A DNA stretch of 64,000 nucleotides from Candidatus Bathyarchaeota archaeon (GTDB lineage Archaea; Thermoproteota; Bathyarchaeia; Bathyarchaeales; Bathycorpusculaceae). Where the stretch lies: positions 46,600-110,599 of the forward strand of contig CAVTZU010000017.1 of the NCBI GenBank assembly GCA_963739305.1, read 5' to 3'. Shown piece by piece: positions 1 to 64,000 of the stretch (positions within the stretch are counted from its first letter, which is position 1; each line of letters starts with the position of its first letter). The position numbers were made by a program, and so were the translations under genes. The notes below the pieces were generated by a model. The model was not told where the DNA came from and did no database searches. It saw only the letters and a program-made list of their open reading frames with translations.

Positions 1-9885: not shown

Positions 9886-9955
9886 CGCGTTCATTTTCTT
9901 TTTCAAAGTTAATAAAACTAGTTTCAAAAACGTTGGCAAAATTTATAAGAAATCC
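9886..9955 (+). repeat. 70-bp perfect direct repeat, copy 1 (left boundary of island)
   Basis: CGCGTTCATTTTCTTTTTCAAAGTTAATAAAACTAGTTTCAAAAACGTTGGCAAAATTTATAAGAAATCC is identical to 18230-18299. Confidence 0.95.
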
Positions 9956-10164
9956 TGAATTAAAGATTCCGATTTCTCTTCAACCTAGATATGGGCTCTA
10001 ACAGACTTAAACATTATGGAGGACAGTTCTATCCCTATGTTCATGCCAAAATCCTCTTTTTAGAGCCTCCAGTCTCAGTAACAAAGCAAATTTCAAACCA
10101 AAAGGTGGAGATTTCTCCCGAAATGTCGCCTTGACTCGCCGTTTAAGGGCGCGCGTACACGTGT

Positions 10165-10590
10165 TTAAGGAAATCTGAATAGTGGAGGAGTATATTCGTA
10201 ACCGAGACTTTGGCGCGTCCGATCGTCTATAGTAACAGCATAAAAATGTACATAATCCAGCAGGTAGAGGACACTACCACCGCCCCATTCTCCAGTTGAA
10301 TTTGTCAAGCGTGCTTCATAGATAAACTGAGTTTCATTCTGGCAGTGAATGGTTATTTGAGGAGGCAAAAACATGAAATCACGAAATCCAAAGAAGTCGC
10401 GTGCAGAAATGACTCTGAAACCCTCTTTCTCTAACGTATCCTTGAAGCTAGCGATGCTTGCAAACCAAGATACAAATGACCAACAAACGTATCCTGCAAA
10501 AACGACAATAATTATCACAAGCACTTTGAACTTCCTGGATTTGGTTTTGAGGTGCCAAGAAAATAATGCGTGTGAGGACTGAATTGCCAT
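10165..10590 (-). CDS. Hypothetical protein with one N-terminal TM segment
   Basis: 141-aa ORF with hydrophobic VLVIIIVVFAGYVCW segment. Confidence 0.6.
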   Translation of the reverse strand: MAIQSSHALFSWHLKTKSRKFKVLVIIIVVFAGYVCWSFVSWFASIASFKDTLEKEGFRVISARDFFGFRDFMFLPPQITIHCQNETQFIYEARLTNSTGEWGGGSVLYLLDYVHFYAVTIDDRTRQSLGYEYTPPLFRFP

Positions 10591-10890
10591 AGTAAATCAA
10601 GGTTGAGAAGCAATAGTTAACTTTGTTGGGTTTGGGTTTTGGATAAAACTTTACCCCACAGACTTGGGATGTATGCTGCGCGCGCCTCCCAAAAGACCAT
10701 TGGGTTTATTGTCTTTCAAGGAATTGCAAGAAAAAGTGTTTGGAACAGCTTTGGAACACTATTTTGGAACAAAATAATGGCCTTTGACGATGTTTTCACT
10801 AATGCGCGCGCTACAAAGTTTGGAACATTATTTAAGGAAAATTGGCTATCTACCAAGATATCACACCGTCTAAGCCAAGGAGTAACTACC

Positions 10891-11811
10891 TTGATAGAAA
10901 CTGATAGCCTAACCAAAAAATTTGGAGACCTGACAGCGGTAGACAACCTCACCCTACAAGTTAATGATGGTGAAGTTTTCGGTTTCCTAGGACCAAACGG
11001 TGCAGGAAAAACCACCACCATAAGGATGCTTTGCTGTTTAATATCAAAAACTAGTGGGAACGCAAACATAGGCGGCTATGACATAGGAAAAAAGGAAGAC
11101 TCAATTAAAATCCGCAAAATCATCGGTTTAGTTCCTGACAACGTCGGACTATCTGAACACCTAAGCGCTTATGATAACCTGGATTTCTACGGAAAAATAT
11201 ACGATTGCACAGATACTGAAAGAAAACGGAGCATTAAGCGTTTCCTAGAAATGCTGGGGCTGTGGGAAAAGAGGAATGTTTTAGCTGGTACCTTTTCGAA
11301 AGGTATGAAGCAGAAACTAGCCATTGCCCGTGCACTTATCCATGACCCACAAATACTGTTCATGGATGAGCCAACAGCCAACTTAGATCCTGAGTCTGCC
11401 AAGACAGTTAGGGAGTTTATTCTTGATTTAAAAAAGCAAAAGAAAACCATTTTCTTAAACACCCACAACCTCGATGAGGCCCAGAGGATATGTGATAAAA
11501 TAGCTATTCTGAACACGAAGCTTCGGGCAATAGGCACTCCTGATGAACTTGAACGATCTGTTCATGGCAGAAGCACAGTTATCACATTGGAGCAAGTCAA
11601 CGATGCCGTTTTAAACTCTTTAAAGAAGTTGTCGCTTAGAAACCTCACTGTTGACGGCAACAAGGTAACGTTTGATGTGGTGGATCCTGATAAAGAGAAT
11701 TCGCCAGTTGTAGAATCCCTCGTGCTGGCTGGCGGTCACGTGCGGGCCATTAACGTTGTGGGTTCGACTTTGGAAGATACCTATTTGAAGCTTGTGAGGG
11801 AGTCCGCATGA
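10891..11811 (+). CDS. ABC transporter ATP-binding protein (multidrug/ABC-2 type)
   Basis: GPNGAGKTT, FSKGMKQKL, LFMDEPT; start refined to TTG 10891 after SD AGGAG. Confidence 0.92.
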   Translation: MIETDSLTKKFGDLTAVDNLTLQVNDGEVFGFLGPNGAGKTTTIRMLCCLISKTSGNANIGGYDIGKKEDSIKIRKIIGLVPDNVGLSEHLSAYDNLDFYGKIYDCTDTERKRSIKRFLEMLGLWEKRNVLAGTFSKGMKQKLAIARALIHDPQILFMDEPTANLDPESAKTVREFILDLKKQKKTIFLNTHNLDEAQRICDKIAILNTKLRAIGTPDELERSVHGRSTVITLEQVNDAVLNSLKKLSLRNLTVDGNKVTFDVVDPDKENSPVVESLVLAGGHVRAINVVGSTLEDTYLKLVRESA

Positions 11812-12548
11812 GATTGTCAAAAGCATGGCTTGTTGCCTCAAGAGATTTTAAAATATTTAGGCATCAGAAAAATATTCTGTACTCAATCATCGTTTTTCCC
11901 ATTATAATTTCAGTTCTCTTTCCAGCCATACTAGAGTTTGCTGGACAACGAAACGCTGGGCTCCTCACAACTGCAAATCTTCCAAACCTATTAAATTCAT
12001 TTTCATTCTTTATTGTCATTGGAGCGGCGTACATTCCATTAGGAATTGCTTCTTATAGCATAGTCGGCGAAAAAATTGAGAAGAGTTTAGAACCGCTCCT
12101 CGCTACTCCTCTTACTGACGGGGAGATTTTGCTTGGAAAAGCAATTGCTGCAGTGTTGCCAACTTTAGCTGCAATGTATGCTGGAGCGACAGTTTTTATG
12201 GTTGGCGTTGATGCAGTGACTTTCGGGAAGCTTGGCTATAATTATTTTCCAAATTGGACTTTTGGTGTTTTGCTGCTGATCCTAGTTCCCGTCGCTGTTG
12301 TTATGAGCGTGCTATACAGCGTTATTGTCTCATCGAGAGTTAATGACGTACGCAGCGCTAATGGTTCTGGGATACTAATTTTATTGCCATTGTTAGCAAT
12401 TTATTTGGCTAGCGAAATACGCATAATAAGTCTAGACATAAGCGGGATTCTCATAATCTCAGGTATCCTTTTCGCGATTAATATCGCTCTTTATTTCGTA
12501 GGTACAGCAGCTTTTCAACGAGAGGAAATACTAACAAAGTGGAAGTAG
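11808..12548 (+). CDS. ABC-2 type permease
   Basis: 6 TM segments; SIVGEKIEKSLEPLLATPL motif; ATGA overlap with the ATPase. Confidence 0.9.
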   Translation: MRLSKAWLVASRDFKIFRHQKNILYSIIVFPIIISVLFPAILEFAGQRNAGLLTTANLPNLLNSFSFFIVIGAAYIPLGIASYSIVGEKIEKSLEPLLATPLTDGEILLGKAIAAVLPTLAAMYAGATVFMVGVDAVTFGKLGYNYFPNWTFGVLLLILVPVAVVMSVLYSVIVSSRVNDVRSANGSGILILLPLLAIYLASEIRIISLDISGILIISGILFAINIALYFVGTAAFQREEILTKWK

Positions 12549-12583
12549 CAAGATTGGAAGCGACGAGGGAGGAGGTGGGAAAA

Positions 12584-12793
12584 GTGGTGGACTGGAAAGA
12601 TTATTATCAAACAAACAAAGGGCGACTCCTTGGAATTGGGGGAATATTAATTGTTGTGGGCCTTGTCCTCTATTTTGCAAGAGGTCAAGAAGTTGCACTC
12701 GTATTACCCATCGTTGGGATTGTGTTGTTCATTGCAGGTGTTATTTATAAGCCGCGCAAGAAGAAAGAAAACATTACCAGCGACGCACCGTAG
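12584..12793 (+). CDS. Small two-TM membrane protein
   Basis: Two hydrophobic helices and a basic tail; SD GGAGGTG upstream of GTG. Confidence 0.7.
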   Translation: MVDWKDYYQTNKGRLLGIGGILIVVGLVLYFARGQEVALVLPIVGIVLFIAGVIYKPRKKKENITSDAP

Positions 12794-12868
12794 GCAGGAT
12801 TTCTCGACCGCTTGGATATCTGTCTACTAGCGCGCGCGCTAAATAGTAAAACCTAGTATCATTAGACC

Positions 12869-13459
12869 CTAACCAGAATCCGCCTGCGTGCGCGCTATCT
12901 TTTTTCCAATTGAGAACGCTTGTCCTGTGCTTTTCCCAATTTTATGATATGTCATTTGTGCAGGATTCCAGATGATCGGTTTCACTTTTTCAATGTCCGG
13001 AAGGTTCTTTTCATTAAGCACAAAAGAATCAGCTTTGACATCCACGATTTCACCTATGAACTCTGTGTGTAGCCCAATTTTAACTATTTGAATAACCTTG
13101 CACTCTATTATCAGAGGAAATTCTTTTACATAGGGTGCATCAACAAGATCGCTTTTCACAGGAGTAAGCCCTGTTGCTGAGAATTTATCCACCGTTTTCC
13201 CCGAAGCAATGCCAAAATAATCAGCCTCCTTGGTATAGGTTTCGGATGGAATACTCACTGTAAACGATTTCCGTTTCATAATATTTCTGTAGGTGTACGT
13301 GGCTTTTCTCAGAGATACATAGAGACATGGCGGTCGGGAACAACAAATTCCTCCCCAAGCAGCAGTCATAACATTTGGTTTTCCCTCTCGGTCATAGGTT
13401 CCTACAACCCAGACAGGTGTCGTGGGAACGATAGTCTCTGCACCCAAAGATTTTTTCAA
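12869..13459 (-). CDS. Flavin reductase-like / flavoredoxin family protein
   Basis: [43 protein letters not shown]; start refined to TTG after SD GAGGAGG. Confidence 0.9.
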
Positions 13460-13486
13460 AAGAAACCTCCTCAACATTTTGTCCAA

Positions 13487-15409
13487 TCAACCAATCTCGG
13501 TTAGAGGTTTTGGCTTACTCAGCAACAGTAAAGCGGAATTGATTACCACCGATATGCATCCAGCTTCTGCAAGAACAACGGCTAAGACTGGATTCAAGAT
13601 GCCAAAAGCCGCCAAACTCAATGCGACTATGTTCCAGATAAAGGCGTAAACTATGTTCCCCTTCATTCTGTTAAACGCCTTCCGACTCAGGCTAATCGCA
13701 TATTCAACCTTTGTCAAGTCGTCTCCAAGCAGAGCCACGTCAGCAGTCTCAATCGCTACATCGCTGCCAGCCGCACCCATAGCAAACCCAACATCCGAAT
13801 TGGCCAACGCAGGAGCATCATTCACACCGTCACCAACCATCGCAACAACATTGCCTTTTTTCAGCTCTCCAATAGTCGTAACTTTTTGTTCAGGTAAAAG
13901 CTCAGCATGGTACTCATCAACACCGACTTGCTCAGCGATAGATTTGGCAGTCTGCATGTTGTCGCCAGTTATCATAACAGTTTTGACTCCTAAACGCTTA
14001 AGCCTCAGTATAGCTTCCAAAGAGTTCTCCCTAACTGTGTCAGCCACAACAATGACGCCAATGACATTTTTGTCAAGTGCTACAGGAATAGCTGTTTTTC
14101 CCTCGCTCTCAACCCGATTCATCAATTGATTCGCTTCTTCTGAGATGTCCATTTCAATCATCTTTCTTCCAATTAGAATATGCTTGTTTCCGTAATGGGC
14201 GTCCACGCCGTGTCCTGGAATAGTTTTGAAGTCTGTGGGGTCAGGAATTTTCATACCCATCTCAGTTGCTTTAGCGATGATGGCTTTGGACAGGGGATGT
14301 TCCGAGAATTTCTCAGCAATTGCTGCATACTTGATTACGTCCACTTCAGAGTGATTACTGAAAGTTTTTATCTCAATAACTTTGGGTTCGCCGACGGTTA
14401 ATGTGCCAGTTTTGTCGAAGGCGACGAGCTTAACGTCTTTTAGCTTTTCGATGTGTGTGCCGCCCTTGATTATTATGCCGTTCATGCTAGCATTACCGAT
14501 AGTACCAGCAACAGCGACGGGAACAGCTATTGAAAGGGCACAAGGGCATGCGACTAAGAGAACAGTCACGGTTCTAGCCAGTGCTACATCAAAACCAAGT
14601 GCGAAGTAACTGACAGCAAAGACAGAAGATGCTAAAACTGCCATGATTGGCAAGAAGTAAGTGGTAAATCGGTCTGCAACATTCTGTATAGGTGCTTTTT
14701 TCTCTTGAGCTTCTTCGACTAGTTGAATAAGGTGGGCAAGTGTAGTGTCCTCAGCGATTTTTTCAACTTTAATTTCTAAAGCTCCTTGTTCATTGAGTGT
14801 ACCAGCAAATGTGCGGTCCCCTACTGTCTTTTCTGCTGGAATTGATTCGCCAGTTATGGTTGCTTGGTTAACGGTGCTGTGCCCTGAAATCACTGTTCCG
14901 TCAACGGGTATTTTGTCGCCTGGCTTGACTAAGACGATTTCGCCCACCTTAACCTCGTCTATCGGTATTTCAACTTCTGAACCGTCTCGACGTGTGCGAG
15001 CTGTGGTGGGACTCATCTTTATGAGAGCCTCAAGCGCACCTCTTGTTCTATGAATGATGTAGTCTTCAAGGGTCATACCTGCGAGTATTATGAACGCAAC
15101 TATTGCTGATGCTGTAAGGTAACCAACTGCTTCTGCTGTGCCAGTTGCTGATGCTGAAGGCAGGACGAGACCAGCTACTACTGAAATGAATATGGCGATA
15201 GTTGCAAACAACTGGGCAGTGACATTTCCATGTCGCAGGGACCGAATGCCGTGCAAATAGATGCGGTAACCTAAGGCAACAGCGACCAAAGTCAAAGCAA
15301 TGCTAATTTCATGCGCATAAGCCACTTGAGTTCCAGATATTAGGGCGCCCGCTAAAGCGAATAGCCCAAGCAAAATTACCAGAATTACGCCTTTGACGTG
15401 TTCTCTCAT
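13487..15409 (-). CDS. Heavy-metal-translocating P1B-type ATPase
   Basis: TGES, ACPCAL, DKTGTLT, SEHPL, GDGVNDAPAL. Confidence 0.95.
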   Translation of the reverse strand: MREHVKGVILVILLGLFALAGALISGTQVAYAHEISIALTLVAVALGYRIYLHGIRSLRHGNVTAQLFATIAIFISVVAGLVLPSASATGTAEAVGYLTASAIVAFIILAGMTLEDYIIHRTRGALEALIKMSPTTARTRRDGSEVEIPIDEVKVGEIVLVKPGDKIPVDGTVISGHSTVNQATITGESIPAEKTVGDRTFAGTLNEQGALEIKVEKIAEDTTLAHLIQLVEEAQEKKAPIQNVADRFTTYFLPIMAVLASSVFAVSYFALGFDVALARTVTVLLVACPCALSIAVPVAVAGTIGNASMNGIIIKGGTHIEKLKDVKLVAFDKTGTLTVGEPKVIEIKTFSNHSEVDVIKYAAIAEKFSEHPLSKAIIAKATEMGMKIPDPTDFKTIPGHGVDAHYGNKHILIGRKMIEMDISEEANQLMNRVESEGKTAIPVALDKNVIGVIVVADTVRENSLEAILRLKRLGVKTVMITGDNMQTAKSIAEQVGVDEYHAELLPEQKVTTIGELKKGNVVAMVGDGVNDAPALANSDVGFAMGAAGSDVAIETADVALLGDDLTKVEYAISLSRKAFNRMKGNIVYAFIWNIVALSLAAFGILNPVLAVVLAEAGCISVVINSALLLLSKPKPLTEIG

Positions 15410-15663
15410 TGGATTTCCTCTCTGGACAATATCTCAACTTGGTAGCCAAGCTTTTCAATCCGTTCAGTGACCTTGGAGAGATTGATTTTTTGTGTGTCGT
15501 ATTCTATTTTGACCTTACCTGTTATCTCGTCAACTTTGACTCTTGAGATTCCATTCAATCTGGATAGTGCGTGTCGGAGGTTGTCTGCCTTGAAAGTTGA
15601 ACATGTGCTACATGCATTACAATCTTTTTTTGAAGCCTTCAGGATGACTTTCTCAATATTCAT
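15406..15663 (-). CDS. HMA-domain metal chaperone
   Basis: Ferredoxin-like HMA pattern with DCNACSTC and IEKLGY; overlaps the ATPase start. Confidence 0.8.
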   Translation of the reverse strand: MNIEKVILKASKKDCNACSTCSTFKADNLRHALSRLNGISRVKVDEITGKVKIEYDTQKINLSKVTERIEKLGYQVEILSREEIQ

Positions 15664-15749
15664 CGGCTCGCCAAAACCACGTATTCATATTCAAGAATTT
15701 AAATCTATTGTTATAATCCCATGATTCGCACACGTTATGCCTTTAAAAA

Positions 15750-16136
15750 TCAGAGGATTTCCAGTTTACGCATGCCTTCAAAAAGTTCAGGATTAGCTAT
15801 GCTGTAGAAAACCCATTTTCCTTCTTTCCTATCCTTCACCAAGCCAACATTCTCAAGAATCCTCAGATGATGAGAAGCTGTAGGTTGAGTTAAATCAAGC
15901 GCAACCATGACTTCACAGACACACATCTCACGGTATGATAACAAGCCTAACATTCTTAGCCGAATGGAGTCTGCAAAAGCTTTGAAGACCTTGCTCTTGA
16001 CTTCACTCCTCTCCGAACTCATGCTTTTATTGGCTAGTTTCTTCAATTCACCGGCGTATTCTGAGGCAGCTTCGCGAGAGCAAATTCCTGATTCGGCTAA
16101 CCGTTGTAATCTCTCACTTATTCTTGATGTAGCCAT
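15750..16136 (-). CDS. arsR: ArsR/SmtB family transcriptional repressor
   Basis: FKAFADSIRLRML, EMCVCEV, QPTASHHLRIL, GKWVFY. Confidence 0.9.
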   Translation of the reverse strand: MATSRISERLQRLAESGICSREAASEYAGELKKLANKSMSSERSEVKSKVFKAFADSIRLRMLGLLSYREMCVCEVMVALDLTQPTASHHLRILENVGLVKDRKEGKWVFYSIANPELFEGMRKLEIL

Positions 16137-16207
16137 ATCTTTTCAGATAACGAGTAATAGCAACGCATTTAAATATGTTTTTTGTGCACCTTCGTTAAGG
16201 GACCGAG

Positions 16208-16604
16208 TTGAAGCGAATACTTTTTGTTTGTGTTGAGAATGCTGGCAGAAGCCAGATGGCAGAGGCATTCGCCAACAAATATGGAAAAGACAGATTTATC
16301 GTTTCCAGCGCCGGCAATAAGCCAGCAGACAAAGTCAACCCCACAGTAGTGGAAGTCTTGAAAGAGAGGGGCATCGACATATCAATGAATAAACCAAAGC
16401 TACTCACTTTCCAGATGACCCAAGACGCTGATTTGATCGTTACCATGGGCTGCAATGACAACGGAATCTGCCCAGGACCATTTTTCAAACCAACAATTGA
16501 GTGGAAACTTGAAGACCCAAAGGGAAAGCCTATAGAGAAGAGTAAGAGAAATCAGAGACGAAATTGAGAAGAAAGTCAAAGCACTTATTGAAGGGAAAAG
16601 CTGA
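16208..16604 (+). CDS. arsC: Arsenate reductase / LMW-PTP family protein, frameshifted near 16541
   Basis: FVCVENAGRSQMAEA, VTMGC, CP, W.LEDPKG; the shifted frame continues VREIRDEIEKKVKALIEGKS-stop. Confidence 0.85.
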
Positions 16605-16637
16605 AACAGGCACGCGTGCCCGACGCACGCGACTATT

Positions 16638-17345
16638 CTAGCTTATATGATGCCAACCGTATTCTTCATAAATCCTCTTACCCTTGTCGGACACAAGGAA
16701 GTGGATGAATTTCTCTGCAAGGGCTTTGTTCTTGGAGAAGGTAATGATCCCTATTGCCGTGCTTCTCTTCACTTGAAGGTCTTTCGGCAACTCTATTCTA
16801 TCCATAGTATCCATGTTCAAGTTCTTGAAGGCATCCCATCCCAGAATTGCATCTACGTTTTTCTTATTGACAAAAGACATCAATTCCCCGCATCCATCAG
16901 CATAAGCAACGGTATTCTTTCTGATTTGCTCGGAGAATCCCGCTTTAGTGGCCAAATCATCCCACACTCCAGTCAAGCAACCACTTACAGAAACACCAAC
17001 TCGCATTCCTTCTTTCGCCAAATCGGCAATTGATTTTATCTTCTTAGGATTTCCAGTTTGCACAAGAATAGCAGAGATTCTTGATCCAAGGCTTCTTCTT
17101 GTTTCTTTGAGAACTAATCCTTTCAATTGTGCATGGTCTAGTATATACTCTGAACCACACGTTAACAAGTCGCCATCTTTAGTTTCTGCGATTTCTTCAA
17201 TAAGATTTTCAGCTTTCCCGACAGTGAACTCAAATTCTGTTCCGAATTTTGTTGTGAACTCTTCTGCACATTTCTTTATTGGCGGTGCTACCGCACCAGC
17301 GGAATAAACATGGAGATGGTTTTGTTTCGGCATATTCTTTCCCAC
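16638..17345 (-). CDS. ModA-like oxyanion-binding protein lacking a signal peptide
   Basis: VYSAGAV, GDLLTCGS, ILVQTGNPKKIKSIADL, FIHFLVS..GKRIYEEYG. Confidence 0.75.
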   Translation of the reverse strand: MGKNMPKQNHLHVYSAGAVAPPIKKCAEEFTTKFGTEFEFTVGKAENLIEEIAETKDGDLLTCGSEYILDHAQLKGLVLKETRRSLGSRISAILVQTGNPKKIKSIADLAKEGMRVGVSVSGCLTGVWDDLATKAGFSEQIRKNTVAYADGCGELMSFVNKKNVDAILGWDAFKNLNMDTMDRIELPKDLQVKRSTAIGIITFSKNKALAEKFIHFLVSDKGKRIYEEYGWHHIS

Positions 17346-17368
17346 AGCAATTACCTATGTGAATATAC

Positions 17369-17569
17369 TTACTTTTGCATTTCTTTGATCTTCTCTTCCA
17401 CGCCCTTCAATTCATTCTTGAGTTCTTCTGCATAGCCCTTCAGTTTCTCCAACTTTTCAGCTTTCGTGAAGAAGTGTCTCCTGTATCCATGTTCGTCTCC
17501 ATGCATGCTGCATCCACAGTGATTTTCATGCCCATGATGATGCATTGCGCAACCACAGTCTTCGTCCAT
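17369..17569 (-). CDS. Small His/Cys-rich protein with coiled-coil C-terminus (DUF5320-like)
   Basis: DCGCAMHHHGHENHCGC...RRHFFTKAEKLEKL. Confidence 0.75.
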   Translation of the reverse strand: MDEDCGCAMHHHGHENHCGCSMHGDEHGYRRHFFTKAEKLEKLKGYAEELKNELKGVEEKIKEMQK

Positions 17570-17666
17570 TTACAATCACCTCTGTTCAACTACTATTAGA
17601 AGTAAAGTATTTATGCTATCAAGTTTATAGCGACATAGTTGCTATCACCAATGAAAGTGGTTCTGT

Positions 17667-18056
17667 ATGGAAAACAAGAATGACGTAGTTTGTTTTTGCC
17701 CGCTTGAGGGAATAATAGACGTGATAAGCAAGAAATGGGCCCTTCTGATCATCAATGCAATAGGGAACTACGGTAGCCTCAGATTCAACAAGCTTATGGA
17801 AGAACTGCACGGAATAAGCCCCAAGACACTTGCAGACACGCTAAAACAGCTTCAAGAGGAAGAGCTACTTAAGAGAGAAGCATTTGCCGAAATCCCGCCT
17901 CGTGTCGAATACTCATTGACAAGAGATGGAGCAGGGCTCAGAGAAGCGGTGATCCCCATCCTAAAATGGGCTGCCTCTAGGCAATGCTCTAAAAAGAAAT
18001 GTTCAGCAACCTACAACAAAATCCCCGCACACAGAATAAAAAACAGAATCACTTAG
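17667..18056 (+). CDS. HxlR family transcriptional regulator
   Basis: CPLE..IDVISKKW, RFNKL, ISPKTLA, IPPRVEYSLT. Confidence 0.9.
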   Translation: MENKNDVVCFCPLEGIIDVISKKWALLIINAIGNYGSLRFNKLMEELHGISPKTLADTLKQLQEEELLKREAFAEIPPRVEYSLTRDGAGLREAVIPILKWAASRQCSKKKCSATYNKIPAHRIKNRIT

Positions 18057-18229
18057 AAAAATGCGCGTGTTATTTTCTCTTTCTGAACAGCATTTCATCC
18101 TTGTGGCTGCAGACGCAGTCGAAAACGATTCGCATACACATTTTAACTGTACACTTTTTCACATAGAACAATAAATCTAATATCCCATTCTGATGGCAAT
18201 CCTGCAAACAATACTCCGAAAAAGAAAAG

Positions 18230-18299
18230 CGCGTTCATTTTCTTTTTCAAAGTTAATAAAACTAGTTTCAAAAACGTTGGCAAAATTTATAAGAAATCC
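18230..18299 (+). repeat. 70-bp perfect direct repeat, copy 2 (right boundary); includes a BRE/TATA-like GGCAAAATTTATAAG
   Basis: Identical to 9886-9955. Confidence 0.95.
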
Positions 18300-18345
18300 A
18301 TGAAGATAAACTGTAAAACGGCATTTGCGATCGGGGACAAACAAA

Positions 18346-18549
18346 ATGGTGAAACTCAACAAGATTGACGAAAGTGTTGTTACAGCCCTGAAAGCCTCAG
18401 GCAAAGGGTTAACGCTGAACGAGATAGCTGAATCTACGGGTGAGACCCCGAAGAAGGTGTACAAGTCCTTACGGAAACTCTTTGAAAACGAAATGATCGA
18501 CTGTGAGAAACATCAGTACAGACTTCTGAAAACTGAGTCAACGGAATAG
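18346..18549 (+). CDS. Small winged-helix DNA-binding protein
   Basis: GLTLNEIAESTGETPKKVYKSLRKL HTH; start refined to ATG 18346. Confidence 0.75.
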   Translation: MVKLNKIDESVVTALKASGKGLTLNEIAESTGETPKKVYKSLRKLFENEMIDCEKHQYRLLKTESTE

Positions 18550-18611
18550 TTACTCCATTCTTAATGCAAGCCCCCAAAATGGCTCAGAGAACAACGCAGG
18601 ATATTCAGTGT

Positions 18612-19613
18612 TCAACCTGAGTTTTCATAGAATCTCTTGAAGACCCTGCAGATTGCAAGGTCAATCCAAAGGTTCAGATTCTTTCTGCCAGTTTTCAGCA
18701 TCCTGAGTGTCCAGAGACCATTTTCCTGCTGTCTGTCCACGAACCATTCTAGCGCCTTGTCTATGTTTGGGTCTTGCCGTGTGAATCCGAGGAGCGACAA
18801 CAAATCGAGTGAAGACAGTAGATCTGTGAACCAGAAAGGGTACGCAAAGCTGGTCCAGAAGCTTGGAGCTTTTCTGTCGGGATACTTGTCTGACTGGAAG
18901 AAGCGTGATTTCAGCAGTTTTCCTGCATGCTTGGCCGCAGATACCTCTCGATACTTCGGATGAGCCGCAAAGGCACGCAAGACGACTCCCGTCACTAAAT
19001 GTGAGAATGGTTTTGATCTGTCTGGCTCGACAGGCGTCTTCCTTTTCATCGCTTGAATGAGCGTCAGATAATCTTTGCCACTAAGGGTCCTCATCGGTAT
19101 TGCCCATCCACCGTCGTTTTGCCGCATCTTCAGAAGCCACCTGAATCCTTTTTCAATCCTGGGGTCTTCGTGATAGCCTGCCTTGGTTAGAAGTTCCATG
19201 ATTGCTGCAGAATAGTTAGGGGTGTATTGGTCTCCATATATTCCTCTGAAGTCTCCTTCTGAGGTTTGGAAGCTGAACAGGAAATCTGCAGCGTTCCTTA
19301 AGGTTTCGTGTTCACGAGTGAACTCGTAAAGTTCAATCAGCACGCCGAGAATTCTGAAGGTTTCAAGCTGATTGTAGTTACGTTGAGATCTGACGTCGAT
19401 CTTTCCGCCATGATATTTCCAAGAGCCATCCGAGTTCTGTTTGTCAATAATCTTCAAAGCTTCAGGCAGCTGCCAGAGAGTATTGATCGGTTCAACGTGC
19501 TCTTCCAGAAGGTCTCGTTTTGCGAAGTAGGAAACAGGCTTTTCTCCAGAATTGACTAGGCCCGAGGCTGGGTTAAACTTGAACTGTTGCCTCCATTCAG
19601 GCACCGTTCGCAT
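18612..19613 (-). CDS. Prenyltransferase/squalene-oxidase repeat (alpha/alpha toroid) protein
   Basis: QW-like repeats QNSDGSW, QTSEGDF, RQNDGGW, QQENGLW. Confidence 0.8.
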   Translation of the reverse strand: MRTVPEWRQQFKFNPASGLVNSGEKPVSYFAKRDLLEEHVEPINTLWQLPEALKIIDKQNSDGSWKYHGGKIDVRSQRNYNQLETFRILGVLIELYEFTREHETLRNAADFLFSFQTSEGDFRGIYGDQYTPNYSAAIMELLTKAGYHEDPRIEKGFRWLLKMRQNDGGWAIPMRTLSGKDYLTLIQAMKRKTPVEPDRSKPFSHLVTGVVLRAFAAHPKYREVSAAKHAGKLLKSRFFQSDKYPDRKAPSFWTSFAYPFWFTDLLSSLDLLSLLGFTRQDPNIDKALEWFVDRQQENGLWTLRMLKTGRKNLNLWIDLAICRVFKRFYENSG

Positions 19614-19746
19614 CTCCGCGAGTTAAACGATCTTGCGGATCAGACGACTTAGGAATACTCAATTTCCCACGAACGAATATATCATTCGTAGATTCTTAAG
19701 TCTACAGTTTCAAGGTTTGCGGCAGTTGGGGGAGGTATGTTCAGAC

Positions 19747-20250
19747 TTGAAGAAATCGTTCACAATCCGCAAAGCCACTGAAGATGATGTTGGAGCTATT
19801 TCTGAGTCTATTGAGGGATGGTTGAGTTGGAAGATACCTCGCGAACAATCAATAAAAAGGGCTGTGAAGAAACGAGAACTGTTTGTAGCTGAGCTAGAAG
19901 GTCGCGTGACAGGCTTCATCCATTACGTGCCCCATGAGGACATAATAGACGGCGGAACTAACTTCTTCATCACATGCTTGCATGTTACTCCGAAACATCG
20001 CAATGAAGGCGCTGGTTCTGCCCTTCTGAACGCCGCCGTGGAAGATGCTTTGAACAGAGGTGCCCGAGGAGTCGAGACGTCCACTTCAAATCCAGATGCC
20101 AAGAGACTGTATGAAAGGCGCGGTTTCAAACAGTTCATGGGCAATTGGACGATGGGGGAAATTTTCCTCGAAATGAACCTGGAAAAATATAGGAAGAAGA
20201 ATGAAGAGAATGCTCGAACAAGAACAAGCCCGCGCGCACTTCGTTTATGA
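19747..20250 (+). CDS. GNAT family N-acetyltransferase
   Basis: LHVTPKHRNEGAGSALL, AKRLYERRGF; start refined. Confidence 0.85.
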   Translation: MKKSFTIRKATEDDVGAISESIEGWLSWKIPREQSIKRAVKKRELFVAELEGRVTGFIHYVPHEDIIDGGTNFFITCLHVTPKHRNEGAGSALLNAAVEDALNRGARGVETSTSNPDAKRLYERRGFKQFMGNWTMGEIFLEMNLEKYRKKNEENARTRTSPRALRL

Positions 20251-20272
20251 CACGACGACGGGTGAGCTGGAA

Positions 20273-20843
20273 ATGGTTGAACAGTTAAATTTGTCTAATC
20301 GAAATGACTGGCGAGCTTGGCTCGAAAAGAATTATGCAACACGAGAAAGAGGTCTGGTTGATCTACTACAAGAAGCATGCTGGAAAACCTAGTATTCCAT
20401 ACGAAGATTCGGTTGAGGAAGCCCTTTGTTTTGGGTGGATTGACGGCATAATCAAGAGAATTGATGATAAGAGATGCGCTCGAAAGTTCTTCCCCCGCAG
20501 AAGTCCTAGCAGGTGGTCTGAGTCCAACAAAAAGCGCGCTGAAAGGATGATCAGTGAAGGCAGAATGACAGAAGCCGGCATGGCAAGAGTCGACGACGCG
20601 AAGAAGAGCGGTGAATGGTTCAAGTCAAATGTAGTTCCCAAAAACTTGATGATACCTGCTTTCATTGAAGAGGCGCTGACCAAGAACAAGAAGGCGCGTG
20701 AGAACTTTAGCAAGTTGGCTGAGAGCTACAAGAAGCTTTACGTTCGATGGATTTCCAGTGCGAAACGGGAGGAAACCCGCTTGAGGCGTCTTGAAGAGGC
20801 TATTGATCTGTTGGAACAGAATAAGAAGTTGGGACTCAAATAA
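20273..20843 (+). CDS. YdeI/OmpD-associated family protein, frameshifted near 20343
   Basis: NRNDWRAWLEKN in one frame, then EVWLIYYKK, EALCFGWIDG, SAKREETRLRR in the next. Confidence 0.85.
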
Positions 20844-20970
20844 GCAGACCAACATGGTATGCACAAGAATTGTGACTTAACAACATCGAAGAAGTTGCAC
20901 TTGTGCGCGCCAGGACCGAGGACCATTGCTTCCTTCTTCATCTTACGCTGTCTAGAGCATCCAGAGCTCA

Positions 20971-21870
20971 TCACGTAAAGGGTCCTTTCGGCGTTGTGTG
21001 GATTTCATCGTTTAGAACAGTGATTGGAAGAAGTGACCAGCCGAGTAAGCTGTGGAGTATCAGAACGTCTGCGTATCCAACGAGAAATGCGGCCGCCAGA
21101 CAGGCTTCTTGCCACGCTGCAATTTCACTCAAGATCTCGCTTCTTCCTATCCAAGCCATCATGGGAACCCCCAGCAAAGGAAAACCGAAAATCTCTTCGC
21201 TCTTCTCGTCCACAGCTTTTCGAATCTTCGCGAAGTTGTTGAGAGTAACATTCAAACCTGCACCTGGAAAAGTGCCTGGGTCAAGCACGAGTTCTTGAAC
21301 TCCGTTCTTCAGAAGCGTCTTTGTCAAAGATTTCAGAGTCGCCAAGTCACCCGGTGCAGAAACCGTTAGGGGGCAATCGTGTGTTTTGGCGAGTTCTACG
21401 ATTTCGCTCCAGTTTTCTTTGGTCGCCGCGTACAAGAGGGGTCTTTCCTTTCCAGCTGCCTCCAAGCCCGCTTTCAACACCTTGGGTTGCAGCGAGCATA
21501 ATATAAGAGGTAGACTCGCGTTTTCAGTGACTTTCCTGACCGTAGCCCCGAATTTCTGCGGATCGTTTGAACTGGAACGAATTGCGATCATGTGAAGCTT
21601 GAGCTTTCGATTCTGGAAGTCGAAGCTGAATTCGGCTATTCTTTTCGTTCTGGTCTGAATTTCATCGTCGGACATATCGTCGCTGATGTCGATTGCGATT
21701 GCAGTTGGATTTGGAGTAGGAATTCCATCGTCGTCCAGAACATTTTGTCCGCCGATTTTGACCCTCTTTTTTCCTTCGCCGACAGTAACCTCCTTAACTG
21801 TGGCCTTCAACCTTGCCATTTGCGTGAAAGGCTTCTTGTTTTCCTCACGCGTTGGTTGGCTTCTGCTCAT
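20971..21870 (-). CDS. Truncated CdhE/AcsC-like protein (TIM-barrel part of the corrinoid Fe-S protein gamma subunit only)
   Basis: VKEVTVG...KIGG, NPTAIAIDISD, RPLLYAATKENW, LVLDPGT, FGFPLLG; ATGA overlap with cdhD; no N-terminal Cys cluster and no C-terminal B12 domain. Confidence 0.8.
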   Translation of the reverse strand: MSRSQPTREENKKPFTQMARLKATVKEVTVGEGKKRVKIGGQNVLDDDGIPTPNPTAIAIDISDDMSDDEIQTRTKRIAEFSFDFQNRKLKLHMIAIRSSSNDPQKFGATVRKVTENASLPLILCSLQPKVLKAGLEAAGKERPLLYAATKENWSEIVELAKTHDCPLTVSAPGDLATLKSLTKTLLKNGVQELVLDPGTFPGAGLNVTLNNFAKIRKAVDEKSEEIFGFPLLGVPMMAWIGRSEILSEIAAWQEACLAAAFLVGYADVLILHSLLGWSLLPITVLNDEIHTTPKGPFT

Positions 21871-22958
21871 TGCGGTCCCCGAAACGTTTGAATTTTCGCC
21901 GAGATCCAGTTTGCAAAGTCGGCAGTGGGGCTCAACTTGACGTTCATGAGATTCGCTGCTGTGTTCTTCATGGTTCTTACTGCTGCTGGATGAATCATCA
22001 TGAACAAGTCTGCGCCTGCAAGCAGGAGTGTTAGTCCAGTTATTACTTCCCACAGAGGTCCTCTGAGTTCGCTTGGCTCAAACTCGCGATTCATTCTAGA
22101 GAAAGCCTCTGCTGCTGCCCAAGCATTTGATGGGCGTGCGCAAATCGGGTAGGCAAGTTCTGCGTCTCCAGCTAGGCCTGCAAGTCTGCTATTTCGCGTT
22201 TGATTGAAGGAATATGCAAGCCCGTGTCCCAGGGCCATCGTGGTCACATTCATGACTATGTCTTCTCTGGGCAGGAATTGGTGAAGCCGTCGGTTGAGTT
22301 TTCTGGCTGCGTTGAGATCTGTTGAGGCAGAAGCTAACACGGCGTGCCCGTTTTTCTTGATGACCTTTGCGAATCCTTCAATGTCCATTTCTGTCGTGAC
22401 AGAGTCAAAGAGGAATCTTTCGCCCGAAAAAGCCTCAGCTATCTGACTGAAAACGGCGGCGTCTTTCTTTGGGTTTCCGCATCCGGCGATTATGAGAGGA
22501 ACGTCCACTGCCTGAGCGACTTTTTCGATCGTTCTCACCGCGTCTGACGGTGAGGCATCCTTCACCGAGGGGTCAATGGTTTGCAGGTGAACAGTCACCA
22601 TATCTGCACCGAACTCGTCGACTGCGAGTTTTGCCATAGCCGCGGGGTCTGCGATTACGTCTTGGACGTGCATTCTCACTGCCGCTGGAAGGGGAACCTC
22701 CATGTCATAGACATCGTATGCAATAACTGGAGGGTGCGGTGGAGGGTCATGAAAATCCGAATAGGCTGGCTTGTTTTCGCCGCCTATCACAAAGGTCCTT
22801 GCTCGTGTTCCGCCTTCTCCTCTTTTTGCTCCTAGTCTGACCTCTACGATCTTGTTAGAGAATTCCTTAGCAATGCTAGCTTGTTCCTTTTGCAGATTCG
22901 ACCTAGGTTTTTCCTTCACTGGAACATCACGCATGTGTCCTTGGATTCGTGTTCTCAA
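21867..22958 (-). CDS. cdhD: CO dehydrogenase/acetyl-CoA synthase delta subunit (CFeSP small subunit) homolog
   Basis: IVEVRLGA..GGTR, AVDVPLIIAGCGNP.KD, RGPLWE, LLLAGADLFMMIHP. Confidence 0.85.
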   Translation of the reverse strand: MRTRIQGHMRDVPVKEKPRSNLQKEQASIAKEFSNKIVEVRLGAKRGEGGTRARTFVIGGENKPAYSDFHDPPPHPPVIAYDVYDMEVPLPAAVRMHVQDVIADPAAMAKLAVDEFGADMVTVHLQTIDPSVKDASPSDAVRTIEKVAQAVDVPLIIAGCGNPKKDAAVFSQIAEAFSGERFLFDSVTTEMDIEGFAKVIKKNGHAVLASASTDLNAARKLNRRLHQFLPREDIVMNVTTMALGHGLAYSFNQTRNSRLAGLAGDAELAYPICARPSNAWAAAEAFSRMNREFEPSELRGPLWEVITGLTLLLAGADLFMMIHPAAVRTMKNTAANLMNVKLSPTADFANWISAKIQTFRGPQ

Positions 22959-23069
22959 GCTGTGTTGTTTTTCGCAGCTGCGCAGATTTAATGCTTTGTG
23001 AAAATTGACGGAAGAGGAACTGTTGTGATCTAAGCGTCTTGTGTGGTTCTTTGAGTAATGATGCGTATG

Positions 23070-24503
23070 CTAAGTCGTTGCCAAGCCGTAGTGTTCTTCC
23101 ATCACGTGGTGGTACATTTTAGGAGGCATCAGTGAACCGAATGCTCTCGCTACGACCTCGCTGAGGGCCGGGTGTATGTGCATTGCCTTGATTAGCGGCT
23201 GGGCGCTTTGGTCGGTTGTGTTCATCAGGTTTATTATTTCTTGAATAAGCACGGAGGCGTGAGGTCCGATTATGTGGGCTCCGACGATTCTCATCCCCTC
23301 GTTGAGAACTATGACCTTGACGAAGTAGTCTTTCAGTCCCATTGCCTCTCCTTTGGCGGTGTCTTCATATCTGTGGACGCCGATTCGTATGTTGTTTTCG
23401 CCGTATTTGGCTACGGCCTCTTTCTCTTTCAACCCGACGCTCGCAATTTCGGGGTCTGTGAAAATCGCGTGGGGGACCGCTTGATAATCCACCTTGATTT
23501 TTCTCTTTTGTTTTGCGTTGAAGTAGACGAGGAGAGCCTCGTAGTTTGCCACGTGTTTGAACAAGTAGTTTCCATCTGCGTCTCCCAGTGCCCAAACGTT
23601 AGGCTGGGATGTCTCGAGATACTCATTGACGATGATCCAACCGTGATTGTCCGTTTTGATGCCTGCTCTCTCTGCATGTAATATGTCGGTGTTAGGGCCT
23701 CTTCCTGAAGCGATCAGTATCTCGTCTGCAGATATCTCTATCTCCTTGTGAGTGGTTCCGTCAATCGCAAACAACTTTTTTCCTGTGGGGGCTTTTTCTG
23801 TTTTGTACACCTTGCTGTCAGTGAGGATTGTCATGCGTTTCTGTAGCTCTCTTTTTGCCAAAGAGGAGATCTCGGGTTCTTCGTCAGGAATGAACTGGGG
23901 GTTTCTTCCGACTATTGTCACTTGTGATCCCAAAGAAGCTAGAAAATGACCGTATTCCGCTGCTATGTATCCTCCGCCCACGATGGCGATGCTTTTGGGG
24001 AGTTGTGTCAGTTCAAGGATTGTGTCGCTTGTGAGGTATCCGGTTTCGTCAAGGCCGGCAATTGATGGGATAATTGGTTTTGAGCCAGTGCAAAGAAAGA
24101 TCATTTTTGAAGTTATGGTTTCGTCTCCAACTTTCAGAGTGTATGGTGCGACGAATTCGGCGACTGAAGTGTAGTAGTCTATGTTCGTGGAGGTGGAAAG
24201 TCCATGGCGGAGACTGTTGATGTCTTTAGAGATCAGGTCGCGCATTCGTTGCATGATTTTTTGGAAGTCTATGTTCTTTATGTCAACGGTGATTCCAAAA
24301 TCTTTGGCTTTCTGAATTGTCCTGATCAGTTCTGCTGGGTATAGGAGGATTTTTGATGGGATACAGCCGCGTGTGAGGCAGATTCCGCCTGGCTGGTCTT
24401 TGTCTATTATTGCGGCCTTCAGTTTTGGGTTTTCTTGGAGAAGCGCGTTCGCGATTTCCATGCCTGATCCTGTGCCTATCAGGATGAAATCGTATTCCTT
24501 CAT
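23070..24503 (-). CDS. lpdA: Dihydrolipoamide dehydrogenase-family flavoprotein disulfide reductase
   Basis: IGTGSG, GGICLTRGCIPSK, VGGGYIAAE, HIHPALSE; no MerA C-terminal CC. Confidence 0.85.
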   Translation of the reverse strand: MKEYDFILIGTGSGMEIANALLQENPKLKAAIIDKDQPGGICLTRGCIPSKILLYPAELIRTIQKAKDFGITVDIKNIDFQKIMQRMRDLISKDINSLRHGLSTSTNIDYYTSVAEFVAPYTLKVGDETITSKMIFLCTGSKPIIPSIAGLDETGYLTSDTILELTQLPKSIAIVGGGYIAAEYGHFLASLGSQVTIVGRNPQFIPDEEPEISSLAKRELQKRMTILTDSKVYKTEKAPTGKKLFAIDGTTHKEIEISADEILIASGRGPNTDILHAERAGIKTDNHGWIIVNEYLETSQPNVWALGDADGNYLFKHVANYEALLVYFNAKQKRKIKVDYQAVPHAIFTDPEIASVGLKEKEAVAKYGENNIRIGVHRYEDTAKGEAMGLKDYFVKVIVLNEGMRIVGAHIIGPHASVLIQEIINLMNTTDQSAQPLIKAMHIHPALSEVVARAFGSLMPPKMYHHVMEEHYGLATT

Positions 24504-24591
24504 TTGGCAAATCTCCACACGTGAGATGTTGTGTTTGTTCTTTAAAAATGAGTGATGCAACTCGCCGTGGAAGTGCGATACACTTTCAGAA

Positions 24592-25350
24592 TCAATTCTT
24601 GCTTGATAAGTTGTCCGTCTGCGTTTTGGTGATGCAGACCATCCCGCCTAGCTGTGTGAGACGTTTGCCCGCAGTTGATTCTGACTTGATTATCGTTGTT
24701 TTGACGCTTTTGTTTGCCGCGATCTGTATCAACCGGTTTATCCTGTGTTTTTCTTTACTGTCTGAAAGGTACTTGTCGGTGATGAGAAGATACTCAGGTC
24801 TGGGTGTCCCAGGTTTCTGCTGACCAAGGATCATTTCTTCTATTTCCTTGAGCGAGTACAGTATAGTCGAGTCCTGATTTTTGGCGTTGAGACGTTCTTC
24901 GAGGAGATCGATAACGTTTTCCGTCTCCATCTGTGTGGTTTCGCTGACTAGTCTTGTGGAAAAGTGGGGTTCTTGTTAATGCGGCCACTTCGGGTGGTGT
25001 GGTCGCGAGTCCTGTTGTTTCAGAAAACGTTGCTTTGTTTGAGACCTTGAGTTAGCCATGCGTGATGTGCGTGAACGTGTTCACTGAACACTCGCGCGTA
25101 ACTGGTTCTTGGCGGAGATGCGAGAATTACGCTTCTGACGCCTTCTTTCAAGCTGGGTCTCAGAGCGTTTACGACTGATTCGAGGAAGTTGTACAGTGCT
25201 TTTTGGTCGCTCCATTTTCCCTGAAGCAAGATGGTTTTTTCAGGTTTGACGACGTTGCTGAAAACTTTCCACAAGGACCGCTCGGTCTTCCTCCAAACCT
25301 ACTAGGATCGCAACGGGGTAGCCCCTGCGGTACTGTTGTTTGTGCTTCAA
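24592..25350 (-). pseudogene. eRF1/pelota C-terminal-domain-like protein broken by about three frameshifts
   Basis: Consecutive fragments YRRGYPVAILVGLE / WKVFS..SVILASP / AALTRTP / ..ESTAGKRLTQLGGMV (pelota-like C-terminal motif). Confidence 0.6.
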
Positions 25351-25508
25351 CTCTTCTTCACTCCGCTGCTGAGAAGGGAAATATCTGCAGTATTGCTCTG
25401 AACTTGCACTGGTCGTCTCCGTTTGTTATCGATTTTTCCTTGATCACTTCGACGGGTTTTCCTGTTGCGCCTTCGAAAAGGGCCCACGCGCGTCGCCGTT
25501 TGCTTTGA

Positions 25509-26003
25509 TTATTTTTTGTTTTCGTCCAGTTTGACGACTTTGCAGCATCTTCGCTCGAGGTGACTCATCAGGCTTATGCCAGCCTTGCTTCTCTCTTCTT
25601 CCTCTTCCAGATGCTTCTCGAAGCCAACTTTCTTTACTCGATGATAGTTGTCGACGACAAATGGGTATGTATCCCTCTGATAAACGGTTTTCTCGCATGA
25701 AAGATAGTCGTCGCACAGCAGGCAGCTCTGAAGGTTCTTCTTCCCAGCGCATTTTCTGTTTTCGCACCAAGGTGCTCCTCCACCTTTGAGGCACATCGGA
25801 CACTGCGAGTCAGAAAACCATTCTAGGCCTTTTCTGAACTCGTCAAAACTGAACGATTTCACAATGTCGTTGACCCAGTCATAGCGAGTAGTGTCAATGA
25901 GTCTTTTCAACTCTCTTGCCGTCATCGTCACTCTTCCGTTGCCGTTTGGGCATTGGCCGCAGTACACTCCGCACACTCCGTATTGCTCGTTCTTCTTTTG
26001 CAT
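25509..26003 (-). CDS. Cys-rich DUF3795-like protein
   Basis: GVCGVYCGQC, CPMC, CENRKCA..SCLLC. Confidence 0.75.
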   Translation of the reverse strand: MQKKNEQYGVCGVYCGQCPNGNGRVTMTARELKRLIDTTRYDWVNDIVKSFSFDEFRKGLEWFSDSQCPMCLKGGGAPWCENRKCAGKKNLQSCLLCDDYLSCEKTVYQRDTYPFVVDNYHRVKKVGFEKHLEEEEERSKAGISLMSHLERRCCKVVKLDENKK

Positions 26004-26105
26004 TGAGAGTCACTTGTTACATTGAAAGAAGATGGTGATAGAAATACTTGGCGCCAAGCGTCAGGCTTTATAGCGTGAGCCGACGATACGGAGCATCGGG
26101 TTTGA

Positions 26106-26522
26106 TTGAGCTTCGAAATAGTAAGGTACAGGTCGGAATTTCAAGGTGCGGTCGTTGATTTGTGGAGAAAGTGTAATCTGATCGTTCCGCAGAATGATCC
26201 CGTTGTTGACATTCGCAAAAAGGTCGATTATCAGCCTGAATTATTCCTTGTTGCATTGTTGGATGGCCGCGTTGTAGGTTCTGTTATGGCTGGTTATGAG
26301 GGGCATCGAGGCTGGTTGAATTACCTGGCTGTTCTTCCCGAATATCAAGGCCAAGGATATGGCAGGAAGCTAGTGGAGAAGGCCGTTGCCGAACTGAAGA
26401 AACTAGGTTGCTTGAAGGTTAATCTGGAGGTTCGGAAAAGCAATAGTCCTGTAATTGATTTCTACATGCATCTTGGGTTCAAAGACAACGAGATCGTCGG
26501 TCTGGGCAAGAGGCTTGGATGA
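26106..26522 (+). CDS. GNAT acetyltransferase (YpeA-like)
   Basis: VMAGYEGHRGWLNYLAV, GCLKVNL. Confidence 0.9.
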   Translation: MSFEIVRYRSEFQGAVVDLWRKCNLIVPQNDPVVDIRKKVDYQPELFLVALLDGRVVGSVMAGYEGHRGWLNYLAVLPEYQGQGYGRKLVEKAVAELKKLGCLKVNLEVRKSNSPVIDFYMHLGFKDNEIVGLGKRLG

Positions 26523-26584
26523 ACGTTGAGCATTCCGCATTCGCTGGTACTGTTTATATCCGTGTTTTTCGTGGCATTTGAAAG

Positions 26585-27829
26585 ATGAACCCGCTCAGCA
26601 GGCTGAAGAGTCGTTACGCGTTCATTCAAGGCAATTTCCTTATCCTTTTCGTAAGCTGGATTCTCATGTACTTTTCAGGCCCGATTCCTTCAACATACTC
26701 CAGCCTATACTTCAAAGGATTAGGAGCAAACGATTTCATCATAGGCGTAATCGGGTTTGCAGGCTCGATAGCCCTCGCTTTTGTTCAGTTTCCTGGCGGT
26801 TATCTTGCCGACAAGCATGGGAGAAGGTGGCTTGTTGTAACGATGACGTTTGGGGTAACGTTTGCCATCGTTTTCTTCATTTTTGCTCCTTCGTGGCCGC
26901 TGATCGTCCTGGGAACGGCTATCCAGAATTTCTGTTTGCTCTACCAGCCAGCGTTGTTTGCCATTATGATTGATTCAGTGTCGCCGGAGCACAGGGGCGC
27001 GGGGTTCACGCTTCAATCCGCGGTCACGAACCTTGTTTCCTTGCCTGCAGCAATTATCGCGGGTTATCTGGTTTTGGCTTTTGACGTGGACATGGGCACG
27101 AGAATCGCCTACGTGATAGTTTTGGTGTTCTATTTTGCTGCAGCTGTGTTGAGGACGAAGCTGAAGGAAACGTTGGCGCCGAATGAGAATAGCGTTCGCC
27201 CGGACTTGCTTGCCGCGTTCAGGGAATATCCAAAAGCGGTGAAAGAGGGGCTTCAAGTCTGGAAAAAGGTTCCAAGGGCAACTCTCTACTTGTTTGCAGT
27301 GAATTCAAGCGTAAACAGCATCATTGCCGGATGCAACATATTCTTCGTCCTCTACGCGACAGACGTTCTTCAGGTCACGAAGTTTCAATGGGCCATCGTG
27401 TTGGCGTTCATGTACATGAGTTCGGCGATACCTGCCATTTTTGCAGGACTGAGAATGGACGCGACGGGTCGCAAACGCTACTACTTGTTGAGTTTTCTTC
27501 TCTACGTACCCGCCATGCTAATATTCTTGCGGGCCAACTTCGGCTTGCTGCTGGTCACCTTTTTCCTGTTCGGTCTAGCGCAAGTGCTGCAGCAGACCAG
27601 CTACAACTCCCTCGTTGGCGATCTGACTCCCAGAGAACTGAGGGGAAAAGTCATCGGCTGCGGTCAATTCTTTATGTACATTGGTCAAGCCTTCACTCAG
27701 CTTCTGGTTGCCGCCTTGTACACCTACGTTGCCCCAGAGCTGCCTTTCCTTCTCCTTGCTGTTGCCGCGATACCGCTTTCGACCATTGCGTTCCTGAAGA
27801 TACATGAACCAACCACTAGGCAGGTTTAG
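26585..27829 (+). CDS. MFS transporter
   Basis: GGYLADKHGRR; ~12 TM segments. Confidence 0.9.
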   Translation: MNPLSRLKSRYAFIQGNFLILFVSWILMYFSGPIPSTYSSLYFKGLGANDFIIGVIGFAGSIALAFVQFPGGYLADKHGRRWLVVTMTFGVTFAIVFFIFAPSWPLIVLGTAIQNFCLLYQPALFAIMIDSVSPEHRGAGFTLQSAVTNLVSLPAAIIAGYLVLAFDVDMGTRIAYVIVLVFYFAAAVLRTKLKETLAPNENSVRPDLLAAFREYPKAVKEGLQVWKKVPRATLYLFAVNSSVNSIIAGCNIFFVLYATDVLQVTKFQWAIVLAFMYMSSAIPAIFAGLRMDATGRKRYYLLSFLLYVPAMLIFLRANFGLLLVTFFLFGLAQVLQQTSYNSLVGDLTPRELRGKVIGCGQFFMYIGQAFTQLLVAALYTYVAPELPFLLLAVAAIPLSTIAFLKIHEPTTRQV

Positions 27830-27899
27830 AACCGAAACTGCAACCCAGTCTCGTAGCGCTTTTAAGCCTTCGGAACCAGAGGTTTGTTCTGTGACTATT

Positions 27900-28445
27900 A
27901 TGAATCTTGACAACCTCACGATAATTGAGCTTGAAAAGAAAGATGCCTATCTGAGGGAGATTGGGTCGGGGTACTCAAGTTCCTACTATTATGATGTGTC
28001 GGTTCTCAGGGAGTCGGCGGGCTGGAGAATAGATCTGACGCGCAAAGCATTTGACGTTATCCTGGACAAGAGTTACCGTGGAAAACTCTTCGAAGATCAT
28101 GTTGAACAGCCGAGGGTGTTTGTCGCTTCGCTCGAGAACAGGCAGGTTGGTTGGGTTGAGCTGGGTTATGAGAGTTGGAATAATAGGATGCGTGTCTGGG
28201 AGTTACTTGTGGAGAAAGAGTTTCGCAAGCGTGGAATAGGAACTTTGCTGATGAACCATGCTGTCAAGATTGCAAGAGAGAAAGGCGCCAGAATGCTTGT
28301 TCTTGAGACGCAGACAAACAATGCAGGAGCGATTGACTTCTATCTGCAGTTTGGCTTCAGCCTCATCGGTTTGGACGTCAACGCGTACACGAACGAAGAT
28401 ATCGGTAAGAAGGAAGTCAGGCTCGAAATGGGTCTGAAATTGTAG
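27900..28445 (+). CDS. GNAT acetyltransferase (streptothricin acetyltransferase-like)
   Basis: WNNRMRVWELLV..FRKRGIG, LVLETQTNN..AIDFY. Confidence 0.85.
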   Translation: MNLDNLTIIELEKKDAYLREIGSGYSSSYYYDVSVLRESAGWRIDLTRKAFDVILDKSYRGKLFEDHVEQPRVFVASLENRQVGWVELGYESWNNRMRVWELLVEKEFRKRGIGTLLMNHAVKIAREKGARMLVLETQTNNAGAIDFYLQFGFSLIGLDVNAYTNEDIGKKEVRLEMGLKL

Positions 28446-28500
28446 TTGGACAGAATCCTCGATCTTGGGTAAGCGGAGGAAAAGTGTGATATCCCGTTTC

Positions 28501-29688
28501 CTAGTGAGAGCTCTTGTTGTCTTTGTTGTCTAAGCTGTTTTCGAGCATTTCCACGGCTGCACCGTAACTGAAGTTCCATGCTCCGTCTTTAAACATCTGA
28601 TGTATTTCCACGTTGTCCCAGGTTCCATGCGTCAGTTCTCCGAGGAGTATTTGGGCATTATTTATGCAGCCTTGTTGCGCTAGCACTGTGAGTGATTTCC
28701 GCATGGCAGCAAACTGAAAAGAGGGAATCACTAAGCGAACGAAAATCGCGTTTTTTCCGAGGACTCTTTCGTAGCTGGAGTTGTAGGGCAGATGGCTTAA
28801 GGCACTCGTAAATTTCTCAAGGTTTGCCTCGTTTGAAAAGCTCAGATAGAACATGAAGAGAAGCACAGCGTAGTCTTGGTTAGGGAACAGGTACACTCTG
28901 TAGCCCTTGATCAGTCCTTGAGGATTGATGGTTTTTCTGATTCTCCGCGAAACCATCGGAATAAACTTTCTGCTGTCCTTTTCTCCTAGAATCTTCGCGG
29001 TTTCTGCAACGATTTTTCTCTGCGTCGTCCGGGCGTTGAGTTCCAAGCAGCGTAAGATGATAAGGTCAACTAGGTCGAATTCCGCTTTTTTCTGGTTCCC
29101 TGTTTCTTCTGCTTCGGTTCCGGCAAACGAATCGAATTTGTTCACCCAGTCTTCCCAGTCGAAGCTGAGCGTGGTCTGCTTGTTGGCGTAAAAATCCAGA
29201 TCAAGCAGTGGATAGCTAGGAGTGCCAGTCGCAAAAACTTGATAATCGGAGATCAGTTCTCTCCTTTGAAGTTCGTTGAGAAATGTGGTCAAATCTCTTT
29301 CTTTGTCTGCAGGAATAGCGTATCGCACATAGTTTCCCAGTTTCCATCCGTCCACGACAGCTAGGTATCTCCACAGGGGAAAACAGGTGAGTGCGCGTCC
29401 AGACTTGTCCTCTGTACCAACTGGCGTAGATGCCAATACTGAGTAAGCCCTAAGCCCCAGTTTTGCTTCATCGATTAAGGCTCTGAAACGCACGAGGTCT
29501 TCGCTGTCGAATCTTCGGATCCGGTAGCTTATCGTTTGCTCTGGAGCATCAACGTCTCGGGTCAGTCTGCGAATGTTGTTGACGCCGTGTGTCAGCATGG
29601 CCTCGACGATTTTGAAGTCAAGAGCATCTAACCGACCGAACTTCTTGCTGTACTCCGTCATTGATGGAAGCAGGTACGTGTAACTCAT
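28501..29688 (-). CDS. Tandem Lrp/AsnC-type winged-helix regulator (two modules)
   Basis: LDALDFKIV...QTISYRIRR and FDLVDLIILRCLELNAR repeats. Confidence 0.75.
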   Translation of the reverse strand: MSYTYLLPSMTEYSKKFGRLDALDFKIVEAMLTHGVNNIRRLTRDVDAPEQTISYRIRRFDSEDLVRFRALIDEAKLGLRAYSVLASTPVGTEDKSGRALTCFPLWRYLAVVDGWKLGNYVRYAIPADKERDLTTFLNELQRRELISDYQVFATGTPSYPLLDLDFYANKQTTLSFDWEDWVNKFDSFAGTEAEETGNQKKAEFDLVDLIILRCLELNARTTQRKIVAETAKILGEKDSRKFIPMVSRRIRKTINPQGLIKGYRVYLFPNQDYAVLLFMFYLSFSNEANLEKFTSALSHLPYNSSYERVLGKNAIFVRLVIPSFQFAAMRKSLTVLAQQGCINNAQILLGELTHGTWDNVEIHQMFKDGAWNFSYGAAVEMLENSLDNKDNKSSH

Positions 29689-29841
29689 GGTGATTCACTT
29701 CGATGGTTAGTTTTCGAGATATGAAGGTGATGTGTTCTTAAAGATTGTGGATTGACGTTAAGTTTTGTATCATGGTCGCAATTTTTGCTAAAAATTTATA
29801 AGCAATGTTGGTAGCAGTATCATCTAAGGGAGGGGAGAAAC

Positions 29842-30042
29842 ATGAAAAAGTCAATTATCTTACTTGCAGTTTTGCTAGTACCCCTCCTCCTCATGCCTGC
29901 TGTGATGGCTTTGCAGCAACCAGCTAAGACTCTGAACGTGCGTGCAACCGGATCCGGTCATGACCTCAATTGCGTGCAATGCGGATACTTGGTCCAACCT
30001 TGTGGGCCTGGAAGCGGAGGCGGCGGAGGAGGAGTCATCTAG
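29842..30042 (+). CDS. Small secreted peptide (66 aa) with Cys motif and Gly tail
   Basis: Signal peptide MKKSIILLAVLLVPLLLMPAVMA; CVQC...PCGPGSGGGGGGVI; TATA-like TTTATAAG at ~29795 and SD GGGAGG upstream. Confidence 0.7.
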   Translation: MKKSIILLAVLLVPLLLMPAVMALQQPAKTLNVRATGSGHDLNCVQCGYLVQPCGPGSGGGGGGVI

Positions 30043-30361
30043 CCTTAAGAGACAGAAAGCAACTTGAACCGGAACACTGGGCGCGGCTGCCGATAGCACT
30101 GGCGGAAGACTTGATCAATAACAGGAGTACAATTGCTTCCGACTGTGTCTTCGAACTGACGGTGATGATTGAGGCGATAATATTCCTCTCTCCTTTCTCC
30201 CCTAGTCCTCTATTGTCCTCATGAACCCGACCTTTTCCATTTTTTGCAAACAGATAGGCAGTTACTCTTTGTTCTTACTGAAAACTCTAGATTTTGTTTT
30301 TGTCGCTTGACTCTCTACTGGAGAATTTGCACGCACAACGTGTGCTGAGCGCATGGTTTGT

Positions 30362-30450
30362 TGGCGCGGGGTGTGGGATTTGAACCCACGCGGGTGAAAC
30401 CACCCACAGACTTAGCAGGCCTGCCCCCTACCAGGCTAGGGCAACCCCGC
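30362..30450 (-). tRNA. tRNA-Ser(GCT)
   Basis: Cloverleaf with anticodon arm CAGGC-CT-GCT-AA-GTCTG, long variable arm, GGTTCAAATCC, encoded CCA. Confidence 0.95.
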
Positions 30451-30603
30451 CCTGTTTTTGACTGACCCCACCAGCCTTTTTGGGGCTGGCGATGTTGAGT
30501 GCCTGCCTGAATCTTCATCTTCGTTTCCTCAGGAATATTAGGTTATCTTTTTGAAGGACGTACTCATACCCGAGTTCCAGCAAGGCCTGCGCGAAATGCA
30601 AGA

Positions 30604-31896
30604 CTATTCGTATCTTAGTGCGTCTACTGGTTTGAGTTTTGAAGCTCGCCATGCTGGATAGAGTGCAAAGACCACGCTGACTCCGACTCCGAAGGCCAAG
30701 GCTCCCAAGAACACTGGCAAAGTCAAGATAGGAGTTATCGCCAGTCCTCCGGTTCCAGCGTTAGCTTGGTTCCTCATGAAGACGCCTCCACCACGAAACA
30801 CGACGGCTACTACATTTGCCAGAACCCAACCTAGTCCTATGCCTATCGCTCCGCCCATCAAACCAATTATCACTGCTTCGAACAGAAAAATCAGGAGGAC
30901 GGTTCGGCCTCTGGTACCCAGTGCTTTCAGAATGCCTATTTCGCGTGTGCGTTCCATCAGAGACACTATCATTATGTTCATTATTCCTACGCCAGCAACT
31001 ATAAGTGAGATGGCTGCGATGCCACCCAAGAACAGTTCGATGACGGAGAAAATGTTTGAAATGATGCTTAGTACGGCGGTCGCAGAAATCACAGATACTT
31101 CTCCGGTGAAGGCGTTTTTTATGGTTGCAGTTGCGTTATCAATGACTGCTTGATCACTACTTTTCAACTTCACTATTATCATGTCACATTCATTAGTGTT
31201 GAACAAAGTTTGAGCTTCTGTAATGGGAATGTAGACGCCTGAATCCGACGGACCTCCGACACCGAAAGACCCGATTTGCTTGAGTATTGCCGTAATGTTA
31301 CGCTGTACCGTTATGATCGTTGGTGGACGTGTCGTGGCATTGACCAGAAGGATGTTAATCGAGCCGTTCACGTCAGCGAGCATCGTTCCGTTCAATCGAG
31401 GATCGACTATTCGTTTTCCAACGACAACAGTCTCATTCCTGGAGTTTAATGGTATGGTGCCTCGTTCGGCAACGAAGGTGTCTCCGTAGATGTAATTATA
31501 TTGAGAAAAATCGACTCCCTCGACCGTGACCACTCTGTTGGTGCCTCCTACCGTTACGTTGACCGCTCTCTCGATCACGGCAATCGACGTATCCACATTA
31601 GGTAGCGAGTTGATTGTTTGAGTGTCGTTGACAAATAGTGCGAAGCCGGAATCTCCACCTCCGACGAATGATCCTCCGAATCCTCCTCCGCCTCCGCCTG
31701 GTGTCACGATCAAGGTGTCGGTCGCAAAGCCTCTTTCAAGTTGTGCGGTTATAGTGACTTGCAGACCCTGGCTGATTGAAAGAAGTGCTACGATCGCTGC
31801 TATACCAATTACCACGCCAAGAGTTGTTAAACCAGCGCGCAACTTTCTCAATCTTATGGCGCTGAATGAATAGGAAAGAATGTCTCTGGCTTTCAT
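30604..31896 (-). CDS. MacB/FtsX-family ABC permease
   Basis: LTTLGVVIGI, GIMNIMIVSLMERTREIGILKALG, PAWRASKL.PVDALRYE. Confidence 0.92.
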   Translation of the reverse strand: MKARDILSYSFSAIRLRKLRAGLTTLGVVIGIAAIVALLSISQGLQVTITAQLERGFATDTLIVTPGGGGGGFGGSFVGGGDSGFALFVNDTQTINSLPNVDTSIAVIERAVNVTVGGTNRVVTVEGVDFSQYNYIYGDTFVAERGTIPLNSRNETVVVGKRIVDPRLNGTMLADVNGSINILLVNATTRPPTIITVQRNITAILKQIGSFGVGGPSDSGVYIPITEAQTLFNTNECDMIIVKLKSSDQAVIDNATATIKNAFTGEVSVISATAVLSIISNIFSVIELFLGGIAAISLIVAGVGIMNIMIVSLMERTREIGILKALGTRGRTVLLIFLFEAVIIGLMGGAIGIGLGWVLANVVAVVFRGGGVFMRNQANAGTGGLAITPILTLPVFLGALAFGVGVSVVFALYPAWRASKLKPVDALRYE

Positions 31897-31897
31897 G

Positions 31898-32590
31898 TTA
31901 GTTCACCGTTTCTTGAACGATCAAGCCGTCAAGCATCATCACTATCTTCTTTGACTGAGCGGCCAAGCGCTGATCATGAGTAACCATGATTGCTGTCACG
32001 TGCTTCTCTGAATTTAGAACCTTGATCAGCCCCATGATTTCATTCGCGGTTTTGGAGTCTATGTTCCCGGTGGGTTCATCCATCAACAGAAATCGAGGAT
32101 TGTTTGCCAAGGCTCTCGCAATGGCAACGCGTTGCTGCTCGCCCCCGCTCAGTTCGGCTGGCTTGTGAGCCATTCGGTCTTTCAAGCCTACGGTTGCAAG
32201 AAGATCTTCTGCTCTTTTTCTTCTTTCAGATCTACCTATGTCTGCTATCGATAATGAGAGTTCAACGTTTTCTCTCGCTGAAAAGCGTGGAATGAGATTG
32301 AAAAACTGGAAAACGAAACCGACTCGACGCCTGAGGTCTGTCAGTTGATTGTCACTAAGTGTTGAGATATCAACGCCTTCTATGATCATTTTTCCCGAAG
32401 TTGGCTTATCCAGAGCTCCGATCAGGTTAAGTAGTGTTGATTTGCCGCTTCCAGATGGGCCTAGGATGGCAAGGAAATCACCGTCCTCAACTTTCAGGTT
32501 GACGCCTCGAAGTGCGCTGACAGGGACTTTCCCGAGCAGGTATGTCTTCTGAAGATTCACCGCTTGAACAATCGTTGGCAAGTAGATCAC
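31898..32590 (-). CDS. MacB/LolD-type ABC ATP-binding protein
   Basis: [30 protein letters not shown]. Confidence 0.93.
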
Positions 32591-32614
32591 CCGCTTGTTT
32601 TGTTCCCTGCCTGC

Positions 32615-33531
32615 CTATTTGTTCAGAAATCGCCATGAGAGCAGTATGCCTATTGCCGCGACTATCACAGCGAATATTCCCACGTATGCAAAGTCAATAC
32701 TTACTTGTCCGAAGTCAATTGTGCTGTTTATCAAGAACTGCCTGACGGCATCAGTAGTGTACGTCATCGGGTTAACCTGCGCCACAGTTTGCAGCCAGGA
32801 AGGCATTATGCTGTATGGTAGGAAAGCATTGCTAGCGAACATTAGCGGCAGCGTTATCAGGTTCATGACAGCCATTGGGGTCTCCATTCTCGTCGATCTT
32901 ATAGTGATCGCGATGAACATTGAAGATAAGCCAACGCACACTAGGAACAGGATTGCGAATACGCCTAGTATGTAGATTGGATTGAAGCTAGCCCCAAACT
33001 GGAGACCGAGTGCGATGGCGATGAGTATTATTACGCCCGCTTGGAACATCGATCGCAGAGTTGCGGAAAGGACTTTGGAGAATACTATTACCCCTCTTGA
33101 TACGGGCGTGGTGAGAGCTTTGTCTAGAAAGCCCAAGCGCCTGTCCCAAACCACTGACATACCGCTAAACGCCGTGGTGAAGAGAGCTGTGAAGGCAATC
33201 ATACCGACGGCCATGAAGGAAAAATAATCAGACGTGTGAAACGTGCTTTGCATTATGCCCGACTGAAGACTTTGAAAGAACCCGCCTAATTGGGCTGCCT
33301 GCGTTGAAGTTAGCGGTGGCGTCAAGACCAAGTTGCCCATTAATTGGTTAACTTTGTCAGGCGAGAAAATAGCACTGATATTCATAGCCTTTCCGAGCAG
33401 ACCCATCCAAATAATCGGCTGAATTATGGAAAGTGTGAATATCACAGGGGCCTTGTACCATTTCTTAAGCTCTCTGTTTGTGAGGGCCCAGAGGCCATGC
33501 AGTTTGTTTCTAGAATTGCCGTTTGTTTCGG

Positions 33532-33535
<4 letters not shown>
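32615..33535 (-). CDS. ABC-2 (DrrB-like) permease
   Basis: WDRRLGFL, MPSWLQ..NPMTY; 6 TM segments. Confidence 0.9.
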
Positions 33536-34525
<990 letters not shown>

Positions 34526-34533
<8 letters not shown>

Positions 34534-35134
34534 CTTGTTTGCCCTCTAACTTTTCGTTTATTCTTTCAAGCTTCTTGATGCTCTCGTTCAAAACTTCACG
34601 CACATCCTCCAAGACATTCTCCGAGAAATGGGCCTCTAAGTTTTCTCCGAGTTTAAAGGAAACTCTTATCAGCTTCTTCATGGACTCGCGCAGCTCTTCT
34701 GTTTTTTCCGGGGGAAGATGGAACCACGGTGCCATCATGAACGGTGGGCCGAAGAATTTTCTCCCTCGTCTGAACTTCATGTAATTTTTCTTCTGCTCAT
34801 CTATCATCTTCTCCTGCTCCTCCATGATCTTCCTCTGCTCTTCCAGGACATCCTTTCCACTGTCTGTAAGTTCATAGCGTTTCATTCCACTCTGGTTTGA
34901 CGGTAACTCTCGGATGTGTCCGTTATCCTGCAGCCAAGATAATAGCGGGTAGACTGAGCCTGGACTGGGTTTCCAGCGACCGTTCGTTCTGGATTCAATC
35001 TCATTTATTATTTCTGATCCGGACATTGCCTGCTTGTTTAAAGATTCTAGAACTTGGTAGCGTATGAACCCCTTCGGAACCATGGCTGTGTGTCTCATCC
35101 AATGTTTTCTATGCTCAACCATCATTATCACCAT
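34526..35134 (-). CDS. PadR family transcriptional regulator
   Basis: WKPSPGSVYPLL, KRYELTDSG. Confidence 0.9.
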
Positions 35135-35183
35135 CGATATCGTAATTGATTATCGCCATTGATATCAACTGTGATATATAAGC
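35135..35183 (-). promoter_or_regulatory. padR promoter with GATATC-centred palindromes (candidate operator)
   Basis: CGATATCG (35135-35142) and TTGATATCAA (35159-35168) lie between the start codon and a TATA-like CTTATATATC on the minus strand. Confidence 0.5.
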
Positions 35184-35466
35184 ATTCCGACTCAAACTGG
35201 AAATTAAGTTCGGCCAACTGATGCTCCGACACGTTCGCCCTCAACCGCTGTTAGCACATTTTTGGGATTCAACCCGACTACCTTTGCCCTTCAAAGAAAG
35301 AAGAAATATGGAAACGTGAATGCGCGCGCTATTTTGTCGCAGTCTGCCTTCCAATAGCGCGCTTTTCTAAATTGGAAAGTGGAGACTAGAAGCAATGTTA
35401 GGAAGAACGTGGTATGTAACAATCAGCTTTGCGCGCTAGTAAGCTGGCAGTGCTGAAAAGGTTTCG

Positions 35467-36475
35467 TCAATGAAGGAATAAGAGCGCAGGCTTTTCAACG
35501 TCTTTCCAGCTTGGAGCCGTAACTATGAATGATTTGCTCAATTCTTCCTTGCCAAACTTGACTATTACGCGTCCCTGTTTTTTGTCCGAATAGTAAGCAG
35601 TCAACGAAGCCGCCTCTTCTATGGCCTCTCTGGTCTTTGGTCCTTGAAGCAGCGTGATTGGGCTTCCCGTATCTTGGGCTTCAAAGCGATAGTCAGCTGG
35701 CATCTTCAGTTTTGACAGAAGGTTGTTTTCCGCTTCGTTCCTGCCGACTATGATTTTGTTTTTATTAAATCTGAAGTGTCGTCCGAGCTTCAGCAATTGC
35801 ACATCTTCCATAGAAACTCTCTTTTTGTGCTCAAACAAATCTTTGAGTTTGAGGGCAAACTCCCTGTATGTCAGTAGACAACCCCCGCTTGGACAAGAGT
35901 AATCTGTCACTTTCAGTTCTCTGGCAAGGCTGAGCTGTCTCTTCCTCGATCTGCCCTCAATTCCAAGGAGCTTTTCTCGATCCACCATGCCATCTTATCT
36001 CTGCCTTAGTTGGAGGAAGGAGTTTCGCGGAAAGAGGTCTCACGATCTCTCCTTTCAAACCAGCCTGCTCTTCTATAATGCCCAGGGTTCTCCCGTGCTG
36101 AGACATTGGTCTTTGACCCAAGACTTCGCCCGTGAAAATGAACGCTGCACCTGATTCGCGCGAATACTTCTTGGCTTTTTTCAGCATGAATATCCTACAG
36201 TCGATGCAAGGATTCATGTTCTTTCCGTAGCCAAACCGTGGGTTCCTGACAACCTTCAGATACTCTTCGCCCACGCTGATGGTCTTCAACGGCACGTTAA
36301 GGTTCTTTGCCACTTTCATGGCTCCGCACCCTCCTTTTCCGCATAGACAGAAGGGGCTTACAAAGTTGACTGCTTCAACATCAATACCTTGATCTAACAA
36401 AAGCTTCACGGCGAGCGTGCTGTCTAATCCGCCTGAAAGAAGGCCCAGAGCCTTTGTTTTGAGTTTTGCTCTCAT
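35467..36475 (-). CDS. ThiI-like PP-loop tRNA-modifying protein (DUF814-type C-terminus), frameshifted near 35990
   Basis: LSGGLDS, NPCIDCRIFM, GEVLGQRPMSQ, then PSGGCLLT and GRHFR in the next frame. Confidence 0.8.
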
Positions 36476-36806
36476 TCACTTCGTTCCTTGTATGGCTTAT
36501 GCTTCCTTTACTTTGATATATTAATGAATCACTCTGTAGGCGAGTAAGTTGAAATGCATGCTCTTAAATAGTGATGGACGTTCATAGCAGCACGTGATAC
36601 GTCTGTCGTTAAGACAAGCGCGCGCATCCCAGTCGTGAGCAATGTACGAAATCGTCTTCTGGGCGTTCCTCTTTTCTCGGAGAATCATCTTACAAAGACC
36701 TGCATGTTCTTGGTTCGGATAGCTGACGTCCAGGGCGCGCACACCTTCTCGGTTACGCACATTTATATTATCGAGTTCAGCAAAGCAATGAAACGAGGCA
36801 GTCTCA

Positions 36807-37331
36807 TTGAAAGACATTGAACTCAGGTTAATCGCTGAGCTCATGAAGAATAGTCATCGAAGCGATAGGGAATTAGCCAGTGTTACTGGGGTTTCTCAGC
36901 CCACGGTCAGCAGAATCATTGACAGGTTGAGAAAAACTGGCGTCATAAGAGAATACACAATTATTCCAGATTTCAACAAACTCGGATACCACTTGTGTGC
37001 GCTGACTTTCGCAAATTTCGAGACGCCGAAGGACTTGGAGGCCATGAGAAAGCTCATTGAAACATACGGGAACAGGCTCTCTGAAATTCCAGAGGCTGTG
37101 TTGATTGAAAGAGGATTGGGCGAGGGAGCCAATGGAGTGGTAATTTCTCTTCATGAGAGCTATTCTCATTACATGGATTTCCAGCGTTGGATGAAACAGT
37201 TCTTCCCTCAGAGCAGGTATGAACTTCACAGTTTCATTATAGATCTTGACGACAAGATCCACTATCGATATCTCACTTTCTCGACGCTTGCCAAGCACTT
37301 GTTGACGATGCAAAATCGCAAGGAAGAATGA
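36807..37331 (+). CDS. Lrp/AsnC family regulator
   Basis: SDRELASVTGVSQPTVSR...IREYTIIPDFNKLGY. Confidence 0.88.
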   Translation: MKDIELRLIAELMKNSHRSDRELASVTGVSQPTVSRIIDRLRKTGVIREYTIIPDFNKLGYHLCALTFANFETPKDLEAMRKLIETYGNRLSEIPEAVLIERGLGEGANGVVISLHESYSHYMDFQRWMKQFFPQSRYELHSFIIDLDDKIHYRYLTFSTLAKHLLTMQNRKEE

Positions 37332-37385
37332 AGAACGCGTGCACATCGCAGTACGCATCGAAATCAAGCATGGAAAGAGAATCCC

Positions 37386-37853
37386 ATGAAAGGGCGAACT
37401 AGCCAGTTCTCGGAAAGAGCAACGAACTATTTCAGGGGCGACTACAACTGCGCCCAAAGCGTTCTGCTGGCGATGCAAGAATATTACGGCATCCGCGCAA
37501 ACAGACTGGTCCCCAAGATAGCTACTGCTTTCGGAGGAGGAATCGGAAGACGAGGGTCACTCTGCGGAGCATTGACAGGAGCCATCATGGCCATTGGGCT
37601 GAAACATGGAACCAACAAGACAGTTTTAATAGAGAAAGAAAAAGCATACGCTATTGCTCTGAAATTCTATGATCAATTTGTGGAAGAATTTGGCAGCCCC
37701 TTTTGCAGAGAGCTCATCAAATTTGACTTGACTAGTCCCGAAGAACTCGAAAGACTGCGCAACTCGAACGTGCGCGATAAGAAATGCTCACATTTCGTGA
37801 AAAGAACCGTTGAGATCCTGATTGACCTAGAATCTAAAGAGTTCAAGGCCTAA
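37386..37853 (+). CDS. C_GCAxxG_C_C family putative redox protein
   Basis: YNCAQSV, FGGGIG..SLCGALTG, FCRELI, KC. Confidence 0.88.
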   Translation: MKGRTSQFSERATNYFRGDYNCAQSVLLAMQEYYGIRANRLVPKIATAFGGGIGRRGSLCGALTGAIMAIGLKHGTNKTVLIEKEKAYAIALKFYDQFVEEFGSPFCRELIKFDLTSPEELERLRNSNVRDKKCSHFVKRTVEILIDLESKEFKA

Positions 37854-37861
37854 CAAAGTAA

Positions 37862-38965
37862 CTAGGCATCCATGAACTTGCCGTCCTTATAGAATAACTT
37901 GCCATCAGCGTAAATCTCGCCGCCCTTTTTCATGTCCTTAAGAATATCCCAATGCAGAGCTGACTTGTTCAACCCGCCTGTATCAGGAATCGGGTTGAAC
38001 CCCAGAGCCATATGAATCGTTCCACCCATCTTCTCATCAAACAACATATGCTTCGTAAACCGGGTAATCTGATAGTTCGTCCCAATCGCAGCCTCACCCA
38101 ATCGATCCGCACCATCAATCTTGAGAAGTTGCTGCAACAGGTCATCACCCTTCCCAGCAGAAGCCTTCACGACTCTGCCATCCTTGAAAGTCAACCTTAT
38201 GTCCTCGATCTCTTTACCGTAGAACAAGCCAGGGAAAGTGAATCGAACTGTACCATTCACCGAATTCTCAACTGGCGACGTGAAAACCTCGCCGTCTGGC
38301 ATGTTCTTTTCCCCACAACAATTTATCCACTTCCGACCCTTCACACCGTAAGACAAGTCAGTATCTTCACCCACAATACGAATCGCACTCTTCTGGTTCA
38401 AGAAGTCGCAGATCTTTTGCTGCTCCGCACGAATCTTCTTCCACTCCGCAACAGGATCCTCCTTGTCAACGAGACAGCTCTTGTAAACAAAATCTTCATA
38501 CTCGGGCAACGCCATCTCAGCCTCCTGCGCCATGGCATCAATCGGATACGGAAGCCCACCCCACCTGTATTTTCCCTCAGCCTCCCTCCTGAACAAAGTC
38601 TCAGCAAGCCCACTCCGAGAAGCCTGACGAATCCGCATCTTCTCAGGATTCACACTTGTCAAGCCCTTAGGATTAGGCTCACAGAAAATCCCAATCGAAA
38701 CATCCATATTCTCAACAATAAACTTCTCAAACGGCGAAACATACTGCAACTGATGCTCCTTTGCCGTCTGATAGAACGTGTACTGAACGTCAAGATTCGG
38801 CAAAATATGCGGATAAGCCTCAGCCAACAAACACTCCCTGTAAAGCTCGTTTATCAACGGGCGCGCAACGTAACTTCCCTGTATCACCACATCTTCCTTA
38901 GGTTGAACGTGCACACTATAAGCTACAAAGAGCTTCGCAAGCTTCCGAATCCTATCGTCGACCAT
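37862..38965 (-). CDS. Aminopeptidase, M29 (AmpS/PepS) family
   Basis: NMPDGEVFTSP, LGEAAIG, LFDEKMGGTIHMALG, SALHWD. Confidence 0.93.
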   Translation of the reverse strand: MVDDRIRKLAKLFVAYSVHVQPKEDVVIQGSYVARPLINELYRECLLAEAYPHILPNLDVQYTFYQTAKEHQLQYVSPFEKFIVENMDVSIGIFCEPNPKGLTSVNPEKMRIRQASRSGLAETLFRREAEGKYRWGGLPYPIDAMAQEAEMALPEYEDFVYKSCLVDKEDPVAEWKKIRAEQQKICDFLNQKSAIRIVGEDTDLSYGVKGRKWINCCGEKNMPDGEVFTSPVENSVNGTVRFTFPGLFYGKEIEDIRLTFKDGRVVKASAGKGDDLLQQLLKIDGADRLGEAAIGTNYQITRFTKHMLFDEKMGGTIHMALGFNPIPDTGGLNKSALHWDILKDMKKGGEIYADGKLFYKDGKFMDA

Positions 38966-39123
38966 AACATACACCTTTTGTAGCAATTTTTATGGTAGAA
39001 GCATGCTTAAAACCTTGCCGTCGCAATCATCACACCTTTACAGCAAAGTGGAACGTCATAGCCCGAAACGTCGAGATTAAGCAGTTGACAACCCTTTTTA
39101 CCCGATGAAGAGTGACTATCTGA

Positions 39124-41046
39124 ATGAAAGGAGAGAATCAACCAGACATGTCATCACTGAGCAGCACGATCAGAAGGACCAGCGACGTTCTCAGACTGGG
39201 TGCATCCTCCCAAGTCTCTGACTACGAACAGCGATTCTCATCCCTGAGAAACCTCTACGATGATCTACTTTCAAATTTCGTCAGGACAAAATTCGATCGC
39301 GAAAAAGCATACGAAACTGCAAAAGAATTCTTCGGCACCACAGCCATCCGCTTTGCGGGCATCGACGGAACGATGTACTCCCGTCCCTTGTTTGATCTCG
39401 TCATCTTCTTCGGAGGCGCCTATGCATCAACAGGCACAATCACCCTGCAGCAAAAAGACCCGCCTCAAGTGGATTACGACGCAAAGACAATCCAGCAAGC
39501 CGCCGGAATATCAAGCGTCGTCCCAATATACGTCAACGAAATCCCCGAAGTAGACCACGCTTTCTATGAAAGCCAAGAGGCAGGAGCTATCAACCCAGAC
39601 AAATCTCTGACCGACCAATCGATCATCAACAACGCAACAATTTCGAACTGGATAATGACCTTCGCCGAATTCTACCTCGCATACAAACTGGTTACCGAAA
39701 AAACACAGAACTTCCAACTAGTACTGCTGGACAGGAGCCTATCGATCGAACGAGCAAGCCTCATCTACGACACCGCAAAACGCGAGCTGTGGAAAACAAG
39801 AAGCAGTCTAGTTGGCTATCGAATTGACGACGATGAAGCGTTCGACGTCAACGATTTCACGATCGCACGGCAATCCGTCCTCAACGAAGCATTAGGCCTA
39901 CCACCTCCACGCGGTGACTACCTGGGACACGCCATCATTCAAGCGGTCAAAACGAAAGGGCTTTTGAGCGAGAAGCAGATTCTGACTGAACTCGGCATAG
40001 AGGACGAAAAAAGGACGAAGAGAGTCAATCGGCTTATCAAGCGTTCTCTGGATTCGGGAATTCTGACTGAAGAGAACGAAGCTTTCTGCCTGAGCCGGAA
40101 ATACTGCAACGTGCTCGAACGTATTAGGAGGCTTGTCACCACAATCGGGGACAGATTCTTCACCGACAATGCAGTGGCCAAAACGTCGAGCGTCATGAAA
40201 ATCTTAAGGGACGGAAAGGAACAGTGGCTTACGACCGTGGACATCGCCTTCCTTACACTGTTTACTTTACACTTGCTCATGGATGAATGCTGGAAAAGAC
40301 ACATTCTGCTCATAGGAATGACTAAGGACACGGCGGCGAGAGATTTCAAACGGCAACTAATACCGATAATGCACAACGAAGGGCTACTAGAAACATCTAT
40401 CTCAAAAGTCGATTTTGACAAACTGCCGAACACGGACCGGATGATTCTCCAGTCCATGAGCATTCTGAACCCCAGCAAGATCGAACCGCCGTGGAGCCTT
40501 GTTGAGTACGATTCAGCTTTCAGAACGATGGTTGCTGATCCCCAGACTCGCACAGGATTCGTCTCTGGTGCGATAAAGAACCGAATCGGGCTCGAGAAGA
40601 CTTTTGTCAAGACTTACGTTCAATTGAGCCAGGCCAAATCTGACCCGATTCTTCGCAGCAACGTACTACTGATTGACAGGCTGGTCTATCCCGAATATGA
40701 CTGTGAACCCGAAAGCGTCGCTGAATTCTGGAACGAGTTCGGAGGCGCAAAAGAGCCGCTACAAGTCATACTCTTCAAGAACAAAGAAGTCCCGAACAAA
40801 CTCCAAGAAATGATAATGACCATGCTGACGGCGATGGCGCCTTCAAGCATACCTGAAGCATTTGGACACAACAAACCGCTGTTCGTGGCAGACAAAATAG
40901 CAAAATGGAACTATGGCCAATTCAAACTCGTCGTAGACACAACAGCAGACTGGATACTCAATAATCATAAATTAAGAAAGTTCGTATTCTACATGAGCAC
41001 GTTCAGGGAAAGGAGAGCTTCCGTTGAAGCAGCAAGAAGAGAGTAG
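39124..41046 (+). CDS. NurA-domain nuclease (large, with internal insertion)
   Basis: FAGIDGT, VLLDRSL, IGMTKD, GHNKPLFVAD; overlaps the downstream HerA-like gene. Confidence 0.7.
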   Translation: MKGENQPDMSSLSSTIRRTSDVLRLGASSQVSDYEQRFSSLRNLYDDLLSNFVRTKFDREKAYETAKEFFGTTAIRFAGIDGTMYSRPLFDLVIFFGGAYASTGTITLQQKDPPQVDYDAKTIQQAAGISSVVPIYVNEIPEVDHAFYESQEAGAINPDKSLTDQSIINNATISNWIMTFAEFYLAYKLVTEKTQNFQLVLLDRSLSIERASLIYDTAKRELWKTRSSLVGYRIDDDEAFDVNDFTIARQSVLNEALGLPPPRGDYLGHAIIQAVKTKGLLSEKQILTELGIEDEKRTKRVNRLIKRSLDSGILTEENEAFCLSRKYCNVLERIRRLVTTIGDRFFTDNAVAKTSSVMKILRDGKEQWLTTVDIAFLTLFTLHLLMDECWKRHILLIGMTKDTAARDFKRQLIPIMHNEGLLETSISKVDFDKLPNTDRMILQSMSILNPSKIEPPWSLVEYDSAFRTMVADPQTRTGFVSGAIKNRIGLEKTFVKTYVQLSQAKSDPILRSNVLLIDRLVYPEYDCEPESVAEFWNEFGGAKEPLQVILFKNKEVPNKLQEMIMTMLTAMAPSSIPEAFGHNKPLFVADKIAKWNYGQFKLVVDTTADWILNNHKLRKFVFYMSTFRERRASVEAARRE

Positions 41047-42901
41047 ATTCAACGACGAGTGTTTCACTAGCTTCGAAAACAGGTTCAACGCGAGACTTGC
41101 AGCCGTGATCCCAAGATTCTTCGCCACGACAGGAGACACCAACCTTGCAGGAACAGGCGCGCGTTACCAGTGTCGAATCAAGGTCGAGTACCAGAAAGAC
41201 TTGATGGCATTGCTCGAAGAGGGCATGCTTCTGGCAGTCAAGAACTTCAAACAAGCTGAAGGGAACTTGGAAAGGTACACGCTCATGGAGATCAGCCGAG
41301 TTTGGCCTGAACATTTCGGTTTACGCGGATTGTCCGATCACGGCTACTATCCCATGCAGTTTGAGATCATCGAACAATCTGAGGAAGACTGGCAGACGAA
41401 CGACCGAACCACGATGATGATTCAGATAGACGCCGTGCCCATAAACTATGACCTGATTCTCGACGAAAACTGCGATTTCAAGTTCGTCAAAGGCTTCTCG
41501 TACCCTATTGCAGGCTGTCCGTGCTACGTTCTGAACAGCAAGATGATAAACCGCATATACAACCAGAAAATAGCCGAGAAACTCGGAGCAGACACCAGCA
41601 AAACGGTCGAAGACGCCAAAGCGGACCCCCGGCTGGGCTTAATCAAGATGTTCGAAGCAAGCAAGACTGCCATACCGATCTATGTTGATTTTGAGAAGCT
41701 GGTGCGTTACCACTTCGGAGTTTTCGCGTTCACTGGCGGCGGGAAGAGCAACTTGATGTCGAACACGTTGCGAAGGCTGCTGCTTCACGCAAAAAGCACA
41801 AAGATAGTGATTTTTGATATCAGCTGCGAATACATGTTCCTCCTCTTAGACGTTCTAGCCGATCCAAACGTGCAGGCAAAGGTCATTCTTGAGAACAGAA
41901 TCGATTCATTGCAGCAGCTGTTCGATTCAGCTGTGAAACCCCGAGAATACGAGAATGATGAAAGAACCAAGGTTGGACTCAAGGCGATAATGCATCAGAA
42001 CAAGCTTGCCTATTACATTAAACCGAAGCAACTCGTGCCAACTTTCACTCAGTTTCTCGAAGAGCTTGATGCTCAAAGAGGAGGTTCAGCTGACAAGCCT
42101 CATTACATGAACGCGATCGACAGGATACATGAAGCGATACGCGACTATATGGAAAAACACGGCCAAGGTGAAAACGAAGAGGTGAGCGAGGACTTCGTCA
42201 ACCAAATCCACGAAGTCGCCTGTGAAGCGGTTGAACAATTCAAAGTTCACGACAAGAGCAGCCTCTACGGTTGGGCAACCACGCGAAGTCAGGTTCTTGA
42301 CACTATCAAAAAGAACCGTGAAAGAGAGACGCGACCAACTAGCGGGTTGACCGTTGAACAAATTAGAGAACTGCTTGAGGACAAAACCACAAACCTCGTT
42401 TGCATATCAATTTCAGACCCGTACACGATAAAAGACTTGGCCATAAACCTGACACAGGATATTCTGGCTCACAGAAAACACAAGTTCACGGTGAAACCTT
42501 ACATCCTGCTGGTGTTCGACGAGGCACAAGAGTTCATCCCAAGCAACGGATCAGGGATCGAAGCGAAATGCTCCAGCCACGTCGAGACGCTGCTGAGACA
42601 AGGAAGGAAATATGGCCTGGGCGTGTGCATAGCCACGCAGCGCATCGCCTACCTGAACACGAACGCTCTTCAACAGATTCACACATACTTCGTCGGAACG
42701 CTGCCACGTCCCTACGATCGTCAACTTGTCAGCGACACTTTCATGATCGACAAGAACATACTTGAGAAGACCCTAGAATTTGCCCCCGGAGAATGGTTGC
42801 TTTCAAGCTACATCGCCACGGGCATGGAAAACGTGCCAATCTTCATAAAAGCAGACAACGCCGAAAAAGAAATTGAAAAATACCTCAAGAGACCTGCCTA
42901 A
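41024..42901 (+). CDS. herA: HerA/DUF87-family ATPase
   Basis: HFGVFAFTGGGKSN (Walker A), IVIFD, VFDEAQEFIP (Walker B), RQGRKYGLG..ATQR. Confidence 0.85.
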   Translation: MKQQEESRFNDECFTSFENRFNARLAAVIPRFFATTGDTNLAGTGARYQCRIKVEYQKDLMALLEEGMLLAVKNFKQAEGNLERYTLMEISRVWPEHFGLRGLSDHGYYPMQFEIIEQSEEDWQTNDRTTMMIQIDAVPINYDLILDENCDFKFVKGFSYPIAGCPCYVLNSKMINRIYNQKIAEKLGADTSKTVEDAKADPRLGLIKMFEASKTAIPIYVDFEKLVRYHFGVFAFTGGGKSNLMSNTLRRLLLHAKSTKIVIFDISCEYMFLLLDVLADPNVQAKVILENRIDSLQQLFDSAVKPREYENDERTKVGLKAIMHQNKLAYYIKPKQLVPTFTQFLEELDAQRGGSADKPHYMNAIDRIHEAIRDYMEKHGQGENEEVSEDFVNQIHEVACEAVEQFKVHDKSSLYGWATTRSQVLDTIKKNRERETRPTSGLTVEQIRELLEDKTTNLVCISISDPYTIKDLAINLTQDILAHRKHKFTVKPYILLVFDEAQEFIPSNGSGIEAKCSSHVETLLRQGRKYGLGVCIATQRIAYLNTNALQQIHTYFVGTLPRPYDRQLVSDTFMIDKNILEKTLEFAPGEWLLSSYIATGMENVPIFIKADNAEKEIEKYLKRPA

Positions 42902-42943
42902 AGCTCGCTTGATACTTTCGGTTCAATGGCTATTGTTTTGTGC

Positions 42944-43732
42944 TTAGATCTTTTGCCCTCGCACGAGCAAGTATTGCCTGAAGGGCTTATAACCTACCTT
43001 CGAATAGACGCGCATCGCAGGAGCGTTGTGTTTTAGCACGTGTATCAAAGCAGGTGGAGATCTGTTCAAAATCTCCCGAACTAGACTTGAGACGATCGTG
43101 GTCGCGTACCCCATGTTCCTAAAACGTTCGTCAGTCGCGATGACGCCTATATTGCTTCCTAGACTGTCGAAACGAGCGTTGCCGATGGAAACGATCTTTC
43201 CCTCGCGCCTTATTCCAACATAATAAGTGGTTTCCAGCGAATCCTTTCTGTCCGCGGCCGTAATGTTTCCCCACCATACAGGATCAGCTTTTCTCATTAA
43301 CCCTGCAACTTCCTCCGCATCTTCAGGTCCAAGCCTCACTGTTTCGTCCTTAATCTGAAGTTTCTCGTCTCCTTTCTTCAAGGCCATGAGAACGAGATCG
43401 TATCTGATAAGCGGAGTGAACTTTTTCATTATGAGATCTTCACAGTCTGGAGGAGCCTGCAGCTCAACTCTCTCGAAGCTAACACGCTCAAGCAGTTTCT
43501 CTACAGCCTTGCGCTTTCCGCGGAGCTGCACGATGCGATCCGCGTACGTCAGCATCAATCCTTGAACCTTATCTTCTTCTATCGCAAGCAAGATTTTCGT
43601 TTGTTCGGGCTGCTGTTTCAGGTCGAGAATGAAAAAATAGTAGTCCAATGGATCTTGGCTGACATGGTTCCAGAAAGTTTGCTCATAACCATCGTTCAAA
43701 GAAACTATTTTCAGGTTGTCCTGCGTTCTCAT
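42944..43732 (-). CDS. GNAT acetyltransferase (FR47-like C-terminal domain)
   Basis: IATDERFRNMGYAT, NAPAMRVYSKVGY. Confidence 0.85.
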   Translation of the reverse strand: MRTQDNLKIVSLNDGYEQTFWNHVSQDPLDYYFFILDLKQQPEQTKILLAIEEDKVQGLMLTYADRIVQLRGKRKAVEKLLERVSFERVELQAPPDCEDLIMKKFTPLIRYDLVLMALKKGDEKLQIKDETVRLGPEDAEEVAGLMRKADPVWWGNITAADRKDSLETTYYVGIRREGKIVSIGNARFDSLGSNIGVIATDERFRNMGYATTIVSSLVREILNRSPPALIHVLKHNAPAMRVYSKVGYKPFRQYLLVRGQKI

Positions 43733-43764
43733 TTTCGACAGATTTAAGGATAAAGAGAGGGTTT

Positions 43765-44748
43765 TTATTTAGGTTGTGCAGGCGTTGTTACGTTGCATTT
43801 CTTAAGAAGGCGATTCCATTTTTCGTCTGTTCGCCTCTGGATATCTTCAAGCATTTTCTCATATTTCGGAGTGAAGAGGTGTCTGAATCGTCCTTGAGTC
43901 TGGAGATACTCTTTCACTGGTTTCTTCTTCTGCGGTGCTAGTGCCAGGACTTTGCTCGGCGTCGATAGTTGGTAGTCGCCGTTTATGGCTTCCCACAACG
44001 GGAAGACGCATGTTTCAACGGCTAATCTTGAGAGTTCTATTGACTTTGAAGGTTCGCTTCGCCATCCTCGTGGGCAGGGTGCAAACACGTGCAGAAACGC
44101 TGGGCCGTCCACTTCGATGCCCTTTCTAGCCTTCATTATCAAATCCTTCCAGTAGTAAGGCGAAGCCGTCGCGACGTAGGGCATGTCGTGAGCTACCATG
44201 ATGTCTGCGATAGGTTTCTTCTGTTCAAGCTTCCCTGGAACGACTTTGCCAGCCTGTGACGTCGTGGTTGATGCTCCATATGGTGTGCCTCCGCTTCTTT
44301 GAATGCCCGTGTTCATGTACGCCTCGTTATCGTAGAGTACAAACAGGAAGTCGTGTCCTCTTTCAACAGCGCCGGAGAGCGCCTGTATGCCAATGTCGTA
44401 TGTTCCCCCGTCTCCTGCGAAGGCGATCACGTCGACCTGCTGGTTCTTTATCCTTCCCTTCTTCTTCATTATCTTCAGAGCAGCTTCGATTCCAGAAGCG
44501 TTTGAGCCGGCTGTTTCAAAGGCTGTATGTATCCATGGTGTCGCCCACGATGTGTACGGATATATCGTTGATGAGACTTCCATGCATCCCGTCGCGTTTG
44601 TTACTATCGTGGGTCCTCGGGTGGCTTTCATGATCAGTCTCAGCACGGTTGCCGGTGCGCATCCGGCGCAGGCACGGTGTCCTGACAGGAAAAGGTCTGG
44701 TTTTTCAGCGATGTCTTTTGCTGTGAATTTTCCTTGAGAGATTTCCAT
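43765..44748 (-). CDS. porB: Pyruvate/2-oxoacid:ferredoxin oxidoreductase beta subunit
   Basis: GHRACAGC, AGDGG (TPP-binding), YDNEAYMNTGIQRS, PCPRGW. Confidence 0.93.
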   Translation of the reverse strand: MEISQGKFTAKDIAEKPDLFLSGHRACAGCAPATVLRLIMKATRGPTIVTNATGCMEVSSTIYPYTSWATPWIHTAFETAGSNASGIEAALKIMKKKGRIKNQQVDVIAFAGDGGTYDIGIQALSGAVERGHDFLFVLYDNEAYMNTGIQRSGGTPYGASTTTSQAGKVVPGKLEQKKPIADIMVAHDMPYVATASPYYWKDLIMKARKGIEVDGPAFLHVFAPCPRGWRSEPSKSIELSRLAVETCVFPLWEAINGDYQLSTPSKVLALAPQKKKPVKEYLQTQGRFRHLFTPKYEKMLEDIQRRTDEKWNRLLKKCNVTTPAQPK

Positions 44749-44767
44749 TTCATTATTCCTCCTTTTT

Positions 44768-46000
44768 TCACTCCCTCAACCCAAGATAATGTATCAAGGT
44801 TTCGACGTGTTTGGTCTGTGAGATTTTCTGCAGTTCTTCGAAAACTTGCCGGATTTGGGTTGGGCTTGTGTCTCTTCCTCCCAATCCATAGATGTAATCA
44901 ACCACGTAAGGTCGGTTTGCGGAATCGTAGAGGGCGTGGCGGACTTCGTGGAAGACTGCTCCGCCTCTGCCGCCGAAGCTCATGCTTTTGTCCATGACGG
45001 CTACTGCTTTTGTTTTTTGAAGTGCTTTTGCCATTGCCTCCGCTGGGAATGGTCTGTAGGTGCGAATTCTGAGCAGTCCAGCCTTGATGCCCTCCTCTCT
45101 TAACTCGTCTACAACCGCTTTTGCAGTTCCAGCCGTTGAACCTAGGCAGACGATGGCCGTTTCGGCGTCATCTAGCCTATAGCACTCAAGCAAGCCATCA
45201 CCATACTTTCGTCCCGTCAACTCGGCGTACTCATCGTGGATTGCCTGAATTACCCCAGTTGCGTTCTTCATTGCTTCTTCTTGTTGTCTCTTGAACTCAA
45301 AATAGTAGTTCGGCAAAGCAACAGGCCCCAAAGTCAAAGGCATTTCTGGGTCAAGCTTGAACGGGACCGTTTTGCCTTCGTGAGTAAGCACAACTGGAAA
45401 TTGCCGGAGTTTCACGAACCCCTTGACGACGTCGTCAGGAAGGACAAGCACGTTGTCAAGCGTATGGCTTAGTGTGAAACCGTCCAACCCTACCATCACT
45501 GGCAACTGCACGTCCAGGTGCTCTCCGATCCTGAATGACTGAATTATGGAATCGTAGACTTCCTGTGCGTTTTCAGCATAGATCTGTATCCATCCGCTGT
45601 CTCGCTCAGCTATGGCGTCGGAGTGGTCGCCGTGGATGTTCAGAGGCGCCGACAAAGCTCGGTTTGCTACTGCCATCACAACTGGCGCGCGGCAGCCTGA
45701 TGTCACAAAAAGCATTTCATGCATTAGTGCTAGTCCGGCTGATGCTGTAGCAGTGAACACTCGAGCGCCTGTGGCTGATGCTGCAAGGCATGCCGCCATG
45801 GCGCTGTGTTCTGATTCTGTGCAAACGTATTCTGTTTCTACTTCACCGTTAGCCACATACTCGCTTAATTTCTCAACAATTATTGTTTGAGGAGTTATGG
45901 GGTAAGCTGCGACAACGTCGACGTCAGACTGTTTCACGGCCAAGGCGACGGCTTCGTCTCCGTTCAATGCTTGAGTTTCCTGTTTCAAAGTGCTCTTCAT
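44768..46000 (-). CDS. porA: Pyruvate/2-oxoacid:ferredoxin oxidoreductase alpha subunit
   Basis: AAYPITPQT, ESEHSAM, NRALSAPLNIHGDH, YGLGGRD. Confidence 0.95.
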   Translation of the reverse strand: MKSTLKQETQALNGDEAVALAVKQSDVDVVAAYPITPQTIIVEKLSEYVANGEVETEYVCTESEHSAMAACLAASATGARVFTATASAGLALMHEMLFVTSGCRAPVVMAVANRALSAPLNIHGDHSDAIAERDSGWIQIYAENAQEVYDSIIQSFRIGEHLDVQLPVMVGLDGFTLSHTLDNVLVLPDDVVKGFVKLRQFPVVLTHEGKTVPFKLDPEMPLTLGPVALPNYYFEFKRQQEEAMKNATGVIQAIHDEYAELTGRKYGDGLLECYRLDDAETAIVCLGSTAGTAKAVVDELREEGIKAGLLRIRTYRPFPAEAMAKALQKTKAVAVMDKSMSFGGRGGAVFHEVRHALYDSANRPYVVDYIYGLGGRDTSPTQIRQVFEELQKISQTKHVETLIHYLGLRE

Positions 46001-46012
46001 TCTTGTATGCTC

Positions 46013-46291
46013 CTATTCAATTTTCATGACGATCGCTTTCGTCGGGCACTCGTTGGCGCATATTCCACAGCCCTTACAGAAATTGAGGTCAAACTCGATG
46101 TCCCCTTTTTTCGTGTCCCAGTGTATCGCGCCGTCCGGACAGTAGATCGCGCACTGCAGGCATTTGGTGCATTTTTCCACGTCTCTAACCGGGGCGAAAG
46201 ATTTCCAGTCTCCCGTCAGATAAGTGGAACTGCTCTTCCAGCACACTCCGGCCAAGGGGATCTCTTTCCATGACTTATCCTTCTGGCTCAT
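46013..46291 (-). CDS. porD: 2-oxoacid:ferredoxin oxidoreductase delta subunit (2x 4Fe-4S)
   Basis: TGDW, CTKCLQC..YCP, CKGCGICANECP. Confidence 0.95.
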   Translation of the reverse strand: MSQKDKSWKEIPLAGVCWKSSSTYLTGDWKSFAPVRDVEKCTKCLQCAIYCPDGAIHWDTKKGDIEFDLNFCKGCGICANECPTKAIVMKIE

Positions 46292-46851
46292 TCAGATTTT
46301 ACCTCCTGATAAGCTTCCTTCACAACGGCAAAGTTTTTCTCTGCAACGTCAGGTCGGAAACGTACTTTAATCATCTTCTCAATAGTCTCAAGCTTCACTG
46401 TTCCCGTCACGCGTGCCACAGCTCCGAGCATGGCAGTGTTGGTTATCGCCATTCCCAAGATTCTCATGGAAATTTCCGATGCAGGGACCGTCCAGACTTT
46501 CCCTTTTTCGGTGCCAAGCATTTTTCTGATTTCTGCAGGGTTCTCTTTCGTGCTTACTATGATATTTCCTCCTTCATCGCTCAGACCGTCTGCGACCTTG
46601 ACGGACTTGAGCAAAGTGGAATCTAGAACTGCAACGACGTCTGGGTTGTACACCGCACAGTGTATTCTGATCGGCTCAGTGCTTATTCTCGTGAAAGCCG
46701 TTACGGGGGCACCCATTCTCTCTGGGCCAAACTCTGGGAAAGATTGTATATATTTTCCTTCGGCGATGGCTGCCCGCGCGAAAAGTTCGCTTGCGGTCCA
46801 AGCTCCTTGACCGCCTCTGCCGTGCCATCTTACCTCCAGGATTTTCTTCAA
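46288..46851 (-). CDS. porG: 2-oxoacid:ferredoxin oxidoreductase gamma subunit
   Basis: HGRGGQGA, FPEFGPERMGAP, NTAMLGA. Confidence 0.93.
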   Translation of the reverse strand: MKKILEVRWHGRGGQGAWTASELFARAAIAEGKYIQSFPEFGPERMGAPVTAFTRISTEPIRIHCAVYNPDVVAVLDSTLLKSVKVADGLSDEGGNIIVSTKENPAEIRKMLGTEKGKVWTVPASEISMRILGMAITNTAMLGAVARVTGTVKLETIEKMIKVRFRPDVAEKNFAVVKEAYQEVKSE

Positions 46852-46988
46852 TGCAGTTATCTCCAGTGGTCTTTCACCCTTCTTGAAGAACCGAAGATAT
46901 ACATCTTTCTAGGTGAAAAACGAAAAAGTAAAGTGCTAAGAACATCCTTCGTCTAAGCGTTGATTGTGTCCAGTGCGGGGGGCTAATA

Positions 46989-48467
46989 TTGGAAAATGAC
47001 GTGGTGCTCACTGCCGACAGCACCTTGATGAGCGACTACCGAAAGAACGAATTTCTAGGTTTTGGTACGTGTGCTCCGTCAAACTTTCTGCCTGACTTCA
47101 TGTTTCGTAGGCTGTTTTTCCCACCGATCAAAACGGAGGATGGAAAGCCACTTTCAGCTCCTTACGGTTTGAGAATCGTTGAGGCACAACTCGTGAAGGA
47201 AGGCTTCAACGTTACAACAGTCACACCGGAACATCTGGGATCGTATGTGCCTAAGGCGAAGGTGCTTGGAATACACGTAATGGACCCTTTCGGTTTGGGT
47301 CCGGCATCGAGCACTCTCGCGTCGATTCTTGCAAAAGAGCCTTTCTTGGCGCAGTATTTCCGAAGGCTGTTTGAACTACCGAAAGTCAAGGAAGCAAAAA
47401 AGCGAGGCATGAAGATAATCGTCGGGGGTCCTGGAGTCTGGCAACTCAACTACAGGCCGAACTTCGTTGAAAAGCATGGAATAGACTGTATCATAGAAGG
47501 AGAAGCTGAGAAGGTTGTCGGCAAGATCTTCAAGGCTGCGATAAATGGTGAGCAATTGCCCCAAACCTACGAGGTCAAGGTTGATGAATCACCATTGATC
47601 GAAGAGATTCCCAACATAGTGAATCCGTCTGTTAACGGCTTGGTTGAGATCGGCCGCGGATGTTGTAGAGGATGCAAATTCTGCAGCGTCACGTTAAGAC
47701 CGCTACGCTGGTTCCCAATTGAGAGAATTCTGAACGACGTCGATGTGAACCTTCAAGGTGGAAACCGAGGAGTCATCCTCCATGAAGATGACGTCATGCT
47801 CTACGGCTCGAACACCACTCTTCCAAACGACGAAAAGCTTCTTAATCTGCATGAGGTGGTAAGCAAAAAATGCGACGGAATAACCTGGAGTCATTGCTCA
47901 TTGGCTGCTGTTGCGGCTAAGCCTCAACTCTTTGCAAAAGTTGCAGAAATCATCAGGCAGAAACAACCATGGTGGGGCGTCGAGATTGGTTTGGAAACAG
48001 GCTCCGCGACGCTCGCCGCCAAGATCATGCCCGCGAAGGCTCACCCGTTCAAGCCTGAAGAGTGGCCTGAAGTTGCTCGCAACGGGATGGGATTGATGCA
48101 CGACAACATGCTCGTTCCTGCGTGCACTCTCATCGTTGGTGTCCCGGAAGAAACTGAGGACGATATTCTCAAAACAATGGAGCTAATCGACGACGTGAAA
48201 GATTGCCGAAGCCTGATCGTTCCCTTATTCTTCGTCCCGATGGGCAGGTTAAAGGATGAAGACTGGTTCAAGGACACGAAGATGACTAAAGCACATGAAG
48301 AATTAATGGTAAAATGCGTAGAACACGACTTCCGATGGGTCGACGACCTGATCCGCATATCTTTCTCAGAAGGCTGGAAAAGCCATATCATCAGGCCGTT
48401 CTTCAAGCTCTTTACAGGCCTAGCCAAGTACAAGATCAAGCAAGCCGGAATCAACGCAAAGATATAG
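46989..48467 (+). CDS. Radical SAM protein with N-terminal B12-binding-like domain
   Basis: APYGLR.VEA, IIVGGPG, EIGRGCCRGCKFC, IGLETGS. Confidence 0.85.
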   Translation: MENDVVLTADSTLMSDYRKNEFLGFGTCAPSNFLPDFMFRRLFFPPIKTEDGKPLSAPYGLRIVEAQLVKEGFNVTTVTPEHLGSYVPKAKVLGIHVMDPFGLGPASSTLASILAKEPFLAQYFRRLFELPKVKEAKKRGMKIIVGGPGVWQLNYRPNFVEKHGIDCIIEGEAEKVVGKIFKAAINGEQLPQTYEVKVDESPLIEEIPNIVNPSVNGLVEIGRGCCRGCKFCSVTLRPLRWFPIERILNDVDVNLQGGNRGVILHEDDVMLYGSNTTLPNDEKLLNLHEVVSKKCDGITWSHCSLAAVAAKPQLFAKVAEIIRQKQPWWGVEIGLETGSATLAAKIMPAKAHPFKPEEWPEVARNGMGLMHDNMLVPACTLIVGVPEETEDDILKTMELIDDVKDCRSLIVPLFFVPMGRLKDEDWFKDTKMTKAHEELMVKCVEHDFRWVDDLIRISFSEGWKSHIIRPFFKLFTGLAKYKIKQAGINAKI

Positions 48468-48519
48468 ACAACTAACCTTAAATACCTCAGAAAGCCCACA
48501 ACCTTTGTCTCGTAATGAT

Positions 48520-48596
48520 GCCGCCGTAGCTCAGCCAGGTAGAGCGGCTGGCTGTTAACCAGTCGGTCAAAGGTTCAAGTCCTTTCGGCGGCGCCA
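48520..48596 (+). tRNA. tRNA-Asn(GTT)
   Basis: GCCGCCG acceptor stem, anticodon arm GCTGG-CT-GTT-AA-CCAGT, GGTTCAAGTCC, encoded CCA. Confidence 0.96.
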
Positions 48597-48630
48597 CAAA
48601 ACTATCCAAGACCAAAATTGAATTTTCGGT

Positions 48631-48738
48631 CTACTCTGGCTTCTTGAAGAACTTCAACCCGTTGTTTTCGCAGATGTATTCAAAGCCGGCTTCTATCAGT
48701 TCGCTTATCTCTTCCCTTGTCTCGGCTACTTTGCAGCG
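48631..48738 (-). pseudogene. C-terminal remnant resembling an archaeal tyrosine integrase tail
   Basis: Manual translation RCKVAETREEISELIEAGFEYICENNGLKFFKKPE-stop; no start codon; ends 35 bp from the tRNA 3' end. Confidence 0.6.
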
Positions 48739-48756
48739 CGAGAGAATAATTCAATT

Positions 48757-50109
48757 TTACCTTGCCAACATTCCCAGAGGATCCCAAGGTGGAAGAACAA
48801 CAGGTTCGCTGCAGAGAACACTCAAGAGCTCTGGAGAGAGGTATTTTTTTCTAACGGTTATTTCGAAGAGGTATTCATCGAACCACTCATCCATCATGTA
48901 CATATAACCTTTGTCCCCAATCATAGCCCCCCAACTGTTTTCAACCCGCCATTTTCTCGGTTTTCCTGCTTCATCAAGATCCACGCCTGTTAGCACCATA
49001 GCATGTGTCATCTCGCTGTTCCTGTATTCCAATCTTCCGGCCTTATCTAGCTTAAAATCTGTTCCGTAGACGATGTCATAATCATATACGTTCAAATCCA
49101 TTGCGCCCATCTCTGTTTCAAGCATCTGGCCAACGTCACAGCCAAACCAAACCGCATGGTTGTCCTTTATCATGTCAACGGCAGCTTTCTTCAATGTCTC
49201 TATATCGACGTTTAAGTAACGAACCGGACGTCCACCGATGACGTTACCGAGATACTGCACCGTGTAGATTTTATTATAGGGCTTGTCCTTGGTTGGGGCG
49301 TTAATTAGGCAGACTAGATCATCCAAGTTGACGCCCACATACTTCTTGTAGAACTCTCTGGGCGTCATATTACCATCCCTATGGAATACTTTGTCTTTGT
49401 CTCGCCACTCCCAGTAAAAGTTGCGCGGAGGCTTTCCTAGGTGAATTGCAAGCATTCGATAGAACTCCTCAAGTTGCTCGCACTTTGACTTTCGCAATTC
49501 CTTTGCAGAAGAACCCTGAGCATACATATCCCTGAGCAACTTCGCATATTCCCGCAGCTTGGAGACTAGCAAAGTGTTCATAGAATCGGAATCGCTGCTA
49601 CTGATTGTTTCCGGCATAAAAGACTTCGGCACAACCCCGTACTTATCTACGAGATTGACGAACATGTCCCACTGTCCACCATCGGAAAGTGGATCAGAGA
49701 GAAGCGCCAGAATCATCTGGCTGTCCAGTGGCTCATCCCTGGTCTCGATGATGTTCTCAAGGAAATAATTCGCCTTCTCCAATTTATCCCAGAACATCTG
49801 GTAGACCTCGGACAGTTCAAAGGTCTGAAGGTTCAGCTTTTTCATAGCTTCCAGGCAAAGAAGACTAAGCCCAGAGAATAACCAACACCGCCCTGACCGC
49901 TCTTGATTAGTAGCCTCCGGTGACTCTATGAGATTACTGAAAGTATAGTTAATTCGATCGACTTCTTTTCGACTCAAAGCCACAGCTGCAATGCCGTTCT
50001 GGGTCACTGCGTTCAACGCAAGAAGATTCTTAGGGTCCCTATCAAAAGAAGCTAAAAATCGCTTAATATCCTCATTCGTGACACTTCGCTTCATAATATT
50101 CCCGACCAT
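48757..50109 (-). CDS. pepC: Aminopeptidase C / bleomycin hydrolase (C1B)
   Basis: NQERSGRCWLF, DGGQWDM, THAMVLTG, WRVENSWG, PWDPLG. Confidence 0.95.
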   Translation of the reverse strand: MVGNIMKRSVTNEDIKRFLASFDRDPKNLLALNAVTQNGIAAVALSRKEVDRINYTFSNLIESPEATNQERSGRCWLFSGLSLLCLEAMKKLNLQTFELSEVYQMFWDKLEKANYFLENIIETRDEPLDSQMILALLSDPLSDGGQWDMFVNLVDKYGVVPKSFMPETISSSDSDSMNTLLVSKLREYAKLLRDMYAQGSSAKELRKSKCEQLEEFYRMLAIHLGKPPRNFYWEWRDKDKVFHRDGNMTPREFYKKYVGVNLDDLVCLINAPTKDKPYNKIYTVQYLGNVIGGRPVRYLNVDIETLKKAAVDMIKDNHAVWFGCDVGQMLETEMGAMDLNVYDYDIVYGTDFKLDKAGRLEYRNSEMTHAMVLTGVDLDEAGKPRKWRVENSWGAMIGDKGYMYMMDEWFDEYLFEITVRKKYLSPELLSVLCSEPVVLPPWDPLGMLAR

Positions 50110-50637
50110 TTGGGATACCTTAACTTAGGTATCGATAAAACTAAGTTAAAGTTTTTTGGCTAAGTCTGAAGTAGCAAGTTACATGACTAATTCATGGAGC
50201 TTTACATGTAACATGGACACCTGTTTTCAGGCCTTTATCCTAGTCTATGAAAGGGCCATGCACCAGAAGCATTAAGAATATAATCCTCAATGTCGGTGCA
50301 GTGATGCTTAATCCCATTTAGTTAAGTCCCGTACCTGTTCTTTGCAACTGTTCTTCTGAATAACCTTGGGCCTGTCTCGTTGACTACTGCGCCAAATGCC
50401 CAGTTTTGTTACGCGGAATAACCAGTAGATTGAAAATTGAAGTTCTCACACGTGCCCCATAATCGACCACGGCATCGAAATCCAAACGCGCCCCAGCTTA
50501 AAGCTTCAAGCAACTGCGGTTACAATTGATCATTACAATTGACGTTACCAAAAAAGCCTAGGAGACGAATTTTAGGATCGATCTGTCTCAACGTAAACCA
50601 AACTCTTTGATTCAGGCCAGACTTCCAAGACGGCATT

Positions 50638-51111
50638 CTACGTCGAGAAAATACTGCCCGATTTCTTAAATTGCTTGTTAAAACGCGACTGCTCCTGCTC
50701 CGTTTGCGTTTTTTCCGTCAGCAAACGAAGATGCTCATTCGCTTTCTCATCAAGATGTTTCTTGATCATTGCAAGCAACTCTTCGGCATTGAACGGTTTC
50801 AGTACATATCCATCTGCACCCTCGTTAACAGCTTTCACGGCATTCTCGACAGACGGGAAACCGGTAACGATTATCCTTATAATCCCAGGCTGCAAAGCCT
50901 TCAACCTAGCAAGAAGCTCGGTTCCCCTCATGTCAGGCAAATTTACGTCGATCAGAGCCACATCAAACGGTAATTTCTCACACACCTTCACCGCTTGTTT
51001 CCCATTCTCCACAGTCTCCACAAGATATCCTTGCCTGCCCAAAACCCACGCGAGAACCTTCCGTATATCAGGATCGTCATCAACAACCAAGATACTCGTT
51101 CCCAGAGTCAC
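50638..51111 (-). CDS. Response regulator receiver protein
   Basis: LVVDDD, ALIDVNLPD, IVTG, YVLKPF. Confidence 0.92.
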   Translation of the reverse strand: MTLGTSILVVDDDPDIRKVLAWVLGRQGYLVETVENGKQAVKVCEKLPFDVALIDVNLPDMRGTELLARLKALQPGIIRIIVTGFPSVENAVKAVNEGADGYVLKPFNAEELLAMIKKHLDEKANEHLRLLTEKTQTEQEQSRFNKQFKKSGSIFST

Positions 51112-51319
51112 AGCTAAGCCTCCATCTAGTCATCTTTCGTTCATCTGCACTTTGACATGCACGAGATAAGTCCTTTATGAATCAGTAATATGGGGCAACA
51201 GTCAAGATTCTTCACAATCGGAACTGGACAAACGCCGAAAAGTTGCCCAGCTTGTGAAAAACTAGAAACCAGATTAAATCAATATCCCGCAAGAAAATTG
51301 ATGAATTCCTCTCTGCTGA

Positions 51320-51664
51320 CTACCTGCTCATTATGATGTCAAAAAGCTGCGCAACCTGCAGGCCGACTGGAAGCCCAAGAAGCAGACTCTTCAAACTGAC
51401 CGCGCAATAAGCAGCGGTGTCATCCTCGAAGTTCTTCACCCTAACCAACCAAACACGAAAGCCCTCAATTTCCTCATCAACCGCCGCCTCCAGTCTTCTT
51501 CTAGAATCCACGTCAGCTTTCCCATACTGCTCGCGCCGCGAAGAGATCGTTGCCTGCAAGCTACCTCCGCTGTACTCCTCATAGAGCCTAAAATTCGCGG
51601 GGCGATCGCCACGAGACTCGACTGTATAGGCACCGGTCAAAAATTCCTCAGCTTTCGATTCCAT
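51320..51664 (-). CDS. Hypothetical protein
   Basis: ~114-aa ORF with coding-like composition; no recognised motif. Confidence 0.6.
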   Translation of the reverse strand: MESKAEEFLTGAYTVESRGDRPANFRLYEEYSGGSLQATISSRREQYGKADVDSRRRLEAAVDEEIEGFRVWLVRVKNFEDDTAAYCAVSLKSLLLGLPVGLQVAQLFDIIMSR

Positions 51665-51866
51665 GAACAAGACTTGCCCATGCTTTGGATATCTCGTTTA
51701 TGAAGGCACCGTTCAGATTCAGAATCAACTCAAGCGCGCGCCTGACCCCTCCAAGACATCAGGCCGGACGCGTACTGAACGAGCTTTGTTCCAGTTTACC
51801 CTCTACTGCCAGAAGTTCTTAAATCTCAGGACAACCGTGATAACATACAATCAAAGGAGATGCCAC

Positions 51867-52100
51867 ATGCAGCTCAGTTTCCGTCTTCAATTGGCCGTCA
51901 TCGTAATGACTGCTCTGGCTGGAACAGGCTGCGGTGCAAGCCTTATTCTACTATGGTTTTCATTGGGGGGCGACATGCAGTTCGTAACAATGTCCGCGAT
52001 CTACGTGGCCGTAACAGCCGTAATAACCTTCATAGGCTTATTCATTTTGAGGACCGCAAAAAACGAGCCTGCAGACTCAGACCAACCACAACAAGAATAG
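51867..52100 (+). CDS. Small two-TM membrane protein
   Basis: SD AGGAG, ATG 51867, two hydrophobic helices. Confidence 0.7.
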   Translation: MQLSFRLQLAVIVMTALAGTGCGASLILLWFSLGGDMQFVTMSAIYVAVTAVITFIGLFILRTAKNEPADSDQPQQE

Positions 52101-52303
52101 AAACAGAGAAGCTGGAAGCAGGAAAAAACCTCGCGCGAGATTAAAGAAGAGACACTTAAAGCCTTACCCGATGAATTTTCTTCCATGAAGTCGATGTGGG
52201 GAAACTTACCAACAACTCAGCCGCCGAGTTCACCCAGCAAAACCTAAATGCCGTTCAAGAAGGAGTAAGGTTTTTACCACCTTATCCGTGAACATCCAGT
52301 AAT

Positions 52304-52741
52304 ATGATCAAGTCTAACATCAATTTCACCTATCCATCCCAAGTTCGCTTCGAATGCTCAAGATGCACATTGTGCTGCGGCGACACCGACACCAAGAAGA
52401 GACACATTCTTCTGCTGACAAAAGAAACAGAGAAAATTTCAGGGGCCTCATTGAGGTCACTCGAGACCTTCGCTTGCAGAGTTGTCGGACATGAACCATA
52501 TGCTTATGAAATGAAAAAGGACAAAGAAGGCAAATGCGTCTTTCTCAGTCAGAACAGGTGTATCATTTACGCTGCTAGACCCATCATTTGCAGATGCTAC
52601 CCGTTCGAGTTAAAACCAGGAAAAAATGGAAGTCACGTGTTTTCTTCAACGAGCGAGTGCCCCGGCCTCAGTTCGGGCAAGCATTTGAAAGAGGATTACT
52701 TCAATGAACTGTTTCAACTTGCTCGTGAACGGTTCACCTAG
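52304..52741 (+). CDS. YkgJ family cysteine-cluster protein
   Basis: FECSRCTLCC, CVFL, CIIY.ARP.ICRCYPF, CPG. Confidence 0.9.
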   Translation: MIKSNINFTYPSQVRFECSRCTLCCGDTDTKKRHILLLTKETEKISGASLRSLETFACRVVGHEPYAYEMKKDKEGKCVFLSQNRCIIYAARPIICRCYPFELKPGKNGSHVFSSTSECPGLSSGKHLKEDYFNELFQLARERFT

Positions 52742-52751
52742 AGTTGCCGAA

Positions 52752-53096
52752 TCAATTCTGCGAGGCACGGCTCAGAGATTGAGCCGTATTGAAAGCTGGA
52801 GTCCGTGAACGGTCAGATGCGGGAGGCATATGTGCTGTGATGGGGCGTCGTTGCACGTGTCGGTACCCGCAACCGCATTCGAACCCAACTGTTTGGCCAT
52901 TATGCTTGATCTGCCGCCATTTTTTGAACGCGCAATCAGACCCTTGCTGGTGTATTACCCATAGCTGTCTTGCCTCGGTCGGCGTTATCGGAGCATAGTG
53001 TTTTGCCCTGGTCGAATACCAAGTGGCGTATACTATGAAACAAGCCCACAGGGTTGGCATGATTATCCACAGGTTGGACATGAATATGTCGGACAT
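52752..53096 (-). CDS. Hypothetical membrane-anchored protein with putative Zn-binding motif
   Basis: N-terminal TM segment; H...C...FECGCGY. Confidence 0.65.
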   Translation of the reverse strand: MSDIFMSNLWIIMPTLWACFIVYATWYSTRAKHYAPITPTEARQLWVIHQQGSDCAFKKWRQIKHNGQTVGFECGCGYRHVQRRPITAHMPPASDRSRTPAFNTAQSLSRASQN

Positions 53097-53219
53097 GTTT
53101 TCGCCATGTGTATTTTTGTTCTGCATGCATACAATATGTACGCAAGCGGACATATCAATAAATAGAATATGCTATCTTACGATATAAATGTTTCGGGGCA
53201 TGTTAATTTAACTCATCCG

Positions 53220-53684
53220 CTAGAATTGCTGCAGAACATCCTTCTTCTCAACGATATATCCGCAATAATGGCATTTGAGCAGCAGAGGTTCCTCACTATC
53301 TACATAGAACTTGGGTTTGACGGGCTCGTTACTGTTACTTATACAAGCGGGATTTGCACACTTAATGATGTTGTCGATGGTTTTGGGCAGTTTTACCTCT
53401 TCCTTTCTCACAACCTTATAGTCACGAATAATGTTGATACTGGCATGTGGCGCAATCAAGGCGATCTTGTGCACCTCTTGCGGCTTGAGCTCCCTGCCCT
53501 CTATCTTGACAATGTCTTTACGCTTCAACCGCTTACTGGGCACGTTAATAGCTATAGTTATGGGGCCTTCCTCTTTGCCAGTGATCCCCAAAATCCTGAC
53601 GACATCAAGCGCGTGCCCACTGGTGATATGATCAATCACCGTGCCATTCTTGATTTTTGAAACACGCAATTCGGTTTCAGACAT
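53220..53684 (-). CDS. pyrI: Aspartate carbamoyltransferase regulatory subunit
   Basis: IKNGTVIDHI, KDIVKIEG, CANPACIS, CHYC. Confidence 0.95.
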   Translation of the reverse strand: MSETELRVSKIKNGTVIDHITSGHALDVVRILGITGKEEGPITIAINVPSKRLKRKDIVKIEGRELKPQEVHKIALIAPHASINIIRDYKVVRKEEVKLPKTIDNIIKCANPACISNSNEPVKPKFYVDSEEPLLLKCHYCGYIVEKKDVLQQF

Positions 53685-53815
53685 TCGGAATTCCAACCAA
53701 GACATTTATGCGACGAGCCTAGATAAAAAACTTGACTATCAAATTAGGCATAAGGAGGCGTGAAGGATTACCAAGGCTTATTAGTCTTAAAGCTGGTTTT
53801 TCTTTCGTGATCCAT

Positions 53816-54283
53816 GTGGCAAGAAAGAAAACTTGGACTGAAAAGCTAGAAGATAGCAAGGGCCTTCCAAGAGTTGAGAAGATCAATGACAGGATGAGCA
53901 AAGTGTGGGGTTGCGGAACGATGGTAATCCCTGCGCCAAAAGAAGTTGATGAAATCATGCGGAAAGTGCCGGCGGGAAAAGTGATAACGATCAACGAAAT
54001 CCGTGCAGCATTGGCGAAGATACACAACACGACGATCTGCTGCCCGATCACGACGGGCATTTTTGCTCGCATCGCGGCCGGCGCGGCCGTAGAGCAGCAG
54101 GGCAAGGTTGAGCACATTACACCTTACTGGCGAACACTGAAGAGCGGGGGAGTGATAAACGAGAAGTACCCCGGAGGGATCGAAGGGCAGAAACGGCTTC
54201 TCCAGAAAGAAGGGCACAAGATAGTTCAGAAGGGCAAGAACTCCGTTGTAGTGGAATATGCGCGATCATTGGCAAGAGTGTGA
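53816..54283 (+). CDS. MGMT-family / alkyltransferase-like DNA-binding protein
   Basis: VPAGKVIT, CCPITTG, PYWRTL (no PCHRV catalytic Cys), QKRLLQKEG. Confidence 0.8.
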   Translation: MARKKTWTEKLEDSKGLPRVEKINDRMSKVWGCGTMVIPAPKEVDEIMRKVPAGKVITINEIRAALAKIHNTTICCPITTGIFARIAAGAAVEQQGKVEHITPYWRTLKSGGVINEKYPGGIEGQKRLLQKEGHKIVQKGKNSVVVEYARSLARV

Positions 54284-54320
54284 AAATAACTCTCCAGGAT
54301 TTGTGCAGTAGACTTTTTAG

Positions 54321-55301
<981 letters not shown>

Positions 55302-55321
55302 AAACGACAGCGATACGCGGT

Positions 55322-57532
55322 TCATGTTGCGGCTAATCTATCGAAAAATGTCAGCGTTCCTACGGCGCCACATGAAGGACACTTGCGCAGTAACCCAAAC
55401 CAGCTCTTCCTGCAATTGACGCAGTACGTCATTTTGCGATCGTAAGTCCAGAAGCCTACGCGAGTCTGAATGAGTTGGTCCTTCAAGGTCGCAAGTTCTG
55501 AAGGTTCATGCTTGCTTTCGCCTAGATCTATGACTGTCATGCTTCCTCCGTCTTGAACCTCCGCTATCTTGCTTTCAAAATCCAAATATCCAGATGGGAG
55601 TTTATCCCCCAAGGCTGCGAATCCTTCAAAAGTGGAGTAGAATGGTTTCTCTCGTGTGCCAGATAATTTGACTTTGGCGATTCCGTATCTTTCAATGTCC
55701 GCCTGCGCCAGCCTTTCAGACGCTTGAAAACTTGGCATTACGGCGGGAGATAATTGTCTTCCTCGCCTTCTGCTTATCTTGTGAATGTAAGTGGCGACGT
55801 TTTCAACGAGTTCAGCAGCGAAGTTCGAAGCTTTCTCGTCGGTGACGTTTCTTTCAGTGAAGACTTCTGCCGCTTCTCTTAGTCCGACGAGGTTCACGAT
55901 TCGCGAACAGTTTTCAAGCCTGAAGTATCGATCCCCATCTCCGCCTTGCATGACGAAGGGCAGCAGTTTTTTGCCGTGGTTTTTGAGGGCGCGATATTTG
56001 ATTTCCAACGCGCGGTTGGACATTTCGATTCTTTCTTTCAGAGTTTCGATGAATCTGGTTTTGTCTTTTCCCGATTCGTAGGCAATGCGCGGTACGTTCA
56101 AGGAAACTGTACCCAGACAGCCGGTGCGCAGAGTGTCTGTTTCCCAGTCTCCATTCGGATCTACATCAAGCCTGGAGGCTGTGGAAGAGAATATTGAATA
56201 CTTGCGGTTTTTCTGAGTGACGTTGGCGAAGTAGGGGATGCCTCTTTCCGCGGCTAGAACCATGGATTTCAGAAGCAGCGCTTTTGCTCTTTCGTCAGCA
56301 AAGCTTTCCGCGCGAATGTTCAGTATTATGCTTGGTCTGATGAGAGGTTTGCGTTCGCTCTCCTCGGTGAACAATTCGAGAAGAAGGCTTGCCAGCAGCT
56401 GGGTCTGCTCAGCGAAATCTGAATACGAACCTAGACGTTTCCCGTCGGGTCCGAATGCTGGTTTCTTTGCCAAGAAATCTGGGGTACTTAGCTCTAGACC
56501 CAGGGAAACGTCGACGTGTTGGGCCAGATTTCGGATGAAAAAACGTAGAGCATTCTTTGTTCTTACTGATTCTATGTCGGCGACAAAGGGCGCCAAGAAT
56601 ACGTTGAAGTAGGCGAGTGTCTGTGATTTCTCGACTTCTCTGGCGGTGTGAAGACACACGTTGAAGGTCAGGTCCAACGCGGATTCCAGGTTCTGTGGCG
56701 GAGGGACCAGGGGTTTTATGGGGTCTGTCCTTTCCAGGTCTAGGCCCTTTTCGATGAAGAATCGTAAGTCATGGCTTATTTCGCTGGGCTTTAGGATCCA
56801 AGAGCTTAGGCCGTTGACATGTAGGGCGCCCGACAGGTGTGCGTCTGCAATGTCTCTGGGAAAGATGTTCAGGAGAGCGTATTCTCTGAAGATGGCTCTG
56901 CCAGCCAATTCTTGTATGGATGCTGGCTCGTGAGAACCGCTACTCTTCTTAATATCTAGTAGGCCCATCACGTCGTGTACGGGGATTCCTAAGCGAGTGA
57001 GTTTGTGCCGGTATTCTTCGAAGCCTTTTTCTATCAAGATCGCGTTGACGACTTCTCTTACGAGGGGGGCAGTCAAGTACTTGGTTTTTGAATGAATTAG
57101 TTGTTTTTCCGCTTCTTTGGCCACTTTTTGGGCGAGGTCGACGGGCATCTGCGCCTCTCGGACCAGAGAATTCGCGATTTTGTTTGCGTCAAACTCTTCA
57201 AGGGCAGGGCGGCTTGTGCGGACAAGGGTGCTTTTGGGTTTGAAGGCTTTCTTATCGATTTTGTCTGCGACGTCGATGACCATTTTGCCGAGCTCGGTTA
57301 GCAGATACTTCCTGGCTTCAACGTCGGCTTCGATCAGGTCTGCTTTGAGCAGAAACTTGAGATGGTAGGCAAACCTTCCCGCATCTCGACTCGGGTTCAT
57401 CTTTAGGTTACTCATCAACTCCGTGTATGAAAGTGCGCCCTTGTCAAAGAAGAGGTTTAGGATTTGCAGTCTCAGAGGTGAAGAAACAGCTTTGAGTACT
57501 CTTACCCCGCGAACTCGTTGTGGCGCAGACAA
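55322..57532 (-). CDS. ArsR-like wHTH + ATP-cone + degenerate class III ribonucleotide reductase (NrdD-like) fusion
   Basis: N-terminal HTH (RLQIL..LSYTEL..FAYHLKFL), ATP cone (FDANKIANSL..VREVV), TRLGIPVHDV, AHLSGALHV, SLNVPRIAY, C-terminal CxxC..CPSCG. Confidence 0.85.
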   Translation of the reverse strand: MSAPQRVRGVRVLKAVSSPLRLQILNLFFDKGALSYTELMSNLKMNPSRDAGRFAYHLKFLLKADLIEADVEARKYLLTELGKMVIDVADKIDKKAFKPKSTLVRTSRPALEEFDANKIANSLVREAQMPVDLAQKVAKEAEKQLIHSKTKYLTAPLVREVVNAILIEKGFEEYRHKLTRLGIPVHDVMGLLDIKKSSGSHEPASIQELAGRAIFREYALLNIFPRDIADAHLSGALHVNGLSSWILKPSEISHDLRFFIEKGLDLERTDPIKPLVPPPQNLESALDLTFNVCLHTAREVEKSQTLAYFNVFLAPFVADIESVRTKNALRFFIRNLAQHVDVSLGLELSTPDFLAKKPAFGPDGKRLGSYSDFAEQTQLLASLLLELFTEESERKPLIRPSIILNIRAESFADERAKALLLKSMVLAAERGIPYFANVTQKNRKYSIFSSTASRLDVDPNGDWETDTLRTGCLGTVSLNVPRIAYESGKDKTRFIETLKERIEMSNRALEIKYRALKNHGKKLLPFVMQGGDGDRYFRLENCSRIVNLVGLREAAEVFTERNVTDEKASNFAAELVENVATYIHKISRRRGRQLSPAVMPSFQASERLAQADIERYGIAKVKLSGTREKPFYSTFEGFAALGDKLPSGYLDFESKIAEVQDGGSMTVIDLGESKHEPSELATLKDQLIQTRVGFWTYDRKMTYCVNCRKSWFGLLRKCPSCGAVGTLTFFDRLAAT

Positions 57533-57720
57533 GTTTCTCCGGTTCCCTGAAGCAGTAACCGTAGTATTTGGGTGTCAGGGTTTAAAGGCGTTAGGGAACC
57601 TTGTTCCATACTGCGAGATTTTCAGTCCGATGCGTGGAGTCGCAAAAAAATGCGGAGAAGAGAAAATGTGAATTCCAGTTTCTTGAGTGGCTTTCTTCTT
57701 TCGCCGTATATATTCTTTTT

Positions 57721-58911
57721 TTAGGCTTCGACGAATTCTTTGACTCTTCTCATTCCTTCGATTATGTCGTCTTTTGCGGTTGCGTAGCTGAATCTCACGT
57801 ATTCCTCGGTTTGGCCTAGGTTTTTTCCTCCGAAGTGTATGTCCGCTAAGCAAGCGACTCCTTTGTCGAGGAGCATTTTTCGGAATTCTTCAGCCGACTT
57901 TGCTTTGACTTTCTTGCAGGCTTTGGTGACGTTTGGCCAAACGTAGAATGCTCCGCCTGGGCGCAGGCATCTGATTCCTTCGATGTTGTTGAGTAGTTTC
58001 ACAATGAGGTCTCTTCTTTCTTTGAAGCTTCTGGCCATTTTCTCTGATTCGTCTTGTGGGCCGTTTAGTGCTTCTACGACGGCCCATTGTGTTGGTTGGT
58101 TGGCGCAACTGTCGGTGTTGGTCATCCATCTGGCGAAGTGTGGGGCTAAGGTCTTATTTGCCGCGTAACCCAGTCGCCATCCGGTCATCGCGTAGGCTTT
58201 TGAGGCGCAGTCGACCATGATTGTTCGGTCGAGCATGCCGTCGATTGAAGCGATTGACTGGAATGGTGCGTCGTAGGCCAGGGTTGAGTATACTTCGTCG
58301 GAGTAGACCCAGAAGTCGTGGTCTGTCGCTAGGTCTGCTATTGCTTTGAGTTCTGTTTTCTTTAGTACTCCGCCTGTTGGGTTTTGCGGGGAGTTGATGA
58401 TGAGTAGTTTTGTTTTCTTGGATATTCTTTTTTTGAGGTCTTCTATGTCGAACGCGAATTCTTTCTCTTCTACCAGTGGTAGGGGTACGGGTTTGGCGCC
58501 GTGGGCTGTTATTTGGCTCTGGTAGATTGGGAAGCCAGGGTTTGGATAGATGACTTCGTCGCCTGTTCCATAGTCGGTGGTGCATAGGACGCTCCAGTAG
58601 ATGAAGGGTTTGCCGCCGCAGGCGACTGCTACGTGTTCTGGTTTGACTTCGACTCCTCTTGTTCTGTTGAACATGGCTGCTGCGGCCTGTTGTAGTTCAT
58701 AAATGCCGGCTGAGGGTGTGTACCCGGTTTTTCCTGCTTTTATGGCTTTGATTGCGGCTTGTTTTATGTTTTCTGGGGTGTCGAAGTCTGGTTGGCCTAT
58801 GCAGAAGTTCTTTATGTTTGCTCCTTCTCTGAGTCTTTTGTTTACTTCGGCGAGGACTGTGAAGGCGTTTTCGGTGCCTAGTGCGCCCGTTCTTTTGGAT
58901 ATACTTGTCAT
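57721..58911 (-). CDS. Class I/II PLP-dependent aminotransferase (aspartate aminotransferase-like)
   Basis: IGQPDFDTP, NSPQNPTG, SDEVY, SKAYAMTGWRLGY. Confidence 0.93.
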   Translation of the reverse strand: MTSISKRTGALGTENAFTVLAEVNKRLREGANIKNFCIGQPDFDTPENIKQAAIKAIKAGKTGYTPSAGIYELQQAAAAMFNRTRGVEVKPEHVAVACGGKPFIYWSVLCTTDYGTGDEVIYPNPGFPIYQSQITAHGAKPVPLPLVEEKEFAFDIEDLKKRISKKTKLLIINSPQNPTGGVLKKTELKAIADLATDHDFWVYSDEVYSTLAYDAPFQSIASIDGMLDRTIMVDCASKAYAMTGWRLGYAANKTLAPHFARWMTNTDSCANQPTQWAVVEALNGPQDESEKMARSFKERRDLIVKLLNNIEGIRCLRPGGAFYVWPNVTKACKKVKAKSAEEFRKMLLDKGVACLADIHFGGKNLGQTEEYVRFSYATAKDDIIEGMRRVKEFVEA

Positions 58912-59254
58912 TTTGACACTTCCTCTGCTTTGTGTGTGGATAAGAAGGGATGACTAATAAGCGTTTTTTTGAGATGTGTCGGTTTCTATGTGTTGTTCAG
59001 TCCCTGTTTTATGGGAGGATTTGGTGGGGCTGCCCGTCCCCGAACCCAAAAGGGTTCAGAACCTCTTTCTTTAGAACCTTGCACAGTTTGGTTTTTTCCA
59101 AGTCTATCGCTTGATGTTGCGAGTGCGAGTAGGCGCGCGCGCTAAAGTGCTATCGATAAACCGACTATCTAAATGAACATTGTTAATGTCCACACAACAT
59201 TACAGAAAAAGAGGGAAGAAAGTTAGGACTCTTTATCGTAGCCTACCGCGCGCC

Positions 59255-60544
59255 TCAGCCCAGTCCCGAGGGACTGGAGGTCTGATACTTGTTCCAGATC
59301 CAAACGTTGCCAGTACCTGTCATGTCCCAGTAGAGGTCGAACTGACCGCTATTCTTCACGAGGTTTCCTGCCACGAGGTTGTTGCTCGATCCATCGGTGA
59401 GCGCGATGCCCCACTGCGCACTGTTCTTGATCACATTGGTCGTCACGAGTGTGCCGTCGGCGTGGTCTACCCACACGCCCACGTAGCTCCCAGTAATGGT
59501 ATTACCAATGACCACCGTGTTCAGAGTGCTTTTCGTGTTGTAGTCATACAAGAGGACTGCGCTGGCCCCCTGGCTGACCTGAAGAATCTGGTTGTCCGTG
59601 ATGTATACCGTAGATGGCGTAGTGCCGGACACGAAGGTGTCCTGTCCAGCCACTATACCCCCGAAATCTATCACGTTCGAAATTCGGTTCCCGCAGACAA
59701 TTATCTTGCTGTTGTACGCGTCATAGAAGCCCGTCGACCCGTAGGAGTTGGTGATCGTGTTGTAGCAGACCGTGACCTTTGCGTTGACAAGCTCGCCAAA
59801 CCAGGGCCCAGATTCTTCGGAATTGAACACACTGTTGGTCACCGAAAAACTGCCGGAAATCGGAATCATTTGCGCCAGGGCGTCGGTCCACCCCTCCGGC
59901 AGCAATTGACCCCAGTAGATGATCCCGTTCCACATGTTGAACGTGCTTGGTCCCACGGCGTCCCCTGACGCTCCGAGCACCGTCACGTGGTCAATCGTGG
60001 CAGAGGCTTGCTTCTGGCCGGTAATTTCGATCGCTGCGTAGAGCGAAGTATAGGGTGTGCCCAGAAGGTCCCAGCCCATGGTCGGCGCTGTATACGGATC
60101 GGTGAGCGTCATCCCGGAGATTGCGAACGATCCGCCCACGAAGGTGAATAGGTTCGGCCAAGGATTCTGCGGCCCAGGCAGTCCCGCCCAAAACGGGATT
60201 GTATTAGTGTTGTATTCGGCCGCGGGAGACGGCAAGTTCGGAAGCGCTTGGATGGTGGTCCATTGCTGACCCATCCCGACGAAGCTGCCTTGGAACCCGT
60301 ACACGGTGATCTGCGCTGTGTAGTAGGTTCCCTTTTCCAACTGGACCGTGCATCCTGGACCGTGCGCCACGGCGGCGTCGAACGCGGCTTGGATGTTCGC
60401 GGTGTCGTCATACCCGTTCGTCGGCCAGACAGTGTAGGTTGCGCGTGCGTTTGGTGAAGGATTAGCGTTTACTTTTGGTGCAAGTAGCCCAAACATTGAC
60501 AAGCACAAAATGCCTATAATCACTAGTCCTAGCATTCTATTCAT
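59255..60544 (-). CDS. Secreted right-handed parallel beta-helix (NosD/PbH1-like) protein
   Basis: Signal peptide; DDTANIQAAFD..VQLEKGTY; repeated GN.I..N motifs. Confidence 0.85.
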   Translation of the reverse strand: MNRMLGLVIIGILCLSMFGLLAPKVNANPSPNARATYTVWPTNGYDDTANIQAAFDAAVAHGPGCTVQLEKGTYYTAQITVYGFQGSFVGMGQQWTTIQALPNLPSPAAEYNTNTIPFWAGLPGPQNPWPNLFTFVGGSFAISGMTLTDPYTAPTMGWDLLGTPYTSLYAAIEITGQKQASATIDHVTVLGASGDAVGPSTFNMWNGIIYWGQLLPEGWTDALAQMIPISGSFSVTNSVFNSEESGPWFGELVNAKVTVCYNTITNSYGSTGFYDAYNSKIIVCGNRISNVIDFGGIVAGQDTFVSGTTPSTVYITDNQILQVSQGASAVLLYDYNTKSTLNTVVIGNTITGSYVGVWVDHADGTLVTTNVIKNSAQWGIALTDGSSNNLVAGNLVKNSGQFDLYWDMTGTGNVWIWNKYQTSSPSGLG

Positions 60545-60765
60545 TTTTTCTTTTCTCCCTTAATCAGGTGAATTTATGGTCGTAGCAGAAAAAATAGGTA
60601 GTCATTTTTGCAGGGATAAACAGGCAAAAAAAGGACTGGAAGGCGAAAAGCCAAATTCATCGAAGCCCTGGTTAAGAATTAACAGCGCAAATCATGAAAA
60701 GCGAACAACGAATCTCAAAACTGCCAAATTTTGATCATTGAAGGCTAGATTGACCTTCTTGTTTT

Positions 60766-64000: not shown

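What the first reader, a model, noticed from the sequence alone, without database searches (positions are those of the whole stretch)
55322..57532. Catalytically dead class III RNR fused to a DNA-binding domain: possible nucleotide-sensing transcription factor
Seen: wHTH, then ATP cone, then an NrdD-like barrel, then a Zn ribbon. Known: NrdD requires a finger-loop Cys (MGCR-type motif) and a C-terminal glycyl-radical motif (R-x-x-G-Y) after the Zn ribbon, and many members keep a second Cys (PNC-type). Here the apparent equivalents read FSSTASRL and KPSEISHDL, and the protein ends FFDRLAAT with no Gly-Tyr. No nrdG activase is in the window. The ORF is intact over 736 codons. Inference: a pseudoenzyme repurposed as an (d)NTP-sensing regulator, functionally analogous to bacterial NrdR. 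It is convergent with pyrB, which hints at a nucleotide-metabolism context.
Basis: partly seen in the sequence, partly recalled or inferred. Interest (0 to 1): 0.85.

Follow-up and report, generated by a model that had tools for sequence, protein, structure and literature searches.

The report
Dead anaerobic reductase turned DNA-binding sensor
This archaeal gene encodes a copy of the anaerobic DNA-precursor enzyme that has lost its catalytic parts and gained a DNA-binding head, and it most likely acts as a nucleotide-sensing gene switch that has not been described in print.

Summary
Window 55322-57532 (minus strand) is an intact 736-codon gene with four parts: an ArsR-like winged helix, an ATP-cone, an NrdD-type barrel and a Zn ribbon. 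The thiyl-radical Cys, the second active-site Cys, the HxHD and NxN substrate motifs and the glycyl-radical Gly-Tyr are all gone. The protein stops exactly where Gly-Tyr would stand.

It is a conserved family, not decay. It occurs in 107 of 151 sampled Bathyarchaeia genomes and in Promethearchaeota. dN/dS is 0.09-0.28, lowest in the helix and the cone.

In other families the gene sits directly upstream of a working reductase gene: nrdD of three sequence types, or nrdJ. pyrB usually lies convergent behind it.

This window's family differs. It alone carries a bacterial-type nrdR-nrdD-nrdG operon, here with the genome's only paired NrdR boxes. The dead copy was kept in 16 of 16 genomes, abutting pyrB.

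Best reading: a nucleotide-responsive transcription regulator that works like NrdR but is not a member of that family. DNA binding, ligand and targets are untested, and no operator was found.

Five paper searches found no description. This scan met the same family before on other genomes.

The parts
55322..57532 (-). Whole gene, 736 aa, called dNrdD here: wHTH + ATP-cone + non-catalytic NrdD barrel + Zn ribbon
   Evidence: ORF list and translation. Pfam domains. AlphaFold2 model with mean pLDDT 88.0 and pTM 0.77. Best structural matches are NrdD chains, TM 0.72-0.76 normalised by target.
57272..57499 (-). ArsR-like winged helix-turn-helix, residues 12-87
   Evidence: PF24038 at 28.0 bits and PF01022 at 24.9 bits, both above their cut-offs. 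The model shows helices 4-15, 19-31, 36-42 and 47-63, a hairpin at 67-78 and a helix at 80-96, with pLDDT about 90. dN/dS is 0.01-0.30. H57, Y76 and G82 are invariant in 61 diverse members.
56993..57223 (-). ATP-cone of the V-R-T-S type, residues 104-180
   Evidence: PF03477 at 29.3 bits, cut-off 25.8. In 93 relatives: V104 93/93, R105 90/93, S107 88/93, E112 86/93, F114 91/93, I119 93/93, R175 88/93, R180 93/93. T106 and S107 stand where own NrdD has Lys-Arg. dN/dS is 0.00-0.21.
55433..56932 (-). NrdD-type barrel without catalytic or substrate motifs, residues 201-700
   Evidence: PF13597 at 215.6 bits. TIGR02487 at 244.6 bits is below its 326.35 cut-off. The NxN flap is deleted and the second His of HxHD is N240. 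pLDDT is mostly above 90. dN/dS is 0.10-0.36.
56780..56782 (-). E251, at the position of the first active-site Cys of NrdD
   Evidence: BLASTP against own NrdD. The column is E in 115 of 121 close homologues. It is Cys in 9 of 9 canonical NrdDs and in 3 of 93 dNrdD-type proteins.
56168..56191 (-). Finger loop FSSTASRL, residues 448-455, without the thiyl-radical Cys
   Evidence: Two alignments differ by two residues, but no Cys lies anywhere in residues 445-458 of this protein. A Cys occurs somewhere in that stretch in 23 of 121 close and 18 of 93 diverse relatives, against 9 of 9 canonical NrdDs.
55370..55423 (-). Zn ribbon CxxC...CxxC, residues 704-721
   Evidence: All four Cys are present in 121 of 121 close homologues and invariant in alignment A1. 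K717 is 121/121 and position 708 is K or R in 121/121.
55325..55348 (-). Vestigial glycyl-radical loop FFDRLAAT, residues 729-736, then the stop codon
   Evidence: In the broad alignment F730-D-R-L-A-A-T736 lines up with canonical Y-S-R-I-T-G-Y. R732 matches the canonical Arg (9/9), A735 the radical Gly (9/9) and T736 the Tyr (9/9). The tail is conserved as ..FDRF..T in close homologues.
57580..57594 (-). Promoter core: BRE-like CTAACGCC plus TATA TTTAAAC, 54 nt before the start codon. A GGAG lies at 57537-57540.
   Evidence: The block is conserved in the alignment of 30 orthologous upstream regions. Coordinates. No operator could be told apart from the core promoter.
54366..55301 (+). pyrB (aspartate carbamoyltransferase), convergent, 20 bp stop to stop
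   Evidence: TIGR00670 at 402.2 bits, cut-off 236.95. It is the convergent neighbour in 14 of 14 named loci and in 63 of 64 genomes where it lies within 12 kb.
53220..53705 (-). pyrI (ATCase regulatory chain), divergent from pyrB
   Evidence: PF01948 at 115 bits at G000:C17:99990-100268, minus strand. This corresponds to the 161-aa minus-strand ORF.

Best explanation
The gene encodes a non-catalytic paralogue of the class III ribonucleotide reductase catalytic subunit that works as a nucleotide-responsive transcription regulator.

Shown:
- It cannot carry out glycyl-radical chemistry.
- It keeps the NrdD fold, the Zn ribbon and a strongly constrained ATP-cone, and carries an ArsR-type winged helix.
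- The family is old, widespread and under purifying selection.
- Its gene tracks working reductase genes of two classes.

Inferred:
- The winged helix binds promoter DNA.
- The ATP-cone, and perhaps a remnant effector site in the barrel, binds ATP/dATP or another nucleotide.
- Binding changes oligomeric state or domain arrangement so that DNA binding follows the nucleotide pool, as in NrdR.
- The barrel serves as a dimerisation scaffold.

In this window's family the nrdD gene is under a bacterial-type NrdR. Here the dead copy probably controls other genes: itself, and possibly pyrB/pyrI or nrdJ.
For: Loss of chemistry.
- E251 replaces the first Cys, the finger loop has no Cys, and the protein ends at A735-T736 where Gly-Tyr stands.
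- Among 93 diverse family members, the NxN flap column is a gap in 86 and the second His of HxHD is kept in 13.
- None of the 93 combines a finger-loop Cys with an R..G[YFW] tail.
- TIGR02487 scores below its cut-off.

Fold kept.
- AlphaFold2 gives pLDDT 88.0 and pTM 0.77.
- The top 36 Foldseek ranks are all NrdD chains.

Selection.
- Whole-gene dN/dS is 0.09-0.28 in 14 pairs. The pairs come from four clusters of relatives and are not independent.
- By domain: HTH 0.01-0.30, cone 0.00-0.21, barrel 0.10-0.36.

Spread.
- 120 of the 120 best listed homologues are at least 61% identical.
- 347 clusters at 50% identity score E<=1e-30.
- An HTH-bearing match occurs in 107 of 151 Bathyarchaeia genomes.
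- 4 Promethearchaeota loci carry it.

Link to reductase genes.
- A canonical nrdD lies directly downstream on the same strand in at least 25 genomes.
- Those nrdD genes fall into three PF13597 score bands, 513-554, 467-488 and 638-643 bits.
- An nrdJ copy lies directly downstream in 6 genomes of family f11 (one search compared).

Independence from NrdD.
- 43 of the 107 genomes have no PF13597 match better than E=1e-88.

Complementarity with NrdR.
- NrdR is found in f1 16/16 and f18 4/27, and in 0 of 108 other genomes.
- f1 is the family where nrdD sits beside nrdR and dNrdD abuts pyrB.
- The only paired NrdR-box-like site in the own genome lies 36-69 bp before nrdR (the consensus was recalled from memory).
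Against: - No DNA-binding site was found. The dNrdD, pyrB and nrdJ upstream regions share only core-promoter blocks.
- The cone has T106-S107 where P. copri NrdD uses Lys7-Arg8 on the phosphates (passages of PMC11226230). ATP/dATP binding therefore cannot be assumed.
- The same V-R-T-S cone does occur in the nearest working NrdDs (T in 6 of 9, S in 5 of 9).
- In this genome the gene lies next to no reductase gene.
- The conserved neighbour pyrB is convergent, which is not a usual regulator-target layout.
- Every functional step rests on domain content and gene position.
Confidence: 0.62

Rival explanations
1. In this lineage the protein's main job is control of pyrimidine synthesis (pyrB, pyrI) and not of reductase genes. 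The conserved tail-to-tail pairing with pyrB would reflect that coupling.
For: pyrB is the convergent neighbour in 14 of 14 named loci, including 4 Promethearchaeota. It is so in 63 of 64 Bathyarchaeia genomes where it lies within 12 kb, and within 400 bp in 38. In family f1 the nrdD gene has its own NrdR, yet dNrdD is kept in 16 of 16 genomes.
Against: In 18 genomes nrdD lies between dNrdD and pyrB, so the pairing may be inherited synteny of an older dNrdD-nrdD-pyrB block. In family f11 pyrB is elsewhere and nrdJ follows dNrdD. No motif is shared between the dNrdD and pyrB promoters.
Confidence: 0.15
2. It is a pseudoenzyme partner that binds the working reductase or another protein and tunes its activity. 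The helix-turn-helix would serve only for autoregulation or not bind DNA at all.
For: Canonical NrdD is a dimer, and the barrel and Zn ribbon are kept under selection (dN/dS 0.10-0.36). The gene is adjacent to nrdD in at least 25 genomes.
Against: 43 of 107 carrier genomes have no canonical NrdD. The gene also precedes class II nrdJ. The HTH is the most constrained part together with the cone. In this genome nrdD is on another contig.
Confidence: 0.1
3. It is still an enzyme, with chemistry that needs neither the glycyl radical nor the thiyl Cys.
For: Several polar residues of the barrel are nearly invariant: N479 93/93, R482 82/93, R607 85/93, Y632 90/93, G662-G663.
Against: The same residues are conserved in working NrdDs, so they need not mark a new active site. 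Positions at the old active site vary freely: residue 453 is F75, C20, L16, S5, T2 and M1 in the six commonest states listed for the 121 close homologues. The substrate flap is deleted. A DNA-binding domain is fused.
Confidence: 0.04
4. It is a decaying gene or an assembly artefact.
For: The genome is a metagenome bin with 7.82% contamination. The nrdG of the same genome is split between two reading frames.
Against: The frame is intact over 736 codons. Homologues of the same length are found in hundreds of assemblies. dN/dS is 0.09-0.28. Independent contigs show no indel inside the gene.
Confidence: 0.01

Closest known systems
NrdR (TIGR00244), the reductase-specific repressor of bacteria
   Same: An ATP-cone is joined to a DNA-binding module. 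The gene typically sits directly in front of a reductase operon. In Bathyarchaeia its distribution complements that of dNrdD-nrdD adjacency. NrdR is said to be rare in archaea (Introduction passage of PMC9110341).
   Different: NrdR is about 150 aa and binds DNA through an N-terminal Zn ribbon. This protein has 736 aa and uses a winged helix, carries a whole dead reductase barrel, has its Zn ribbon at the C-terminus, and has no TIGR00244 match. A true NrdR is encoded elsewhere in the same genome at 158.2 bits.
NrdD, catalytic subunit of class III ribonucleotide reductase (PF13597, TIGR02487; structures 8p23, 4coi, 1h78, 9d3x)
   Same: The order ATP-cone, barrel, Zn ribbon is the same. The fold matches (TM 0.72-0.76 by target). 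The NLPR, YY(T/S) and GG motifs are kept. The nearest working NrdDs share the V-R-T-S cone.
   Different: Both active-site Cys, the HxHD and NxN motifs and the Gly-Tyr are lost, and the glycyl-radical domain is cut off. It scores below the TIGR02487 cut-off. It has an added N-terminal HTH.
ArsR/SmtB-type winged-helix regulators (PF01022 HTH_5; DUF7347)
   Same: The N-terminal 90 residues match HTH_5 and DUF7347 above their cut-offs. The model shows a helix-rich domain with a beta hairpin.
   Different: It scores below the NF033788 metalloregulator cut-off, 28.7 against 55 bits. Metal sites were not examined. It is fused to a 640-residue sensor body.

Membership tests
NrdD (class III RNR catalytic subunit) | NrdD barrel fold and Pfam PF13597 match | tested here: met
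   215.6 bits against a 26.2 cut-off. Foldseek top hits are all NrdD.
NrdD (class III RNR catalytic subunit) | Thiyl-radical Cys on the finger loop | tested here: not met
   There is no Cys in residues 445-458. Canonical NrdDs have Cys in 9 of 9.
NrdD (class III RNR catalytic subunit) | C-terminal glycyl-radical motif R-x-x-G-Y and the domain after it | tested here: not met
   The tail R732-L-A-A-T736 is followed by the stop codon. Gly and Tyr are 9 of 9 in canonical NrdDs. The tail is conserved in 121 homologues.
NrdD (class III RNR catalytic subunit) | Substrate-phosphate motifs HxHD and NxN flap (named in passages of PMC11226230) | tested here: not met
   The protein reads H238-V-N240-G241, and the NxN columns are gaps in 86 of 93 family members.
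NrdD (class III RNR catalytic subunit) | Curated equivalog score (TIGR02487) | tested here: not met
   244.6 bits against a cut-off of 326.35.
NrdD (class III RNR catalytic subunit) | C-terminal four-Cys Zn ribbon | tested here: met
   C704, C707, C718 and C721 are invariant.
NrdR | TIGR00244 profile match | tested here: not met
   There is no TIGR00244 row among the NCBIfam hits of this protein. The genome's true NrdR scores 158.2 bits.
NrdR | N-terminal Zn ribbon as the DNA-binding module | tested here: not met
   The N-terminus is a winged helix. The Zn ribbon is C-terminal and of NrdD origin.
NrdR | ATP-cone domain | tested here: met
   PF03477 at 29.3 bits against 25.8.
NrdR | Binding to paired NrdR boxes | not testable with these tools
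   The only paired box-like site in the genome lies before nrdR and not near this gene (consensus recalled from memory). This concerns NrdR's own sites and says nothing about what this protein binds.
ATP-cone (PF03477) as an ATP/dATP sensor | Lys-Arg pair of the first hairpin that contacts the phosphates (Lys7, Arg8 of P. copri NrdD, passage read) | tested here: not met
   T106-S107 stand at those columns, as T in 77 of 93 and S in 88 of 93. R105 (90/93) and R/K108 flank them. The same variant is seen in 5-6 of the 9 nearest working NrdDs.
ArsR/SmtB winged helix | HTH_5 profile above cut-off and a helix / beta-hairpin wing topology | tested here: met
   24.9 bits against 22. Secondary structure of the model.
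ArsR/SmtB winged helix | Metalloregulator subfamily score (NF033788) | tested here: not met
   28.7 bits against 55.

The most novel reading that the evidence does not exclude
dNrdD is the ancestral archaeal master switch for DNA-precursor supply. It would have arisen by duplication of nrdD and fusion to a winged helix. It would read nucleotide pools with reductase allosteric hardware (the ATP-cone and perhaps the old specificity site in the barrel) and convert that into transcription control of whichever reductase follows it, plus pyrimidine synthesis. In this window's family an imported bacterial nrdR-nrdD-nrdG module took over nrdD control. That would leave dNrdD with the rest of its regulon, a natural experiment separating the two regulators.
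Probability: 0.25. Interest if true: 0.9.

Novelty: new variant of a known kind. Interest (0 to 1): 0.8.

Why it matters
How archaea control ribonucleotide reductase genes is largely unknown. NrdR, the bacterial regulator, is described as rare in archaea (PMC9110341, passage read). The ATP-cone is described as in essence restricted to reductases and NrdR (PMC11226230, passage read).

A widespread family in which a whole reductase has been turned into a DNA-binding sensor would supply a candidate for the missing regulator in Bathyarchaeia and Asgard relatives. It would also be a clear example of a pseudoenzyme recycled as a transcription factor.

It matters for annotation too. Public names listed for these proteins include 'anaerobic ribonucleoside-triphosphate reductase'. 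Metabolic reconstructions would then wrongly credit about 40 of the 107 carrier genomes with a class III reductase.

Tried and rejected
Operator search.
- I compared 200-260 bp upstream of dNrdD in 25-30 orthologues, of pyrB in 33, and of nrdJ in 16. Only BRE/TATA-like blocks and a Shine-Dalgarno-like GAGG were conserved.
- A 9-mer (AATASTACG) shared by the own dNrdD and nrdJ upstream regions was not conserved in the 15 other nrdJ promoters. I dropped it.
- A TATCTAGT word shared by the pyrB and nrdR upstream regions turned out to be the pyrB TATA box.
- The promoter word CTAANNTTTAAAC occurs once in the genome and not at this gene.
- Words shared between the dNrdD promoter and the dNrdD-nrdD spacer in 5 loci were TATA-like only.

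'dNrdD replaces PyrI'. Rejected: pyrI is present at 53220-53705. My plus-strand 'orf163' was its antisense shadow.

'VGTL is the remnant Gly loop' (alignment). Superseded by the broader alignment, which places FDRLAAT on YSRITGY.

Expression. No RNA holder is listed among the 20 runs found, so nothing can be said about transcription.

Specificity-site residues of P. copri NrdD (Glu290, Asn298; passage). I could not map them onto this protein with confidence, so I left this untested.

Paper searches that found nothing on this architecture:
- 'NrdD' + 'pseudoenzyme': 0 papers.
- 'anaerobic ribonucleotide reductase' + 'helix-turn-helix' + 'ATP-cone' + 'archaea': 0 papers.
- 'DUF7347': 0 papers.
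- The listings showed only NrdR and NrdD papers.
- A term search inside the RNR phylogeny preprint 10.1101/2022.04.23.489257 found no 'helix-turn-helix', 'DNA-binding', 'non-functional' or 'inactive'.

Full report
**What is there.**
Window 55322-57532 holds, on the minus strand, one uninterrupted ORF of 736 codons with a TTG start. Pfam places four modules on it:
- DUF7347 and HTH_5 at residues 12-87, both above their cut-offs;
- an ATP-cone at 104-174 (29.3 bits, cut-off 25.8);
- NRDD at 201-723 (215.6 bits);
- the four-Cys ribbon CVNC...CPSC at 704-721.

NCBIfam's NrdD equivalog scores 244.6 bits, below its 326.35 cut-off. An AlphaFold2 model built on 61 family members is confident: mean pLDDT 88.0, pTM 0.77, with the barrel mostly above 90. 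Its first 36 Foldseek ranks against the PDB are all NrdD chains, with TM 0.72-0.76 by target for the T4, T. maritima and P. copri enzymes at 13-18% identity. The model's N-terminal 96 residues form four helices, a beta hairpin and a fifth helix. This is the layout of an ArsR-type winged helix; that assignment of topology is from my own knowledge.

**The catalytic parts are gone.**
The same genome encodes a working-type NrdD on contig C14 (656 bits to PF13597), with MCCRL in the finger loop and RVVGYL after the Zn ribbon. BLASTP aligns the two proteins over 684 residues at 23% identity. I also aligned 93 dNrdD-type proteins with 9 canonical NrdDs.

| Feature | Canonical NrdD | This protein | dNrdD family |
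|---|---|---|---|
| First active-site Cys | Cys 9/9 | E251 | Cys in 3/93 |
| Finger loop | Cys 9/9 | no Cys in residues 445-458 | a Cys somewhere in 18/93 |
| NxN flap | N-x-N 9/9 | deleted | gap in 86/93 |
| Second His of HxHD | His 9/9 | N240 | His in 13/93 |
| Radical Gly and following Tyr | 9/9 each | A735, T736, then the stop codon | Gly in 17/93 |

The roles of HxHD, the flap, Gly711 and Tyr712 are taken from passages of PMC11226230. No family member combines a finger-loop Cys with an R..G[YFW] tail (0 of 93). In the 121 close homologues the tail is conserved as CPSCG..TL..FDRF..T. Residue 453 varies freely: F75, C20, L16, S5, T2 and M1 in the six commonest states listed. An earlier pairing of 'VGTL' with 'VGYL' was replaced by the broader alignment. 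That alignment puts F730-D-R-L-A-A-T736 on canonical Y-S-R-I-T-G-Y, so the protein is cut exactly at the radical glycine.

A hidden frameshift is excluded in three ways. Homologues end at about the same place. Only 20 bp separate the stop from the stop of pyrB. Contigs from four peat-metagenome runs of one study show no indel inside the gene, the only two lying upstream at 57644 and 57662.

**What is kept.**
- The four Zn-ribbon cysteines are invariant.
- N479 (93/93), P481, R482, R607, Y632 and G662-G663 are kept, as in working NrdDs.
- The cone is the best-conserved part: V104 93/93, R105 90/93, S107 88/93, E112 86/93, F114 91/93, I119 93/93, R175 88/93, R180 93/93.

The cone differs from the studied type. 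At the two columns where own NrdD has Lys-Arg, which are Lys7 and Arg8 contacting the phosphates in P. copri NrdD, this family has Thr-Ser flanked by Arg105 and Arg/Lys108. The same V-R-T-S version occurs in the nearest working NrdDs (T in 6 of 9, S in 5 of 9). It also occurs in the nrdD that follows dNrdD in locus L045. I therefore read it as a cone subtype and not as decay, but its ligand is unknown.

**Selection.**
I computed Nei-Gojobori dN/dS on 14 pairs of orthologues at 83-95% identity. The pairs come from four clusters of relatives and are not independent. I used only pairs at 80-99.5% identity among 34 loci.

| Region | dN/dS |
|---|---|
| Whole gene | 0.09-0.28 |
| Winged helix | 0.01-0.30 |
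| ATP-cone | 0.00-0.21 |
| Barrel | 0.10-0.36 |
| Last 36 codons | too noisy to read |

**Spread.**
- The word-indexed search listed 120 homologues, all at least 61% identical. Nearly all are 690-777 aa, and their names come from Bathyarchaeia/Bathyarchaeota records.
- The exhaustive search over 50%-identity representatives found 347 proteins at E<=1e-30. Among the 150 listed, many cover residues about 10-730 at 30-45% identity.
- 87 of the 93 dNrdD-type proteins I aligned carry at least 60 residues before the cone.
- In an even sample of 151 genomes of the window's class, an HTH-bearing match was found in 107. By this query it was found in none of the 27 genomes of family f18.
- Named loci include 4 Promethearchaeota.

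**Gene neighbourhood.**
I copied the coordinates by hand into a script.
- pyrB lies on the same contig within 12 kb in 64 of the 107 carrier genomes. In 63 of these it is downstream and convergent, and in 38 it is within 400 bp.
- All 14 named loci show the same tail-to-tail pair.
- In at least 25 genomes a canonical nrdD follows dNrdD directly on the same strand. In 18 of them the order is dNrdD, nrdD, then convergent pyrB. This count is a lower bound, because one search listed only 150 of 274 matches.
- The nrdD genes that follow dNrdD fall into three PF13597 score bands: 513-554, 467-488 and 638-643 bits.
- In six genomes of family f11 (G005, G011, G017, G029, G053, G074) the gene that follows is a class II nrdJ copy.
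- 43 of the 107 carriers have no PF13597 match better than E=1e-88, meaning no canonical NrdD was found. Some of these genomes are incomplete.

The dead copy therefore tracks working reductase genes of two classes and survives without a class III enzyme. This fits a regulator and its target better than a leftover tandem duplicate or an obligate partner of NrdD.

**What is special in this window's family.**
NrdR (TIGR00244, above its cut-off) was found in 20 of the 151 genomes. These are all 16 of family f1 including this genome, 4 of 27 in f18, and none of the other 108. In f1 nrdR lies beside nrdD. Here the order is nrdR at C14:25099, nrdD at 25899 and nrdG after it. f1 is also the family in which dNrdD abuts pyrB with no nrdD between them.

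I scanned the own genome with the 16-base NrdR-box consensus, which I recalled from memory. It gave one pair of box-like sites with the right spacing in 2.3 Mb, 36-69 bp before nrdR. None lay near dNrdD, pyrB or nrdJ.

So in this lineage a bacterial-type NrdR module holds the place in front of nrdD that dNrdD holds elsewhere, and dNrdD has still been kept in 16 of 16 genomes. This supports the analogy with NrdR. It also shows that the protein has a role beyond nrdD.

**What I could not show.**
I found no operator. Upstream regions of dNrdD (30 distinct), pyrB (33) and nrdJ (16) share only BRE/TATA-like blocks and a ribosome-binding GAGG. Two candidate shared words did not survive comparison with orthologues. 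No RNA run holding the gene was listed. Retention of the reductase specificity site could not be scored.

**Literature.**
Five searches and term look-ups inside three papers found no description of a dead NrdD or of an HTH-ATP-cone-NrdD protein. [quoted passage not shown] The Nat Commun 2022 paper states that NrdR is rare in archaea (passage). I saw passages and abstracts only, and supplements were closed.

**Earlier notes of this scan.**
The scan had already reported the same family on other genomes. Those notes gave me two leads, which I tested here and found to hold in this class: dNrdD sits next to working reductase genes of different types, and pyrB is a recurrent neighbour. Their wording of a 'tightly conserved ATP/dATP-sensing domain' needs the caveat above about the Thr-Ser variant.

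**Verdict.**
The reading as a pseudoenzyme turned nucleotide-sensing regulator is the best-supported one, at about 0.6. It works like NrdR but is a member neither of the NrdR family nor of the functional NrdD family. New from this window are:
- the exact truncation at the radical glycine;
- the V-R-T-S cone subtype shared with the nearest enzymes;
- the ancestral dNrdD-nrdD-pyrB block;
- the co-existence with, and displacement by, a true NrdR module in this family.

Noticed in passing
G000 contig C14:25030-28232 (outside the window; locus L001): An archaeal genome carries a bacterial-type nrdR-nrdD-nrdG operon. NrdR scores 158.2 bits, above the TIGR00244 cut-off. The genome's only pair of NrdR-box-like sites lies 36-69 bp before nrdR. 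NrdR is confined to family f1 (16/16) and 4 of 27 f18 genomes in the class sample.
   Followed up: partly
G000 contig C14:27677-28232 (locus L001 about 3279-3951): The nrdG activase after the working nrdD is split between two reading frames. The N-terminal part with CxxxCxxC ends in a stop near C14:27835, and the rest continues in another frame from 27831. This is either a real frameshift or an assembly error. If real, the class III reductase of this organism could not be activated.
   Followed up: partly
window 53220-54365: pyrI (53220-53705, minus) is not co-transcribed with pyrB. It lies on the other strand behind an unassigned 132-aa ORF (53719-54117, minus; no Pfam hit) and diverges from pyrB across a 248-bp spacer. 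The same pyrB/pyrI divergence is seen in close relatives (L013-L016, L021).
   Followed up: partly
window 57721-58911 (minus): An aspartate-aminotransferase-like gene (PF00155 at 216 bits; NF041091 at 305 bits, below its cut-off) lies directly upstream of dNrdD on the same strand. It is not conserved there in the other 14 loci. Many relatives seem instead to have a tRNA-like sequence upstream of dNrdD, seen by eye in the upstream strings and not run through a tRNA finder.
   Followed up: no
locus L015 (record DASPPK010000031.1): A contig labelled 'Candidatus Acidiferrales bacterium' carries the bathyarchaeal dNrdD-pyrB pair at 67% and 89% identity to the window's genes. It is probably an archaeal contig placed in a bacterial bin.
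   Followed up: no
loci L043 and L044 (G136:C9, G077:C16), spacer between dNrdD and nrdD: In L043 the spacer holds a short reading frame ending ...IVVYTSSGCPRCAMLKEW. It looks like a glutaredoxin/NrdH-type CxxC protein between the dead copy and the working nrdD.
   Followed up: no
proteins P0175-P0268; G002, G010, G034, G142: Several canonical NrdD and NrdJ relatives lie in open frames of 1000-1700 aa and match in two or more separated stretches, as expected for inteins. This was not examined.
   Followed up: no
window 55370-55423 (Zn ribbon): Basic residues inside the retained Zn ribbon are fixed in the close family: K717 121/121, K/R708 121/121, R/K709 119/121. The same columns vary in working NrdDs. 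This could mean a new role for the ribbon, such as nucleic-acid contact.
   Followed up: no
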